From Vulcanimicrobiota bacterium (GTDB lineage: Bacteria; Vulcanimicrobiota; Vulcanimicrobiia; Vulcanimicrobiales; Vulcanimicrobiaceae): DNA of 64,000 nucleotides. The DNA lies in the NCBI GenBank assembly GCA_963833095.1, contig CAWHWQ010000001.1, positions 352,001 to 416,000 on the forward strand. Direction: 5' to 3'. Position 1 is the first letter of the stretch. Every line of letters starts with the position of its first letter. A model generated the notes under the pieces. That model saw only the letters and a list, made by a program, of their open reading frames with translations. It did no database searches and was not told where the DNA came from. Position numbers and translations under genes: made by a program. Positions 1-64,000 of the stretch are shown piece after piece.

Positions 1-1097
1 AACGCCGGGCCATAAGTGATTGCGCCGGTGTCGCCGATCGCGTGATGAAATTGTACTGCGAGAAACGTGTCTTCTTGCGTCTCATTGTCGTCGGTGTCGG
101 CCGGTTCGCCAAACTGTATATCGTTGGGAATCTGGAACGTGCTAAGACCGTGAATGAACGTGATGTTAGTAAAGCTGTTCTTGCCGCCGGGCAGCGTGAA
201 GCGCGCGAACTGGTTGACATCGCTCGCATCATTATGCGGTGAATCGAAATCGGGCGGGTCGAGGCCGCGAGTCGTTCCCTCGCCGCTGAGCGCAATATCG
301 TAACCGCCGCCGCCGGCGATAGGCGCGTGATAGCCGATCGTTGAGATCGCCGTGCCGTAGGAGCCGTAAGAGAAATTGCCGTCGAAGCCGGCCGGTCCCG
401 TACCGGCGCGCGTCGCCATATTGAAGACCGACCCAAAACGCAGCCCGTATTGCGCCGGGTATGCTCCCTCGACGAGATCGATGTACGAAAGGTCGTTAAG
501 ATTGATCTCCCCGCCGATGTCACGGTTGAGCTCCTGTGGAAGCGGCACGCCATCGAGCATGTAATTGATTACGCCGTGGTCGCCGTTCATATGCACCACA
601 CCGTTTGCCCCGCGAACGGCGCCGGGCATCTGAATCTCCATCTCGGAGAAGCTGTTGTTGTAGGGCATCTCGGTGATCTGCGTGCGATTCAACGCCACGT
701 CGCTGCCGCTACCGCGCAGCACGCCCGCCGCACCCGCGTTCACCGCAACCGCGCCGATTTCTTTGAGCGGCACAAGGGCGAGCGTAATGGTCGCGCCGCC
801 GCTGCTCAGATCGACGCGCACGTTGCCTTGGTGGTCGCCGGATTTCGCTTCAACCGTATACGTGCCCAGCGCAAGCGGCGGGAATGCAAAGTGCCCTTGC
901 GCGTCGGTTGTGGTCTTGACCGTCAGGTTGTTGCCGGTCGCGGTCACTTCAAGACGCGCGACCGGATGCCCGTCCTGCGTTACCGTGCCCGAAAGAAACG
1001 CATTCGCGTTGGCCGCGCGCGACGGCGCGGTCCACCATCCCATGAAGGCAACAAGAATGAGAGCAGCGCGCAAATAGCGCCGCGGCGAAGGTGGCAT
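1..1097 (-). CDS. TonB-dependent receptor, N-terminal part (runs off left edge)
   Basis: Not in ORF track. Manual translation from ATG 1097: signal peptide, carboxypeptidase-regulatory-like domain (LSGTVTQDG..TTTDAQGHFAFPPLALGTYTVEA) and plug motif (INYMLDGVP..IDLVEGAYPAQYGLRFGSVFNM). Confidence 0.85.
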   Translation of the reverse strand, partial: MPPSPRRYLRAALILVAFMGWWTAPSRAANANAFLSGTVTQDGHPVARLEVTATGNNLTVKTTTDAQGHFAFPPLALGTYTVEAKSGDHQGNVRVDLSSGGATITLALVPLKEIGAVAVNAGAAGVLRGSGSDVALNRTQITEMPYNNSFSEMEIQMPGAVRGANGVVHMNGDHGVINYMLDGVPLPQELNRDIGGEINLNDLSYIDLVEGAYPAQYGLRFGSVFNMATRAGTGPAGFDGNFSYGSYGTAISTIGYHAPIAGGGGYDIALSGEGTTRGLDPPDFDSPHNDASDVNQFARFTLPGGKNSFTNITFIHGLSTFQIPNDIQFGEPADTDDNETQEDTFLAVQFHHAIGDTGAITYGPA

Positions 1098-1136
1098 CGA
1101 GAGTCCTTTACGGGGGGTTGGGGGTTGAGTTCTAAC

Positions 1137-1158
1137 TGAGAATAGCTTATCATTATCA
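1137..1158. promoter_or_regulatory. Fur-family operator candidate
   Basis: Minus strand reads TGATAATGATAAGCTATTCTCA; GATAATGATAA equals the first 11 nt of the classic Fur box. Lies between the divergent TBDR and Fur-family genes. Confidence 0.65.
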
Positions 1159-1188
1159 ACTAGTCAAGCACATGGCAAAGGGGAAGCA

Positions 1189-1569
1189 GTGAATCGGACC
1201 ACCCGGAAGACGAGGCAGCGCGACGCGGTTCAGGCGGCGCTCGAGGGGGCCGAGCGTCCGCTGAGCGTCGGCGAGCTCCTGGAGGTTGCCTCCAAACAAG
1301 TCGATGGGCTCGGTGTCGCGACCGTCTATCGCACGGTCAGCGCTTTAGCCGAAGACGGCTGGATCGAGGCGGTCGAGATCCCCGGGGAACCCGTTCGGTA
1401 CGAGCGCTCGAACAAGGAGCACCATCATCATTTTCAATGCGAGACATGCGACCGCGTCTTCGATATCGCGGGCTGCGTCGAGAGCATTCGAAAACTCGTG
1501 CCCCCGAAATTCCACGTCCGTGGCCATGCCGTAACGTTCTTTGGAACCTGCGCCGGCTGCACGAGCTAG
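1189..1569 (+). CDS. Fur-family transcriptional regulator
   Basis: TRQR, GLGVATVYRT helix-turn-helix, HHHHFQCETC and C-terminal CAGC. Confidence 0.93.
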   Translation: MNRTTRKTRQRDAVQAALEGAERPLSVGELLEVASKQVDGLGVATVYRTVSALAEDGWIEAVEIPGEPVRYERSNKEHHHHFQCETCDRVFDIAGCVESIRKLVPPKFHVRGHAVTFFGTCAGCTS

Positions 1570-1634
1570 GCCCGCTCGGAGCGCTCTGTTGAAGGACTAA
1601 GCGTTTTAGCCTGAGGAATAGGCCGCTTCGCGCT

Positions 1635-2654
1635 ATGCACAACGTCAAGGAACGCCCCGTTGTCGTAACCGGGGCTGCCGGTCTGATCGGCAGCGCGCTG
1701 ATTTGGGCCCTCAACCGCCGCGGTGTCGATGACATTATCGCCGTCGACCGGCTGGACGAGTCCGAGAAGTGGCGGCACCTCGTTCCGCTACGTTTCACCG
1801 ATTACGTCGACGCCGACGACTTTGCGTCGCTGGTCGACGATCGGCCCGGCGCGTTTGGATCGGTGGGTACCGTCTTTCACCTTGGAGCCTGTTCGTCGAC
1901 CACCGAGCGCGACGCCGACTACCTCATGCGCAACAACTACGAGTACACGAAAGTGCTCGCGCAGTGGGCGGTCGAGCGCGACATGCGCTTCGTGTATGCC
2001 TCCTCGGCGGCCACCTACGGCGGACTCGAAGATCTGCTCTCCGACGAGATCGATTTGCGCGAACTGCGGCCGTTGAACATGTACGCCTATTCGAAGCAGC
2101 TGTTCGACCTCTACGCACAGCACAGCGGCATAAGCGACCGGATCGTTGGTCTAAAGTACTTCAATGTCTTCGGCCCTAACGAAGATCATAAGGGCGATAT
2201 GCGCAGCATCGTGTTCAAGGCGTTCGAGCAAATTCGCGCTGACGGGCAAGTCAAGCTCTTCAAAAGTTACCGTCCCGAGTTTCGCGACGGCGAGCAGCAA
2301 CGCGATTTCATCTACGTCAAAGATGCCGTCGAAATGACGTTGGCCGTCGCGCAGAGCGACGCAAGCGGCCTGGTCAACGTGGGTTCGGGGCGGGCGCAGA
2401 CCTGGCTTGACCTCGTGCGACCGATCTTCGCGGCGCTCGAAGTCCCGGAGCGGATCGAATTCATCGAGATGCCGGAACTTTTGCGCCCGAAATATCAGTA
2501 TTCTACCCAGGCGCGAATCGAGCGCTTGCGCGGGTGCGGCTTCGCCGCACCCATCACCACGCTCGCCGACGCCGTGCGCGACTACGTCACCAACTATCTC
2601 AAGCCGGGCCGCGTTCTCGACCCGGCAGTGCACGACGCCCTCTCCGTCCGATAA
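1635..2654 (+). CDS. hldD: ADP-L-glycero-D-manno-heptose 6-epimerase
   Basis: VTGAAGLIGS, HLGACSSTTE, YASSAATYG, PLNMYAYSK, YFNVFGPNEDHKG, RDFIYVKD. Confidence 0.93.
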   Translation: MHNVKERPVVVTGAAGLIGSALIWALNRRGVDDIIAVDRLDESEKWRHLVPLRFTDYVDADDFASLVDDRPGAFGSVGTVFHLGACSSTTERDADYLMRNNYEYTKVLAQWAVERDMRFVYASSAATYGGLEDLLSDEIDLRELRPLNMYAYSKQLFDLYAQHSGISDRIVGLKYFNVFGPNEDHKGDMRSIVFKAFEQIRADGQVKLFKSYRPEFRDGEQQRDFIYVKDAVEMTLAVAQSDASGLVNVGSGRAQTWLDLVRPIFAALEVPERIEFIEMPELLRPKYQYSTQARIERLRGCGFAAPITTLADAVRDYVTNYLKPGRVLDPAVHDALSVR

Positions 2655-2663
2655 CGAGGCCCG

Positions 2664-3407
2664 ATGTCAAACTCCCGTTCACAACGCCGTCGTCAAACAC
2701 GTGGCGGCTCCGCACCACCGCCCAAACGCGACCCGATGACAATCGTGTACATCAGCGCGGCCGTGCTCGTCGTTGTCGTCGTCGCAATTTTCGCGATCAT
2801 GAACTGGATGCAAAAACAGCAAGTCGCGCAGGCCTACGCGACGCCGACGCCCGCGCCGTCGGCCACCGCCACGTCGAAACCGATTCAACTCGCTGACGGT
2901 GAAACGATCGGGAAGCCCACGTTCAAGCTCTATAGGGGCGCTCTGCCGGACACACCGCAAGGCGGTCAGGGCCAACCAGTCGACGGCATGACATGCGGCG
3001 GCATGGAATACAACACACTCCACACGCACACGCATTTGGCGATCTTTTATCATGGGAAGCAGGTTGCGGTTCCTAGGCTCGTCGGCGCGGCGCCGCTTCC
3101 GCCTCAAGGTTGCCTCTACTGGACACACACGCATTCGATGGACGGCATTATCCACGTCGAGTCGCCCGTGCTCGCGCCCGAAGGCAGTCCGGGATTCCAG
3201 CTCGGCATGTTCTTCGACGTGTGGGGACAGCCGCTGACGCGCGACAACGTTGCGGGACTCAAAGGGCCAGTGATTGCCTACGTCAACGGCACGCTCTACG
3301 ACGGTGATTTGCGCGCGATTCCGCTGCGTTCGCACCAGCAGATCGTGCTCGAAATCGGAACGCCCACCGTGCCGCCGCCGAACTACGCATTCCCGCCGAA
3401 TGACTAG
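2664..3407 (+). CDS. Membrane-anchored conserved hypothetical protein with His-rich motifs
   Basis: One N-terminal TM segment; HTHTHL, CLYWTHTH, GIIHVE motifs. Confidence 0.75.
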   Translation: MSNSRSQRRRQTRGGSAPPPKRDPMTIVYISAAVLVVVVVAIFAIMNWMQKQQVAQAYATPTPAPSATATSKPIQLADGETIGKPTFKLYRGALPDTPQGGQGQPVDGMTCGGMEYNTLHTHTHLAIFYHGKQVAVPRLVGAAPLPPQGCLYWTHTHSMDGIIHVESPVLAPEGSPGFQLGMFFDVWGQPLTRDNVAGLKGPVIAYVNGTLYDGDLRAIPLRSHQQIVLEIGTPTVPPPNYAFPPND

Positions 3408-3600
3408 CAGGGTTCAGCTTCGCTGAACCTGTGGCGTTCGGCCTTCGGCCGATCCGCTCACTTTAGCGCGGCATTTAGTGCAGTCGCCAATTCTTTATAA
3501 TGACTAGCAGGGTTCAGCTTCGCTGAACCTGTGGCGTTCGGCCTTTGGCCGATCCGCTCACTTTAGCGCGGCATTTAGTGCAGTCGCCAATTCTTTATAA
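3401..3600. repeat. 100-bp tandem duplication containing two hairpins
   Basis: 3401-3500 equals 3501-3600 except C3446/T3546. Confidence 0.95.
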
Positions 3601-4127
3601 GGGATCTCGCCGTCGTTGATATAGGTGATCGTTTTGTTGCGATCGATGACGGCGACGGTCGGATAACCGCCCTTGAGATAGAGTTTGGCGACGGTCAAGT
3701 TCGGATCGTATTGAGCGATCGGGTACTTCACGTTGAACCGGATCTGAAAATTCAACACGTCCAATTGCGACTCGGGCGACGCGCCGTCCATGCCGGTATC
3801 GCTCCCGGGAATCGCGAGAAACGCCACGCGCGATCCATAGGCGGCATAGAGCTGATTCAGCACCACCGTCTCGCGCTGGCAGTGCGGGCACCACGTCGCA
3901 AAGATCTCCAAGAACACCGGTTTGGTCACCGTCGCAAGATCGAATGCGCCGGCCGTTGTGGGCAGCGTAAACTCCGGGGCCTTCTGACCCATCGCTGCCG
4001 TGGCATTGACCGGAGCGGTCGACGCGTTGTTCAACTGCGCGCCATGCAATCGAGCGTAGAAAATGCCGCCGGCAATGAGCACGGCGAGAACGAGCAACGA
4101 GAGAAGAGCGAGCACGCGTTGATTCAT
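3558..4127 (-). CDS. TlpA/redoxin-family thiol-disulfide oxidoreductase
   Basis: N-terminal TM, APEFTL, FATWCPHC, GGYP; start placed at MNQRV (4127). Confidence 0.88.
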   Translation of the reverse strand: MNQRVLALLSLLVLAVLIAGGIFYARLHGAQLNNASTAPVNATAAMGQKAPEFTLPTTAGAFDLATVTKPVFLEIFATWCPHCQRETVVLNQLYAAYGSRVAFLAIPGSDTGMDGASPESQLDVLNFQIRFNVKYPIAQYDPNLTVAKLYLKGGYPTVAVIDRNKTITYINDGEIPYKELATALNAALK

Positions 4128-4555
4128 CGAGAACGTAATCTCCGGTCCAGGGCAAACGCGCCGGGAGCACCGGCAGCGACAAAGAGGGCGATGGCGGCAA
4201 GGGCGAGGTCGAAGGCCACATGCGGCCAATCTGCGACCGCGGCGTCACCAGGGCCAAAGCAGCCGCAGTTCGCGGGAATACCGCGCAGTACTGCCGATGC
4301 GATCGCCGCTGCATAGATCAGGAACTGCACGGCGGCAACTGCGGCCGCTATGCGGGTGAAGAGCCCAGCGAGCAGATAGAGGCCGAGCAGCACTTCGAAA
4401 TACGGCAAAATGACGGCGAGCGGGGCGACCAGACCGGACGGCAACAGCCTGAATCCAGCAATTGCCCCAGCCAAGGCTTCCGGGTGACCGATCTTGAGGG
4501 CGCCGGTCCAAATCAAGAGGGCGCCGAGCAGCACGCGCGCGAGCGCAACCGCCAT
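4124..4555 (-). CDS. MauE/DoxX-family membrane protein
   Basis: RVLLG..GALK, LPYFEVLLG, RGIPANCGCFG. Confidence 0.85.
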   Translation of the reverse strand: MAVALARVLLGALLIWTGALKIGHPEALAGAIAGFRLLPSGLVAPLAVILPYFEVLLGLYLLAGLFTRIAAAVAAVQFLIYAAAIASAVLRGIPANCGCFGPGDAAVADWPHVAFDLALAAIALFVAAGAPGAFALDRRLRSR

Positions 4556-4585
4556 AATCCATACCTTTCGTGCAGAGGGCGGGAG

Positions 4586-4604
4586 CTAAATTAGGCTAAC
4601 CTAA
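4586..4604. promoter_or_regulatory. DtxR/IdeR/MntR-type operator
   Basis: CTAAATTAGGCTAACCTAA matches 16/19 of TTAGGTTAGGCTAACCTAA, 7 nt before the Nramp start. Confidence 0.75.
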
Positions 4605-4611
4605 CAACGGC

Positions 4612-5889
4612 ATGGCCACCCTCGAACGTTCGGTATCGACCGCTGCCCCCCGCCGCGGGGTCTGGCAGTTGATTCTGCGCTTCCTCGCGGTTACCGGTCC
4701 GGGGCTGATCGTCGCGTTTGCTGACACCGAAGCCGGCAGCGTCACGACGGCAGCGACCTCAGGTGCGCAGTTCGGCTATAAGTTGATTCTGCTTCAACTC
4801 TTGCTGATCGTGCCGCTCTTCGTCGTACAAGAGATGACGGTGCGTTTAGGCACGGTCACCGGCAAAGGCCACGCGCGGTTGATTCGCGAGCATTACGGAC
4901 TAGGCTGGGCATGGGTTTCGTTGGGGACGATGCTCGTCACGAACGTCGCTGCGCTCGTGACCGAGTTCGCGGGCATTGCGGGCGCAGCGTTGATCTTCGG
5001 CTTGCCGGCAGCCCCGCTCGTCATCGTAGCCGCGCTGCTGCTCATTGTCGTGATCTTCACCGCATCGTATAAGCGAGCCGAGGTCTTCGCCTTTGGACTC
5101 TGTCTCGTCGAACTGCTCTTCATTCCCGCAGCATTTGCCGCGCATCCGCCCCTGCACGCGATTGTGATGCAGGGCATCTTTGGCCATCAGCCCCTTACCG
5201 ATTATAGCTACTTGCTCCTGATCGCCTCGAACATCGGCGCCGTGATCATGCCGTGGATGATTTTCTATCAGCAGAGTGCCGTCGTCGACAAGGGCCTCGG
5301 CATCAAAGATATGAACTTCGCGCGCTTCGATACGGGGCTTGGCGCGGTGCTCACGCAGGGCATCATGATCGCGATCATCGTCACGACTGCCGCTACCCTT
5401 TTCGTGCATCATATCCCGGTCAGTGACGCCGCGCACGCGGCGCTTGCCTTCCAACCGCTGGTCGGGCGGTTCGCCGGCGTCACGTTTGGCGTCGGCTTGA
5501 TCGGCGCGTCGATGCTCGGCGCGTTCGTCGTCTCACTCGCAACGGCGTGGGCGTTCGGTGAGGCCTTCGGCTGGCGCTGCTCGCTTAACGACGGTTTGCG
5601 CGCGAAGCGTTTCTCGGCACTGTACGTAGCCTGCGTAGCCGTCGCCGCAGCGATCGTGTTGATCCCGAATCTGCCGCTCATTTCGATCACGGTCTACGTC
5701 GAAGCGTTCAACGGTTTCGTCCTCCCGATCGTGCTCGGATTCTTGCTTGTGCTCGTCAACGACAAGCGCGTCATCGGCGATCGGCGCAATAGTCTGCTCG
5801 GCAATGCGATTACCTTTTCGCTCTCCGCGGTTATCATCGTTCTCGGCGTATGGATGACGATTACCACTATTCTCCACCCCGGAAGTTAA
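4612..5889 (+). CDS. Nramp-family divalent metal transporter (non-DPGN clade)
   Basis: GPGLIVAFADTEAGS, GAQFGY, QEMTVRLG, IGAVIMPWMIFYQQS; many TM segments. Confidence 0.9.
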   Translation: MATLERSVSTAAPRRGVWQLILRFLAVTGPGLIVAFADTEAGSVTTAATSGAQFGYKLILLQLLLIVPLFVVQEMTVRLGTVTGKGHARLIREHYGLGWAWVSLGTMLVTNVAALVTEFAGIAGAALIFGLPAAPLVIVAALLLIVVIFTASYKRAEVFAFGLCLVELLFIPAAFAAHPPLHAIVMQGIFGHQPLTDYSYLLLIASNIGAVIMPWMIFYQQSAVVDKGLGIKDMNFARFDTGLGAVLTQGIMIAIIVTTAATLFVHHIPVSDAAHAALAFQPLVGRFAGVTFGVGLIGASMLGAFVVSLATAWAFGEAFGWRCSLNDGLRAKRFSALYVACVAVAAAIVLIPNLPLISITVYVEAFNGFVLPIVLGFLLVLVNDKRVIGDRRNSLLGNAITFSLSAVIIVLGVWMTITTILHPGS

Positions 5890-5892
5890 CCG

Positions 5893-6468
5893 ATGCACAC
5901 CCGTCTCGCGCTGCTATTCGCGGGCGCGCTGCTTACCGGCTGCGCGCTAGCCGCCGCGCAGCACTTTACCGGCATAGCCGTACCACCCGCCGCGGCGCCA
6001 AACTTCACCCTCACGAGCGATAGCGGCACGCCGTGGACGCTTGCCGCGCAGCGCGGCAAGGTTGTCGCCCTCTTCTTCGGCTTCACCCACTGCAGCGACA
6101 CGTGCCCCGAGACCTTGGCCAAGCTCACGGCCGTGCTGCGAGCTCAGCCGCGCTCGCGCACGGAGATCGCCTTCGTTACGATCGACCCACAGCGAGACAC
6201 GCCGGCGGTGATGCACGCCTACATTCGCCGATTTAGCGGAGCAACGATCGTCGGCCTCACCGGCACGCCCGCGCAGATCGCGGGTGTCGAACGCGCCTAC
6301 AACGTGTGGTCCAAGCCCGTGCCCGATCCGCACGGCGGCACCAACTACGATGAAGCCCACAGTGCCTTTACCTTTCTCATCGATCGTTCCGGCAACGAAC
6401 GCGTGGTTCACAACGACGACGATGCGCAGCGTGACTATGCTGCCGACGTGCGGACCTTACTGCAATGA
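5893..6468 (+). CDS. SCO/SenC-family protein
   Basis: FFGFTHCSDTCP, FVTIDPQRDTP, conserved His in EAHSA. Confidence 0.92.
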   Translation: MHTRLALLFAGALLTGCALAAAQHFTGIAVPPAAAPNFTLTSDSGTPWTLAAQRGKVVALFFGFTHCSDTCPETLAKLTAVLRAQPRSRTEIAFVTIDPQRDTPAVMHAYIRRFSGATIVGLTGTPAQIAGVERAYNVWSKPVPDPHGGTNYDEAHSAFTFLIDRSGNERVVHNDDDAQRDYAADVRTLLQ

Positions 6469-7412
6469 TGCTCGCGTTGCTCCTCGCAGGCTTGCTGCCA
6501 TTTCACGGGGTCGTCGTGTCACCGGTTGGTAGCGACACGGTCGTCGTGCGCAGTGCAGCGATGCCGCGCACCTTGCCGGCTCAAACGCGTCTTTACCGGC
6601 TCGCGCCGAATCTGGCGTTGCGCGCGGGAACGGGAGTCGATGCTTTCCTCGATCGCTCGACGCAGCCGTGGACGCTGCGCGATCCGGTCCCGGCCGCCGC
6701 CTTCGTCGCCGGCCTCCCCAATCCGGGCCGCATCATTCCCGTCGACGCGGGCAAGCCGCTTCCGCGGGCGACGCTGATCGATCAAAACGAGCGTTTGGTG
6801 CAGTTGCACGACGCGTTTCGCGGCAAGACGATGCTGCTCTCGTTCATCTTCACTCGTTGTCCCGATACCGACGTCTGCATCGCGATCAGTACGAAATACG
6901 CGCAACTGCAGCGCGACTTAGACCCCACGCACTTTGCGCTGGTGGAGATTACGCTCGATCCGCCCTACGACACACCCGCCGTGCTGCGCGCCTACGGCAA
7001 ACAGTTCGGGCAGAATCCGGCGAGTTGGACGCTCTTGACCGGGACCGGCTCGACGATCGAGACGGTGCTCAACGAGTTCGGTATCTCGTCGCTGCAGACC
7101 GATAGCGACACCTACATCCACTCCGACAGGCTGTTCATCGTTACGCCACGGGGACGCGTCGCGTACGTTGTGGACACGGCCGGCTGGGATCCGCGCGGCG
7201 TCGTCGCGGAAGCGCGGGCCATCGAAGGCATGGCGAGCAATCCGTTCGAGCGCTTCAAACTCTCGTTGATAGCTAGCGTGGTCGCGTTGTGCGGCGGCAG
7301 TCAATTTGCCGGAATCGTGATGCTGGAAATCGTGCTCTTTCTCTTCATCGTGATCGCGGTGACGATCGCGTTATGGATCGTCGGGAGGGTGTTGTGGTCT
7401 CGGCCTGCGTAA
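6465..7412 (+). CDS. SCO-family protein with extra N-terminal domain and C-terminal TM segments
   Basis: FIFTRCPDTDVC, ITLDPPYDTP, YIHS. Confidence 0.85.
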   Translation: MMLALLLAGLLPFHGVVVSPVGSDTVVVRSAAMPRTLPAQTRLYRLAPNLALRAGTGVDAFLDRSTQPWTLRDPVPAAAFVAGLPNPGRIIPVDAGKPLPRATLIDQNERLVQLHDAFRGKTMLLSFIFTRCPDTDVCIAISTKYAQLQRDLDPTHFALVEITLDPPYDTPAVLRAYGKQFGQNPASWTLLTGTGSTIETVLNEFGISSLQTDSDTYIHSDRLFIVTPRGRVAYVVDTAGWDPRGVVAEARAIEGMASNPFERFKLSLIASVVALCGGSQFAGIVMLEIVLFLFIVIAVTIALWIVGRVLWSRPA

Positions 7413-7422
7413 AGGCCGATTT

Positions 7423-7989
7423 ATGGCCGCGCCGCGCAAGCCGTTCGATCCCCCGAGCCCCGAGCAGACGGCGTTCCTTGAGCGCGCGATCAACGAGTAT
7501 GGCCGCCCCACCTACAACTATGCCTTGCGCCTCACCCACAACGAAGCCGATGCTCGCGACCTGACCCAGGAGGCCTTCATCCGCGTCTACCGGGCCTGGC
7601 GCAGTTTCCAACCCGGCACCTCCTTCCTTTCGTGGGTCTACCGCATTGTCACGAATCTCTACCGGGATGAACTTCGGCGGCGGAAAGGACGTTATCAGGA
7701 AGAGATCCCCGAGGACAATGCCCCGCAGCGGTTCGGACAAACCAGGCCCTTGGCCGAAGAGCCGATCGAGGAACTGGTCGAGCGGCAGCTCAGTGAACGG
7801 ATGTCCAAGGCCCTCGCAGGTCTCTCGCTAGAGCAGCGACAGGTCCTGATCCTCGCCGACGTTGAGGAATATAGCTATCAAGAGATCGCCGACATTGTCG
7901 GCTGCTCAATCGGGACGGTTCGGTCGCGGCTACATCGCGCACGCTACCAACTTCGCCGCCTTATCGAGTCACAAACAAAATCATCATGA
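7423..7989 (+). CDS. ECF RNA polymerase sigma factor
   Basis: DARDLTQEAFIR, FLSWVYRI, YSYQEIA..GTVRSRLHRAR. Confidence 0.95.
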   Translation: MAAPRKPFDPPSPEQTAFLERAINEYGRPTYNYALRLTHNEADARDLTQEAFIRVYRAWRSFQPGTSFLSWVYRIVTNLYRDELRRRKGRYQEEIPEDNAPQRFGQTRPLAEEPIEELVERQLSERMSKALAGLSLEQRQVLILADVEEYSYQEIADIVGCSIGTVRSRLHRARYQLRRLIESQTKSS

Positions 7990-8465
7990 AATCGCATCCA
8001 AGCCAAGAACAACTCATCGACTACCTCCACCGCGAACTTGCACCCGACGAGGACGCGGCTCTTTTGCTGCATCTCGAAGGCTGCCCCTCGTGCAGCGAGC
8101 GCTACCAGGAGGAAGCTAGGCTCTCCGAGTCGCTCCGCAGTTTCGCGCGCGCGAGCGAACGTGAACTTCCGGCGGGCGTTCGAGCGAGTATCTGGAGTGC
8201 GGTTGAGTCCGCCGAGCGCGCACCGGCGTGGACCGACCGTCTGCGCAGTTTACTACGCCCGGTGATAGCGCTTCCCATAGCGGCCGCATTCGTCGTCGTG
8301 GCGCTCGCCGGATACGAATCCAGCCTCCATCGCGGCGGCCCAACGATCGACGCCGCCTATTACCTCGACGATCACGCAGCGCTCACCAGCGCCGTGCCGT
8401 TCAGCGAGGGGACCATTATTCCGACCGCGCTCTTCACAACCGAGAACGCGGATGGCACGCAGTAG
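7986..8465 (+). CDS. Zinc-finger (zf-HC2) anti-sigma factor
   Basis: HLEGCPSC motif, single TM, overlaps sigma stop. Confidence 0.9.
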   Translation: MKSHPSQEQLIDYLHRELAPDEDAALLLHLEGCPSCSERYQEEARLSESLRSFARASERELPAGVRASIWSAVESAERAPAWTDRLRSLLRPVIALPIAAAFVVVALAGYESSLHRGGPTIDAAYYLDDHAALTSAVPFSEGTIIPTALFTTENADGTQ

Positions 8466-9465
8466 CGCCGCACCGTTTCTCGCAGCGCTACTGACGGGCG
8501 CGACCGCCGCGCCGATTCCCCCCGCCGCCGATCTTTTACGCGATGCGATGGCCGCGCAGCAGCACGTCTCGTACGTTGGCGAGGTGCAGGTCCTGCGCAT
8601 CGGCACCCAGCGATCGTACGCGGCTATCTACCGCATCGAGCACCTCGCGCCGGACATGACACGCCGCTGGTACCTCGCGCCGCAGGACCTCTATGGCGAT
8701 TCGGTGATCACGCGCGGATCGACCACCTATTCCATCGACGTGAAGCGCGAGCACGTCGTCGTCTCACACGACGAGGACGCCGATCAGGAGATCGCCGAAC
8801 GCGGAAACTTCGGTATCATGATGGCAAATTACAATGTCGTTTATGGACCCGATGAAACTATCGACGGCCACCCAGTCCACGTCGTGCTGCTCAATAACAA
8901 ATACACCGGGCAGACCACCATGCGCCTGCAGATCGACAGTGCGACACACTTGGTGCTCGAGCGTCAGCAGTATGGAAGCAACGGTTCACCGATCACCCAG
9001 ATGCACATCGAACAGATCCGCTACACCAACGCGATTCCGGCTGAGGTTTTCGCAATTCCGCGCGGGCTTCGCGAAATCAACGGCGCGGATCGCGGAGCCG
9101 AGTCAACCGACGTTGCTCACGTGATTTCGACTGCCGGCTTCTCGGCGCTGGTTCCGAAATATCTTCCCGAAGGTTTCAGCCCGATCGCCGGCGACGTCTC
9201 CTCGGTCAACGGGGTTCCGACGCTGCACTTAGTCTATTCCGACGGCATCCGCACCGTCTCGCTTTTTCAAAACGAAAGAAACGCTGCGGTCGATCTTTCG
9301 CATTACCACGCGATAGCGACCAATGTCGCTAATCATCCGGCGCGTTACGTCGAAGAGAGCGCAACAACGCTCCTGGCGTGGGCTGACGGCACTCGCCATT
9401 TTGCGCTCGTCGGCGAACTCAGCCTCGCGGAACTGGAAAAAATCGGGGCAAGTGTGCTACCCTAA
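8452..9465 (+). CDS. MucB/RseB-family sigma-E regulatory protein
   Basis: Signal peptide, SYVG, PKYLPEGF, LVYSDGIRTVSLF; third gene of the ECF cluster. Confidence 0.82.
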   Translation: MARSSAAPFLAALLTGATAAPIPPAADLLRDAMAAQQHVSYVGEVQVLRIGTQRSYAAIYRIEHLAPDMTRRWYLAPQDLYGDSVITRGSTTYSIDVKREHVVVSHDEDADQEIAERGNFGIMMANYNVVYGPDETIDGHPVHVVLLNNKYTGQTTMRLQIDSATHLVLERQQYGSNGSPITQMHIEQIRYTNAIPAEVFAIPRGLREINGADRGAESTDVAHVISTAGFSALVPKYLPEGFSPIAGDVSSVNGVPTLHLVYSDGIRTVSLFQNERNAAVDLSHYHAIATNVANHPARYVEESATTLLAWADGTRHFALVGELSLAELEKIGASVLP

Positions 9466-9469
9466 GCGG

Positions 9470-9880
9470 GTGGCGGAACGCGACTTAGCAACCCTACTTA
9501 TCACAATGAAACCAGCCTTGGACCCACGCGAGTGGGTTTTTTGCTGCGTCGACCGCTCATTTCCCATCGACGAAGCCCGCCCGCTGCTGATGTTTCGCGA
9601 AAGCGAGGGCATTACGATCGTCGTAGAGCGGCACGTTGCCGAAGGACATGACTTGGAATATGCTTTTCTCGCGCGGAGGATCACGCTACGCGTCGAGTCG
9701 GATTTAGCGTCGGTTGGTTTCACCGCCGCGGTAACTGCGGCGCTTGCAAAACACACAATTGCTACCAATGTCGTAAGCGGGTTCTACCACGATCACCTCT
9801 TTGTGCCGCTGGATCGTGGTGAAGAAGCGCTACGCGTTCTGGAAGAGCTCAGCGCGCAAAGCGCTCGTCGAGTACTCTGA
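9470..9880 (+). CDS. ACT-domain protein (DUF2241-like)
   Basis: [47 protein letters not shown] start at 9470. Confidence 0.8.
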
Positions 9881-10853
9881 GCATTTCGCGCTGCCGGGTC
9901 GGAATCGACTGAGGTTGCGCTGCACTACGTTCGGGCTTGGCCCGATCGCTCACGTCGATCACTTGCGCGATCGACTCGGTAAGCGCATCGATGTCGTAGC
10001 CGCCTTCCAGAACGTAAGCGACACGCCCGTTGCAATACTCTATCGCGGTGCGATTGATCGCAGCGGCAAGGGCTGACGCGGCGCTGACGTCGATGCCGAG
10101 GTCGCCGACCGGGTCGCCGGCGACGTAATCGAATCCGGCGCTTGCCACGATGAGATCGGGACGCACATAGGCAGCTGCGCGTTCGAGCAACGCCTCCCAA
10201 ATCGCAACGAAGGCTTCGGTAGCGATTCCCGAGGCGGGGAGCGGGACGTTGATCAGCGCGTCGTCGCCGATCGCTGCGATCTCGTGGCCCGTGCCCGGAT
10301 ACGCGGGCGAGGCGTGGGTAGAGACGTAACTAAGCCCCTTCCCCACGACGTCCTGCGTCCCATTGCCGTGGTGGTAATCGAAATCGATGAGCAGCACGCG
10401 GCCACCGGCACGCGCCTGGTATGCGCGCGCCGCAATCGCTGCGTTATTGAACACACAAAATCCCATGCCGCGCGTCGACTCGGCGTGGTGCCCGGGCGGA
10501 CGCACCAAGGCAAAGGCCGGTGCGTTGTTTTCGACGGCCGCTTCGACAGCGGCAATCGCACCCCCGGCGGCGCGGCGCGCGACGTCCAGCGTGCGCGCAT
10601 CGACCACGACGTCGCCGGTCGAGAGATACCGCGGACCGGAGAGATCGCCGATTTCCCGCTTTACGAGTTCGACATATCGTTGCGCATGAACGCGTTCGAT
10701 GTCGTCATCGCTCGCGTCGCTCGGGTGCAAGGTATCGCCCGCGAGGCCGCGCTGGGCTAAACGCGCAGCGACCACCTCCACGCGGTCGGGAGATTCAGGA
10801 TGCCCGAGATCGCGGAGATGGTCGCCGTAGAGCGCGTCGTAGACGAGTTTCAG
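9849..10853 (-). CDS. Histone deacetylase / AcuC-family hydrolase
   Basis: [44 protein letters not shown]; frame extends upstream to CTG 10853. Confidence 0.9.
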
Positions 10854-10857
10854 GGCG

Positions 10858-12399
10858 CTAGGGTTTCTTCTTCGGCGCCGCGGGTGCAGGCTTACTCAGA
10901 TCCGCGATCCAGCCTTGGATCTGCGCATAGTCTTTCGTGCCTTTCTTGATCATCGGCAACAGGCGTTTGTAGGCCTCAAGGGCCTTCGAGCGCTGGTTGG
11001 TCTGTTCGTAGCATTTGCCCGCGACGAAGAGCAGCTGCGGATTCTGATTCAAAAAGCCGTTGGCGTTCTTGTCGAGGACGTCGAAGATCTGCGCAGCTTC
11101 TTTGTAGTTTTTCAACTCGAAGTCGGCTCCCGCGATGCATCCGAGCAACGCAGGAGTGCGCTGCAACGCGAAGGCCTTACTGCAAGCGTCCTTCGAGCCC
11201 GCGTAGTCGTGAAGATATGAATACGCCTGTCCGAGCATCTGAAGCGAATTCGGATCAGGTTGAACGGCAACCACGCGCTTCAGATAAGCGACAGCTTCGG
11301 AGAAGTTCTGCTGACCCATGTCGAGCTGCGCCAAACGGCCGAGCGCATCGACGTTATTGTTGTCAATTGCCAGCGCCGCCAGCCACTCTGTCTTCGCCTT
11401 ATCCATCTGCGGCGGTTTTTGCGAGGCCAAGAAATCGCCGTATGCAACGTAAATCTGGGGGACTTTCGGATATTGCGCGATCCCCTGCAAGAAGATGCCC
11501 TCGGCCACCGAGTTCTTCTTTTCACCAACGAAATAGGCCGCCTTGCGGATGAGAATCTGCACCTTGGCAGCGTCGTCGGGTGCGGCGACGATGGCGTCGT
11601 CGTACGCCGCCGAGGCTTGGTCGTCAACATGCTGACGCGCGTAGAGGTCGGCCTTGAAGATCAGTGCCCGCACGTTCTTGGGATCCAGCGCGATCACTTT
11701 GGCGACTTGTTGCAGCGCAATCGGAATGTTGTCTTGCGCTGCGTACGTTTGCGCAATCTGGAAGAGCGGATCCGGGTTCTTGGGGTCCTTGCTCGCGGCG
11801 ATCGCGAACTGCGCTCGCGCATCATCGTATTTCTGTTCGGCTGCATAGACTGACCCCAGCATGGAGTACGATGCTGCGTCACCCTTGTTCAACACGACAC
11901 TTCGATTGGCGATGCGCTCGGCGTCGGTGAAGCGGTTCGTTTTTAGGTACAGCTCAACGAGTTGCTCGAGCACACCGATGTTGCTCGGATCGAGATTTTC
12001 GGCTTGCTCGAGGTCGCTGATTGCGACATCGTCGTGACCGAGCTCATCCATCGCAAATCCGTCGAGATAGTAGACCTGCGCCGTCTTGTCGCCCATCTGC
12101 AGGAGATGCTGCGTGAGCTGAGCCGAAAGGTCGGGCCGGCTTATCCCGAGGAACTGACCGGCAAGCTGCGTCATCGCATCTTGATCGTTCGGATTCGCCT
12201 TGAGCTTGGCCTGAAGTTTCGGAATCGCCACCTGCGGCGGTTCGGGTGATGCAGTCGGCAACGCCGACGCGCTGGGCGAAGGCGATGGCGACGCCGCGCT
12301 CTTGCCACCGCCGAACAGTCCGGCCTGCGCCGGTTGTGTAACGGCGAACGCCGCGGCGATCGCGACGATCAATGTGAGGACGAGTGTGAAGCGTTTCAA
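10858..12399 (-). CDS. Secreted tetratricopeptide-repeat protein
   Basis: Signal peptide from TTG 12399, SP-rich linker, repeated TPR-like helices with DP/NP turns. Confidence 0.85.
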
Positions 12400-12418
12400 C
12401 GTGTTCGAGATCCTTAAT

Positions 12419-13396
12419 CTATGATTTAGCTGCTTGGACGAGCTTGGTGAGCTCCGGAACGATGGCGAACGCGTCGCCAACGACGAGGAGATCCGAGAAC
12501 TCGGCGATCGGCGATTGTCCGTCTTTGTTGATCGCGATGATCGTACCTGAGGAACGCATGCCGACCTTGTGTTGTATCGCGCCCGAGATTCCGACCGCGA
12601 TGTAGAGCGGGGGGCTGACTGTCTTGCCCGTCTGACCGATTTGCAGGCTGTATGGGACCCAACCAGCGTCAGCGGCCGCGCGCGATGCGCCCACCGCGCC
12701 GCCAAGTGCCGAAGCGAGGGGTTTGAGCAAGGTCTCGAAAGGCTCGGGTCCTCCGAGGCCCCGACCGCCTGCTACGACAACGGGCGCTTCCTCGAGTGCG
12801 AGTTCCCCAGAGCTCTCTTCGACGTCTTTCTCAACCACGACGTTGTACGTCTTGCCGGCGGGTTTTTCGATTGCTTGCACGCTCGCACCGCTACCGCCCG
12901 TTTGCGCCGCAAAGGCGTTGGGACGAATCGTAATGATGCCATAGTCGCCCGCGCGTAACTCGCAATTGGTGATCGCGGCGCCGCCCATCTTGGGCATGAC
13001 CGCGACGATCTTGCCGCCTTCGATCTTGAAGTCGGTCGCGTCGGCGCATACACCGGCGTTCAAGCGTGCGACCAATCGGCCTGCGACGTCTTTGCCGGTC
13101 AACGTGTTGGCAACCAGCACGAGCGACGAACCAATCGCTTTGGCCGCAGCCTCGAGATAGTCGATGACCGGATCCAGTAGATAGGTGTCGACATCGCTGT
13201 CGTCGTTGACATAGATCACATCGAGCGGATAGTTCTTGAGCGTCTCCGCCAGTGTCGAGGATCCAGCACCGACGACGAGCGCGTACGCCTTTCCGCCGAG
13301 TTGGTCGGCAAGCTTGCGCGCTTGCGTCGCCATCTCGAACGTAACCTTCGGCGTTTGCGCGTTCTTGTGCTGTACGTAAACCAGAACGTTGTTCAT
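12419..13396 (-). CDS. etfA: Electron transfer flavoprotein alpha subunit
   Basis: VVAGGRGLG, GAVGASRAA, QIGQTGKTVSP, GISGAIQH. Confidence 0.95.
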   Translation of the reverse strand: MNNVLVYVQHKNAQTPKVTFEMATQARKLADQLGGKAYALVVGAGSSTLAETLKNYPLDVIYVNDDSDVDTYLLDPVIDYLEAAAKAIGSSLVLVANTLTGKDVAGRLVARLNAGVCADATDFKIEGGKIVAVMPKMGGAAITNCELRAGDYGIITIRPNAFAAQTGGSGASVQAIEKPAGKTYNVVVEKDVEESSGELALEEAPVVVAGGRGLGGPEPFETLLKPLASALGGAVGASRAAADAGWVPYSLQIGQTGKTVSPPLYIAVGISGAIQHKVGMRSSGTIIAINKDGQSPIAEFSDLLVVGDAFAIVPELTKLVQAAKS

Positions 13397-13397
13397 A

Positions 13398-14186
13398 TTA
13401 GACGAGCTTCTTCTCTTTGAGGAACGCGAAAATGGCCTGCGCGCCCGACGGGCCATCGGCCGCTTCGATGACTTGGCCCTTGCCGCGCACGGGCGGTGGC
13501 GAAAACGCCAGCAGCTGCGTCTTCGAGCCGCCTTGGCCGACCGGCTGTTCCAGGCCCAAATCCGCGACGCTCAGCGCAGCGATCGTCTTTTTCTTGGCGC
13601 CCATGATGCCTTTGAGCGACGCGTACCGCGGTTCGCCAAACGTGAGCGCCGTTGTTATGACGCAAGGCAGCGGGGCGGTCACATCTTGAAAGCCGGTGTC
13701 GGTCTCGCGTTCGATCTTCAGTTTGGTATCGGCGACTTCGGCCTTCCGCGCGTTGGTCACGAGCGGCGTTTGCAGATATTCGGCAAGTGCGCCCGGCGTT
13801 GCGCCGGTGGAACCATCGTCAGAAAGTCCGCCAACGATCAACAAGTCGAAGCCGATCTTCTTGAGCGCATGGGCAATCGCATAGGAACTCGCCCACACAT
13901 CGCTGCCTTCGAGCCCGGCATCGCTTAGCAACACCGCGTCGTCGGCACCCATCGCGAGTGCCTTGCGCAGCGTTTCCTTGAGCGACTCGGGGGCCATGCT
14001 AAAGACCGTGACGGTCGTATCACCGCCAACCTTTTCTTTGAGCTGCAGCGCCGCTTCGAGTGCGTATTCGTCGTACGGGTTGAGCACCGTCTCAACGCCG
14101 GTGCGAACCAAACGCTTCGTGCTGTCGTCGATCCGCTTTTCAGCATTTGGATCCGGCACAAGCTTGACCGTGACCACGATCTTCAC
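13398..14186 (-). CDS. etfB: Electron transfer flavoprotein beta subunit
   Basis: KLVPDP, LNPYDEYALE, ALAMGAD, EPRYASLKGIM. Confidence 0.95.
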   Translation of the reverse strand: MKIVVTVKLVPDPNAEKRIDDSTKRLVRTGVETVLNPYDEYALEAALQLKEKVGGDTTVTVFSMAPESLKETLRKALAMGADDAVLLSDAGLEGSDVWASSYAIAHALKKIGFDLLIVGGLSDDGSTGATPGALAEYLQTPLVTNARKAEVADTKLKIERETDTGFQDVTAPLPCVITTALTFGEPRYASLKGIMGAKKKTIAALSVADLGLEQPVGQGGSKTQLLAFSPPPVRGKGQVIEAADGPSGAQAIFAFLKEKKLV

Positions 14187-14243
14187 GTGGAGAAATCGAC
14201 CTCCTCAGGTACGTGGGGGAGAACCCGGCGCCATTAGGGTTGA

Positions 14244-16145
14244 CTAGAGCTGAATCCTCTGATCGACCACCAGAGCCGTTCCGCGCACGGTGGGGGGTGG
14301 ACCGCCTGGTTCGGAGGGTAGCCCGGTCAGGCCATAGCGACGAAGCTGCACGAGAAGCTGCTGGCCATTCGTGAAATCCCACTCGCCTCCGACGAAGGCC
14401 TCTCCGTAGATCCCGAGGACCGGTGTCGTCGACCAATAGCCGTTTGCGCTGTAGCGTCCGTAACCGATTGCCGCGACCATCTTCTTGCTCCAATGATGCT
14501 GGAAGGTCCCAATGATCTGCGGATAGTTTATGCTCACAAAATCGACCGGATCGGTTGCTGGGCGATACGAGCGGTCCCAGACCGAGTCCACAACCAGGTC
14601 GTCGCTAGGCCAATGCCAGACCGCATAGAGCGCAACTTGCCGCTGCCAGCCCAGGGTGCTGTTACCGTCGAGCTGCGGTAAGAAGTAGCCGTCGACCCAG
14701 CCCTCCTGCGACGCGGTGGCGATCGTGATCGGCTCGATCTGTCGCCACACGGACGCGTCGGCGTGCAGTTGCAACCTCCCGCGCGAATAATTTGCGTATG
14801 CGCGATAGCCTTCGCGATTGATACCGATGATCGTGTTGTCTACGGCTTGGTACGTGGACTTGAGCCACTGCCCGGGCCACGACCACGCGACGCTCCATAC
14901 GTTCTCGGGTACGCCGTACGGCAAGATGACATCGGCGTAACGCGGATCGAAACGGTAGTAGTCGATCCCGGCATCAGTGCCCGTCTTGAAATGATGGCTG
15001 AACTTAAGGTGCTCGTACGTACCCGGCGATTGCGTGCCGGGTTGCGCGGCAAGGCCATCGTGGTACCATCCCTCGCCGAGCTCGATCAGCAGATCATTAC
15101 CGTGAGACGGGTGGAAGAGGGCACGGACTCCCGCGAGTGTTTGAACTTGATCGGCAAGCGTGCTCGAGAAGAGCCGCCCCTGCGGCCCGGGATAGAGTGT
15201 TTGATCGGTCCCGAAGAACGTCGTCGTGTTGATCGGATCGCCCGAGGTCGTGATGTTTGCAACTTGCGCGGAGAAGCGCCCGTAGTCGCCGCGATCGAGC
15301 ACGTAAGACGCCATTGCCAAACGCGCCTGCGTGCCTTGCAACACCGGCAGCAAGGCATCGGTCAATTCGACGGTCGATTGCCGGTGCGTCCACACGAGGT
15401 CGGCGCCAAGTAACGGCAGCGACGAGGGCGAGGCAGTCCATGCATCGACGTTCGGTGTACCCGGCCCAAGGGTTTCAGCGGTTGGCACACCGGTCGACGG
15501 ATTCGCGTTGGTCACCGCCGGCGGCGCGAAAACGAAACGATCGGTTTGCGTAAGGTTGACGTACCCGCCACTGACTTTCCATGCGCCGTCGTTGCTTGCA
15601 AGCGATGCTGCGTACGGCGTAATGATCTGCGCGGATCCGCCTTCGATCCCACCGCCCCCGCTCTGTGGAAAATTGATCGCATAGTTGATCGGCGAGTGAC
15701 CCTCATGCGGATCGAGCGGACCCTGCCAGGGCTCGCTCCAGTACATGAGGTTGTTCAAATCGCCGCCATACGCGCCGACGAGCACTTGCGCGTCGAGCGT
15801 CACGCTACGCATGCGATCGTTGCCGTCGACAAGGTACTGCAGCATCCCGGCATTTCCCGGCGTCTCCACCGCGCTGGTAAACCAATCGTAGGGCGACATC
15901 GGAGAAAGCGGCAGACCGGCTTGAAATGCGGCAGCTTCGGGCGGCGCGAGTCCCGGGCCGGCCACGCCCTGCGAAATGAAGACGTTGGCGCCCTGCGCAT
16001 GCAACGAGAAGCCCGGCGTCGGCGAGGGCGATGGGGAAGCAGACGGAGAGGCGGCGGGTGCGGGCGACGCGGCTTGCGCAGCAACGACGACGGGTATTCC
16101 ACACGCGACGACCATCGCCGCAAACCAAAGCGCGAGCTTCTGCAC
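14244..16145 (-). CDS. Secreted / outer-membrane beta-barrel-like hypothetical protein
   Basis: Signal peptide, ASPSPSP linker, aromatic-rich alternating beta-strand patterns. Confidence 0.7.
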   Translation of the reverse strand: MQKLALWFAAMVVACGIPVVVAAQAASPAPAASPSASPSPSPTPGFSLHAQGANVFISQGVAGPGLAPPEAAAFQAGLPLSPMSPYDWFTSAVETPGNAGMLQYLVDGNDRMRSVTLDAQVLVGAYGGDLNNLMYWSEPWQGPLDPHEGHSPINYAINFPQSGGGGIEGGSAQIITPYAASLASNDGAWKVSGGYVNLTQTDRFVFAPPAVTNANPSTGVPTAETLGPGTPNVDAWTASPSSLPLLGADLVWTHRQSTVELTDALLPVLQGTQARLAMASYVLDRGDYGRFSAQVANITTSGDPINTTTFFGTDQTLYPGPQGRLFSSTLADQVQTLAGVRALFHPSHGNDLLIELGEGWYHDGLAAQPGTQSPGTYEHLKFSHHFKTGTDAGIDYYRFDPRYADVILPYGVPENVWSVAWSWPGQWLKSTYQAVDNTIIGINREGYRAYANYSRGRLQLHADASVWRQIEPITIATASQEGWVDGYFLPQLDGNSTLGWQRQVALYAVWHWPSDDLVVDSVWDRSYRPATDPVDFVSINYPQIIGTFQHHWSKKMVAAIGYGRYSANGYWSTTPVLGIYGEAFVGGEWDFTNGQQLLVQLRRYGLTGLPSEPGGPPPTVRGTALVVDQRIQL

Positions 16146-16201
16146 GTGTAGCGCCTAGATTTAGGTCTGCGCTACGCGGGAGCCTCCGCGTTAAGGCCGA
16201 T

Positions 16202-16327
16202 TTATAGGTGGGGCAGCATGGCGAGCCACGGGCTAAAGCGCGTAGCGCCGTTGAACTCGTTGGCTCGCAGCGTGTCGTCGTGCGGACGATCTGCCGCCCG
16301 GAAAAAGATCGCGAACAATACCTTCAT
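16202..16327 (-). CDS. Small 41-aa protein
   Basis: GAGGAGGT Shine-Dalgarno 7 nt before ATG; MKVLFAIFFRAADRPHDDTLRANEFNGATRFSPWLAMLPHL. Confidence 0.5.
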   Translation of the reverse strand: MKVLFAIFFRAADRPHDDTLRANEFNGATRFSPWLAMLPHL

Positions 16328-16423
16328 GGCAATGACCTCCTCGCGGATGCACCCTACATCATCGAATCGGTGTTTTTGGGGAAAATTCGCCCTATCTAAC
16401 GGTAATCTTACGCGACCCTAATA

Positions 16424-17494
16424 TTACGCTTTCGTCTTTCGACCACGTTGATATTCAGGTGGTACGAATGACTCCGCGCCGAGTTCATCGGCCGCGTCCC
16501 ACACCCAGCGCGGATTGCGTATGAAGCCGCGCGCCAGCGCAACAAAGTCGGCTTGCCCGGTCGAGATGATCTCTTCGGCCTGCGCTGGTTCGGTGATCAT
16601 GCCAACCGAGAAGGTCGTCATGCCCGTCGCCTTCTTGATCGCCTCGGAGAACGGCACTTGGTAGCCTGGGCCAAGCTCGATCTGTTGATCGGGCGAGAGT
16701 CCACCACTCGAAACGTCGACGAAGTCGCAGCCTCTCTTTTGCAATTCTCGTACGAACTCGATCGATTGCTGGACATCCCATCCACCCGGCACCCAATCGC
16801 TCGCGGAGATACGCACGCCCAGCGGCTTCTCGTGTGGCCATGCCGCGCGCACCGCCTCGAACAGTTCGAGCGGGAAGCGCAGCCGGTTTTCGAGTGACCC
16901 ACCGTACTGATCGGTGCGCTGATTCGAAAGCGGCGAAAGAAACTCGTGTGCCAGATAGCCGTGCGCGAAGTGCAGCTCGATCACATCGACACCGAGTCGC
17001 GCGGCACGCTCCGTCGCCGCGACAAAGTCGGTACGGATTTTTTGCAGCCCTTCGCGATCGAGCGCGACGGGCGTTTGCCAATCCGAGTACGGCACCGCCG
17101 ATGGTGCTACGGTTTGGTAGGCGTGCTCGCCGGTTGCCGGGCCGCCGCCGTTCCACGGCGGTGTCGTAGAACCTTTGCGCCCGGCGTGCGCGAGTTGCAC
17201 CCCGATCTTGCTGCGCGACCACGTCCGGACAAACGCAACGACACGCGCCATCGCGGCTTCGTTCTCGTCGGAGTAGAGGCCGAGGTCTTGGTCGGTGATG
17301 CGCGCCTCGGGGCTCACGTGCGTGGCTTCAAAGAAGACCAGGGCCGGGCCCGATAGCGAAAACTGACCGAGGTTGACCACGTGCCAATCATTGGCGTTGC
17401 CGTCGGTCGACGAATATTGGCACATCGGCGAGACCACGATCCGATTCTCAAAGGTCGTGCCGCGCAACGTCATGGGAGAGAACAGTTTACTCAC
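16424..17494 (-). CDS. NADH:flavin oxidoreductase (old yellow enzyme, YqjM/NamA type)
   Basis: NRIVVSPMCQYS, QLAHAGRK, HFAHGYL, NQRTDQYGGSLENR; GTG start at 17494. Confidence 0.93.
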   Translation of the reverse strand: MSKLFSPMTLRGTTFENRIVVSPMCQYSSTDGNANDWHVVNLGQFSLSGPALVFFEATHVSPEARITDQDLGLYSDENEAAMARVVAFVRTWSRSKIGVQLAHAGRKGSTTPPWNGGGPATGEHAYQTVAPSAVPYSDWQTPVALDREGLQKIRTDFVAATERAARLGVDVIELHFAHGYLAHEFLSPLSNQRTDQYGGSLENRLRFPLELFEAVRAAWPHEKPLGVRISASDWVPGGWDVQQSIEFVRELQKRGCDFVDVSSGGLSPDQQIELGPGYQVPFSEAIKKATGMTTFSVGMITEPAQAEEIISTGQADFVALARGFIRNPRWVWDAADELGAESFVPPEYQRGRKTKA

Positions 17495-17536
17495 GAAACT
17501 ATCGTACCCACTTGCTTGCTCTGAGGTTGCGCCCGC

Positions 17537-18178
17537 ATGACCTATCGCCCCCCACATGTCCGCGCCGACGACTGCGCGCCCTTGTTGGCGCTGATCGCCG
17601 CTCACCCACTGGCGACGTTTATCACTGTTGCGGAGGGCGATCCCGTCGTTACCTACGTCCCCTTGCTCGCGCGTGAAGAGGACGGCGCGGTCATCCTCGA
17701 GGGGCACCTCGCGCGCGCCAACAATCAGTGGCGCGGCGGCGACGGCAAGGCCGTCGCGCTCTTCCGCGTGGCCGACCATTACATCTCGCCGACGTGGTAT
17801 GCGACCAAACGGATCAACGGGCGCGTGGTCCCGACGTTCGACTACGTCTGCGTCGAAGCGCGAGGGCAGGTTCGATTCATCGAGGACACTGAGTGGCTGC
17901 GCACGTTTGTCGCGCGGTTGACGATCTCGCAAGAGGCGAGTGTCGGAGCGAGTTGGACGATCGACGAAGCGCCTGACGACTACATGGAATCACAGCTCAA
18001 AGCGATCGTGGGTCTAGAAGTGCGCGTTGACGCGTTGACGGGTCTGTTCAAGCTCAGTCGCAATCACCCGGCCGAGAATGTCGCCAGCGTGATCGCGGGG
18101 CTTGAGAAACTCGGCGATCCCGATGCGCAGGCGATCGCGGCGTATATGCGCGCCGATCTCGCCAGCCGCGACGAATGA
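17537..18178 (+). CDS. PaiB-like FMN-binding protein
   Basis: MTYRPP, GHLARANNQW, YISPTWY, VPTFDY, KLSRN. Confidence 0.88.
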   Translation: MTYRPPHVRADDCAPLLALIAAHPLATFITVAEGDPVVTYVPLLAREEDGAVILEGHLARANNQWRGGDGKAVALFRVADHYISPTWYATKRINGRVVPTFDYVCVEARGQVRFIEDTEWLRTFVARLTISQEASVGASWTIDEAPDDYMESQLKAIVGLEVRVDALTGLFKLSRNHPAENVASVIAGLEKLGDPDAQAIAAYMRADLASRDE

Positions 18179-18179
18179 T

Positions 18180-18866
18180 TTAGTTCGGTTCGAAGTCCGC
18201 GTTGAAAAGATAGGTCCCATCCACCGGCGCACACTTGGCGATTCTCGGCGCGTACGTCGATCCTCGTGCCGCGCGCAAGGCCGCCTGGTCGATCGCTGCA
18301 TTGTTGGATGACCGGAAGATCCTGGCATCGACGACGCGCCCGTGCGCATCGATCGTTACCTGTACGGCCACGGAGACCAATCCCAATCCGAGGTCGCGAG
18401 CTGAGTCCGGATAGGCCGGCGACATCGGGTCGATCACCGATGCATCCGCATTGGGACTCGAGCACATCGGCCCCGTTGTCGCAGCGCCGGTTGTCGCGTC
18501 CGCTATGGGCGCCGATCCTTGCGCACCAGGAATGCCGTCGGGTCCGGCATTTGGCGGCGGGACGTACGCGGGTTCGGCCGGCCCCGACGTGCCGTGCGTC
18601 TTGGGAGGGTTTACCAAAAACGGTTTCGCCGCAGCGTGCGCGCGAGGTGTCGTATGGTGCAATGGCGGTGGAGTCGGCTTCGGCGGCGGGGTGCTTATGC
18701 GCGCTGCGTGGATGATGGAGAAAACATCCGGCTTCACATAGGTGTTAGGCGTTGTTAGATTAGGGTAGAGCGGGGTGACGAACGCATTGAGCATGAGCGA
18801 GAGCAACAAACCCAGGCCCAGGTAATTGGGTATCCGCTCGCCGGTCGAAATACATGTGCGTTCCAT
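18180..18866 (-). CDS. TonB-family energy transducer
   Basis: TM anchor, Pro-rich linker, PAYPDSAR..VTID..SSNNAAIDQAAL. Confidence 0.82.
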   Translation of the reverse strand: MERTCISTGERIPNYLGLGLLLSLMLNAFVTPLYPNLTTPNTYVKPDVFSIIHAARISTPPPKPTPPPLHHTTPRAHAAAKPFLVNPPKTHGTSGPAEPAYVPPPNAGPDGIPGAQGSAPIADATTGAATTGPMCSSPNADASVIDPMSPAYPDSARDLGLGLVSVAVQVTIDAHGRVVDARIFRSSNNAAIDQAALRAARGSTYAPRIAKCAPVDGTYLFNADFEPN

Positions 18867-18894
18867 CTTGTGAAGCACAAACGGGAGGATCGCT

Positions 18895-19251
18895 ATGCCT
18901 GTGACATCTCAGACATTCCGGCAGATTGCGTTGAGCTTTGCGGGGGCGGAGGAAGGCGCGCATCAGCGGCACCCTGACTTTCGCGTAAACGGCAAGATCT
19001 TCGCGACGCTGGGTTATCCCGACGCAAAATGGGGCATGGTGAACCTCACCCCGGACGAGCAGCACGCCTACATGAAGGTCGAGCCGGAAGCGTTCGAACC
19101 CGCCGCCGGTGCGTGGGGCGCAAAGGGTAGCACGATCGTCAAACTCGCGAAGGTGAAAAAAGCGACGCTCAAAGACGCGCTGGAGTCAGCGTGGACAAGA
19201 AGTCGTGCTTTGTTGCTGGCGCAGACGAAACAACGCCGACAGGGCCGATGA
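18895..19251 (+). CDS. MmcQ/YjbR-family protein
   Basis: HPDFRVNGKIFATL, GAWGAKG; GGAGG ribosome-binding site. Confidence 0.85.
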   Translation: MPVTSQTFRQIALSFAGAEEGAHQRHPDFRVNGKIFATLGYPDAKWGMVNLTPDEQHAYMKVEPEAFEPAAGAWGAKGSTIVKLAKVKKATLKDALESAWTRSRALLLAQTKQRRQGR

Positions 19252-19776
19252 CTGAAGCGCGCTTGCCTGTGCGGCCACATTCAGTGTTTTTTGATTCACG
19301 AGCCCTGCGGAAGCAGCTTCTCGTTGGATCACCGCGAGTGCCTGGGAACTGCCACGATTGAGCGCAAGCGCCTTCGTATAGGTCTCGTCGGCCGTTCGTT
19401 TGATGCGCGAATTTTCGGCAACGAGTGCGGCGTTGTCGTGACGCAGCACGTCTTGCGCCTTTTGTGCGTCGATTCTGCCACGTTCTGATTGCATGCGATT
19501 CACCGTGTCGTAGCCGACAGCTACGATGCTTCCCGCAAGGATGACCAGGCTCAAGGCCCAGGCGGGAAATCGACGCCGAACCGGGTCAGCGCTAGAGGCT
19601 GCTACAATCCCTACGGTGGCCGCGACCGCGATGCCGCCTACGGTAAGGAGGAAGCTGCCGTTACTGAGGACTCCCAGGTCAGAGTACGCGTAGACGGCGA
19701 GATACACACCCGGAGCGCCAATGACCATAGCAAGCGCGCCGGCTGCAATCAGAGTAATGGCCCCGAGCTTTGACAT
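19186..19776 (-). CDS. Hypothetical membrane protein with coiled-coil tail
   Basis: Three hydrophobic segments then a heptad-like region; 3' end overlaps the convergent gene. Confidence 0.55.
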   Translation of the reverse strand: MSKLGAITLIAAGALAMVIGAPGVYLAVYAYSDLGVLSNGSFLLTVGGIAVAATVGIVAASSADPVRRRFPAWALSLVILAGSIVAVGYDTVNRMQSERGRIDAQKAQDVLRHDNAALVAENSRIKRTADETYTKALALNRGSSQALAVIQREAASAGLVNQKTLNVAAQASALQSSALSALFRLRQQQSTTSCPR

Positions 19777-19809
19777 GGACGGCTCCGGTCACAAGATAGC
19801 GAGAATTCA

Positions 19810-20130
19810 TGGGATGACCGGGACTCGAACCCGGACGCTGTTTCCAGCTGCAGATTTTCGCACCACTATAGCTTTCGCTACCGCGTTCACGTTTGTGGTC
19901 CGGACTGTGCCTTGACCATGCACGTCGAGCGCAAGCTCGATGTGTTTAGGCCGCGCCCGTCCAGTCTCTACACCTTCGGAGATTCGCGCCGCAGCGCGAA
20001 TTCTGCTTGGCTCGGCGTTGTCAGTGAAGAGTTCGCCGACTTTGAGCGCATCCCACAGGGCGTTTCCGGCCCTGCGGCTCAGGGGTTTTTATCCCAAGTC
20101 TGCTGTGTCTGCCAGTTCCACCATCATCCC
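19810..20130 (-). tRNA. trnL: tRNA-Leu(UAA), intron-containing (exons 20130-20096 and 19858-19810)
   Basis: Acceptor stem GGGATGA/TCATCCC-A; spliced anticodon arm GCAGA-CTTAAAA-TCTGC; long variable arm GCTG-GAAA-CAGC; T arm CCGGG-TTCGAGT-CCCGG. Confidence 0.93.
19859..20095 (-). ncRNA. Group I intron, 237 nt, no ORF
   Basis: Follows the anticodon U and ends in G; P3 GCGCTC/GGGCGC, P4 TCGGCG/CGCCGA, R element GGTGTAGAGACTGGACGGG, S element AAGGCACAGTCC. Confidence 0.92.
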
Positions 20131-20206
20131 GATTTCGTCCCACTCCGTGGGACCGCACATCGTGTGCTCGAAATCACCACCCGCATCCTGCGGGTGCCAG
20201 ATGAGT

Positions 20207-20449
20207 CTATTGTTGATAGTGTTCGACGGTGTCGGCCGTGCGCATGTGCGCGACCTCGGGATCTTGTCCCGCGTCGCGGCGCGCGCGGCGCTGACGTAAC
20301 AGATCAAAGTAGCGGTCGAGCTGCACTTGGACTTCTTCCAAGCGCAAACGGTCCTGCGGCGTCAACTTCCCGCTATCCCCGTGCTCGAGCAGCCGGTGCT
20401 CCTCGGCAACTAAGTCCTCAATGTGTTGGTGGATGGCCTGATCTTCCAT
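20207..20449 (-). CDS. DUF2630-like small protein
   Basis: LVAEEHRL..LDRYFDLLRQRRARR..G.DP..R..TVEHYQQ. Confidence 0.8.
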   Translation of the reverse strand: MEDQAIHQHIEDLVAEEHRLLEHGDSGKLTPQDRLRLEEVQVQLDRYFDLLRQRRARRDAGQDPEVAHMRTADTVEHYQQ

Positions 20450-21398
20450 GTGGGGTCCATCCTGGGCCCGACCCGGCTCGTCCTGCCCGATCCACCTGTT
20501 GGAGCAGATGGCCGAGGAGCAGATCCGCCGTGGTCACGGTGGCGCGCTCCTCGCCGATCAGATCGAGGACGGTCTCGAGCACGATGATGCCCGCGGGAAG
20601 AATATCGGCACGCTGTGGCTTCATCCCGGCCATCGCCTTGCGCTCTTTGAGGGGGAGCGCGCAGAGCCGAACGAGCGCACCCTGCAGATCGCTGCGCGAA
20701 AGTTCGAAGGCATCGATTTTCGTACGCTTCCCGCGAATCAGCGCCGCTACCGTCGTGGCCGAGCCCCCGACGAATGCCACGTGTCCGACTTTCGCAAAAT
20801 CCGCAATCGGCGCAACGGCCTCGCGCGCGATTACCCGCGCTTGTTCGATTGTAGCCAGGTCAACCACACCATCATTGCCTGACAGGAGTGGGAGCATCTC
20901 AGTCAGCCGCACGGCGCCGATCTCACACGAGACGGTTCGATCCGGCGTCGCACCGTTGCCGGTCGCATACTCCGTGCTGCCACCGCCTACGTCGACCACG
21001 CCAAGCTCCTCGTTGTGCAGTGGACCAAAGGCCGTGATCGCGCCACGATAGGACGCCGCGGCTTCTTCGTCGCCCGAAAGTATCTGCAAGGGCACGCCGA
21101 GCAAGCCTTGGACGCGCGTGGTAAACGCGTCGCCGTTGCTCGCGCGGCGCAACGCGCTCGTCGCAATCGCAAAGAGCCGCACGTAGTGGCCGCGCACGGC
21201 GCGAAAGTGCGACGTCACTGCGTCGAATGTGCGCCGCATCGGCTCTTCGCCGAGCTCGCCGCTTTCACGCAAGCCCTCGCCGATGCGCGTGCCGATCGAG
21301 CGCGCGAGGCCGACGCGCGGCACACCGGGCTCCATATCCGCCAATGCGACACGCGTCGAGTTCGTGCCGATCGAAATGACCGCGTAGTGCTTACTCAA
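20418..21398 (-). CDS. ppx: Ppx/GppA-family phosphatase
   Basis: IGTNSTR, ATSALRRASN, LSGDEEA, DVGGGSTE, RADILPAG. Confidence 0.88.
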   Translation of the reverse strand: MSKHYAVISIGTNSTRVALADMEPGVPRVGLARSIGTRIGEGLRESGELGEEPMRRTFDAVTSHFRAVRGHYVRLFAIATSALRRASNGDAFTTRVQGLLGVPLQILSGDEEAAASYRGAITAFGPLHNEELGVVDVGGGSTEYATGNGATPDRTVSCEIGAVRLTEMLPLLSGNDGVVDLATIEQARVIAREAVAPIADFAKVGHVAFVGGSATTVAALIRGKRTKIDAFELSRSDLQGALVRLCALPLKERKAMAGMKPQRADILPAGIIVLETVLDLIGEERATVTTADLLLGHLLQQVDRAGRAGSGPGWTPHGRSGHPPTH

Positions 21399-21735
21399 AT
21401 AGGCGAGCGCGCTTCTTCTTCTGAAGGAAATGGCGCTCGTGCGCTGGGACGCCGTCGGCGTCGTTTTCCCACTCCTGCGTGCTTTCGAGATAGTGCGCGA
21501 TCTGCGCGTCGAGCTCGGGTTCGGCGATGCGGGGAACGATTGTCACCATCGGGCGGCGTGCTCCCGGATGCAGAACGAAGGCGAGAGCCTCGCGCGCCGA
21601 CATCCCGCGATCGTAGTCGACGCGGTGCGCTTCCACATCGCCCGCTGGGGCGCTGGCGAGTTCGCCGCTCTCGAGGCGCACGGTCGCGCCATACGCGTTC
21701 ACATTGATTACGAAACCGTAGACGCGTTCGATCAC
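21391..21735 (-). CDS. S1-like domain protein (YabR-like position)
   Basis: GFVINVNAYGATVRL beta pattern and basic tail; lies between the ftsB-like gene and ppx. Confidence 0.55.
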   Translation of the reverse strand: MIERVYGFVINVNAYGATVRLESGELASAPAGDVEAHRVDYDRGMSAREALAFVLHPGARRPMVTIVPRIAEPELDAQIAHYLESTQEWENDADGVPAHERHFLQKKKRARLFE

Positions 21736-22106
21736 GGAGTCGGCGAGGACTGCGGTGAGGGGAGCGGGCTGACAAAGACGATCGCTTCGTTGGAACGCAC
21801 GAGGCGCAGGCGATCGTGAATCTCGGGAATTGCCCCTTGCGGATCTTCGAGCCGGCGCAATTGGCGTAGCTGCCACGCGCGGCGCGCCTGCAATTGCGTG
21901 ACGTCGTTCTGCGTCGACGAGAGTTCGTGCGCAAGCGCGACGTTGTCATCGATGACCCGCGCAAACTGTACCGCCACCAGCGTAAACACCAAGAGCGCAA
22001 CGGCGGCGGCGGTAAGACGTCCCAGAAAACGCCATATCAATGAAGCGCGCGTGCGGCGCTTCACCGTGCTGACGTTCCGATGTCCCCCTGACGCTCCGTT
22101 TGCCAT
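21732..22106 (-). CDS. Septum formation initiator (FtsB/DivIC family)
   Basis: TM plus leucine-zipper-like helix, LRLVRSNEAIVFV. Confidence 0.78.
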   Translation of the reverse strand: MANGASGGHRNVSTVKRRTRASLIWRFLGRLTAAAVALLVFTLVAVQFARVIDDNVALAHELSSTQNDVTQLQARRAWQLRQLRRLEDPQGAIPEIHDRLRLVRSNEAIVFVSPLPSPQSSPTP

Positions 22107-23050
22107 GCGCCTATCCGGCGATACTTCTGATAACGAGCCTCTCGTAATTCTTGCGGCGATATCCGCGCGAGCCGTTCAACTGCCGCCGACGCCGCATCTA
22201 GAACCTTTGCCACGACCCCTGTCGGATCGCGATGCGCGCCGCCGATCGGTTCGGCCACGATCTCATCGATAATACCAAACTGCTGCAAATCTGCCGAGGT
22301 GAGCTTCAGCCGCGACGCGGCTTCCTCCGCTTTAGCGGCATCGCCCCACAGGATCGCCGCGCAACCTTCCGGCGACGCAACCGAGTAGACCGAGTTCTCG
22401 AGCATGAGGACGTGATCGGCAATGCCCAGGGCCAGCGCGCCGCCCGAGCCGCCCTCGCCGATGATCGACGCGACGATGGGCACACGTGCCCGCGTGAACT
22501 CCTGGAGGCACATGGCGATCGCTTCAGACTGCGCGTGCTCTTCGGATGCAATTCCGGGGTCGGCGCCCTTGGTATCGATAAACGTTACGATGGGCAGGCC
22601 TAACCGCGAGGCCGTGTGTGCTAGGCGCTGGACCTTACGATAGCCCTCGGGGGTCACCATGCCGAAGTTTCGGCGCAGATTTTCCTTGGTGTCGCGCCCG
22701 CGCTGCTGACCAATGGCCATGACCGCGCGCCCGCGTAGGATCGCAAAGCCCGCCACGATGGCGGGATCGTCACGGAACTCGCGGTCGCCGTGCAGCTCAT
22801 CGAAGCGATCGAGCTTGGCGATGAAATCGAGCGAGGTGGGTCGGCTGGGATGCCGCGCCATATTGACCTTTTCCCACGCCGTAAGCGATCCGAAGAGCTC
22901 GCGCTGAAGCGTTTCGTATTTCTGTTCGAGCGATGCAATTTCGGCAGAGAAGTCGACCGGCTGGTTGACGTTGGCACTACGTAAGTCGGCGATGCGACGT
23001 TCAACCTCGAGCAGTCCGCGCTCGCGCTCGACGATCACGTTCCCGTTCAC
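22061..23050 (-). CDS. accA: Acetyl-CoA carboxylase carboxyltransferase alpha
   Basis: ARHPSRP, ELHGDR, RNFGM..PEGYRK, GEGGSGGAL. Confidence 0.96.
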   Translation of the reverse strand: MNGNVIVERERGLLEVERRIADLRSANVNQPVDFSAEIASLEQKYETLQRELFGSLTAWEKVNMARHPSRPTSLDFIAKLDRFDELHGDREFRDDPAIVAGFAILRGRAVMAIGQQRGRDTKENLRRNFGMVTPEGYRKVQRLAHTASRLGLPIVTFIDTKGADPGIASEEHAQSEAIAMCLQEFTRARVPIVASIIGEGGSGGALALGIADHVLMLENSVYSVASPEGCAAILWGDAAKAEEAASRLKLTSADLQQFGIIDEIVAEPIGGAHRDPTGVVAKVLDAASAAVERLARISPQELREARYQKYRRIGAWQTERQGDIGTSAR

Positions 23051-23898
23051 TGACGAACCTTGATCCCACCGGCCGAGTACTGCAGCAGGCGGAGCAGCGT
23101 GGTCTTGAGATCGTGCCGGTCGACCACCATGTCGATGTGGCCCTTCTCGAGCAAAAACTCTGCCGTCTGAAACTGATCGGGAAGCTTTTGCCGGATCGTT
23201 TGCTCGATGACCCGGCGCCCCGCAAAGCCGATCATCGCCTTGGGTTCGGCGACGATAACGTCGGACTCAAACGCAAACGACGCCGAGACGCCGCCGGTCG
23301 TCGGATCGGTCAGCACGGTAACGAAGAAATTCCCGTCTTCCTTAAACCGAGTAACGGCGGCAGTCGTTTTGGCCATCTGCATCAGCGCGAACATGCCCTC
23401 TTCCATGCGCGCACCGCCCGACGCAGTGACAATAATGCATGGAATCCGGCGCCTGCGCGCCTCCTCCAGGAGCAGCGTAACGCGCTCGCCGACGACCGTG
23501 CCCATGGTTCCACCGCGAAAATGGAAGTCCATGACCCCGAGGGCAATCTCGAACCCGTCGATCGAACCGATGCCGCATACCACGCCTTCTGAGATCCCGC
23601 TTTTCTCACGATCGCCCGCGAGCTTGACTGGATACGTCTTCTTGTCGACCCATCCGAGCGGATCGCCGGGCAGAATCTCGCTGCCGATCTCGGTAAAATC
23701 GCCATCAATCAACATGTTGATGCGATCGTAGGCATTCATCCTAAAGTGATGGCCGCACTTCGTGCACACATCGTAATTCGACGAAAGATCGCGCCGATAG
23801 AGCACCTCACCACAGGACGGGCACTTCGTCCACAGCGCCGCATCGCGGGTATCGGCTTCTTTACCGCGGCGTCGCAGCAGCCAATCGGGAATAGACAC
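23047..23898 (-). CDS. accD: Acetyl-CoA carboxylase carboxyltransferase beta
   Basis: LWTKCPSC..CTKC zinc finger, SGGARM, PTTGGVSASF, FQTAEFL. Confidence 0.96.
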   Translation of the reverse strand: MSIPDWLLRRRGKEADTRDAALWTKCPSCGEVLYRRDLSSNYDVCTKCGHHFRMNAYDRINMLIDGDFTEIGSEILPGDPLGWVDKKTYPVKLAGDREKSGISEGVVCGIGSIDGFEIALGVMDFHFRGGTMGTVVGERVTLLLEEARRRRIPCIIVTASGGARMEEGMFALMQMAKTTAAVTRFKEDGNFFVTVLTDPTTGGVSASFAFESDVIVAEPKAMIGFAGRRVIEQTIRQKLPDQFQTAEFLLEKGHIDMVVDRHDLKTTLLRLLQYSAGGIKVRQ

Positions 23899-23899
23899 G

Positions 23900-24616
23900 T
23901 TAGCTGCGCCCCGCGAAGATCCGCGCCACGTACAGCTTGCGCAACTGCTTGAGATAATTGAAGATCTCGTTCTGGTTCAACTTCGACTCGCCCACGATCC
24001 GGTCGGTGAAGACGTACGGAATCTCGATTGCGCGCCCGTAGTGCGCCTTGGCGATAACCTCCAGCCCAATCTTGAACCCGATCGGATCGAGCTGTACGCC
24101 TTCGAGCGCTTCGCGCTTGACCAGAAAATAACCGCTGGTGAGATCTTTGACGCCGGTGAGTGGTCTTGCAAGCGCGCAGGCGACACGCGACGTGATGATC
24201 CGGCGCCGAGGCCAATTCGCGATGCCGCCGCCCTTGACGTAGCGGCTTCCGATCGCAAGGCCGTACTCTCCGGATTCGAGCGCCGCGACCATTAATGGGA
24301 GGATGTTGATGTCGTGGCTGAAGTCGGCGTCCATGGCGCCCAGCGCCTGGGACTGCGGACGCGCAAACGCCCACCCATCGATCACGCCGCTTGAAAGTCC
24401 GAGCTTGCCTGGACGATGCAAACATCGGACCGGAAGTTCGGCGGCGAGGCGATCGACGATGGCACCGGTGCCGTCGGGCGAATTGTCATCGACGACGATG
24501 ATCTCGCCGTCAAGGTCGTGCGCTTTGAACACATCGCTCACCGCGCGCAGCAAACGCTCGATGCCGCCTGCTTCGTTGTAGGTTGGAACGACGATGGAAA
24601 AAGGGAGTTTGGCCAT
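23900..24616 (-). CDS. GT2 polyprenol monophosphomannose synthase-like glycosyltransferase
   Basis: VVPTYNE, VDDNSPDGT, MDADFSH, GSRY, GESKL. Confidence 0.9.
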   Translation of the reverse strand: MAKLPFSIVVPTYNEAGGIERLLRAVSDVFKAHDLDGEIIVVDDNSPDGTGAIVDRLAAELPVRCLHRPGKLGLSSGVIDGWAFARPQSQALGAMDADFSHDINILPLMVAALESGEYGLAIGSRYVKGGGIANWPRRRIITSRVACALARPLTGVKDLTSGYFLVKREALEGVQLDPIGFKIGLEVIAKAHYGRAIEIPYVFTDRIVGESKLNQNEIFNYLKQLRKLYVARIFAGRS

Positions 24617-24659
24617 AGTCTAGCCCGAGCCCATACGACGGGATGACGCAGGTTTCCGC

Positions 24660-26531
24660 TTACGAAGCGGCGGTCGCCACGCCTTTGCCGGCGCGTTTCG
24701 ACGCGTACATCGCCTCGTCGGCCCGCGCCAACAATTCCTCGGCGGTGCCGGCGTCGCGCGGGTACGCCGCGATCCCGACACTGGCGCCAACGGCTACCGA
24801 GCGGCCGTCAAAAATCGCGCGTTCGGATGCAGCCTGGATCAGACGCTCCGCCAGACGAAGCGCTTCGCTGTCGCTGTTCGTAGTGGTCTGCAACGCGAGG
24901 AACTCATCGCCACCGACACGCGCGAGAACGTCGCCCTCGCGAAGCACCGCTCGTAAACGCGCGGCCGTGATCGACAGAAAGTCGTCGCCTATCGCGTGCC
25001 CGAACGCATCGTTGACGCCTTTGAAGCCGTCGAGGTCGATGAAATAAGCGATGACTTGTTCGCCGGTACGGTGCGCTCGTGCAATCGCGAGCCGCAATTG
25101 CTCCATTGCGTACCGCCGGTTCGGCAAGCGCGTCACCGAGTCGACGTAGGCAATCTCTTCCAACTCATCTTCGCGGTGCTCACGCGCAAGCGACGCACCG
25201 ATCATTGCGGCGACGACCCTGGCAAAATCCAGATCTGCTTCCTCAAAGGGACGCCGCCGTTGCTTGCGCGACATGAAGGCCAAGCCTCCCACCGGCACGC
25301 CGTCGGCGAACGCCGTGGTGATGATCAACGCGCCCCAGCCAAAGCGCGCCTGCGCCGCGTCATTTTCCCATTCGTTGCTCTCGTGATTCCAGAACGAGAT
25401 TATCTTGTTCGTTCCGAGGATATGCCGCGTATACGATTCACCAAACGGAAACGAGTCGCCGGCTTGGAGCGTGTCCCCGACCGAGTGCATGATCTTCACT
25501 TGATCGTCGACGACGCGCGATACGGTAGCGCCTTGCATTTCGAGCGCCCGCACCGCAAATTGAAGCGTTTCGCTGATCTGGCGATCGACCGAACCTGCAT
25601 GCATCGAGGCGATCCGCGAAAGGGACCGCAATCGCTCGCGCTGCAGGCCCTCGCGAAATTCAATCTCGCGCTCGCGCGTCACGTCGCGCGCGATCACGTA
25701 CACGCCCTCCAACTCGCCGCTCACGCGCATGGGCACGGTGTCGACGCGCACTATCACCGCCGAACCGTTCTTCGAGCGCAGGGCTGCATCGAATCGCATC
25801 GAGGTATCCGAGAAGAGCGCGCTTGCAAGCCCGGCGTGCTCGATCGCATCCGGCGCAGGCGCGAGCGAATCAATGGGAACCCCGATCAGCTCCTCGGCGC
25901 GATAGAGCGTCAAACGCTCGAGTTCGGGGTTCGCGCGAACGATGCGGCTTTGCGCGTCGATGAGCGCAATCGCGTCGGGATGGAAATCGAACATCGAGCT
26001 CAAGCGCTCGCCGCTCTCTTCGAGCCGATCGACCATGGCCGCCCAGCGCGCTTCCGCCGGCCGCGCCAGCCGGAAGTAAAGCACGGCCACGATGGTCATC
26101 GCAATCAGGCTGATAGCGATTGCTAGAAGACGAAAGCGCGTGCGCCAGGCCCGCGCACTTCGATCGTAAGCGCTGGTCTTGGCGTCAAAAAGATTGAAGA
26201 CCGCGAGCGCGTCGGCGCGCGTTGGGTGCGCCAAGTAGCGCCCGAAAAGCGCGCTCTCATCGGGAGAGAGATCGTTGAAGTTCGACTGCATAGCGCTCAG
26301 CGCCGCAATACTGCCGTGCAAATCGGCTTCATTGTTTGCCGTTGCGTCGTACAGGATCCGCCACGTTGCGGCGCGCCTCAAACCACTGGAATTCACCGAC
26401 CGCGACGGCGGCGTAGCGGAGACCGTAAGCACGATGAGGACCACGACCTGGACGACCAGGACACCAACGATTGCTAAAGCGCCGGCTGCTCCCATACTGC
26501 GCAGCCGGCCGCCGCCGCGGCGTTCATTCAT
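24660..26531 (-). CDS. Membrane diguanylate cyclase (sensor-PAS-GAF-GGDEF)
   Basis: Two TMs, PAS ending ARDVT, DLDGFKGVND, REGD inhibitory site, intact GGDEF. Confidence 0.92.
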   Translation of the reverse strand: MNERRGGGRLRSMGAAGALAIVGVLVVQVVVLIVLTVSATPPSRSVNSSGLRRAATWRILYDATANNEADLHGSIAALSAMQSNFNDLSPDESALFGRYLAHPTRADALAVFNLFDAKTSAYDRSARAWRTRFRLLAIAISLIAMTIVAVLYFRLARPAEARWAAMVDRLEESGERLSSMFDFHPDAIALIDAQSRIVRANPELERLTLYRAEELIGVPIDSLAPAPDAIEHAGLASALFSDTSMRFDAALRSKNGSAVIVRVDTVPMRVSGELEGVYVIARDVTREREIEFREGLQRERLRSLSRIASMHAGSVDRQISETLQFAVRALEMQGATVSRVVDDQVKIMHSVGDTLQAGDSFPFGESYTRHILGTNKIISFWNHESNEWENDAAQARFGWGALIITTAFADGVPVGGLAFMSRKQRRRPFEEADLDFARVVAAMIGASLAREHREDELEEIAYVDSVTRLPNRRYAMEQLRLAIARAHRTGEQVIAYFIDLDGFKGVNDAFGHAIGDDFLSITAARLRAVLREGDVLARVGGDEFLALQTTTNSDSEALRLAERLIQAASERAIFDGRSVAVGASVGIAAYPRDAGTAEELLARADEAMYASKRAGKGVATAAS

Positions 26532-26563
26532 TACTTAGGTTATCGTAAATAGGCGCAACGGCT

Positions 26564-27295
26564 TTATATCCCCAGCTCGTAATCGAGCACCGCGACCACC
26601 GCTAAGGCAGCCGTTTCGGTGCGCAGAATGCGCGAGCCCAGCGACAGCAGATGCGCGCCCGCGGCCTCCGCGGACTCGGCTTCGAGGTGGGAAAAGCCGC
26701 CCTCAGGACCGATGACCACCAGAATCCGCTGCGCGCCGCTGATGAGGCGGGGCAGATGTTCGCGCAGTGGTTGTTGCGCGGCGACCTCCCATGGGAAGAG
26801 CACCGTATCGTACTCCGAAAATTGCGAGCAGAGCTGCGCGAACGGCAAGGGTTCGGTAACGGCGAGGAGGTCGGTGCGACCACTCTGCTGCGCCGAGCTA
26901 CGCGCAAGCCGCCTCCAGCGCTCGAGCTTTGTCGCGCCGAGGTCTTGAACGATGGTACGTTCGCTCTGCAAAGGGATCAGCGTGCGCACACCCAGCTCGC
27001 CCAATTTCTCGACGACAAAGTCCATCTTCTGGCCTTTTGGAATGCCTTGTGCGACGTCGATCGCGACCCGCGCGGCGACGGCCGGTGCGCGCGCTTCGCC
27101 AAGGCGCGCGTGCAGCGCCCCATCTATCGTTTGGAGTGTTGCGGCAAAAATCGCGCCGGCCGAATCGACAACCTCGATGACGTCGCCGTCGCGCAAGCGT
27201 AAGACGTTGACGATCTTATGCGCGTCGCTGCCATGAACGGCGACGACTTCCCCGGCACGATGGGCGTCGCGAACGAAAAACCGCCGAGCCGGCAT
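26564..27295 (-). CDS. rsmE: 16S rRNA m3U1498 methyltransferase
   Basis: HKIVNVLRL, ELGV, IGPEGGFS, LGSRILRTETA. Confidence 0.95.
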   Translation of the reverse strand: MPARRFFVRDAHRAGEVVAVHGSDAHKIVNVLRLRDGDVIEVVDSAGAIFAATLQTIDGALHARLGEARAPAVAARVAIDVAQGIPKGQKMDFVVEKLGELGVRTLIPLQSERTIVQDLGATKLERWRRLARSSAQQSGRTDLLAVTEPLPFAQLCSQFSEYDTVLFPWEVAAQQPLREHLPRLISGAQRILVVIGPEGGFSHLEAESAEAAGAHLLSLGSRILRTETAALAVVAVLDYELGI

Positions 27296-27302
27296 GCGCG
27301 CC

Positions 27303-28427
27303 CTACTCGGGGCGGAACGCGTCCTTCACGCGGTCGAGAAAACTCTTCTCTTCGATTGCATCGCCGCCGGCGCGCGCGTACTCTTCGAGCGTTTCGCGTT
27401 GACGCTTATTGAGCTTGGTCGGAACGACGACGTGAACGGTGACGTGATGATCGCCACGCTGCGATCCGCGTACCGACGGCATGCCGTGACCACGAAGGCG
27501 TAGCGTCGTGCCGCTCTGCGTTCCCGCGGGAATGCCGAGCTGCAGAGGTCCCTCGAGCGACGGCACGTCGAGCGTCGTTCCCAGTGCCGCAAGCGGAAAA
27601 CTGATCGGCACGTCAATGAACGTTTCGAGCCCGTCGCGCCGAAAGAGCGGATGCGCTGCCACGCTGAGGTAGACATAGAGATCGCCGGCCGGCCCGCCGC
27701 GAATGCCGGCTTCGCCGTTTCCGGCGATGCGAATCCGCGAACCGTCGTCGACACCGGCGGGGACACGCACGGTGAGTTTGCGCTCGATTTCCTGACGTCC
27801 GCGGCCGCCGCAGATCGCGCACGGCTGCGTGATCACGTGACCTTCACCGCCGCACGCATTGCAGGCCGTTTGCGTGACGAATTGACCGAGCGGAGTCTGA
27901 CGAACGGTGCGCATGACGCCACTGCCGTGACAGCGCTCGCATCCGGCGACCAGCGAACCGGGTTGCGCGCCGGACCCCTTGCACGTCTCGCATTGGGTGA
28001 GATGCGAAAATTGAATCTCTCTCGTCGTTCCGGCGAACGCTTCGTCGAGCGTGATCTCGAGATCGTAACGCAGATCCGATCCGCGCTGCGGCCCGCTGCG
28101 GCGCGGCTGCGCCTGGGCGCGCGCTTCACCGAAGAACATATCGAAGATGTCGCCGAAGCCGTTGGGACCAAAGCCCGAGAAACCGAAGTCGGCGCCGCCC
28201 TGCGGCCCGCTGACGGTCCCGAAGCGATCGTACTGCGCTCGCTTTTGCGGATCCGAAAGCACTTCGTACGCTTCGTTGATCTCTTTGAAGAGATGCTCTG
28301 CGCCGGCTTTGTCGTGCGAGACGTCGGGATGGTGACGCCGCGCGAGCGAGCGATAGGCGCGCTTGATATCGTCCGGCGATGCGTCTCGCGTGACGCCGAG
28401 CACGTCGTAATAATCCTTGGTGGGCAT
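27303..28427 (-). CDS. dnaJ: Chaperone DnaJ
   Basis: [13 protein letters not shown] region, four CxxCxGxG repeats. Confidence 0.97.
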
Positions 28428-28428
28428 T

Positions 28429-29469
28429 TTACTCTATATCGGAAAGTCGTTCGGAAAGGGTATCGGCAGTTCCCGACGCGAGCGCGACAAGGCGCGCATA
28501 GGGCATGCGTCGCGGGCCCAGGATTGAGAGCATCCCAATCGCGTTGGGTCCGAAGCGGTAGGGCACGGTAACGACCGAAAGATCGGCCAGCTCGTCACTG
28601 CCGAATTCGGCCCCGATTTTGACGCTGGCCGCTTCGTTGACGATCGCGTCGGCGACCATATCGTACAACGTCTTTTGCTCTTCGACGATCCGCAGAATAG
28701 AGCGCAACTTGCGCAAGTCGTGGAACTCGGGCTGATCGAGCAGGTTCTGCGCGCCCGCTGCGGCAATCGACGGCGCCTGCGTGCTGCGCGCACTGCGTAG
28801 CGCGGCCACGACCGCGCCGCGCAACTCGTCGGAGAGACCCAACTCATCGATGGCGCCCTGAACGTCGTGCTCGCCAATGTCGCGCATCAAGCGATTCCCA
28901 AGGCGGGCATTGAGCGCATTGGAGAGCTGCGTGAGCGCGTCAGCTTCGAGGTCGCTCGTCACCTCAAAAAGCGTCTGGGCCGCTACGCCCAGCGACGTCA
29001 CGACGATCGCGACGCCGGTGCGCGGCGAGAGCCAAATGAGCTGAATATGCTTGAAGCTTTGCGTGTCGTTCTGCGGTTTGGTGACGAAGGCAAGGTTGTT
29101 CGAAAGGCGTCCGAGCAGGCGCGTCGCGCTCTCGATAACGTCGTCCAACTCGCGGCTGGCCTCGCGTAGATCCTCGCGAATGCGCCGACGATCTTCGGCC
29201 GGCAACGTCTCGGGCTGCATGAGCTCGTCGACGTAGGTGCGGTAGCCCGCGTCCGAGGGCACCCGGCCCGCCGACGTGTGCGGCTGAACCAGGTAGCCGC
29301 CGGCTTCCAGTTCGGCCATCTCGTTGCGCACCGTGGCCGAGCTCACGCCGAGGTTGTACTTCTGCGTGAGCGTGTTCGAGCCGACCGGCTCGGCGGTCGC
29401 AATATATTCGTAGACGACCGTTGCCAGGATGTAGGCTTTGCGCTTGTCCAGTCCGCCCTCACTCTTCAT
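28429..29469 (-). CDS. hrcA: Heat-inducible transcription repressor
   Basis: [36 protein letters not shown]. Confidence 0.96.
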
Positions 29470-29475
29470 TGCCGG

Positions 29476-29976
29476 CTATCTTAGCACTCCGGGGGTCGGA
29501 GTGCCAACAGCCGGGGTCGCAAGCGCCCTCAGGATTGCCGTTCGCAGCTCGTCCCACGACAGCCCACCCTTGGAGATATACGAAACGTTGCCGCTTGGAT
29601 CGACCACCACCGTGAGCGGGATGGGCGGCGTGGAGTAGGCGGACGAGATCGAACCGTCCAGGTCTTCGACCAGCGGCAGCGAGCTATCCAGATTCCAGAG
29701 GCGCAGGTAGCTCGCGGCGACATCGTGCGGTTCCGAGGAGATCGTCAACAGATCGATCTTCGAGCCGAACATTTCGGTTGCGTCCACGAAATACTTCAAC
29801 TCATCGGTGCACGGTGGACACCACGTCGCCCAAAAATTCAGCACGACCACTTTGCCTCGGAGGTCGTACAGGCGCTTCGTCCCCTTAGCACTTGGAATGG
29901 TGAAGTCAGGCGGAGGCGCGTGCTCGTGCACTCGCGCCAGAACCGTCGTGGCGGCGAGCACGAACGCGGCTAACAT
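29476..29976 (-). CDS. TlpA/ResA-family thiol-disulfide oxidoreductase
   Basis: PDFTI, GKVVVLNFWATWCPPC; start uncertain (29976 or 30000). Confidence 0.88.
   Translation of the reverse strand: MLAAFVLAATTVLARVHEHAPPPDFTIPSAKGTKRLYDLRGKVVVLNFWATWCPPCTDELKYFVDATEMFGSKIDLLTISSEPHDVAASYLRLWNLDSSLPLVEDLDGSISSAYSTPPIPLTVVVDPSGNVSYISKGGLSWDELRTAILRALATPAVGTPTPGVLR
29481..29507. promoter_or_regulatory. CIRCE element
   Basis: TTAGCACTC-N9-GAGTGCCAA directly upstream of hrcA. Confidence 0.95.
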
Positions 29977-30030
29977 TTGTATGACTTTTTCGGCAGGCAT
30001 TTGCGATGACCCCCGGTGAACTCGGCCAGC

Positions 30031-31983
<1,953 letters not shown>

Positions 31984-31990
31984 GTCCTGG

Positions 31991-32085
31991 TTGTCATCCC
32001 GAGCGTAGTGAGCGAAGCGAACGGAGTCGAGGGACCGACGTTATCACGGCCCCTCGACTTCGCTGCGCTACGCTCGGGGTGACAA
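31991..32085. repeat. REP-like long imperfect palindrome
   Basis: TTGTCATCCCGAGCGTAG...AGTCGAGGG / CCCTCGACT...CTACGCTCGGGGTGACAA between convergent genes. Confidence 0.8.
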
Positions 32086-32298
32086 GGAAGGTTTCGGTTT
32101 TGGCGAGCCCATCATATGGCTACTCGACATCGAGTGACTTGGCTTGGGCGAGGCCATCATATGGGTGCTTTTCATCGACGACGAGCTCTTCATCGAGTGC
32201 ATCGCCGACGGGCTGGGTTTGGGCGATGACATTGAGTCGGCCATCGCTGGAGCTGCCGTGAGAAACGCGGCGGCGAGGATCGCTATAAAGTAACGCAT
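32068..32298 (-). CDS. Small secreted Met/Ser/His-rich repeat protein
   Basis: Signal peptide MRYFIAILAAAFLTAAPAMA then three M-x-SPKP units. Confidence 0.75.
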   Translation of the reverse strand: MRYFIAILAAAFLTAAPAMADSMSSPKPSPSAMHSMKSSSSMKSTHMMASPKPSHSMSSSHMMGSPKPKPSLSPRA

Positions 32299-32348
32299 AT
32301 CCCTGGTACGCCGCAAAGCTCCGGCTGGATTAGCGCGAGCGAAGCTCG

Positions 32349-33362
32349 TTAGTCGCCGATGCCGGTCGGGGCGACCTTGCCGGCAAGAACGTCGCGAACT
32401 GCAACTGCAGGATAGCCGACACTCTGGTTGAGGCTGTCATCCCACGCAAGCGCGATCATGTCGCGCAGCATCGCTGCACCGCGAGCCAGTTGCAAATCGG
32501 TGAACGAGACCGCCCGCGGCGAGCCTGCTTCAAAGTCGCCGGAGGCATACAGCGCATAGAGCGGTTCTACGGCCTTTGCCGTTCCGGTCAGGTAGGTACC
32601 GACCATTAGCCCGATCTCGTCCTGGGTCATCAAATGCGTGGCCGGCATCGCCCTAAACGCGGGGATCAGCGCGCGCACGGCGTCGATCTTGGCATAATGA
32701 TTGACGAACTGCGTCTCGAAAAACGAATGAATATGATTGGCCGTATAGTTGTGAGGGTTCGGGTAATTGCCCCAACCGTTGTAGTGGATCGTAATATGCA
32801 ACGGCTGGCTCCCGTCGCCGACGAAGTGGCTCCAATCACCGATATCGCGCAGCGTTAACGTCTCGCGCAGCGACCGCTGCCACGCGAACTGCGCGCGCGC
32901 ATCCGCCGTCGTCGCATGCGTTGCCAAGTAATCAAAGACTCGCCAATACGCAAGGTCCATACGAACGCGTTCGAACCCGTCCATGATCGTGTACGGCACA
33001 AAGCCCATCTTGTAGGGCGTCGTGCCGGCCCTGGCCAGTGCGTCGGCGTAGGCCGCCATGCTCTTGGGCAGCGCATCCAGGCGAACGACACCGGCAATCG
33101 TTCCGTCGTCGCCTACGTCAACGTAGTGTCCCTCGTCCCAGTCCCCGTCGTACGAGACACCCGCGCCGCGCAGCCGGTCTTCTTCGGGCCCCAGGTATGA
33201 GATTTCGTCGACCGCCGCGGTCGTGCGCAAAAATGCGGGGACCGAAGCGGGCAGTGTCTGCGCAGCTAGCCGGCTGATCATCGCGTGCCCGGCTTCGCCC
33301 CAGGCGAACGCGTTTGCGGGGAGGAGCGCGACGAGCGCGACAGCCAGAAGAAATCGCTTCAA
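32349..33362 (-). CDS. S1/P1 nuclease family protein
   Basis: Signal peptide then WGEAGH; HYVD, HFVGDGSQPLH, IHSFFE. Confidence 0.88.
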   Translation of the reverse strand: MKRFLLAVALVALLPANAFAWGEAGHAMISRLAAQTLPASVPAFLRTTAAVDEISYLGPEEDRLRGAGVSYDGDWDEGHYVDVGDDGTIAGVVRLDALPKSMAAYADALARAGTTPYKMGFVPYTIMDGFERVRMDLAYWRVFDYLATHATTADARAQFAWQRSLRETLTLRDIGDWSHFVGDGSQPLHITIHYNGWGNYPNPHNYTANHIHSFFETQFVNHYAKIDAVRALIPAFRAMPATHLMTQDEIGLMVGTYLTGTAKAVEPLYALYASGDFEAGSPRAVSFTDLQLARGAAMLRDMIALAWDDSLNQSVGYPAVAVRDVLAGKVAPTGIGD

Positions 33363-35257
33363 GCAAAAAACTCCGTCAATTCATCGAGATGGGTGATGCG
33401 CTTCGCCGGCGGCAGCGCGCGCAGAATCGTTGCACCGTATCGGGTCGAGGCAGCACGCCCATCAAGCAACGCAACGACGCCGGTGTCGGTGGTACTGCGA
33501 ATCAAGCGCCCGAAGCCCTGCTTGAGCCGCACGATAGCGGCAGGGATCATGTACTCCTCGAATCCATCCATTCCACGCGCCTCTAGATCACGAACGCGCG
33601 CCGCAACGAGCGGATCGGCGGGTGAGGGAAACGGCAGACGATCGATGATGACGCACGAGAGCGCATCGCCCACGACGTCGATGCCCTCCCAGAAAGTTCC
33701 GGTCGCAAAGAGCACGGCGTTCGGCGTGCTGCGAAACCATTGCAAAAGATGCGAGCGCGGCAGCTCGCCTTGCAGTTTCACGGGGAACGGCAAACGCTCG
33801 CGCAGCAACCCATACACCTCGCGCAGCCGCGCGTAGGACGTGAAGAGCACGAACGCGCGGCCACGGCAACGATCCAGGCACTCTTCGACGATCGGCGCCG
33901 CTTTTCGCGCAAAATCGTTGGCCTTGGGATTGAGGTCGGCCGGCGCAAGATAGAGTCGCGCTTGCCGCGCGTAGTCGAACGGCGACGGCGCGATCAGTTC
34001 TTGGGCGTCGCTCACGCCCAGCGACCGTTTGAGGAAATCGAAGCTGCCGTCGATCGAGATGGTCGCGCTGGTCAACACGACGCTCGAGGTGCGGGCAAAG
34101 AGCGCGGCGCGTAAGAACTCGGCCACATCGAAGGGGGCGCTGTTCACTTCGTAGCGACCGTCGCGTTCGCCGCGCTCAACCCAGGCGATCGCCTCGTCGG
34201 CCGGGAGCGCAGCGCGATCGATCGCGCCCTGATGCGCCAAAATCGCGCGCATCGCCAGATCCCGGCGGCGTTCGGCTTCCGCGTCGTTCTCGACCCGCTT
34301 TTTCAAGGCCGAGTGCCAGTTGGCATAAAGCCAGTTCTCGAGTTTGTAGAGCGTCCCGCGCACGCTTTCGAGCGCCGGCCAGGCATGCTCGTTGGCACCG
34401 AGCGGATAGCGATCGCCCGGAACGCTCGCCAGCGCCGACTCGAGCGAACGCATTCCCTCGTCGAACTCACCGTCGAATGACGCGGGCAAGGTGTAGGTGC
34501 GGTGCAGCTTACGCATCATGCGGCCGAGCGTACCGCGCGATATCGTCGCGGTCAGCGCATCGGTGGCCCAGCGTTCGCATTGATGGGCTTCGTCGAGGAT
34601 GGCGACGTCGTAGGGCGGCAACAGGCCACCCCCGACCGCCAGATCCAGAAAGAACAACGCGTGATTGACCACGATGATGTCGGCGTATTTGGCTTCATCG
34701 CGCTTTTTGAAAAACCAGCAATCTCGGAAATGCTCGCAAAACTCACCGGTGCAATCATCCGCATCAGCATCAAGTGTCTCCCACTCATCGCCCGGCGGCA
34801 GAAAGGGCAGCTCGGCGCGATCGCCGGTTTGCGTGCGCGCCGCCCACGTCCAGATCTCTTCCATCGTGCGCGACGAGGCGATGAGGCGCTCCGCGCGCAT
34901 GCGCTCGTACTTCTGCTTGCACAGGTAGTGATTGCGCCCTTTGAGGAGCGTCACGCGGACCGGAATGCCAAGCGCGCGCTGGACCAGCGGAATATCTTTG
35001 CGCACGAGTTGCTCTTGCAACGCGATCGTGCCGGTGGAAAGCACGATTTTCTTGCCGCTGCGCACTGCCGGCACGAGATAGGCAAGCGATTTGCCCACGC
35101 CCGTGCCCGCCTCGACGATCGTGTGCATCCCTTCGAGGATGCCGCGCTCGATCGATTGCGCCATTTGCACTTGGCCCGGACGCGCTTCGAAACCCGGCAG
35201 CGCACGCGCAAGCGGTCCGCCCGGCGCGAAGAGCTCCTCGGTGGTCAGGCTATTCAT
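33359..35257 (-). CDS. ATP-dependent DNA helicase, DinG/YoaA family
   Basis: EAGTGVGKS, KGRNHYLC, Fe-S cysteines, DEAH, FWEGID, QGFGRLIR. Confidence 0.93.
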   Translation of the reverse strand: MNSLTTEELFAPGGPLARALPGFEARPGQVQMAQSIERGILEGMHTIVEAGTGVGKSLAYLVPAVRSGKKIVLSTGTIALQEQLVRKDIPLVQRALGIPVRVTLLKGRNHYLCKQKYERMRAERLIASSRTMEEIWTWAARTQTGDRAELPFLPPGDEWETLDADADDCTGEFCEHFRDCWFFKKRDEAKYADIIVVNHALFFLDLAVGGGLLPPYDVAILDEAHQCERWATDALTATISRGTLGRMMRKLHRTYTLPASFDGEFDEGMRSLESALASVPGDRYPLGANEHAWPALESVRGTLYKLENWLYANWHSALKKRVENDAEAERRRDLAMRAILAHQGAIDRAALPADEAIAWVERGERDGRYEVNSAPFDVAEFLRAALFARTSSVVLTSATISIDGSFDFLKRSLGVSDAQELIAPSPFDYARQARLYLAPADLNPKANDFARKAAPIVEECLDRCRGRAFVLFTSYARLREVYGLLRERLPFPVKLQGELPRSHLLQWFRSTPNAVLFATGTFWEGIDVVGDALSCVIIDRLPFPSPADPLVAARVRDLEARGMDGFEEYMIPAAIVRLKQGFGRLIRSTTDTGVVALLDGRAASTRYGATILRALPPAKRITHLDELTEFFA

Positions 35258-35928
35258 TGATGCGATTGATGCGGAGGTTCAGGCGTTTGGTACTCGGTTT
35301 CGTACTGGTGACCGGTAGCTGCATCGACCACGACCGGTGCGACGCGACGCGGCGGCGTGTAAATCGCAAGCGTCAGCAAGAATCCCGCTATGAGACCGCT
35401 TACATGCGCTTGCCACGAGATCGAAGGCACGGTGAAGGTGATAAAAAGGTTGAGGATCAGGATTCCGACGTTCGCCCGCACGAGCTGCATGCCGGGGCGC
35501 CCAAGTTTGAGTCCGATCGCAAAGAGGGCTCCGAAGAGTCCGAAAATCGCGCCGCTTGCACCGAGCGTCGGGACCATTGCGTTTGCCGGCGCGCTCAAGT
35601 ACACGACGCCGATTCCCGAGACGATCAGCGAAGCAAAATAGATTATTGCCATGCGCGGCGAGCCGACCGCCATTTCGATGAAGCGCCCCAGCGACCAGAG
35701 GGAAATCATGTTCACACCGATGTGCAGCAATCCGCCGTGCAGAAATGCCGACGTGAGGATGCGCCACCATTGACCGTCAACCAGCACCGACGCCGGCCAG
35801 AGCGCACCCGCGTTGAGCACCGTGAGCTCGTTGCCGCCGCCCATCATCGAAAGCATGCCCGGCCCGGCAACGACGACTTCCCAGACGAATACGAGGACGT
35901 TGGCCAACACAAGTGCGCGAGTGATCAT
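35254..35928 (-). CDS. Rhomboid intramembrane serine protease
   Basis: WWR, FLHGGLLHIGVN, GASG, AHVSG. Confidence 0.93.
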   Translation of the reverse strand: MITRALVLANVLVFVWEVVVAGPGMLSMMGGGNELTVLNAGALWPASVLVDGQWWRILTSAFLHGGLLHIGVNMISLWSLGRFIEMAVGSPRMAIIYFASLIVSGIGVVYLSAPANAMVPTLGASGAIFGLFGALFAIGLKLGRPGMQLVRANVGILILNLFITFTVPSISWQAHVSGLIAGFLLTLAIYTPPRRVAPVVVDAATGHQYETEYQTPEPPHQSHQ

Positions 35929-36593
35929 GCCGCGAGGACCGTCACGAGGCCGGCGAGTTCGAGCGAGATCGCGTGGCGCTTCCCGTCGATTGCGATGGTG
36001 AGCGGTCCGCCCAGCGGCGCCTTTTGCTCCAGCGTGATCTCAACACCCGGACGCAGCCCGATTTCGGCGAGGTAGCGCAGAATCTCGGGAAATTCTTCGG
36101 TGACGCTTTCGACGCGGCCACGCGTACCTTCAGGAACTTGCGCGAGCGGTTCGCCGATGCGCACGGGGTTGGTCAAATCGGCGGGCGGAATCGGTTGGCC
36201 GTGCGGACAGGTCGTCGGGTCTTTGAGCAACGTCAACAGACGCGCTTCCACATTGGATGAGATGGCATGTTCGAGCATACACGCTTCGTCGTGCACTTGA
36301 TCCCATGGCATGCCCAGCACGTCGGTCAGAAGGCGTTCGGCTAAGCGATGGCGCCGCAACACGCGCACACCGACCGCCAGGCCTTTTTCGGTGAGTTTGA
36401 CCTCGCCGCGCGAGACCTGCTCCAAGTAACCATCCTTTGCAAGCTTCTTGAGCATGCCTGAAACCGATGCGGGCGCAACGCCGAGCGACGATGCAAGCCC
36501 CGAGGTCGTAACCCCGGGCCCCTCGCGCTCCAAACGATAGACCGCCTCGAGATACTCCTCGACGGATTCGGCAAAGTGGCTATGACCGGACAT
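35925..36593 (-). CDS. DtxR/MntR-family metal-dependent regulator with FeoA-like domain
   Basis: EEYLEAVY, PASVSGM, RRHRLAE, EACMLEH, CPHGQPIP. Confidence 0.93.
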   Translation of the reverse strand: MSGHSHFAESVEEYLEAVYRLEREGPGVTTSGLASSLGVAPASVSGMLKKLAKDGYLEQVSRGEVKLTEKGLAVGVRVLRRHRLAERLLTDVLGMPWDQVHDEACMLEHAISSNVEARLLTLLKDPTTCPHGQPIPPADLTNPVRIGEPLAQVPEGTRGRVESVTEEFPEILRYLAEIGLRPGVEITLEQKAPLGGPLTIAIDGKRHAISLELAGLVTVLAA

Positions 36594-37612
36594 GGCTCAT
36601 CAGAACTTCGCGATGTAGCGCCGACTTCGCTGCTGGGGGCAGAAACGACGCATCGGCGGCGTTCGCGATGAAGCGCTGCAGCGTCTCGAGACCCGCGAGG
36701 CTGCGCAACCAGCGCATATTCTTCTGAAATCGAGGTGCCGAAGATTGCCGGATCGTCGGCGTCGATCGTCACGCGCACGCCGCTCGCGTCGAGCTGATGC
36801 AACGGATGCTCGACATCGGCGGGAACGACGCCGGTGCGGGCATTCGAGGTGGGCGAGATTTCGAGCGCAACGTCGCGTTCGCGTAGCAACGCAATCACGT
36901 TCGGGTCTTCGAGCGCGCGAACGCCGTGACCGATGCGCTCGGCCCCGATCGCGAGTGCCCCGTGGACGCTCGATGCTCCGGCGGCCTCGCCGGCGTGGGC
37001 GACGGTGTGTAAACCCTGCGCGCGTGCAAAGGCAAAAACGCCGGCGAAAAGCTCCGGCGGAAAGTTGGCTTCGTCGCCGCCGAGTCCGATGCCGATGACG
37101 CCATCGCCCGCGAGCGACGCGGCAAGCTGCGCCGTGCGCATCGCCGACTCTGCGCCAAAGTTGCGCGTCACATCGACGATGAGCGAGAGTTCGACGCCAT
37201 GGATGCGCGCCGCACGCAGTTCGGCAACCATCGAACGAATCGTGGCCGCAAGATCGAGATCGCGATGGAAAAACGACCAGACCGACGGTGAGATGAAGAG
37301 CTCGCCGTACACCACATTTTGCGCAAGCGCATCGGCGACGAACTCACGCGCCAGTCGCGCGTAATCGTCGGGCGAGGCAAGCGCCCGGCTTACGGCGGCA
37401 AAAATCAACAAGAACTCGGGAAAACCGGTGAACTGGTAAACCTCTGCCGGATCGGTGGGCCCCGGAACCTCGGCTTGGCCAGGCCGATACCGAGTCGAAA
37501 GCCCGTAGCGCCGGGTCAGCTCGACAAAAGTCTGCGCCCGAAGGCTACCTTCGAGGTGGCAGTGGAGGTGAATCTTTGGTAGACTCGCGATGGCCGGATC
37601 CGTCGACTGCAT
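36580..37612 (-). CDS. add: Adenosine deaminase, with a +1 frameshift near 36700
   Basis: LPKIHLHCHLEGS, HAGE, RIGHG, ISPTSN, DADDP; the family-like C-terminus (NAADASFL..KSAL) continues in another frame to TAG at 36580. Confidence 0.88.
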
Positions 37613-37669
37613 TGTTTCGATGGTTTCGGAAGGAAAGGCATTCGACCCGCCGTATCCAAGCATGCCCAT

Positions 37670-37745
<76 letters not shown>

Positions 37746-37749
37746 TGTG

Positions 37750-37790
37750 CAGGTCCAACAACGGAAACGTTGTTGGACCTGTTTTTATTT
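37750..37790 (+). terminator. Intrinsic terminator after tRNA-fMet
   Basis: CAGGTCCAACAACG-GAAA-CGTTGTTGGACCTG followed by TTTTTATTT. Confidence 0.88.
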
Positions 37791-37905
37791 CCGGTGCGAG
37801 TTGTTGGACCAGTCGGCTCTAGTTGTTGGGCCACGCACCACCCCTTTGTTAGACCGCGATGCGGTCTAAGCATGATCGCAGTCCGCGAGGCGAATATCTA
37901 CGGAT

Positions 37906-38220
37906 TCAGCGGCTTCCCAAGACCCGGGCTACGGGCCGACAATTAGCCCCGAAATTGTTTGGGTATGCGCGAAGCTCAGGGAAGGCTAGCGTCATGGAAT
38001 CATTTAAGAGTATCCGTTGCTTAGCTCGGCTTGAGACTACGCCGTGACGATAGAGCACGCCAAAAAGCAGTTGTGCAATCGAGAGGCTTCGCGGCACGTC
38101 CCGCGGAGCCGTCGAGTCTATGTACTCATCGATAGCTGTGAGCGCCGCGCGAGTCGCCACCTCGACCTCGTCGACCCGATACTCGTCGCTATAAAGATAG
38201 GCTATTACGGTTTCGCTCAA
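37906..38220 (-). CDS. Hypothetical protein, possibly the frameshifted C-terminus of the RelA/SpoT-domain protein
   Basis: TTG start overlaps the upstream TGA; one added base would fuse the two frames. Confidence 0.5.
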   Translation of the reverse strand: MSETVIAYLYSDEYRVDEVEVATRAALTAIDEYIDSTAPRDVPRSLSIAQLLFGVLYRHGVVSSRAKQRILLNDSMTLAFPELRAYPNNFGANCRPVARVLGSR

Positions 38221-38912
38221 GCGGCTCGTCGCACTGGCTGTAGTTCCGCTGGCAACCGCCCTGCTGAAAACAGATCGTTCATGAAAGTAACGAGTTCATT
38301 CTTGGCCGTCACTTCTGGCCAGTTGGACGTTGTAACTATCCCCTCGAGTTCATCGAAGTGCTCGCCTATCGCGTCAAGCTGTTCCACCTGCGCCTTCATT
38401 TGCGCAGCGACACGTACACGCCGCCAACTCACAGTCGGATGCTTATAAACGAGGTCATGCGTAACGGTCTGCCAAGCGTATTCAAAGGCGGACTGAACCT
38501 GGATTTCAAAAGTTAAAGCGTCCAGTGTTTCACGACCTACCGAAGGCTTAAGCGAGCAATACACGCGTGTTCCATCAAACATAAACCGATCAGGTGCCTT
38601 CTTCTTGCTACCCCGAGCTTGGATGTGACGGACGTCGAACACGTCCCTAACGAAATCTAAAACGTGCTCCTCGCGATGAAACGTGGGTATCACGATGGTC
38701 GCAGCATAGACGTCATTCATCGCGCGCCGACTGGCAATGCGACCCGTATCGATTTTCTCAGAGACCGACTCAACCGTCTTGATGCGACCGTTGAAGAGAT
38801 ACAAATTTCCAGTGCAGAAGTGGTCCAAAGTCGACTTCACAATCGCCTCGAGAGCGCGAAATCGATCGAGATTTTCGTTATACCATTGCTGTACTTCGAC
38901 CGGAATGATCAC
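38217..38912 (-). CDS. RelA/SpoT-domain nucleotidyltransferase (small alarmone synthetase-like)
   Basis: GRIKTVESVSEKI, MNDVYAATIV, FEIQVQSAFEYAW..HDLVYK. Confidence 0.75.
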   Translation of the reverse strand: MIIPVEVQQWYNENLDRFRALEAIVKSTLDHFCTGNLYLFNGRIKTVESVSEKIDTGRIASRRAMNDVYAATIVIPTFHREEHVLDFVRDVFDVRHIQARGSKKKAPDRFMFDGTRVYCSLKPSVGRETLDALTFEIQVQSAFEYAWQTVTHDLVYKHPTVSWRRVRVAAQMKAQVEQLDAIGEHFDELEGIVTTSNWPEVTAKNELVTFMNDLFSAGRLPAELQPVRRAA

Positions 38913-39286
38913 CTGAGCAAGTCGTCTAAGCCGCCGGCGAGCAATTGGGTCAGAACAACTGCTCGCGTCTTCCGGGGTCCCGTGTCGTTTGAGGCGGATC
39001 TCGCAGCGTTGTAATACTCAGCCAACACCGGATTCGCCTCGCGGACCTCCCCGTCTTCAAGGACCGATACGAAGCGAGCGAGGCGACCAGCACTCGACGC
39101 AGGGTCCAAAACACCACCGCCCTCAAGTGCCGAATCCACCGCTCCAAAGAGTGAGTAATAGTCGGCCTGGTTTCGCAATCGCGTAGTCCTAAGATTTACG
39201 CCGCCCCCGGATCGTAATATGCGATCAAGCATCTCAAACGAGGCGCGAAATCGTCTTTCGATGGCCGTTTCTGCTTCCCACTCCGA
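38909..39286 (-). pseudogene. 5'-truncated gene; C-terminal part resembling DUF262-type proteins
   Basis: Frame open upstream of ATG 39232 (SEWEAETAIERRFR); RLRNQADYYSLF and AARSASND..PR..R motifs; stop overlaps the next GTG. Family recalled from memory only. Confidence 0.4.
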
Positions 39287-39318
39287 AGATTCGCACTGAG
39301 GCGTGGGTTACCACAGGA

Positions 39319-39594
39319 ATGGCTTTGAGCAACGCTGGCAACGACGGACGAGATTTTGAGCAGCAGTTGGCGCTTGCCCAAGCAATCTACGAGGATCGGA
39401 GTAAGGCGGTTCACGCAGGGTTCGAGCCAGAACACGTGTACCTCGCGCGGAAGATGGCGCTCGGCCCGATAGAGGCAATGATACGAAAGCAGCACGAACT
39501 CCCGACGCGCAGAAAAATCAAGGAGAGGCTAGAGCCATACGTGCCACCAGAGCCCCCAAAGTCGTCTCCCGAACAGACATCTCCCGTATCCTAG
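39319..39594 (+). CDS. HEPN-like (Apea-type) fragment
   Basis: IYEDRSKAVHAG fits Y-x2-RS-x2-VH-x-G (RxxxxH). Confidence 0.5.
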   Translation: MALSNAGNDGRDFEQQLALAQAIYEDRSKAVHAGFEPEHVYLARKMALGPIEAMIRKQHELPTRRKIKERLEPYVPPEPPKSSPEQTSPVS

Positions 39595-39737
39595 TTAGGC
39601 AACTGTTCGTGATCGACGCAGCGGCCCGACGAACGTTCACGCCTTGCTTTGAGAGGTGAGTCGTGGTGTGGTGGTCCCGTACGATCTACGAACTGGGCCC
39701 AGGCCGATTGTGTTGCGCGCGTCGAAGAAATTTGTAA

Positions 39738-40490
39738 ATGGATTCGCCAGACCCGCTAGCCGAAGCGAACTTAAAGATCAAATGGGCCGACAAACGCATC
39801 AAGAAGATTGACGTTCTCGCGCACAACTATATTCACAATGGGTGCTTCCGCGTCGACATTGAACACGACGCGGAAGCAGGAAAGAAGCACGCCAAGCTTC
39901 GGCTCGTCGGCGACATACCTGATGATCTGATCGACGAAACGCACGCGGCGCTTGGGTTTCTTCGTGGTTCCCTCGATTCGATCGCCTGGGCCGTAGCCAA
40001 TAGGTCCGGTCCGCCCAAACATCCGAAGACCGTCGCGTTTCCGGTTGGAGAGAGCCAGCAAGCTTTCGAAAGTGCCGGCACTCAGGGAAAAATAGAGCAA
40101 GTTGGGGCCGATTGGGCCGCGTTCGTTGCAACGCTGAAACCATACCGTGGAGGGAATGATCTCCTCTACGATCTCCACACCTTTAACAACGCGGACAAAC
40201 ACCAGACACTTACTCGAATCGGGCAAAACAGCGATCTCTCCAGCTTCAGGGCTCAGTGGCAAGGCGAAGTCAGCTTCAATGTCGCCATGTTCGGCTTTGC
40301 GCTGGACGACGGCGACATACTCGTTACCGTTAACGAGTCTGACCCCGACCCGATGTTGAAGTTGAAGATGGGTATAGCGTTCTGCGAGGTTGGTCCCGAC
40401 AAGATTCGCGGGAAGCTGGTCGTAGCAACGCTCAAGCAGTTTTCGAGTCTTTGCGCTGGTATCGTCAAAGCCGCGCGTTCGCTGTTCTAA
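39738..40490 (+). CDS. Conserved hypothetical protein, possibly HEPN-like fold
   Basis: LRGSLD, VAFP, LKPYRGGN..LYDL..NNADKH motifs. Confidence 0.6.
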   Translation: MDSPDPLAEANLKIKWADKRIKKIDVLAHNYIHNGCFRVDIEHDAEAGKKHAKLRLVGDIPDDLIDETHAALGFLRGSLDSIAWAVANRSGPPKHPKTVAFPVGESQQAFESAGTQGKIEQVGADWAAFVATLKPYRGGNDLLYDLHTFNNADKHQTLTRIGQNSDLSSFRAQWQGEVSFNVAMFGFALDDGDILVTVNESDPDPMLKLKMGIAFCEVGPDKIRGKLVVATLKQFSSLCAGIVKAARSLF

Positions 40491-40593
40491 TTGGTCTTCT
40501 TTTTACTCGCGCACGTCGAACGCGCCGACCGGATCGGCATCCGACGCTCGATAGCCAAGGCAGGTCCGCTAAGCCAAGTCCGGCTGACGGCGA

Positions 40594-41013
40594 TTACTCA
40601 AATCGTTTGCCGATGTTGCCGACGCCTTTTCCAGCATAGCGCCCGGCAATGGTGTCGGCGTCGGCCTTGTAAGGTATCTTTCCCGTAACACCGAGTTCCC
40701 GCAACGCCGCCCTGACGCGATTTACATCGGCAGAATCTTCGTAATCATACGTGTAGACACAAATCACGCGGCCGCTTTTTCCTGCACTAGCTGCGCTGGT
40801 TGACATTTTTGCGGTAGAGCCTAGCAGACCACGAATCGTAGCATCGCTAATCTTCTTCCAAACAACCTCTGCGTTGTTTTCCGAGACAAAAATTAGCCAC
40901 TTGCCACCGCGCTCCGCGTGGTCAGGATACGACCCGGCCTTCTTCGAACGGAAGGCCCAAAGCCACCACGGGTCCTCGAAGCGCTCGATGGATTCAGTCT
41001 TGCGCTTACTCAT
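40594..41013 (-). CDS. Bles03/DUF1917-family protein
   Basis: GKWLIFV, AKMST, VICVYTYDYED..DV.RV..LRELG, YKAD..T..G.Y. Confidence 0.78.
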   Translation of the reverse strand: MSKRKTESIERFEDPWWLWAFRSKKAGSYPDHAERGGKWLIFVSENNAEVVWKKISDATIRGLLGSTAKMSTSAASAGKSGRVICVYTYDYEDSADVNRVRAALRELGVTGKIPYKADADTIAGRYAGKGVGNIGKRFE

Positions 41014-41016
41014 CCA

Positions 41017-41385
41017 TTACCGGACTAGCTCTGCTGCATAGTGTCCGCCCTTATAATGCAGCGCGTAGTGCTGTGATCCGTCCGTGGAGGTTAGAACGCA
41101 CAATTCCACCTCGTCGGCCGTTCCTGGAGGCAGATTGCCGATCATCTTGCCGTCTGACCCCATGTTGTACGCGAAGTTTGCAACGTAAACGTGGCCGTCA
41201 TCGAGTTCAACGTCCTTGCCGATTCCGTTCATACCGAGAGGGAGCATCTTGGCTCTCATCGCTTCGTACTTAGGACTCTGGTCGTCCGTAACTTGGACGA
41301 CGTGTCTCGTTGAACACGGGTTTGACGAACAGGCAGCAACAAGCGAGACGGAGAGCAGCGCTACGGCAAAACGAGGCTTAGCCAC
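41017..41385 (-). CDS. Putative lipoprotein
   Basis: Signal peptide with lipobox LVAAC. Confidence 0.65.
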   Translation of the reverse strand: MAKPRFAVALLSVSLVAACSSNPCSTRHVVQVTDDQSPKYEAMRAKMLPLGMNGIGKDVELDDGHVYVANFAYNMGSDGKMIGNLPPGTADEVELCVLTSTDGSQHYALHYKGGHYAAELVR

Positions 41386-41843
41386 AGGGTAGAGGTTTCA
41401 CGGCTGGGCGGTCTTTTACCTGATCCGAGAGTCCAGAACTCTCGAAGGTGCGCCAGACAGACGACCTCGGGATCGCGCCCGCTGTCACACAAGGCGTGGC
41501 GTACACGAGTCAGGAGTTCCAAGAGGTGCGGCGCGCTTTGCTGGCGTGCAATGATGCTGACCGCGCATTCCTTCGGCGCTGGCTACTGGCCTGGGTGGAT
41601 GATCGCGGGCGAATCCGCCGCGACGCGGGCCTCTGCCTGATCGCGGTGAGCCTGAACGACGGGGATGAGCTCTTCGCCGTCCCTGGATAGATCGCGACGG
41701 TGTCTACCGATTTCGGTAGTCCGTTGTACCCAGAATTGCGACGACAAGGCCCGGCTACATCGGTGTTTCGGGCACCTAAAGTCGAGAGCGCCAGTAGTAT
41801 GCGGTACGATATACTCGGTAGCGCGCTGAGGAGGCGCTTTGAC

Positions 41844-41981
41844 ATGACACGACTTCTTTACCGATGCGAACGCTGTCGTTTCGAGTTCGCGAGCACCGGC
41901 AAGGTTCGGCCCACGCCAACCAAACTACCCTGCCCAGTACCCGGCTGCACCGGCACTGGCGTGCTCTCCAATCCTGCTTGA
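41844..41981 (+). CDS. Small zinc-ribbon protein (45 aa)
   Basis: GAGGAGG ribosome-binding site; YRCERC..CPVPGC. Confidence 0.55.
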   Translation: MTRLLYRCERCRFEFASTGKVRPTPTKLPCPVPGCTGTGVLSNPA

Positions 41982-42011
41982 CCATCGGGACGACCGTGCT
42001 GCGCGTATCGA

Positions 42012-42905
42012 ATGAGGCTACATATGAGTATCCGCGATAAGGCTGTGCGAACGCTATTCGGTCTCGCCTTGTTCTTCGCTGTGGGGCTCACTTTATCAAG
42101 CGCGGCTACGCCGCCGACGCCGATTCACGTCATTGTGGATTCCGCTCGCTCCATCCCCGTTACGGTGCAGAACTCTACTCATCCCATCCCCGTCGCGGCA
42201 CAAAGCCCCGCGCTCCCCATCCCCGTTGTAGTGCAAAACTTTCCGTTGCCAGATTGGACTTCGGTGGTTACCGCCATCGGGACTGGGGTGTTGGCCCTGG
42301 GTATTGTCATTGCGCTATTGCAATTTCGTCAAGACCGTTTATTCAATCGCGTTCTACAAACTGGCGGTCTAATCAAACTGTGGAGTAAAAACAAGTACTG
42401 GATTGCCAGGAGTCGCATCGACAAGGATTATGACCAAGGGATAAATCGTCAGAGGGTCAACCGCCTGTACGTGGGTGTGAAGCGATTCAAAGGTTTCAAA
42501 GCATTCCGCGAGTTGGAAGTTGATGTGTACAACTTCATTGAGGAATCGACTCGGATGGCGGAACGAATGGATATTTATATTAGCCGTGGTGTTGCCGACC
42601 TGGGTCTGATTGCTGACCACCTTGGCTATGATGTGTTGGAATTGTACTACTGTATCCAGGATGTTCTTCATGAACGTGCCTTGACTGAGGATTTGAACTA
42701 CGAAGGCTTTCGTGATTTGTCCCTTCGCATTCAGCATTATGCTCGTTTACACAAGGATGTTGACATACGTGACGAGTTGGTTTGGGCGGTCTTTCCGCCG
42801 TTGCCATACCGTGGTGGTGACGAATCCGAAGGCTATCGTACGTCGCGCTTCTATCGTTGGCGCTTAAAGCTGGCGCGGCAGAAGTTCATGAAAAAGACTG
42901 ACTGA
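42012..42905 (+). CDS. Membrane protein with DUF4760-like C-terminal domain
   Basis: Signal peptide, IPVxV repeats, TM, helical domain (ERMDIYISRGVAD..YEGFRDL); AT-rich. Confidence 0.55.
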   Translation: MRLHMSIRDKAVRTLFGLALFFAVGLTLSSAATPPTPIHVIVDSARSIPVTVQNSTHPIPVAAQSPALPIPVVVQNFPLPDWTSVVTAIGTGVLALGIVIALLQFRQDRLFNRVLQTGGLIKLWSKNKYWIARSRIDKDYDQGINRQRVNRLYVGVKRFKGFKAFRELEVDVYNFIEESTRMAERMDIYISRGVADLGLIADHLGYDVLELYYCIQDVLHERALTEDLNYEGFRDLSLRIQHYARLHKDVDIRDELVWAVFPPLPYRGGDESEGYRTSRFYRWRLKLARQKFMKKTD

Positions 42906-43028
42906 GCAAAAAGGCGCTCTGTTATCGGTATCAATTCGGCCTCACAATCGACCTATAGAGTTTCGTTAGGGCGAGCGAGCCAATGGGATCATGGTCGAGC
43001 GGTGCTTCCGATGAGGAAAGGAACGAGA

Positions 43029-43518
43029 ATGAAAAGCAGATTTGCTAAGGCACGCTTCGCGCTCGCTGCTGCACTGTTGTTCGTCGTCGCACCCGCGAGG
43101 GCAACAACGTCCGTAACGATGGACGGCGTGTGATGGCAAGAGCTTCCCCCAACGTAAAAGTTTACGTGGTGCAGGGCATGATTACGGGTCTAGCTGAAGG
43201 CCACAACAGCGGCTGGGCCGATGGGGAAAAGTACGTCCGTGACACCTACATCACTTCGTCGCAGCAACGACTCGCGATCCTTCAAAAAGGCAAACGAAGA
43301 AGCTGATGGCCGGGACAAATGCAGAGGCGGCCAATGCTCCTGTATTTTCTAAGGCTTTCGGAACATACATTGACGAACTCGACACCTGGTATGAGGCCCA
43401 CCCGAAAAGGACGATTATCCGGCCTATCGTCCTTTTGGACCAGTGCCTCGCTGACAACGCTACTTTGCCAGCGATAGGACTTTCTTGCGACGACCTCGGG
43501 AAAGACTTCGACAAATAG
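43029..43518 (+). pseudogene. Disrupted secreted-protein gene
   Basis: Purine-rich RBS, signal peptide MKSRFAKARFALAAALLFVVAPARA, in-frame TGA near 43131 and later frame changes leading into ORF 43306-43518. Confidence 0.55.
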
Positions 43519-43826
43519 GCCTTCGGCCCAGGCGTCCTCAATGTCAGAAACAGAATCGCATCATAGCCGTGACAGTGCCCGCACAGCGTCATCGGGGACG
43601 CGGACCGCGTCTCGAAATTGCGGCCCCTACAGTGCTCTTCCGGTGTGCCGGATAAATCCAGGCCGTCGTCAGCGCTGATGGAGCCTGCAGCGCGGTTACC
43701 CCGGGCAGCTAGCGCGCTCCAGGCTTGCGCAGGATTGATACACGGTTGATGATGGGCGTTGAGGGATTCTGGGACGATTCGGCCCACGTATTGATTAGAG
43801 GCCGGGCTTTTCGAGGTCGGTTTTGC

Positions 43827-43958
43827 GGTGGAGCAGTCCGGTAGCCGTTTCGGCGGCGGCCGAAATGCGCGGCGTTTTCAGGCGAATGCCGTAGAAAACG
43901 CATAGTCGTCGGGCTCATAACCCGAAGGTCGCAAGTTCAAATCTTGCCCCCGCAACCA
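43827..43958 (+). pseudogene. Interrupted second copy of tRNA-fMet (attR)
   Basis: 43827-43845 = 37675-37693; 60-bp insert; 43906-43957 = 37694-37745, then A completing CCA. Confidence 0.85.
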
Positions 43959-43963
43959 AAACG

Positions 43964-44005
43964 AACAGGTCCAAAACGGGAACATTGTTGGACCTGTTTC
44001 TTTTT
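43964..44005 (+). terminator. Intrinsic terminator homologous to 37750-37790
   Basis: AACAGGTCCAA...TTGGACCTGTT followed by TCTTTTT. Confidence 0.8.
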
Positions 44006-44015
44006 CGCAGCCGCA

Positions 44016-45707
44016 TCAAGTTGCGGCGGCGAGAGCACTCAAGCGACGCTGCAACAACGCGTTTTCTTCGCGGATCGCGTCAGTTTCAATCGCGGCAATG
44101 GCGATTGCAATGGCTCCGGCGATATTGGCAACGGCTTTGTCGATATCGGGTGGAATCGCCTCTCCGCCCGCGCGGTCGCCAATGCAGAGAACGCCAACGA
44201 GGCGACCGGCGAGGATCATGGGATAAGCCCGCACGCCAGGGAATGCCGTCGCTAGATCGTGCAGATCCAGAGGCTCTTGATGACCGCGCATATCGGCGCA
44301 CGCGGCGTCGTTCTCCTCGATCTCTGCGGGAGCCTCAGGCCATGACGATCCTGCTTTTGCGAGGGCGCCGTTCGCTGCCAAGTAGACGGCGGTCCCGTCC
44401 ACGAGTGCATACTGGCCTACCGTGTCCAAGGTGTCGCGGATGAGCGGCTTCGTCGACGTATAAAACTGCGCCGTCGTCGCATACCGCACAAGAGCCAACT
44501 CCTGCGCATGCCTCGCGCGGAACAAGATATTGTCTACGGCGCGGTCGACCCGAGTATGCACGACCCGCGCGCTGACGACCACCACGAGGACGATGATAAA
44601 ATCTACAACCGCACTTTCTACCCGCGTCAACGCCAGCAGGTACCGTTCGGCGAAGAATTCGAGCGCCGCGAACATCAGAATTAAGATCGCCGAGGTCAGC
44701 GCGTACACCACCGTGCGATTCAGTACGAACTCGATATCGAAGACACGGTGTTTGAGTATGGCATACGTCACCGCAATCGGAATCAGGTCGAGCGATATCG
44801 TGGTGTAAATCAGAAATACGGTAAATGGTATTCTTCCGAGCGAAAAGGCGATCATGGTTATGGCATAGCCCACGCCGCCGATCATGATCGCCGCAAAGAC
44901 GATGCCGACGCGGGCGCGATCTTCCGGTTTCGCAAGACGCAGCGAAAGCACCGACGCGCAAAGAAGCACGAGTGCCCACAAGCCGCACATGACGGCATAA
45001 GCAATTTGCGATCGTTCGGCGATGACGTCGAGCAAGAATCCGGCGACAACGATCGCATCGACTACGCGGATCGCGCGGAGCCTCTGCGGCGAGGGCGCGG
45101 TACCGGGAAGGCGAATCGCAAACGACGCGAGCACCAAGACCGGGAAAATATTGCACAGGTCGCGCAAGATCCAGGCGATGACGGCGAAGACGGGCGCCGG
45201 CACCCAGAAGAGCTGTGCGGCAAAACTTGACCAGCTCAAGCCGCCGCCGCCGAGGAACAGGATCAAGGCGAAAAGCATTGCGCTCGGACGACGGTATCCA
45301 AGATACCCCACAAGTAAGAACGCGAGCGCAGCTGAAAGCGCCACAAAGATTCGCTGCGAAAGGTCGGTAACGCGCGGAACCGTTTCTCGAACGGCGATCA
45401 ATTGGATTCCCGACGGCGTCTCCAATGGCACGCTCACCATCGCGCCTTTCGCACCGTAGCGCAGCCGTATGCGGTCTACCCAGGGGATGACATCGAGTCG
45501 AACGTGCGCCCCCGGCACGATACCGAGCGCCTGCATTTCTGCGCTCGCCCTCGTGACCGTCGCCGCTCGCCACAAGCCGGGGTTGTCTAGTTCAAATGCC
45601 GGATGATAGGCGTCTGGTCCGATGGATACGGCTAGAACCATGGCAAGCCACGTTAGCGCAAAGGCGGGCAGCAGAACACGCGCTGCCCTCTGACTGGACT
45701 CGCTCAT
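44016..45707 (-). CDS. Polytopic membrane protein with C-terminal GAF-like domain
   Basis: Many TMs, YAILKHRVFDIEFVLNRTVVY, PMILAGRLVGVLCIG. Confidence 0.7.
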   Translation of the reverse strand: MSESSQRAARVLLPAFALTWLAMVLAVSIGPDAYHPAFELDNPGLWRAATVTRASAEMQALGIVPGAHVRLDVIPWVDRIRLRYGAKGAMVSVPLETPSGIQLIAVRETVPRVTDLSQRIFVALSAALAFLLVGYLGYRRPSAMLFALILFLGGGGLSWSSFAAQLFWVPAPVFAVIAWILRDLCNIFPVLVLASFAIRLPGTAPSPQRLRAIRVVDAIVVAGFLLDVIAERSQIAYAVMCGLWALVLLCASVLSLRLAKPEDRARVGIVFAAIMIGGVGYAITMIAFSLGRIPFTVFLIYTTISLDLIPIAVTYAILKHRVFDIEFVLNRTVVYALTSAILILMFAALEFFAERYLLALTRVESAVVDFIIVLVVVVSARVVHTRVDRAVDNILFRARHAQELALVRYATTAQFYTSTKPLIRDTLDTVGQYALVDGTAVYLAANGALAKAGSSWPEAPAEIEENDAACADMRGHQEPLDLHDLATAFPGVRAYPMILAGRLVGVLCIGDRAGGEAIPPDIDKAVANIAGAIAIAIAAIETDAIREENALLQRRLSALAAAT

Positions 45708-45754
45708 GCGGATACGTTCGTCACGTATCGAACCTGCACCGCCCTTACCCCGTG

Positions 45755-46099
45755 CTACGTGAGCGGCGAGAGATGCTTTGGTTCGTACAGGCCGAGCTTG
45801 TCGCCACTCGGGAGTTCGAGCGTCGTCACCAAACCCCAGCCGCGGTCGGCGACCGGTGTCGTTTTGATTCCCTTTGTCTCGAGCTGCGCTACCGTCGTGG
45901 CGATATCGTCGCAGATAAGCCACAGTTCATGTTCGGGGTCGTCTTCGGTTTCATGGACCCCGAGTTCGGTCGGCGGTGCGGCGAAAAAGAGTCGCCCGTT
46001 TCCCGCATCGACATAGCGCAGGTCGAGCACGTCCTTGAGAAAGGCGTACATCTCTTTAGCGTGTTTGGTGTAGAAGATCGCGTGCATCCCAGTAATCAT
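45755..46099 (-). CDS. VOC/glyoxalase-family protein
   Basis: ITGMHAIFY, ELWLICDDI, DRGWG, LYEPKH. Confidence 0.85.
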   Translation of the reverse strand: MITGMHAIFYTKHAKEMYAFLKDVLDLRYVDAGNGRLFFAAPPTELGVHETEDDPEHELWLICDDIATTVAQLETKGIKTTPVADRGWGLVTTLELPSGDKLGLYEPKHLSPLT

Positions 46100-46143
46100 G
46101 CTGTAGGTTTGGGTGGCCGGCCACCTAATATCCTAGCCGCAGG

Positions 46144-46839
46144 ATGATGATCGCGGCTATGGTGCTCGCCCTAGCGACAACGCTTGAAACGCAACTCGTC
46201 GCGCAGATCCAAGCGCGCCTCGACGCAATTACAAGCGGCGATAAAGCCGTCTGGGCGCGCGACCTCGACGATTCGGCGCTGCTCATGGACGAGGAGGGGC
46301 ATGTTTCGACCAAGGCGCAGTTCCTCGCCGGCCTCGCGCCGCTGCCACGAGGTTTCACCGGCTCGTTACATGTAACGCGGCCGCATATCGCCCGAACCGG
46401 CGATGTGGCGGTGATCGCATTCATCGCCGACGAGCACGAAACGATCTACGGCCAGCACTTTCAAGCGCAATTCGGGATGGTCGACACCTATCATCGGGTT
46501 GGCGATCGGTGGCTGCTGCTCTCCGACACGCAGACGCGTCTGCCGCTCGATCCGCCCGTCACCCACCTCACGACGGCACAAGCACAGCGCTACGTCGGGC
46601 GCTACCAGATGCTCGCTGGGCCGCTGGTCTTTGCTGTCACGATGGCCGGCGGAAAACTTCTGGGCGGACGCGAGGGATCGGTAGCGATCCGGATGAGCGC
46701 CATCGCCGATCAACCCAACGCGTTCTTTCGCGAAGGACGCCCCGGCACGCTAATCTTCGTCCCGGACGCACGCGGAAGAATCGTCAAAGTTATCGACCGT
46801 CGCTACTATAACCGCGATATGATCTACCAACGAATCTAG
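46144..46839 (+). CDS. NTF2-like (DUF4440) protein with C-terminal beta domain
   Basis: SnoaL-like pattern (GD..W..L.D, TKAQFL, GDRWLL); RYVGRY starts the second domain. Confidence 0.7.
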   Translation: MMIAAMVLALATTLETQLVAQIQARLDAITSGDKAVWARDLDDSALLMDEEGHVSTKAQFLAGLAPLPRGFTGSLHVTRPHIARTGDVAVIAFIADEHETIYGQHFQAQFGMVDTYHRVGDRWLLLSDTQTRLPLDPPVTHLTTAQAQRYVGRYQMLAGPLVFAVTMAGGKLLGGREGSVAIRMSAIADQPNAFFREGRPGTLIFVPDARGRIVKVIDRRYYNRDMIYQRI

Positions 46840-47044
46840 GGACGTGGATCGCACTCGGTAGGCACACATCCCACAGCGCGAAACACATGGGCCACGAGTT
46901 TCACGTCGGTGGGATCGTCTCCCCACATGAGAACGTTACTGCCCGCTTTTGGAAGCGCGATCAAAGCTCGAATAAAACGCCGCGTGCCGAGCTTTTCAGC
47001 CAAAACCGCGGCCGCATCCCGACCCGCTGATCTTCAGCGCCCGG

Positions 47045-47266
47045 CTAGTGACCACGCATTTTGCGCTTTACGGCGACTAGCTCGGCTTCAGTGAGGTGCT
47101 TGACCTCATCGACGCCGGATACGATCTTTTCATTTGCGGTCATGCTATCGCCCGCCGTTGCGCGCCGGGCATGCTCGGCGTCCGCGGCATACCGATGCAG
47201 CTTCTCGTCGACGAGGTCATGAACGTTTCTCGTCTCTTTGGTCAGCTTCTGTCGTAGGTCTTTCAT
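47045..47266 (-). CDS. Small hypothetical protein
   Basis: 73-aa charged helical ORF with TACGCT -10-like box 6 nt before ATG. Confidence 0.6.
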   Translation of the reverse strand: MKDLRQKLTKETRNVHDLVDEKLHRYAADAEHARRATAGDSMTANEKIVSGVDEVKHLTEAELVAVKRKMRGH

Positions 47267-47432
47267 GGCGCAAGCGTAGCCGAGGCGAGAGGCGCTTGCT
47301 ATAGCGGAAAGCCCGGTCTTTCGACGTCACTTATCGCGCATTCCGCGATGTCGGTCCTGACGCTGCGATGCTACCCTATGGGTGCTCCCCCATGATTCCG
47401 GCGGAGCCATCCATCGTTGAAAGCGTTACGCC

Positions 47433-47822
47433 ATGGCCCGCATCTGCTGCTTGGCCGCAATCGACCCCGACCACGTTCCCCTGCTCAGCGCGGCGCTGCG
47501 AAATGCCGGTGAGTCAACCGTTGCGATCGTCGTCCGTCTCGACGTCGCCGAGCTAAGTAAACGGGCGCCTGATGTCCTCGTTGCCGACGTTGACCGCCTC
47601 GTCGTTGATCCGCTCGAAATGATACGCCAACTCCGTTTCGTGCTTCCCGCATGTATCTTGATCGTCTATACCTCCGCGATGGGGCAGGCCTGGGCGCGTG
47701 AGTGTCATCTCGCCGGCGCCACCTGCGTCCTTTCCAAAGACTCGAACGAATGGCAACTAACCAACGGGATACGGCACGCCACACAGGACGGGTGCTGGAC
47801 CGATCCGCGGTTCGCCGCGTAG
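47433..47822 (+). CDS. Single-domain receiver-like protein
   Basis: PDVLVAD, LEMIRQL, ILIVYT, AGATCVLSK. Confidence 0.7.
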   Translation: MARICCLAAIDPDHVPLLSAALRNAGESTVAIVVRLDVAELSKRAPDVLVADVDRLVVDPLEMIRQLRFVLPACILIVYTSAMGQAWARECHLAGATCVLSKDSNEWQLTNGIRHATQDGCWTDPRFAA

Positions 47823-47823
47823 G

Positions 47824-48201
47824 CTAGGGCAGCGGAAGTTCTTCGATGGCGTCGACGCGATCAGGATAAAAGGCGAGATAGTCTTTAATCTGCGCGACCG
47901 CGTCGTACGGCGCCTCGTACGTCCAGACGGCGTTCGCGCGACGCTCGCCGCCGACGCGAATGCTAAAATACCCCGCTTCGCCCTTATACGGGCAGTACGA
48001 TTCATGATCGGCCGGCTCGAGCAGCGACATGTCAGCATCGGCGCGCGGCACGTAGTACACCGATGGATAGTCGCTTTCGCGTAGGGTCAGCGCGGCGTGT
48101 GTGTCGGCGACGACACGTCCGGCGACGACGACGCGAACACGGTTACCGCTCGGTTCGATCGTGATCGGGTGTTCGGCATTCGGGATTTTCATCGTTTTCA
48201 T
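47824..48201 (-). CDS. DUF427 protein
   Basis: VYYVPRAD, SYCPYKGEAGYF, AVWTY, LAFYP. Confidence 0.9.
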   Translation of the reverse strand: MKTMKIPNAEHPITIEPSGNRVRVVVAGRVVADTHAALTLRESDYPSVYYVPRADADMSLLEPADHESYCPYKGEAGYFSIRVGGERRANAVWTYEAPYDAVAQIKDYLAFYPDRVDAIEELPLP

Positions 48202-48944
48202 AGCGCAGTTTTTCCTCCGTTGACGTCGATGATCTGGCCGGTGATGAACGAAGCTTTTTCCGAAGCGAGGAAAACGATTGCGTTTGCAATTTCTTGCGGC
48301 TCGCCTGCGCGCTTCATCGGCACGCCCGCGATCAGAGTGGCTTTCCGGTCAGCAGTGCCGGTAAACCGGGTGAGCATCTCGGTATCCACCGGACCGGGGG
48401 CAATCGCATTGACCCGCACACCATAAGCAGCGGCTTCAAGTGCTGCCGCTTTCGTAAGACCCTCGACGGCGTGTTTACTCGCGGTGTAGACCGACGCGCC
48501 CGGCGCGCCACGATGCCCCACCGTCGATGAGAGGTTGATGATGCTCCCGGATCCCTGTGGTTGCATCACGCGCAATTCGTGTTTGAGGCTTAACAGCGTG
48601 CCCAGCACATTCGCATCGAACGTGGAGCTGTAATTTTCGACGGTCTGGCCGGTGATCGGGCCGGTTTGCCCTTCGGTTCCCGCGCTGTTCACCGCGGCGT
48701 CGAGCCGGCCAAAGCGCGCGACAACGCTGTCGACGACGTCGCGCACATCGTCGTCATTGCGGACATCGACGCGGAAGAACTCCGCTTCCGCGCCGAGCCC
48801 GCGAAGCTCGGCGACGAGTGCACTCCCAGCGTCGTCGCGCCGGCCGGAAACGGCGACTCGCGCGCCTTCCTTCGCAAAAGCGATGGCGGTTGCGCGACCA
48901 ATGCCGCTGAGCGCTCCGGTAATAAAGACAACTTGCGATTCCAT
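48198..48944 (-). CDS. Short-chain dehydrogenase/reductase
   Basis: TGALSGIG, NSAG, YTASK, PGPVDT. Confidence 0.92.
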   Translation of the reverse strand: MESQVVFITGALSGIGRATAIAFAKEGARVAVSGRRDDAGSALVAELRGLGAEAEFFRVDVRNDDDVRDVVDSVVARFGRLDAAVNSAGTEGQTGPITGQTVENYSSTFDANVLGTLLSLKHELRVMQPQGSGSIINLSSTVGHRGAPGASVYTASKHAVEGLTKAAALEAAAYGVRVNAIAPGPVDTEMLTRFTGTADRKATLIAGVPMKRAGEPQEIANAIVFLASEKASFITGQIIDVNGGKTAL

Positions 48945-49032
48945 ACCGTCCTCAAACAGCGCAAAGCCGCTGTTTGGCTGCAGCGGCCCCCACGCGGTCA
49001 CGCAATTCGCCCGCTCACCGATATACATTGGT

Positions 49033-49470
49033 ATGTGGAGAGCTCAGCGAGCGCTGGCAGTGATCCCGGCCGTTGCCATCGGCGCAGCGATGTGCCTTTG
49101 GCCGCACCTCGCGGGCGCGCAAACGACCGGCAGTGTTCGCGGCTTCGTCCGGTCGCGGGGCGAGCCGCAGCGTGCAATTGCCAATGCAGACGTCCTCATT
49201 AAAGGTGCGACGGCTGTTCGCACCGTTCGAACCGACGCGCAAGGCTTCTTTATCGTCTGGGATCTGCCGCCAGGGCGCTACGCCTTCGGCGCCATCAAGG
49301 ACGAGTACAACCCGGCTTGGAGCTCTATCTGCGTCCACGCAGGCGGCAACCAATACATAAACATACCGCTATCCCAGTCGCTGGGGGGATTCTATTCCCA
49401 ACCTTACTCGATGCGTTTTCGACCGGATCCGTCGCAGACGGTCGATCTCTACAGCCTTGGTGACTGCTAA
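49033..49470 (+). CDS. Secreted carboxypeptidase-regulatory-like domain protein
   Basis: AQTTGSVRGFV, TDAQGFF..DLPPGRY. Confidence 0.75.
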   Translation: MWRAQRALAVIPAVAIGAAMCLWPHLAGAQTTGSVRGFVRSRGEPQRAIANADVLIKGATAVRTVRTDAQGFFIVWDLPPGRYAFGAIKDEYNPAWSSICVHAGGNQYINIPLSQSLGGFYSQPYSMRFRPDPSQTVDLYSLGDC

Positions 49471-49533
49471 GGCATTGAAGATGGCGTAGTTCTACGGACG
49501 CCCGCGCCCGGTGCCGGCGGCTACAGTCGGCAC

Positions 49534-50103
49534 ATGGACATCATCATCGCGCTCGTCTCCTACGCCGGCTGCATCCTGGTCAGCCTGCTCGTCGCCGACT
49601 TCATCACAGGGCTGATGCACTGGGCCGAAGACACCTGGCTGAAACCCGGGAAATCGGCCCTCCTCGACCGATTCATCGTCAACGACAATATCGACCATCA
49701 TCGGTCTCCCGGCAAGATTCGAGCCGGCGCATACTGGCAGACGAACCGCGTCTGCATCGCCCTTGCCGCCGTTGTCACGGCAATACTCATATTCTGCCAC
49801 GTCCACATGTGGGAGCCGTATCTCGTTCTCGCGCTGCTCTCACAATCCAACCAAGTTCACATGTGGGCGCACAGCTCGCGGCCCCCGCGACCGGTGCAAC
49901 TATTGCAGCGCACGGGTCTGCTGCAACCGGCCGCGCATCACGCCGAACACCATAAGCGTCCCTATGCCTCGCGCTTCTGCAGCATGACCGCGTTTCTCAA
50001 TCCGGTGCTCGATCGCATCCACTTCTGGCGCGTGCTCGAAACCATCGCGGTCACCTGCGGCGCCACCGTGCAACGCGCAACGCCCGCCCGCGGAGGATAC
50101 TAA
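49534..50103 (+). CDS. CarF/TMEM189 (Kua)-family lipid desaturase
   Basis: ADFITGLMHWAED, HH, NQVHMWAH, HAEHH, FC..T..LNPVLD..FWR. Confidence 0.82.
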   Translation: MDIIIALVSYAGCILVSLLVADFITGLMHWAEDTWLKPGKSALLDRFIVNDNIDHHRSPGKIRAGAYWQTNRVCIALAAVVTAILIFCHVHMWEPYLVLALLSQSNQVHMWAHSSRPPRPVQLLQRTGLLQPAAHHAEHHKRPYASRFCSMTAFLNPVLDRIHFWRVLETIAVTCGATVQRATPARGGY

Positions 50104-50104
50104 G

Positions 50105-50425
50105 ATGTGGACTCGTGTCGGATATGCCGTCGTCGGTGGGATCCTCGCGGCGGCGGCGTTTGTGGCGGTGATCGTAGCTTTCGCCGCATTCGATCGCTGC
50201 GGATGGGACTGGACGCTTTTTTTATCCGGAGTTGGCGTCGTGTTTTTATCGCCGGTGGGCCTGTTCGGCGTCGGCCTCGGCGCGGTGAACGGCTACTCTA
50301 CCGGGCGCAAATCGCTGCTCGTCGCGGGTTCAATCCTAGCAATAGCCCTTTTAGCCATCGGCACAACTCAAGCGATTCCAAATTTCAATCAGCCCGATGC
50401 ACCGCGCTGCGAGATGCATCTGTAA
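50105..50425 (+). CDS. Small 3-TM protein, paralog 1
   Basis: MWTRVGYA..RCG..LSP..GY..P.C..L. Confidence 0.7.
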   Translation: MWTRVGYAVVGGILAAAAFVAVIVAFAAFDRCGWDWTLFLSGVGVVFLSPVGLFGVGLGAVNGYSTGRKSLLVAGSILAIALLAIGTTQAIPNFNQPDAPRCEMHL

Positions 50426-50444
50426 GCATCGAACGGAGATCAAA

Positions 50445-50768
50445 ATGTGGACTCGTGTAGGTTATGCGACGGCCTCGGCGATACTTGGTCTCCTCGCGAT
50501 CGCCGCCGCCATCTTTGCTTGGGCGTTAGCCGGACGCTGCGGGCCCGAAGGTGCCCTCGAGTTCGTAGCTGTTCTTGCAATGCTTCTTTCTCCGGCTCTT
50601 CTCGTCTTCACAGCGGCCTCGTGGGCCATCGGCTACAACGCCAAACGGAGAGCCCTGGTTATCTATGGGATACTTTTTGCGCTCGCGCTTGGAGCGGCGG
50701 GTATCGTTCAAGCCGTACCGCACTACGACAGTCCGCCGGATAGTCCGCAATGCGGCATCGATCTCTAA
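50445..50768 (+). CDS. Small 3-TM protein, paralog 2
   Basis: Same motif series; GGAG RBS before ATG 50445. Confidence 0.7.
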   Translation: MWTRVGYATASAILGLLAIAAAIFAWALAGRCGPEGALEFVAVLAMLLSPALLVFTAASWAIGYNAKRRALVIYGILFALALGAAGIVQAVPHYDSPPDSPQCGIDL

Positions 50769-50777
50769 GCTTACCTC

Positions 50778-51167
50778 TTACGCGAGGGCGACACACTCGA
50801 TTTCGATATCGAAGTCCAACGGCCAATCGCCGACCGGCACGAAGGTGCGGGCCGGCGGGTTGCTCGGGAAGAAGCGGGCGTAGACCTCGTTGATCGTACG
50901 ATAGTGGTCGCCCGAGGCGTAGACATGGACCATGCAGATCTTATCCAACGATGAGCCGGCGCTCTCCAGGACGTGCTGGAGGTTGCTCAAGCACCGCTCC
51001 GTCTGCTCGGCAATCGATCCCCGCACGAAGCGCCCGGTCGCCGGGTCGATGGGCGGGGTTCCCGAGACGAAGATGAACCCGTTGGCCCGCACCGCAGCCG
51101 AGATCGGGACCCCGTTGGCCCGGCTGACCTGGGAGATTCCGGGGACCTCGATGACCTCACGTTGCAT
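50778..51167 (-). CDS. RidA/YjgF-family protein
   Basis: FVSG, NEVYARFF..PPART, IEIECVA. Confidence 0.9.
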   Translation of the reverse strand: MQREVIEVPGISQVSRANGVPISAAVRANGFIFVSGTPPIDPATGRFVRGSIAEQTERCLSNLQHVLESAGSSLDKICMVHVYASGDHYRTINEVYARFFPSNPPARTFVPVGDWPLDFDIEIECVALA

Positions 51168-51201
51168 TGATCCAGCCTTTCTGGTATAAAGCTACAACAC
51201 C

Positions 51202-51267
51202 ATGTCAGTATTTCAGGCCCACGTCCATCATCACCATCATCACGGACTCGCGAGTCGCGTGCGATGA
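51202..51267 (+). CDS. hisL: his operon leader peptide
   Basis: MSVFQAHVHHHHHHGLASRVR; 7 His codons, 6 consecutive. Confidence 0.9.
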   Translation: MSVFQAHVHHHHHHGLASRVR

Positions 51268-51300
51268 CTGTTTGACGTAAGCCTGAGATCCAAGAAGTTC

Positions 51301-51344
51301 AGGAAGAGGTCGCGGTCCGCCCGCGGCCTCTTCTTTTTTCTTTT
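51301..51344 (+). terminator. his attenuator terminator
   Basis: AGGAAGAGGTCGCGG / CCGCGGCCTCTTCTT hairpin plus T run, between the leader and hisG. Confidence 0.9.
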
Positions 51345-51370
51345 GTGCCCGTACTCCGAAAGGATGCCCC

Positions 51371-51973
51371 GTGGAAAGCCAAACGATCGAAGCACCACCG
51401 ACGGTGGTGCTGATCCCGAAGAATCGCGGACTCGCCGCGATGGCCGAGTGCGCACTGCGCACCTGCGCCCCGCGCGGAGCGTTCGAACGGACTTTCGTGC
51501 GTGGCGAAGACGTGCCGTTGATTGCAAACGAAGTCGCGCGCAGCGGACGACCCGTGCTCGCGCTCACCGGCGAGGATCTGCTCGAAGAGTGGCTGGCTGC
51601 CGGACGCGCACTCGATCGGCGCATCGTTCGTAGGAGCGTCACCTGGAACGATCCGCGTGCGCGGTACGGAAAGCCCGCCCTCTGCCTCATCGGGCCGGCC
51701 GGCACGGAGCTTCCGCAACGCGGCGTCGTGCGCGTAGCGCTCTGCTCAAAATATGAAAATCTCGCGCGCCGTTACCTGCGCACGCTGGAAACACGGGACC
51801 TGCGCATCGAACCCGTCGCGATTGCCGGCACGGTGGAAGCGGCGATCCTCCATGACATCGCCGACTTTATGATCGATATCGTCGTGACGGGAACCACGAT
51901 CGACGAGCTGGGCCTAGACGTCCGCTCGGTGATCATGACTAGCGACCTTGCGCTGCTCGAGGCCCGGCAATGA
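51371..51973 (+). CDS. hisG: ATP phosphoribosyltransferase, divergent short form
   Basis: IPK, RGEDVP, TGEDLLEE, SKY, GTVE, AD..IDIVVTGTT..GL. Confidence 0.78.
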   Translation: MESQTIEAPPTVVLIPKNRGLAAMAECALRTCAPRGAFERTFVRGEDVPLIANEVARSGRPVLALTGEDLLEEWLAAGRALDRRIVRRSVTWNDPRARYGKPALCLIGPAGTELPQRGVVRVALCSKYENLARRYLRTLETRDLRIEPVAIAGTVEAAILHDIADFMIDIVVTGTTIDELGLDVRSVIMTSDLALLEARQ

Positions 51974-53058
51974 GCGTGCAGATACGGCCGGCAGTCGCCG
52001 TGGTCCCCGACTACGATCCACGCGATCTCACCGACGACGGCATCATCATTCGCCTCCATCGCAACGAAGGCGCGCTTCCGCCCCCGGAGTTCGTGCTCGA
52101 GGCAATCCGCGCGGTTGATGCCGAGACGCTGCGCACCTATCCCACGTCCTTGCAGCGCGACGTCACGGCTCGGCTAGCCGCGCGCTTTTCGCGCGACGAC
52201 GATACCCTCGTCCTCGCCAACGGCGCAGATGAAATCCTCGCTGCCTGTGCGCGTATCATGCTCGACCCCGGCGACGTCGCGCTGACGCTCACGCCGACCT
52301 TTGGTATGTACGGACGCATCGTTGCTTTGGCGGGCGCGCAAGTGCGCCGCGTGCCCTATGCAAAGCGCTGGCGATTCGAGCCGCTCGAATTGATCCAGGC
52401 GGCGGACGAACGGACGCGACTGGTCATCCTCGGTCATCCGAACAACCCCACCACCGACCCGTTGCGCATCGGCGATCTTGCCGCGGTAGCCCGCGCGTTG
52501 CCCGATGCGCTCATCCTCGTCGACGAAGTCTACCTCGCGTTTTCGGTGCGCTCCCTTGCGCGCGAAGCAGCGATGTTCGCGAACGTCGTCGTCATCGGTT
52601 CGTTTTCGAAGTGCGCCTCGCTGGCCGGAGCGCGCTTAGGTTATGCGCTTGCGCCGCCGGCCATCGCAGCCGCGTTGCGCCGCTCACTTGGACCATATCC
52701 GGTAAGCGCGCTGAGCCTGCTCGTAGCGCAGGCTTACTTGCGTGACCCCTCACGAACGCGCAGCTTCGAAACGCAGCTCGAAGCGCAGGTGGCGCGCAGT
52801 CTCGATGCGTTTGAAAGTGCCTTTGCGCCATTTGCCATCGAGATCTGGCGCGGACCAGCAAACTTTTTGCTGGTCGACTGCGGGACGGCCGCTCCTGCGA
52901 TTCGCGACGCACTCGCGCTGCGCGGCATCGCCGTCCGGGTCTTCGATGATCCGATGCTTGCCGGCATGCTGCGCGTGAGCGCCACCAACGATGAAGCTAC
53001 CGACACCGTCGTGCGGGCGCTTCGCACCATCGCCTCCGAGGTGGCCAGCTATGCGTAG
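51970..53058 (+). CDS. hisC: Histidinol-phosphate aminotransferase
   Basis: RLHRNE, NGADE, PTFGMY, PNNPT, DEVY, SFSK..LAGARLGY. Confidence 0.9.
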   Translation: MSVQIRPAVAVVPDYDPRDLTDDGIIIRLHRNEGALPPPEFVLEAIRAVDAETLRTYPTSLQRDVTARLAARFSRDDDTLVLANGADEILAACARIMLDPGDVALTLTPTFGMYGRIVALAGAQVRRVPYAKRWRFEPLELIQAADERTRLVILGHPNNPTTDPLRIGDLAAVARALPDALILVDEVYLAFSVRSLAREAAMFANVVVIGSFSKCASLAGARLGYALAPPAIAAALRRSLGPYPVSALSLLVAQAYLRDPSRTRSFETQLEAQVARSLDAFESAFAPFAIEIWRGPANFLLVDCGTAAPAIRDALALRGIAVRVFDDPMLAGMLRVSATNDEATDTVVRALRTIASEVASYA

Positions 53059-53635
53059 CGCGTCGCGCCTTCGTCAAACCACCGAGACCAGCGTTCGTGT
53101 CGCGCTGACGTTGGACGGCGAGCCCAAGGTCCGCATCGAGACCGGCCTGCTGATGCTCGACCACCTGCTCGCGCAATTCGCATTTCACGCGCGCGCCGGC
53201 CTCGAGATCGAAGCGCGCTCGCTCGACGCAATTCGCCACCACTTGATCGAAGATGTCGCAATCGTCCTTGGCGCTGCACTGGACGAAGCGCTCGGTGACC
53301 GTTCGCAGATCGCTCGCTATGGCGAGGTCACGCTGCCGATGGACGATGCGCTGGTACGCGTCGCGGTCGATTTAGGCGGACGCATCTATGCGCGCACCGC
53401 GCTCGATCTACGCGTCGAGCGCATCGAAGATCTCGAAACGGTCATGATCGCCCACGTTATCGGCAGTCTTGCCGCTAACGCTCGCGCGACGATTCACGTC
53501 GATCGGCTCGCCGGCGAGGATCCGCACCACCTTGTTGAAGCCGCGTTCAAAGCGCTCGGTCGCGCGTGCGCGCGAGGGTGGACGCTGGACCCACGGTTCG
53601 ACGGGGTGGCGTCGACCAAAGGCGTGCTTACGTGA
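53051..53635 (+). CDS. hisB: Imidazoleglycerol-phosphate dehydratase
   Basis: RQTTET, HHLIED, PMDD, HHLVEAAFKA, STKG. Confidence 0.93.
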   Translation: MRSASRLRQTTETSVRVALTLDGEPKVRIETGLLMLDHLLAQFAFHARAGLEIEARSLDAIRHHLIEDVAIVLGAALDEALGDRSQIARYGEVTLPMDDALVRVAVDLGGRIYARTALDLRVERIEDLETVMIAHVIGSLAANARATIHVDRLAGEDPHHLVEAAFKALGRACARGWTLDPRFDGVASTKGVLT

Positions 53636-54240
53636 GTATAACGGTGGGTATCGTGACCCTCGGCGCGGCGAACCGGCGGAGCATCGAAGCCGCCCTCACG
53701 CGCGCCGGCGCGACGACGCGTTTCATCGACGAGCCGTTCGCGGTCGGTTCCTGCGATGCGCTGGTGCTTCCCGGGGTTGCGAACTTCGGGTACGTCGCGC
53801 AGGAGCTCGATCGCACCGGGATGCGCCCGGCGTTGATCGAGGCGATTACCTTCGGCATTCCGCTACTGGGCATTTGCGTCGGCTTTCAACTGCTCTTTGA
53901 ACGCAGTGACGAAGCGCCCGCGGCACGCGGACTCGGCGTCTTTGCCGGAGCCGTGCGACGCTTGCGCACACCCTGCGTCCCGCACATGGGCTGGAATCGC
54001 GTCGATCCGCAAAGCGCAGCGATCGAGCAAGGTTGGGCGTATTTTGCCAACGCCTATGCGCCCGATGCCTGCGTGCGTGATGCAATTGCGACGACGCACG
54101 ACGGCGAGGACACCTTTACCAGCGCTGCCGCGCGTGGCAACGTCTTGGGCTTCCAATTCCACCCCGAACGGAGTAGCGCGTACGGCGCCCAGCTCCTGGC
54201 GTCGTTCGTGCAAAGCGCAGAGGTCGCATATGCCCGCTAA
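53632..54240 (+). CDS. hisH: Imidazole glycerol phosphate synthase, glutaminase subunit
   Basis: LPGV, GICVGFQ, PHMGWN, QFHPE. Confidence 0.92.
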   Translation: MSITVGIVTLGAANRRSIEAALTRAGATTRFIDEPFAVGSCDALVLPGVANFGYVAQELDRTGMRPALIEAITFGIPLLGICVGFQLLFERSDEAPAARGLGVFAGAVRRLRTPCVPHMGWNRVDPQSAAIEQGWAYFANAYAPDACVRDAIATTHDGEDTFTSAAARGNVLGFQFHPERSSAYGAQLLASFVQSAEVAYAR

Positions 54241-54982
54241 ACGGATCATTGCCTGCCTGGATATTCGCGATGGCCGCATCGTCAAAGGGCGGCAGTTCGC
54301 CGGCTTGCGCGACGCGGGCGATCCGGTGGAGCGTGCGCTGCGCTATCGCGACGACGGCATCGATGAGATCGTCGTGCTCGACGTTTCGGCGACCCTCGAA
54401 TCGCGTTTAGCAAACGTGCGCACGATCGAGGCGATCGCTGCTGCGCTCGACGTGCCGCTTACGGTGGGCGGTGGGGTGCGCGGTCTTGACGACGTTGCGC
54501 GTTTGCTCAACGCCGGCGCCGACAAGGTCGCCATCAACAGCGCGGCACTCGAACGGCCCGAACTGCTCAGCGAAGCGGCGGCACGATTCGGCTCGCAGTG
54601 CGTCGTGATTTCGGTGGATGCGTATCGAAACGGGAACGGATACGCGGTCGCAAGCCATAGCGCGAGCCGGCCGCAGCCGCGCAATGCCGACGCGTGGGCG
54701 CGTGAGGCGCAAGATCTCGGCGCGGGAGAGGTCTTGCTTACCTCGATCGATCGCGACGGCGGACGCGAAGGCTTTGATCTGGAGCTCATTGCGCAAGTGC
54801 GAGGCGTTGTCAGCGTTCCTGTTGTCGCATCCGGGGGCGCCTCGACGCCGGAGAGTTTCGCACAAGCCCTGCTCGCCGGGGCCGACGCAGCGCTGGGCGC
54901 ATCGATCTTTCACAACGGCGAAGCGAGCGCGAGCGACGTGAAAGACGCCTGCCGTGCCGGCGGTGTGGTGGTCCGTCCGTGA
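54230..54982 (+). CDS. hisF: Imidazole glycerol phosphate synthase, cyclase subunit
   Basis: KRIIACLD, GDPVE, PLTVGGG, TSIDRDG, VASGG. Confidence 0.95.
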   Translation: MPAKRIIACLDIRDGRIVKGRQFAGLRDAGDPVERALRYRDDGIDEIVVLDVSATLESRLANVRTIEAIAAALDVPLTVGGGVRGLDDVARLLNAGADKVAINSAALERPELLSEAAARFGSQCVVISVDAYRNGNGYAVASHSASRPQPRNADAWAREAQDLGAGEVLLTSIDRDGGREGFDLELIAQVRGVVSVPVVASGGASTPESFAQALLAGADAALGASIFHNGEASASDVKDACRAGGVVVRP

Positions 54983-56205
54983 TCGTTGCCAGCATCGACT
55001 TGCGCGGCGGCAAAGCCGTGCAACTTCGGCAGGGACGCGAACTCGTGCTCGAACGTGACGACGTTATCGATTTGGCGATTCGCTTTGGGCGACTTGGTGA
55101 AATCGCCGTCATCGACCTCGATGGCGCGTTTGGCGAAGGCGAAAACACCGAGTTGATTCTGCGCCTGTGCCGCCTTGCGCGTTGTCGCGTCGGGGGCGGG
55201 ATTCGCGACGTTGATCGGGCAAAACGCCTCTTACGCGGGGGCGCCGTCTCGGTCATCATCGGCACGGCTGCTCGCGAGGAGTTCCTCGCGCAACTCCCGC
55301 GCGATCGCGTGCTGGTTGCGCTCGATACGCGCGACGGACACGTCGCAGTCGACGGATGGCGTAGCTCGACGGGTGAGACCCCGACCCAACGCGCCGCGCG
55401 TCTGCAGCCGTACTGCGCGGGCTTTCTTTACACCGACATCGAGCGCGAAGGAATGCTGGCCGGCATCGACCTTTCCGCCGCAGCCGCGCTGCGTGAAAGC
55501 GTGAGCGGATCGCTCACCCTCGCCGGCGGCGTTACCACCATCGAGGAGATCGTCGCGCTCGATCGCTTAGGCATCGACGCCCAAGTCGGCATGGCATTGT
55601 ACACCGGGTCGATCGATCCGATCGATGCGTTCGTTGCGACGGTCGATTTCTCGCGCGGAGACGGTCTGATCCCCACGGTCGTGTGCGATGCGGGCGATCG
55701 CAGCGTACGAATGCTGGCCTACTCGAATGCCGAATCGCTTGGGATCGCGCTTCGCGAAGGGATCGGCGCGTATTGGAGCCGGCGCCGCGACGAGATTTGG
55801 CGCAAAGGCGAAACCTCCGGCGCGACGCAGCGCCTGATGCGCGTCGAGCCCGACTGCGATCGCGATGCGCTCACGTTTTACGTCGATCAATCCGGCGCAA
55901 CGTGTCATACCGGTGCGCCGCGCTGTTTTGGAACGCCGGCGTTTTCGTGGAACACGCTGCTCGGACGGATCGAACAACGAGCAAGCAACGGCAACGAGCG
56001 GTCCTACACGCGAAAACTCCTGGCTGACCCAGCGCTTTTGCGTGAGAAGCTGCTCGAAGAATCGGCCGAGGTCGCCGAAGCCGTGACGCACGACGAGGTC
56101 GCTTGGGAATGCGCCGACCTCCTCTACTTCTTGTCGGTCCGCATGAAACAGGCCGGCGTTGGGATCGACGACGTCATGGCCCAACTTGCGTCACGGGCGC
56201 TATGA
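54979..56205 (+). CDS. HisA-HisI-HisE fusion protein
   Basis: HisA barrel (SIDL..GKAV, DLD, VGGGIR, TDIEREG), HisI (KGETSG..DCDRD..CHTG..CF), HisE (SYT..KLLEE..E..DL). Confidence 0.88.
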   Translation: MIVASIDLRGGKAVQLRQGRELVLERDDVIDLAIRFGRLGEIAVIDLDGAFGEGENTELILRLCRLARCRVGGGIRDVDRAKRLLRGGAVSVIIGTAAREEFLAQLPRDRVLVALDTRDGHVAVDGWRSSTGETPTQRAARLQPYCAGFLYTDIEREGMLAGIDLSAAAALRESVSGSLTLAGGVTTIEEIVALDRLGIDAQVGMALYTGSIDPIDAFVATVDFSRGDGLIPTVVCDAGDRSVRMLAYSNAESLGIALREGIGAYWSRRRDEIWRKGETSGATQRLMRVEPDCDRDALTFYVDQSGATCHTGAPRCFGTPAFSWNTLLGRIEQRASNGNERSYTRKLLADPALLREKLLEESAEVAEAVTHDEVAWECADLLYFLSVRMKQAGVGIDDVMAQLASRAL

Positions 56206-57428
56206 TCGAACGCTCCGTTGAGGACGTCCTCGCTCGCCCACCTGCGACGCAATCGCTCGACGTGCAGCCGATCATCGCCGCGGTGCGCGAGCGCGGCGAC
56301 GCGGCGCTGGCGGAGTACGCCCGCGCGTTTGGCGATCCGCCGCCGCGCCGCGTCGATCGCGACGAGATCGAAGCCGCGTACGCAACGTGCGATGGCGCGC
56401 TGCGCGACGCGATGAGCGCAGCGGCATCGCGCATCGAACGGTTCGCCAGCGCGCAGCGCGATGCGCTCGCCGATGTTACGATTCGCGAAAACGGACTAGA
56501 ACTCGGACACCGCGCCGTGCCGCTCGAGCGCGTCGGTATCTACGTACCCGCCGGACGCCATCCGCTGCCCTCGTCATTGCTCATGGGTGCGATCCCAGCG
56601 CAGGTTGCCGGCGTGCGCGAACGGGTTGTCTGCACGCCGCGCGCGGGTCGTGAAGTTTTGGCTGCGGCGCACGTGGCCGGCATTGATGAGGTCTTTGAAG
56701 TCGGCGGCGCGCAGGCGATCGCCGCGCTCGCCTACGGCACGCAGCGTATCGCGCGCGTCGATCTCATCGTAGGCCCGGGAAATGCCTACGTCACCGCTGC
56801 AAAGCGCGCGGTGTTCGGGACGTGCGGCATCGACGCGCTCGCCGGCCCATCCGAGATTGCCATCGTCGCCTCCGGCGATGCGAACGCGGATTTGGTTGCC
56901 GCCGACATGCTCGCGCAAGCCGAGCACGATCCGGATGCGCGCGCCCTGTTGATTACGGACGACCGTACCTTCGCGCAAGCAGTCGGCCAGCGAATCGACG
57001 AGCGCCTGACACAACTCGAGACCGCTGCGACGGCGCGTCTGTCACTCGAACGATCCGGAGGGTTCGTGCTACTCGCGCTCGAGGATGCCCCTGGCTTCTG
57101 CAATCGGCTCGCTCCCGAGCATCTCTCGCTACAAGGGACTCGCGCCGAAGCGCTCGCACCGCGCTGCTCCACGTACGGTACGCTGTTCGTCGGCGAGGCC
57201 GCAGCCGAAGTCTTTGGCGACTACGGTAGCGGCCCGAATCACGTCTTGCCGACCGGCGGAACGGCGCGCTTTTCGTCGGGGCTTTCGGTGATGAACTTTC
57301 TTACGCTGCGCACTTTCGAGCGCTCGCTCGGGAATGCAGATCGCCGCATCGCGAACGATGCGGCGATTCTTGCACAAGCGGAGGGCCTTGCGGCTCACCG
57401 CGATGCTGCGTTAGCGCGGACGTCCTGA
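56202..57428 (+). CDS. hisD: Histidinol dehydrogenase
   Basis: VGIYVPAG, GGAQAIA, GPGNAYV, AGPSE, QAEHD, PEHL, GPNHVLPT. Confidence 0.96.
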   Translation: MIERSVEDVLARPPATQSLDVQPIIAAVRERGDAALAEYARAFGDPPPRRVDRDEIEAAYATCDGALRDAMSAAASRIERFASAQRDALADVTIRENGLELGHRAVPLERVGIYVPAGRHPLPSSLLMGAIPAQVAGVRERVVCTPRAGREVLAAAHVAGIDEVFEVGGAQAIAALAYGTQRIARVDLIVGPGNAYVTAAKRAVFGTCGIDALAGPSEIAIVASGDANADLVAADMLAQAEHDPDARALLITDDRTFAQAVGQRIDERLTQLETAATARLSLERSGGFVLLALEDAPGFCNRLAPEHLSLQGTRAEALAPRCSTYGTLFVGEAAAEVFGDYGSGPNHVLPTGGTARFSSGLSVMNFLTLRTFERSLGNADRRIANDAAILAQAEGLAAHRDAALARTS

Positions 57429-58637
57429 CGGACGCGGCGCCGGGTGCGCCGGGGCTGCGTGCGCCGGTGCCGGATGCGCGGCCGGCTGCGGACGCGCAGC
57501 GGGAGCCGCGTGCGGTTGCGGGTTATACGCGTGCTGGACCGGAGCGGCATGGTACTGCGGCGCAGCGTGTTGCTGGACCGGAGCAGCGTGGTGTTGAACC
57601 GGAGCGGCATGCTGCACCGGAGCGGCATGCTGCACCGGAGCGGCATGCTGCACCGGAGCTGCGTGGTGTTCGACCGGCGCAGCATGTTGCACCGGAGCTG
57701 CGTGATGTTCTACCGGCGCGGCATGTGCCGCGGCAGCGTGTTGAACCGGCGCCGCGTGATGTTCTACCGGCGCGGCATGCGCCGCAGCAGCGTGTTGCGC
57801 CGGAGCCGCGTGATGTTCTACCGGCGCGGCATGTGCCGCAGCGGCGTGTTGCGCTGGAGCAGCGTGTTGCATCGGAGCGGCGTGTTGCTGAGCCGTTGCT
57901 GCATGGTACGCAGGCGGCACATGCTGCGCGCTATACGGGCGCTGTGCGGCGGCAATACTTGCCGCGGGCCGTCCGTGATTGGTCGAAGAACGGAACGCCG
58001 GATCGTTTCGCGCGTAGGTCGCGTGTTGCGTCTGCTGCGCGGTCATCCCGGAACGCCGTTCCGCATAGGCCCGATTCTGCGCGGCACTTGGCCGAGCATC
58101 GATCCCGTGCGGTCCGCCGTTGTACGCGACGCGATTGTTCCAACTGCGACGGGCGGACGGATCGGAATAGACGTAGCCACCGACCACGTTGCTGTTGACG
58201 TTGGTCACGGAGCGATTGTATTCGAAGTCGCGCCCGTGCCAGCGACCGCCGCTGTAACCGTTGCCGTAGTAGCCGTAGCCATAGTTAATGCCACCATAGA
58301 AGCCGACCGACGGACCCCAATATCCAGGATCCCATGCGTACATGCCATCATTGAAGGCCCAGTATCCGGGCGTCCAATACAGGCCGACCGATGGGGCCTC
58401 AACCCAAGTTCCCGGGACCCAGTAGTAGCCGTCAACCGGATCCCACGCCCAATAGCCAGGCTGCCAAATCCAGTTTGGTCCCGGCGCCACCGGCTGGTAG
58501 TAGTCTGGAATTGCCGGTGGCCCGAAGGCGACGGAAATGCCCACAGATACCTGGGCGCTCGCCGGTGCGGGAGCAATCCCGACGAACAACATGCAGGCGA
58601 CCGCCAGCGTGCCGAGGGTTAAGACGAAGCGATTCAT
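57411..58637 (-). CDS. Secreted YXWGXW-repeat protein with His/Ala/Pro-rich tail
   Basis: Signal peptide; WIWQPGYW, YYWVPGTW, LYWTPGYW; GFYGGINYGYG. Confidence 0.88.
   Translation of the reverse strand: MNRFVLTLGTLAVACMLFVGIAPAPASAQVSVGISVAFGPPAIPDYYQPVAPGPNWIWQPGYWAWDPVDGYYWVPGTWVEAPSVGLYWTPGYWAFNDGMYAWDPGYWGPSVGFYGGINYGYGYYGNGYSGGRWHGRDFEYNRSVTNVNSNVVGGYVYSDPSARRSWNNRVAYNGGPHGIDARPSAAQNRAYAERRSGMTAQQTQHATYARNDPAFRSSTNHGRPAASIAAAQRPYSAQHVPPAYHAATAQQHAAPMQHAAPAQHAAAAHAAPVEHHAAPAQHAAAAHAAPVEHHAAPVQHAAAAHAAPVEHHAAPVQHAAPVEHHAAPVQHAAPVQHAAPVQHAAPVQHHAAPVQQHAAPQYHAAPVQHAYNPQPHAAPAARPQPAAHPAPAHAAPAHPAPRPSGRPR
57530..57890 (-). repeat. Coding tandem repeats QHAAPV / EHHAAPV / QHAAAAHAAPV
   Basis: 18-, 21- and 33-bp units, e.g. 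GCACCGGAGCGGCATGCT repeated near 57600-57650. Confidence 0.9.
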
Positions 58638-58721
58638 GAGTTTGTGTCCTCTCGATGGAGCCCTAGCTCTATACCCGTTAACGGTCTCCATACCCAAGGT
58701 GGTCCCAAACTCACCGGACTC

Positions 58722-59285
58722 TCATGCGCGTCCTTCGTAGAAGCACCGCGCGCACATCGGACGATATTCTACATCTCCCTCGATCGCAACCTGATCGCCG
58801 GCAAACAAGCGCTCTCCGTTAACGAAGCGTGGATTCATCGTCGCCTTGCGTCCGCAGGAGCACACGTTCTTCAACTCTTCGACGCTGTCGGCGAGCGTAA
58901 GCAAGTAGGCCGATCCCGGAAACGGTTCTCCAAGGAAGTCGCTGCGAATTCCGTAGCAAATGACGGGTATGCCCAGCAGATGCGCGCCGCGATGCAGCTG
59001 GCGCACCTGCACGGGCGTGAGAAACTGCGCTTCGTCGATAAGCACGCAGGCGATTTCTTGCATCTCCGACATGGCGGCGAAGAAATCAAACGCCGCATCG
59101 AATGTCAACGCCGGGCGCTTGGGTCCAATACGCGACGTAATGACTCCCTCTCCAAATCGATGGTCGATTGCCGAGGTGAAGAGCGCTACCTTTTGGTTAT
59201 GCTCTTCGTAGTTATGGGCAACTTGAATGAGCGCAGTCGATTTGCCCGCATTCATTGCAGAGTAACGGAAATAAAGCTTTGCCAT
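58722..59285 (-). CDS. tdk: Thymidine kinase
   Basis: AMNAGKST, DEAQF, CYG, CSCG..CARC. Confidence 0.95.
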   Translation of the reverse strand: MAKLYFRYSAMNAGKSTALIQVAHNYEEHNQKVALFTSAIDHRFGEGVITSRIGPKRPALTFDAAFDFFAAMSEMQEIACVLIDEAQFLTPVQVRQLHRGAHLLGIPVICYGIRSDFLGEPFPGSAYLLTLADSVEELKNVCSCGRKATMNPRFVNGERLFAGDQVAIEGDVEYRPMCARCFYEGRA

Positions 59286-59299
59286 AGATACCGGCTACG

Positions 59300-60475
59300 T
59301 TAGGAACGCAGGGCCGCAAACGCCTCGAGCGCGCGATCCATTTCGTCAGTGGTCAGCGCCGCCGAGAGCTGCGTGCGTATGCGTGCGGTTCCCTCGGGCA
59401 CGACCGGGAAACCGAAGCCGGTCACGAACACTCCTCGTTTGAGCAATGTATCGCTCATCGCAATCGCGACCGCCGTCTCGCCCACGATGATCGGGACGAT
59501 CGCGCTAGGACCGTCCAGCGGTTTGAATCCAAGCCGCAGCAGGCCCGCGCGGAAGTACGCGACGTTGTCACGCAGACGATCGACGAGCTCGGGATGGGCG
59601 TCAAGATACTCGATTGCCGCCAGCGAACTGCATGCAACCGTCGCCGGTAACGCGTTGGAAAACAACTGCGGGCGCGAACGCTGGGTCAACATGTCCACGA
59701 GCGCGTTGCTGCCGGCGACGAAACCTCCCGCCGCACCGCCGAGCGCCTTACCGAGAGTCCCGGTAATGATGTCGACGTCGCCGGTCAGGCCAAAGTGCTC
59801 GATCGTCCCGCGGCCGGTTTTGCCCATAACGCCGGTGCCGTGCGAATCGTCGACGACGCTCACCGCGCCATATTTCTTGCAGAGCGCAACGATCTGCGGA
59901 AGCTTTGCAAGCGATCCTTCCATCGAAAACACGCCGTCGGTGACGACGAGCATCGGTGCGCATCCTTGCGCAGCCTTGAGCTTCGCTTCGAGATCGGCCA
60001 TGTCGCCATGTTTGTACACGGCGCGTTTCGCTTTGCTCGCCAGGCGCACGCCGTCGATGATCGAAGCGTGGTTGAGCTCGTCGGAAATGATCGCGGATCC
60101 TTCTCCGCACACCGTTGCGAAGAGGCCTGTATTCGCGTTCCAGCACGACACGAACGTCAGCGAAGCTTGCGTGCCCAGGAAGGACGCGATTCGGTCTTCG
60201 AGCGTGCGGTGAATATCGAACGTCCCGCAGATAAAGCGCACTGACGCCGTGCCCGCACCATATTTCCTCAGGCCCTCGATCCCCGCCTCGACGACCTCGG
60301 CTTGATCGGAGAGCCCGAGATAATTGTTGCTCGAGAGCACGATCACGTCGCCCGCTTCTTCCATGTGCACTTCGGGCGCCATCGGCGTGGTCAAATGCCG
60401 CAAGTGTTTGTAGGTGCCCGCGGCCTTGAGCGCGTCGAGCTCACTTTGCAGTTGCGCATCAAACGCAGCGTTCAC
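59300..60475 (-). CDS. kbl: Glycine C-acetyltransferase
   Basis: SNNYLGL, SVRFICGT, NHASIIDG, DDSH, GTLGKALGG. Confidence 0.93.
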   Translation of the reverse strand: MNAAFDAQLQSELDALKAAGTYKHLRHLTTPMAPEVHMEEAGDVIVLSSNNYLGLSDQAEVVEAGIEGLRKYGAGTASVRFICGTFDIHRTLEDRIASFLGTQASLTFVSCWNANTGLFATVCGEGSAIISDELNHASIIDGVRLASKAKRAVYKHGDMADLEAKLKAAQGCAPMLVVTDGVFSMEGSLAKLPQIVALCKKYGAVSVVDDSHGTGVMGKTGRGTIEHFGLTGDVDIITGTLGKALGGAAGGFVAGSNALVDMLTQRSRPQLFSNALPATVACSSLAAIEYLDAHPELVDRLRDNVAYFRAGLLRLGFKPLDGPSAIVPIIVGETAVAIAMSDTLLKRGVFVTGFGFPVVPEGTARIRTQLSAALTTDEMDRALEAFAALRS

Positions 60476-61530
60476 TTTGCAATATCCCCTTTGACGTCGA
60501 GTACGATCTTCGCCGCTTCGCCGTTGCGCATCAGCTCAAAGGCTCGATCGAAGTCGCGCATCGGAAGCACGTGCGTGATGATCGGCCGAAGGTCGATGCG
60601 GCCGCTCTTGACGAGTGCCTGCGTCTGATACCACGTCTCGAACATTTTGCGTCCGTTGATGCCGAGCACCGTGAGCCCCTTGAAGATGATCCGCTCGGCG
60701 AGATTGAGATTGACACTATCGCCCGGAATGCCGAGCAACGCCGCCGTCCCTCCGTTGCGTACCATTTGCAGGCCCAAATCGATCGCACTGCCGCTTCCGG
60801 ACATTTCGAGCAGCACCTCAACACCGTCGCCGCTCGTGCGGCGCTTGATCTCGTTCACTAATCCCGATGCGCGCGAATCAAAGGTCTCGTCGGCGCCGAG
60901 GCGCTTAGCCAGTTCGAGCTTGGCCGGATTGACGTCGATTGCATAAACCGACGACGCGCCCGCCGCGCGCGCGACCGGAATGGCCATCAAGCCGATAGAG
61001 CCAACGCCGGTTATGACCACACTTTTGCCGCTCACGCCTGCCGCCATTACCGTGTGCACCGCGTTGCCGAGAGGATCGAACACCGCAGCAAACTCATCGG
61101 GAATCGCCGGGTCGAGTTTCCACACATTGTATTCGGGCATCGCGATGAACTCAGCAAACGCGCCGTCACAATCGACGCCGATGATTTTGACGTTTTCGCA
61201 GATATGGGCTTGACCGGTACGGCAGAGCACGCAAGTGAGATCGGCGATATGACCTTCTGCCGAGACGCGATCGCCTACGTTCACCGCGCGTACTGCGTCG
61301 CCAACCGCTTCGACTGTGCCCATGAATTCATGGCCAATCACTACGGGCGGACGAATCCGCGCCTGCGCCCAGTGATCCCACGAGTAGATATGGTGATCGG
61401 TGCCGCAGACACCCGCCTTCTCGACCCGGATCAGGACGTCGGTCGGACCGATCGAGGGAATGGGGACGGCGTGGAGTGTGAAACCGGGCTCAGGGCGGAG
61501 TTTCGAGAGAGCCTTCATCGTCGCTGCCAT
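60472..61530 (-). CDS. tdh: L-threonine 3-dehydrogenase
   Basis: CGTD.HIY.WD.WAQ, GHEF, DPLGNAVHT, GINGRKMFETW. Confidence 0.95.
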   Translation of the reverse strand: MAATMKALSKLRPEPGFTLHAVPIPSIGPTDVLIRVEKAGVCGTDHHIYSWDHWAQARIRPPVVIGHEFMGTVEAVGDAVRAVNVGDRVSAEGHIADLTCVLCRTGQAHICENVKIIGVDCDGAFAEFIAMPEYNVWKLDPAIPDEFAAVFDPLGNAVHTVMAAGVSGKSVVITGVGSIGLMAIPVARAAGASSVYAIDVNPAKLELAKRLGADETFDSRASGLVNEIKRRTSGDGVEVLLEMSGSGSAIDLGLQMVRNGGTAALLGIPGDSVNLNLAERIIFKGLTVLGINGRKMFETWYQTQALVKSGRIDLRPIITHVLPMRDFDRAFELMRNGEAAKIVLDVKGDIAK

Positions 61531-61554
61531 GTCGGCCGAACTAATTGTACGGAA

Positions 61555-61585
61555 ACGGGGCCCGCGCCTGGCGCGAGCCCCGTCT
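61555..61585 (-). terminator. Hairpin after the porin gene
   Basis: ACGGGGCTCGCGC-CAG-GCGCGGGCCCCGT followed by TT on the minus strand. Confidence 0.6.
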
Positions 61586-61608
61586 TGCTGGTCTAACCCG
61601 ACGTACGA

Positions 61609-63231
61609 CTAAAAGTCGTATTCGAGCTGGTACCGTCCGTACTTGAACAGACCGGCGATTGCATCTCCCGGTGCCGGGAAGTTCGTCGCCGAGCGACTGA
61701 ACTCGCGGACGCGCAACGAGAGGCCCTTGTAAAGACCCGTCTTCGGCACCTTCATGAAGAAGTATTGCGTGTCGAAGTCCGTAGCGTTGGTCGACGTAGC
61801 GTAGCCCGAGTTTGAGAAGTCGTACCACGTTTGGCCGACCTGCACCCAGAACTGCTTGTTGTCCGAGGTGAACGTCGCCTGGATCTTCACGGCGCTACCA
61901 CCGCCACGACGGTCGATGAGACCGGTCGTACCGGAGGCCACGTAGGTCGGATCGGTTACGTACCCGTCGGTGTACGGGCTGGCCCAGCCGCCGTAGTAGA
62001 CGTTGGCGACGCCTGCCGTGGCGGTCGGCGAACACTGCGCGGAACCACCGGTCGGCAAGAAGTAGGGCATGTTGTAGTTGTACGCTTTCGCCGACGCGAG
62101 CTGATGCGTGTTGGCGTTACACGTAATGCCCGTCGGCAGCGTGACCGTATCGGTCTTCCACGGAATCGAATCGAACGAACCGGTTAGGAGCACGTTGGGC
62201 ATCGGATTGAAGCCAACTTGCATACCGAAGATCGTTGAGTCGATCTTTCCGAGAATGTCGCCTGACGGCGCACTTTCCGAACCCGTTTGTAACGCCACAT
62301 ACGGCTTGAGTTTGCTCGTGCCCAGCGGCATCTTCGCGTCGAGCCACCAGGCGCTAGCGATGTTCTCGAAGTCGTAGTAGTAGAGGTTGGCGCTGAGCGG
62401 AAGATCCTTGGGCCCAGCGTACCCGAGGCGTGCGTAGAACGTGCCCGAGGTCTTGGGCGTTGTCTGCGTCGGGTCGTAGTACAGGCTCGAGTAAGCCGTG
62501 GATCCCGAGTAGGTGTAGCCGCCCGGCGCGAGCGCCGTTAGCAGCGTGCCTTGGTCGAAATTGGAGCACGTACGGCACTCCCATTGCCACCAGTCAGCGG
62601 CTTCGACCGTCCAGTTGGGATTGATCTTATAGGAGAGATCGGCGCCTTGATAAGCGACCGGCTTGAGGCGTGAATCCGAGATCGGCATCCACGGCGTTCC
62701 GTAGGCCAAATCGCCGCCTTGGAAGTTGAGCCCATTGCCGTTGTACTTGACGTATGCTTCGTAGAGCGTACTCATCTCGAATTGCGGCAGTGTGGTATCT
62801 GGATTGAGGCCCGGCGGAACGCTCTTCGTACCGCAAGGACCCGGCAGCGCGGAACTTGCCGTCGCCGGATTCGAGCAGTTGTTGAACGGATTCGCATAAA
62901 GATACGAACCGCCGACGCTAAAGCCCGAACCTAGAAATTTATAGGCAGCCGAAAGGCTAATGGCTTGGTTTTCCGACGACTGATTGGCTTTGCTTCCCGG
63001 TCCCGGGCCGCCGTAGGCACTGTACGCGTTTTGACGCGTGAAGTCGTAGACGCGGATGTAACCGTGATAGGTGAATGGATTTGGCGTGGGCTTCGGTGTA
63101 GGCGCTGCCTGTGCCACCGTCGGTAACGTATTGTACACTGGTGTTGCCGTTGTTTCCGCCAGTGATAAAGACGTTGCCGCCAAAACCATCACCGCTGCGG
63201 TCAGACCGACGCGCGCGAGTTTGGTTAACAC
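61609..63231 (-). CDS. Outer-membrane porin-like protein (OprD-like)
   Basis: Signal peptide, LYEAYVKY, PW..DSRL, C-terminal YQLEYDF beta-signal; GGGAG RBS before GTG 63231. Confidence 0.75.
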   Translation of the reverse strand: MLTKLARVGLTAAVMVLAATSLSLAETTATPVYNTLPTVAQAAPTPKPTPNPFTYHGYIRVYDFTRQNAYSAYGGPGPGSKANQSSENQAISLSAAYKFLGSGFSVGGSYLYANPFNNCSNPATASSALPGPCGTKSVPPGLNPDTTLPQFEMSTLYEAYVKYNGNGLNFQGGDLAYGTPWMPISDSRLKPVAYQGADLSYKINPNWTVEAADWWQWECRTCSNFDQGTLLTALAPGGYTYSGSTAYSSLYYDPTQTTPKTSGTFYARLGYAGPKDLPLSANLYYYDFENIASAWWLDAKMPLGTSKLKPYVALQTGSESAPSGDILGKIDSTIFGMQVGFNPMPNVLLTGSFDSIPWKTDTVTLPTGITCNANTHQLASAKAYNYNMPYFLPTGGSAQCSPTATAGVANVYYGGWASPYTDGYVTDPTYVASGTTGLIDRRGGGSAVKIQATFTSDNKQFWVQVGQTWYDFSNSGYATSTNATDFDTQYFFMKVPKTGLYKGLSLRVREFSRSATNFPAPGDAIAGLFKYGRYQLEYDF

Positions 63232-63292
63232 GTAAGAAGTACTCCCTATCAAAAGAGTTGGTATGGGGGTAACGGCCCCATGCTACCTGGGC

Positions 63293-63323
63293 AAAATTAA
63301 GGCTCATTTAACGTCGCCTTAAG
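63293..63323 (-). promoter_or_regulatory. Pho-box-like 11-bp-periodic repeats
   Basis: TTAA at 63297, 63308 and 63319; TAGCAT -10-like hexamer 11 nt downstream. Confidence 0.55.
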
Positions 63324-63503
63324 CAACCGAGGGGCCTCAAGCTATGTATCGGCTAAAGCCCCGGGCGCAAACCCCTTAGGTCGGGAGGATAGGCCCGGGA
63401 ATCGCGTGCGGGCTTTCGTTCGGTCTTGGAAACGGTTTCCGACGGGTACGACGGAGTACACGAGGAAAGCGGTGACAACGACCGGGCGAAAGGGCGCCGC
63501 GAT

Positions 63504-64000
63504 TTAGCCGTAGCGGCCGGTGATGTAGTCTTCGGTGCGTTTATCGCGGGGCTTGGTGAAGATCGTCGAGGTGGTTTCGTTCTCGATGAGCTCGCCCATG
63601 AGGAAGAAGGCGGTATAGTCGCTGATGCGGGCGGCCTGCTGCATCGAGTGGGTGACGATGACGACCGTATATTCCTTCTTGAGCTCGTCGATGAGGTCTT
63701 CGATCTTGCTGGTCGCGATCGGATCGAGCGCCGAGGCCGGCTCGTCCATCAGAATCACTTCCGGATCGACCGCGAGACAGCGCGCGATGCACAGGCGCTG
63801 CTGCTGGCCGCCGGAGAGGTCGAGCGCGGAGCGGTCGAGCCGATCTTTGACCTCGTCCCAGAGCGCGGCGCCTGCGAAGACTGCGCTCGCAGATCTCCAT
63901 GCAGCGCCTTGCGATTGCGCTCGCCGTGAATGCTGGGTCCGTAGACGACGTTTTCGAAGATCGTCTTCGGAAACGGATTGGGACGCTGAAAGACCATGCC
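63504..64000 (-). CDS. pstB: Phosphate ABC transporter ATPase (5' partial, two apparent +1 indels)
   Basis: [53 protein letters not shown] across three frames. Confidence 0.92.

Follow-up and report, generated by a model that had tools for sequence, protein, structure and literature searches.

In the available sections of a study of Islander-type islands with an anticodon-centred (A) site and a tyrosine integrase (PMC4383910), damage is described only near the tRNA 3′ end, and 5′ fragments lying downstream of the gene were filtered out. Actinobacteriophages with tRNA-dependent lysogeny, as presented in the available part of PMC10865867, have a core of 8-17 bp, the host tRNA being destroyed and the phage tRNA intact and essential; for tRNA-rebuilding phages, the same source tabulates cores of 33-52 bp (PMC10865867, Table 2). 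Here, we describe a small, mobile island in a soil bacterium whose right-hand border is a dead, split copy of tRNA-fMet. We found no description of this arrangement in the open full-text literature searched.

The window, by which we mean the whole 64,000-nucleotide stretch of DNA that was analysed, has one tRNA gene, an intact initiator tRNA-Met(CAT) at 37670-37745 that is the single copy of its kind among the 41 tRNAs called in the assembly. It is followed by ~6.2 kb of lower-GC DNA (54-57% vs ~61%). Two other copies of the right-hand border serve for comparison below: one in G012, a second species of the same genus, and one in L126, a metagenome contig. The features are as follows.

37670..37745, + strand: intact initiator tRNA-Met(CAT) with its native upstream region, which matches that of relatives with an empty site; left boundary of the island.
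37750..37855, + strand: terminator hairpin and three further TGTTGGACC-like direct repeats; these form the left end of a different element, a short-att one that occurs across the family, and are not the split copy's partner.
38217..38912, - strand: cargo gene with a RelA/SpoT domain (PF04607, by Pfam).
39280..39531, + strand: 84 aa remaining of a gene that in L126 is complete (433 aa), a sign of decay.
40594..41013, - strand: cargo gene with a Bles03 domain (PF08939, by Pfam).
41528..43957, + strand: island segment in common with L126, with 0.9% difference.
42012-42905: 297-aa open reading frame (ORF) in the segment shared with L126.
43002-43515: broken copy of a 171-aa gene in the same segment.
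43821..43826, + strand: 5′ strand of the acceptor stem, decayed (its G012 counterpart is intact).
43827..43845, + strand: exact copy of tRNA nt 6-24 (19/19).
43846..43905, + strand: 60-bp insert with hairpin 1 (43846-43867) and hairpin 2 (43872-43901), a putative remnant of a core-proximal attP arm.
43906..43958, + strand: tRNA nt 25-76 plus a terminal A, the displaced 3′ fragment (attR) that holds the crossover region.
43966..43996, + strand: terminator-like hairpin of the type found after the tRNA at empty sites of close relatives.

The original prediction described a tRNA-fMet copy split in the D-stem by 60 bp whose removal would restore the tRNA, and the locus bears this out: nt 6-24 are followed, after the insert, by nt 25-76 at 43906-43957 (52/52 identical), and deleting the insert gives nt 6-76 exactly, the decay being confined to the acceptor 5′ strand. 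The break falls after gene base 24 (Sprinzl C23/U24), in the 3′ strand of the D-stem, with zero bases of the two halves lost or duplicated. Both predicted hairpins form (-28.1 kcal/mol, z -3.4, with 0 of 200 shuffles as stable), the second closed by inverted GAAAAC hexamers. The 19-mer found here would lie within 200 bp upstream of the 3′ fragment by chance with a probability of ~7e-10. The insert is unique in the genome, tRNA-fMet is the one gene of the 41 for which a split copy was found, and tRNA alone is matched in the split unit by Rfam. The split copy makes no tRNA.

Contigs of two peat metagenome runs, which may belong to one sampling campaign, span the split copy (X1, 43298-43953; X2, 43555-43943); relative to the window unit they carry 13 and 8 substitutions, respectively, with one gap each. 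The same insert variant is found in L126, within its island. In G012, the intact tRNA is followed by 5.2 kb of other cargo and then by a split copy with a 71-bp insert that is homologous to the 60-bp insert and sits at the same tRNA position. Independent assemblies therefore carry the split copy, and the arrangement is not peculiar to one assembly. The TAG that had been noted both before the insert and at its end is present in this genome, but it is not conserved, the T at 43903 being absent from L126 and from the X1 and X2 contigs.

The split copy occurs in 2 of the 18 genomes of the genus, and the tRNA site is empty in G010, G011 and G013. At the order level, 3 of 353 genomes matched the split pattern, two of them real; the third, G063, proved to be a normal tRNA. 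Across the phylum, insert BLAST and the junction pattern each identified 2 of 401 genomes, with no insert copies above chance elsewhere; 48 weak insert matches were attributable to GC-rich chance (28 were scanned for tRNAs, seven read by eye). BLAST with the insert thus revealed no common dispersed repeat, and we detected no copies of it in viral contigs, phages or plasmids. The exact junction pattern was absent from viral and metagenome contigs, as was the split pattern from viral contigs. A GTDB-wide search for the split-tRNA pattern gave 37 matches and no further case: L075 is the G012 copy and was not counted as new, three are N-gap artefacts, and the other 33 are explained by 5′ pieces, by tandems or by chance matches ahead of a tRNA. 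In the searches made, the insert is confined to one genus. We conclude that the split unit is a real, rare arrangement.

Other arrangements around tRNA-fMet came to light in these searches. In 14 records, mostly from Dehalococcoidia/Chloroflexota (L042, L044-L050, L053, L057, L062, L064, L066 and L076), the intact gene is immediately preceded by a 5′ piece of tRNA-fMet whose D-loop contains a GC hairpin; in L048, four of these 63-base units stand in tandem. In records from Coriobacteriia and Clostridia (L052, L060, L067-L069, L077, L078, L043, L058, L059 and L072), a tRNA-fMet 5′ half is separated from the intact gene after it by ~30 bp that often include TTGACA; these halves are possibly collapsed 5′-type elements. 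Besides its split copy, G012 has two intact tRNA-fMet genes with similar leaders on separate contigs (L025, 748-824; L034, 2978-3054). The window itself contains, at 3399-3598, a tandem pair of near-identical 100-bp copies with palindromes, past a gene end (either REP-like or duplicated in assembly) and, at 57529-57927, coding tandem repeats of 18-21 bases within a long ORF.

Comparison with L126 indicates how the island end has moved. The window genome and L126 differ at 22 of 2426 positions (0.9%) across the island segment 41528-43957, and at 201 of 2122 positions (9.5%) in the host DNA at 44016-46137, with the switch in divergence at the tRNA 3′ fragment. Moreover, the T-arm of each split copy is the variant found in its own host's gene. 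Since divergence switches at this point and the T-arms are of the host type, the 5′ piece and insert derive from the donor, and the crossover lay within nt 25-76. The 5′ piece and insert thus travel in the mobile end, which crosses over inside the tRNA by either site-specific or homologous recombination. Recent movement between soil lineages is thereby shown for the end of a cargo island that now has no integrase. Homology between the window genome and G012 ends just upstream of the 5′ piece. In all, a unit consisting of the 5′ third of tRNA-fMet, 60-71 bp and the 3′ two-thirds terminates integrase-less cargo islands in three lineages.

The cargo is a decaying mosaic. The G012 island carries RelA/SpoT, TIR and TPR genes, and L126 carries an HNH gene. 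A PF04607 gene is present in both complete islands, those of this genome and G012, with 33% identity between the two proteins over 80 aa only; none is found among the ORFs listed in 6.3 kb of L126. PADLOC gave no clear match for the 10 cargo ORFs of the window. We detected no integrase by Pfam among 25 window ORFs; the three PF00589 matches of the genome lie away from the island, as do those of G012, and a profile built from six integrases found nothing in related loci. Contigs of an RNA run, X19, cover window positions 41528-42063, and 41528 is also where homology to L126 ends. No X19 contig lies over the insert, and no join that skips the insert or island is listed for four runs, although contigs cannot show absence.

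The left end belongs to a different element. The terminator region at 37746-37855 consists of two inverted TGTTGGACC sites plus direct repeats. Such repeats follow tRNA-fMet in 33 of 348 family genomes (a count that takes in the unpublished G226) from 16 genera, and right ends of this short-att family have two TGTTGGACC sites followed by an 11-base tRNA 3′ piece (L212, L219, L026, L220, L213 and L217). We found no integrase for the family in 20 regions of 0.7-20 kb. The left-end repeats are absent upstream of the split copy, and the possibility that they are its element's own arm was ruled out, since they belong to the short-att family. The island is composite, because no 11-base tRNA piece lies inside it. 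The left end of the G012 island is unique (1 of 348 genomes). Where the border had been taken for the usual att repeat of an island, the 52-bp 3′ repeat stands; for the left end, with the repeats of another family, the usual reading is incomplete.

We compared the insert with the arms of known attachment sites. Among viral loci, 41 have this tRNA-fMet block without a C before it; 28 are att sites and 13 intact tRNAs. In all 28 att sites the identity block starts at the same base as the 52-bp repeat, which is therefore ordinary in itself; this block, from nt 25, spans the whole anticodon arm. The last 12 bases of the insert resemble the core-proximal arm of anticodon-class att sites. The hexamer GAAAAC lies 4-8 bases before the core at 10 viral and 19 other metagenome att junctions, sets that were selected by motif and include many related loci. 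Its spacing is clustered, at 4 bases in 13 of 20. Matches to integrase families in Pfam adjoin 7 of the 10 viral loci, and at the other three there is no long ORF closer than 1.5 kb; among the metagenome loci, 12 were scanned and 3 gave such a match alongside. In the viral set that was not selected by motif, GAAAAC or a near variant, the variants being picked post hoc, is present in 14 of 28 att sites. GAAAAC-type tracts may be host-factor sites. A hairpin of inverted hexamers like that of the insert occurs at three related loci. Beyond the hexamer, the best of 54 comparisons with other arms reached z 4.4 (1/1000 shuffles) and the rest 2.3 or less, pointing to a weak likeness; an apparent collinear likeness to the arms of L123, L134 and L137 was not significant (z 2.3 or less).

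A tRNA 5′ piece was found at none of the 28 viral att sites and at 1 of 20 metagenome junctions, which is L126 itself. Apparent 5′ pieces 228 bases upstream in four related phage loci fall within an ORF (three were read). No parent element with a full arm was found. In the attP arms of several phages (L113, L114, L117, L119, L120, L142, L147 and L167), a 9-14 base piece of the tRNA core recurs among the arm repeats, 70-130 bases ahead of the core itself.

Taken together, the findings make the split copy most likely a scar left by recombination and not a functioning RNA. Of the three origins put forward in the original prediction, a nested element that collapsed to a scar fits best. Specifically, we think it probable that an integrase element entered a second tRNA gene and collapsed to 60-71 bp, and that the scar now hitchhikes. 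In our favoured reading, the island belongs to the anticodon class of tRNA islands, the right border is its attR, and its donor end bears this fossil. The history would begin with a second, separately promoted tRNA-fMet gene, free for loss because redundant. In G012, a TAnnnT hexamer lies 13 bases before the first base of the split tRNA; such hexamers are present at 10-15 bases in 8 of 31 native leaders (one of the eight from the unpublished G226), against a background of 2-5%. The leader of the G012 split copy differs from that of the host tRNA. Judged from these leader sequences, the 5′ piece may have come from a separately promoted gene.

A tyrosine-integrase element would have entered this second gene at the anticodon loop, and a deletion running from the D-arm into the P arm of the element would have left only 60-71 bp beside the core. 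Any scar keeping more than ~24 bases of the 5′ half would include a direct repeat, through which it would revert; those that survive would therefore tend to resemble clean insertions, so that a clean-looking junction is less surprising. With the core left intact, excision of the scar and its re-integration as one terminus of a cargo island would have been possible, through an integrase that acted in trans or has since been lost. Alternatively, it may have spread by homologous recombination in the 52-bp repeat. Several observations weigh against a scar. No integrase lies in or near any island to act as the mover. The 5′ piece is missing from the other att sites compared, no parent element with the full arm was found, the likeness of the insert to other arms is weak beyond the hexamer, and homology to G012 ends just upstream of the 5′ piece. 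Lastly, hairpin pairing is kept at 58 of 60 cells (96.7%) in three sequences, with two compensatory and two broken pairs, and all four differences between the insert and that of L126 are at unpaired positions; a neutral scar predicts neither.

These last observations favour the idea that selection maintains the split copy, either as a noncoding RNA of tRNA shape (such as a decoy or antitoxin for the RelA/SpoT-domain enzyme of the island or for a defence protein that cuts tRNAs) or as a structured DNA site for mobility of integrase-less islands. We regard this as rather unlikely. The insert hairpins can pair in all three copies, and the minimum free energy fold of the whole unit in this genome has acceptor, anticodon and T arms. 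Nevertheless, hairpin 2 is not the minimum free energy fold of the insert in G012 or L126, both broken pairs are in G012, two of the three sequences are nearly identical, and the covariation score was reached by 60 of 500 shuffles. A P1-like helix across the 5′ junction was dropped from consideration, as it is seen in the window copy only. Insert identity between species is 86% over 43 bases, while 106 of 282 fourfold sites (38%) differ in the neighbouring gene; selection would account for this, but recent transfer can also explain it. The G012 copy has a terminator as well as its possible -10 hexamer, but the window copy has no promoter-like site. The PF04607 gene common to both complete islands is consistent with a partner for such an RNA, although the two proteins are distant and L126 has none among its listed ORFs; nor does the unit match any Rfam family except tRNA. 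Finally, the tRNA arms are damaged differently in each species: in the acceptor 5′ strand here, and in G012 by three D-loop changes, one anticodon-stem mismatch and one T-stem mismatch. The proposal that the attP is a deliberately interrupted tRNA mimic therefore survives in so far as the mobile end does carry a split tRNA; with halves that decay differently per species, the word "deliberate" is not supported. We consider distinctly improbable a selected, D-arm-expanded tRNA-fMet mimic in the donor end of integrase-less defence-cargo islands, whether it were transcribed to decoy enzymes that attack or sense tRNAs or gave a recombinase acting in trans its structured substrate.

A further origin, quite unlikely, is that a redundant tRNA copy of full length received, precisely in its D-stem, a small non-autonomous hairpin element resembling REPs, MITEs or PATEs. 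The clean break, at which nothing was lost, and the two hairpins would be expected, hairpins are found in the D-loops of dead tRNA-fMet 5′ pieces in 14 of the 37 GTDB matches, mostly Dehalococcoidia, and REP-like repeats lie just upstream of tRNA-fMet in relatives (L015, L017, L019, L023 and L186). However, the insert has one copy in the genome and none above chance in the phylum genomes, viral contigs, phages or plasmids searched, such a copy exists for just 1 of 41 tRNAs, and the 3′ end of the insert matches att-arm junctions. In these searches there are thus no dispersed copies, and there is no conserved target duplication or flanking tetranucleotide of the kind that marks REP, MITE and PATE elements. 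The small palindromic element of the original prediction is not supported on the same grounds, having no second or dispersed copy in what was searched and losing the proposed TAG target duplication in one variant, that of L126, X1 and X2.

A spliced tRNA intron is highly improbable. Its removal would give an exact nt 6-76, and each of the three copies has G as the last base of its insert, but no bulge-helix-bulge can be drawn at the junctions on inspection, the 5′ exon ends in C, Rfam gives no match to an intron family at E up to 5, splicing would yield defective tRNAs, and an intact gene lies 6 kb away. At 60 nt, the insert is also far below the size of a group I intron. Assembly artefact or chance, which a metagenome-type assembly that is 81% complete might invite, is scarcely credible and is already refuted by the spanning X1 and X2 contigs and the diverged copies in L126 and G012.

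As a scar, the split copy offers a snapshot of att sites being reassembled out of arm remnants and host tRNA genes. Were the unit instead both transcribed and under selection, defence cargo would have a new tRNA-like RNA linked to it. Island finders that drop 5′ fragments downstream of the gene would miss this anatomy.

Among known systems, tRNA-dependent lysogeny of actinobacteriophages, in the part of PMC10865867 available, shares with the window island an element that carries cognate-tRNA sequence beyond the core; here, however, with a core of 52 bp, the host gene has been rebuilt and is intact, and the extra copy is broken and dead. The attP sites of IMG/VR phages for tRNA-fMet (L111-L120, L141-L181) share the start of the block and a GAAAAC-type tract just before it, and several have an upstream duplicate of a short tRNA piece, as in the split copy. 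Their duplicates differ in being core pieces (nt 24-37 or shorter) among arm repeats, and the sites differ in having an adjacent integrase, none of them carrying the 5′ third of the tRNA. From Islander-type islands, as the available sections of PMC4383910 present them, the window island differs in being without an integrase, which also sets it apart from anticodon-class tDNA islands, and in having a 5′ tRNA piece 60 bp before the 3′ fragment. With Islander-type islands it shares an intact tRNA upstream and a co-oriented, displaced 3′ fragment downstream, together with empty sites in relatives and a crossover inside the tRNA; and the flanking tRNA with its 3′ fragment, a block spanning the whole anticodon arm, the empty site and the crossover within the tRNA are likewise those of an anticodon-class tDNA island.
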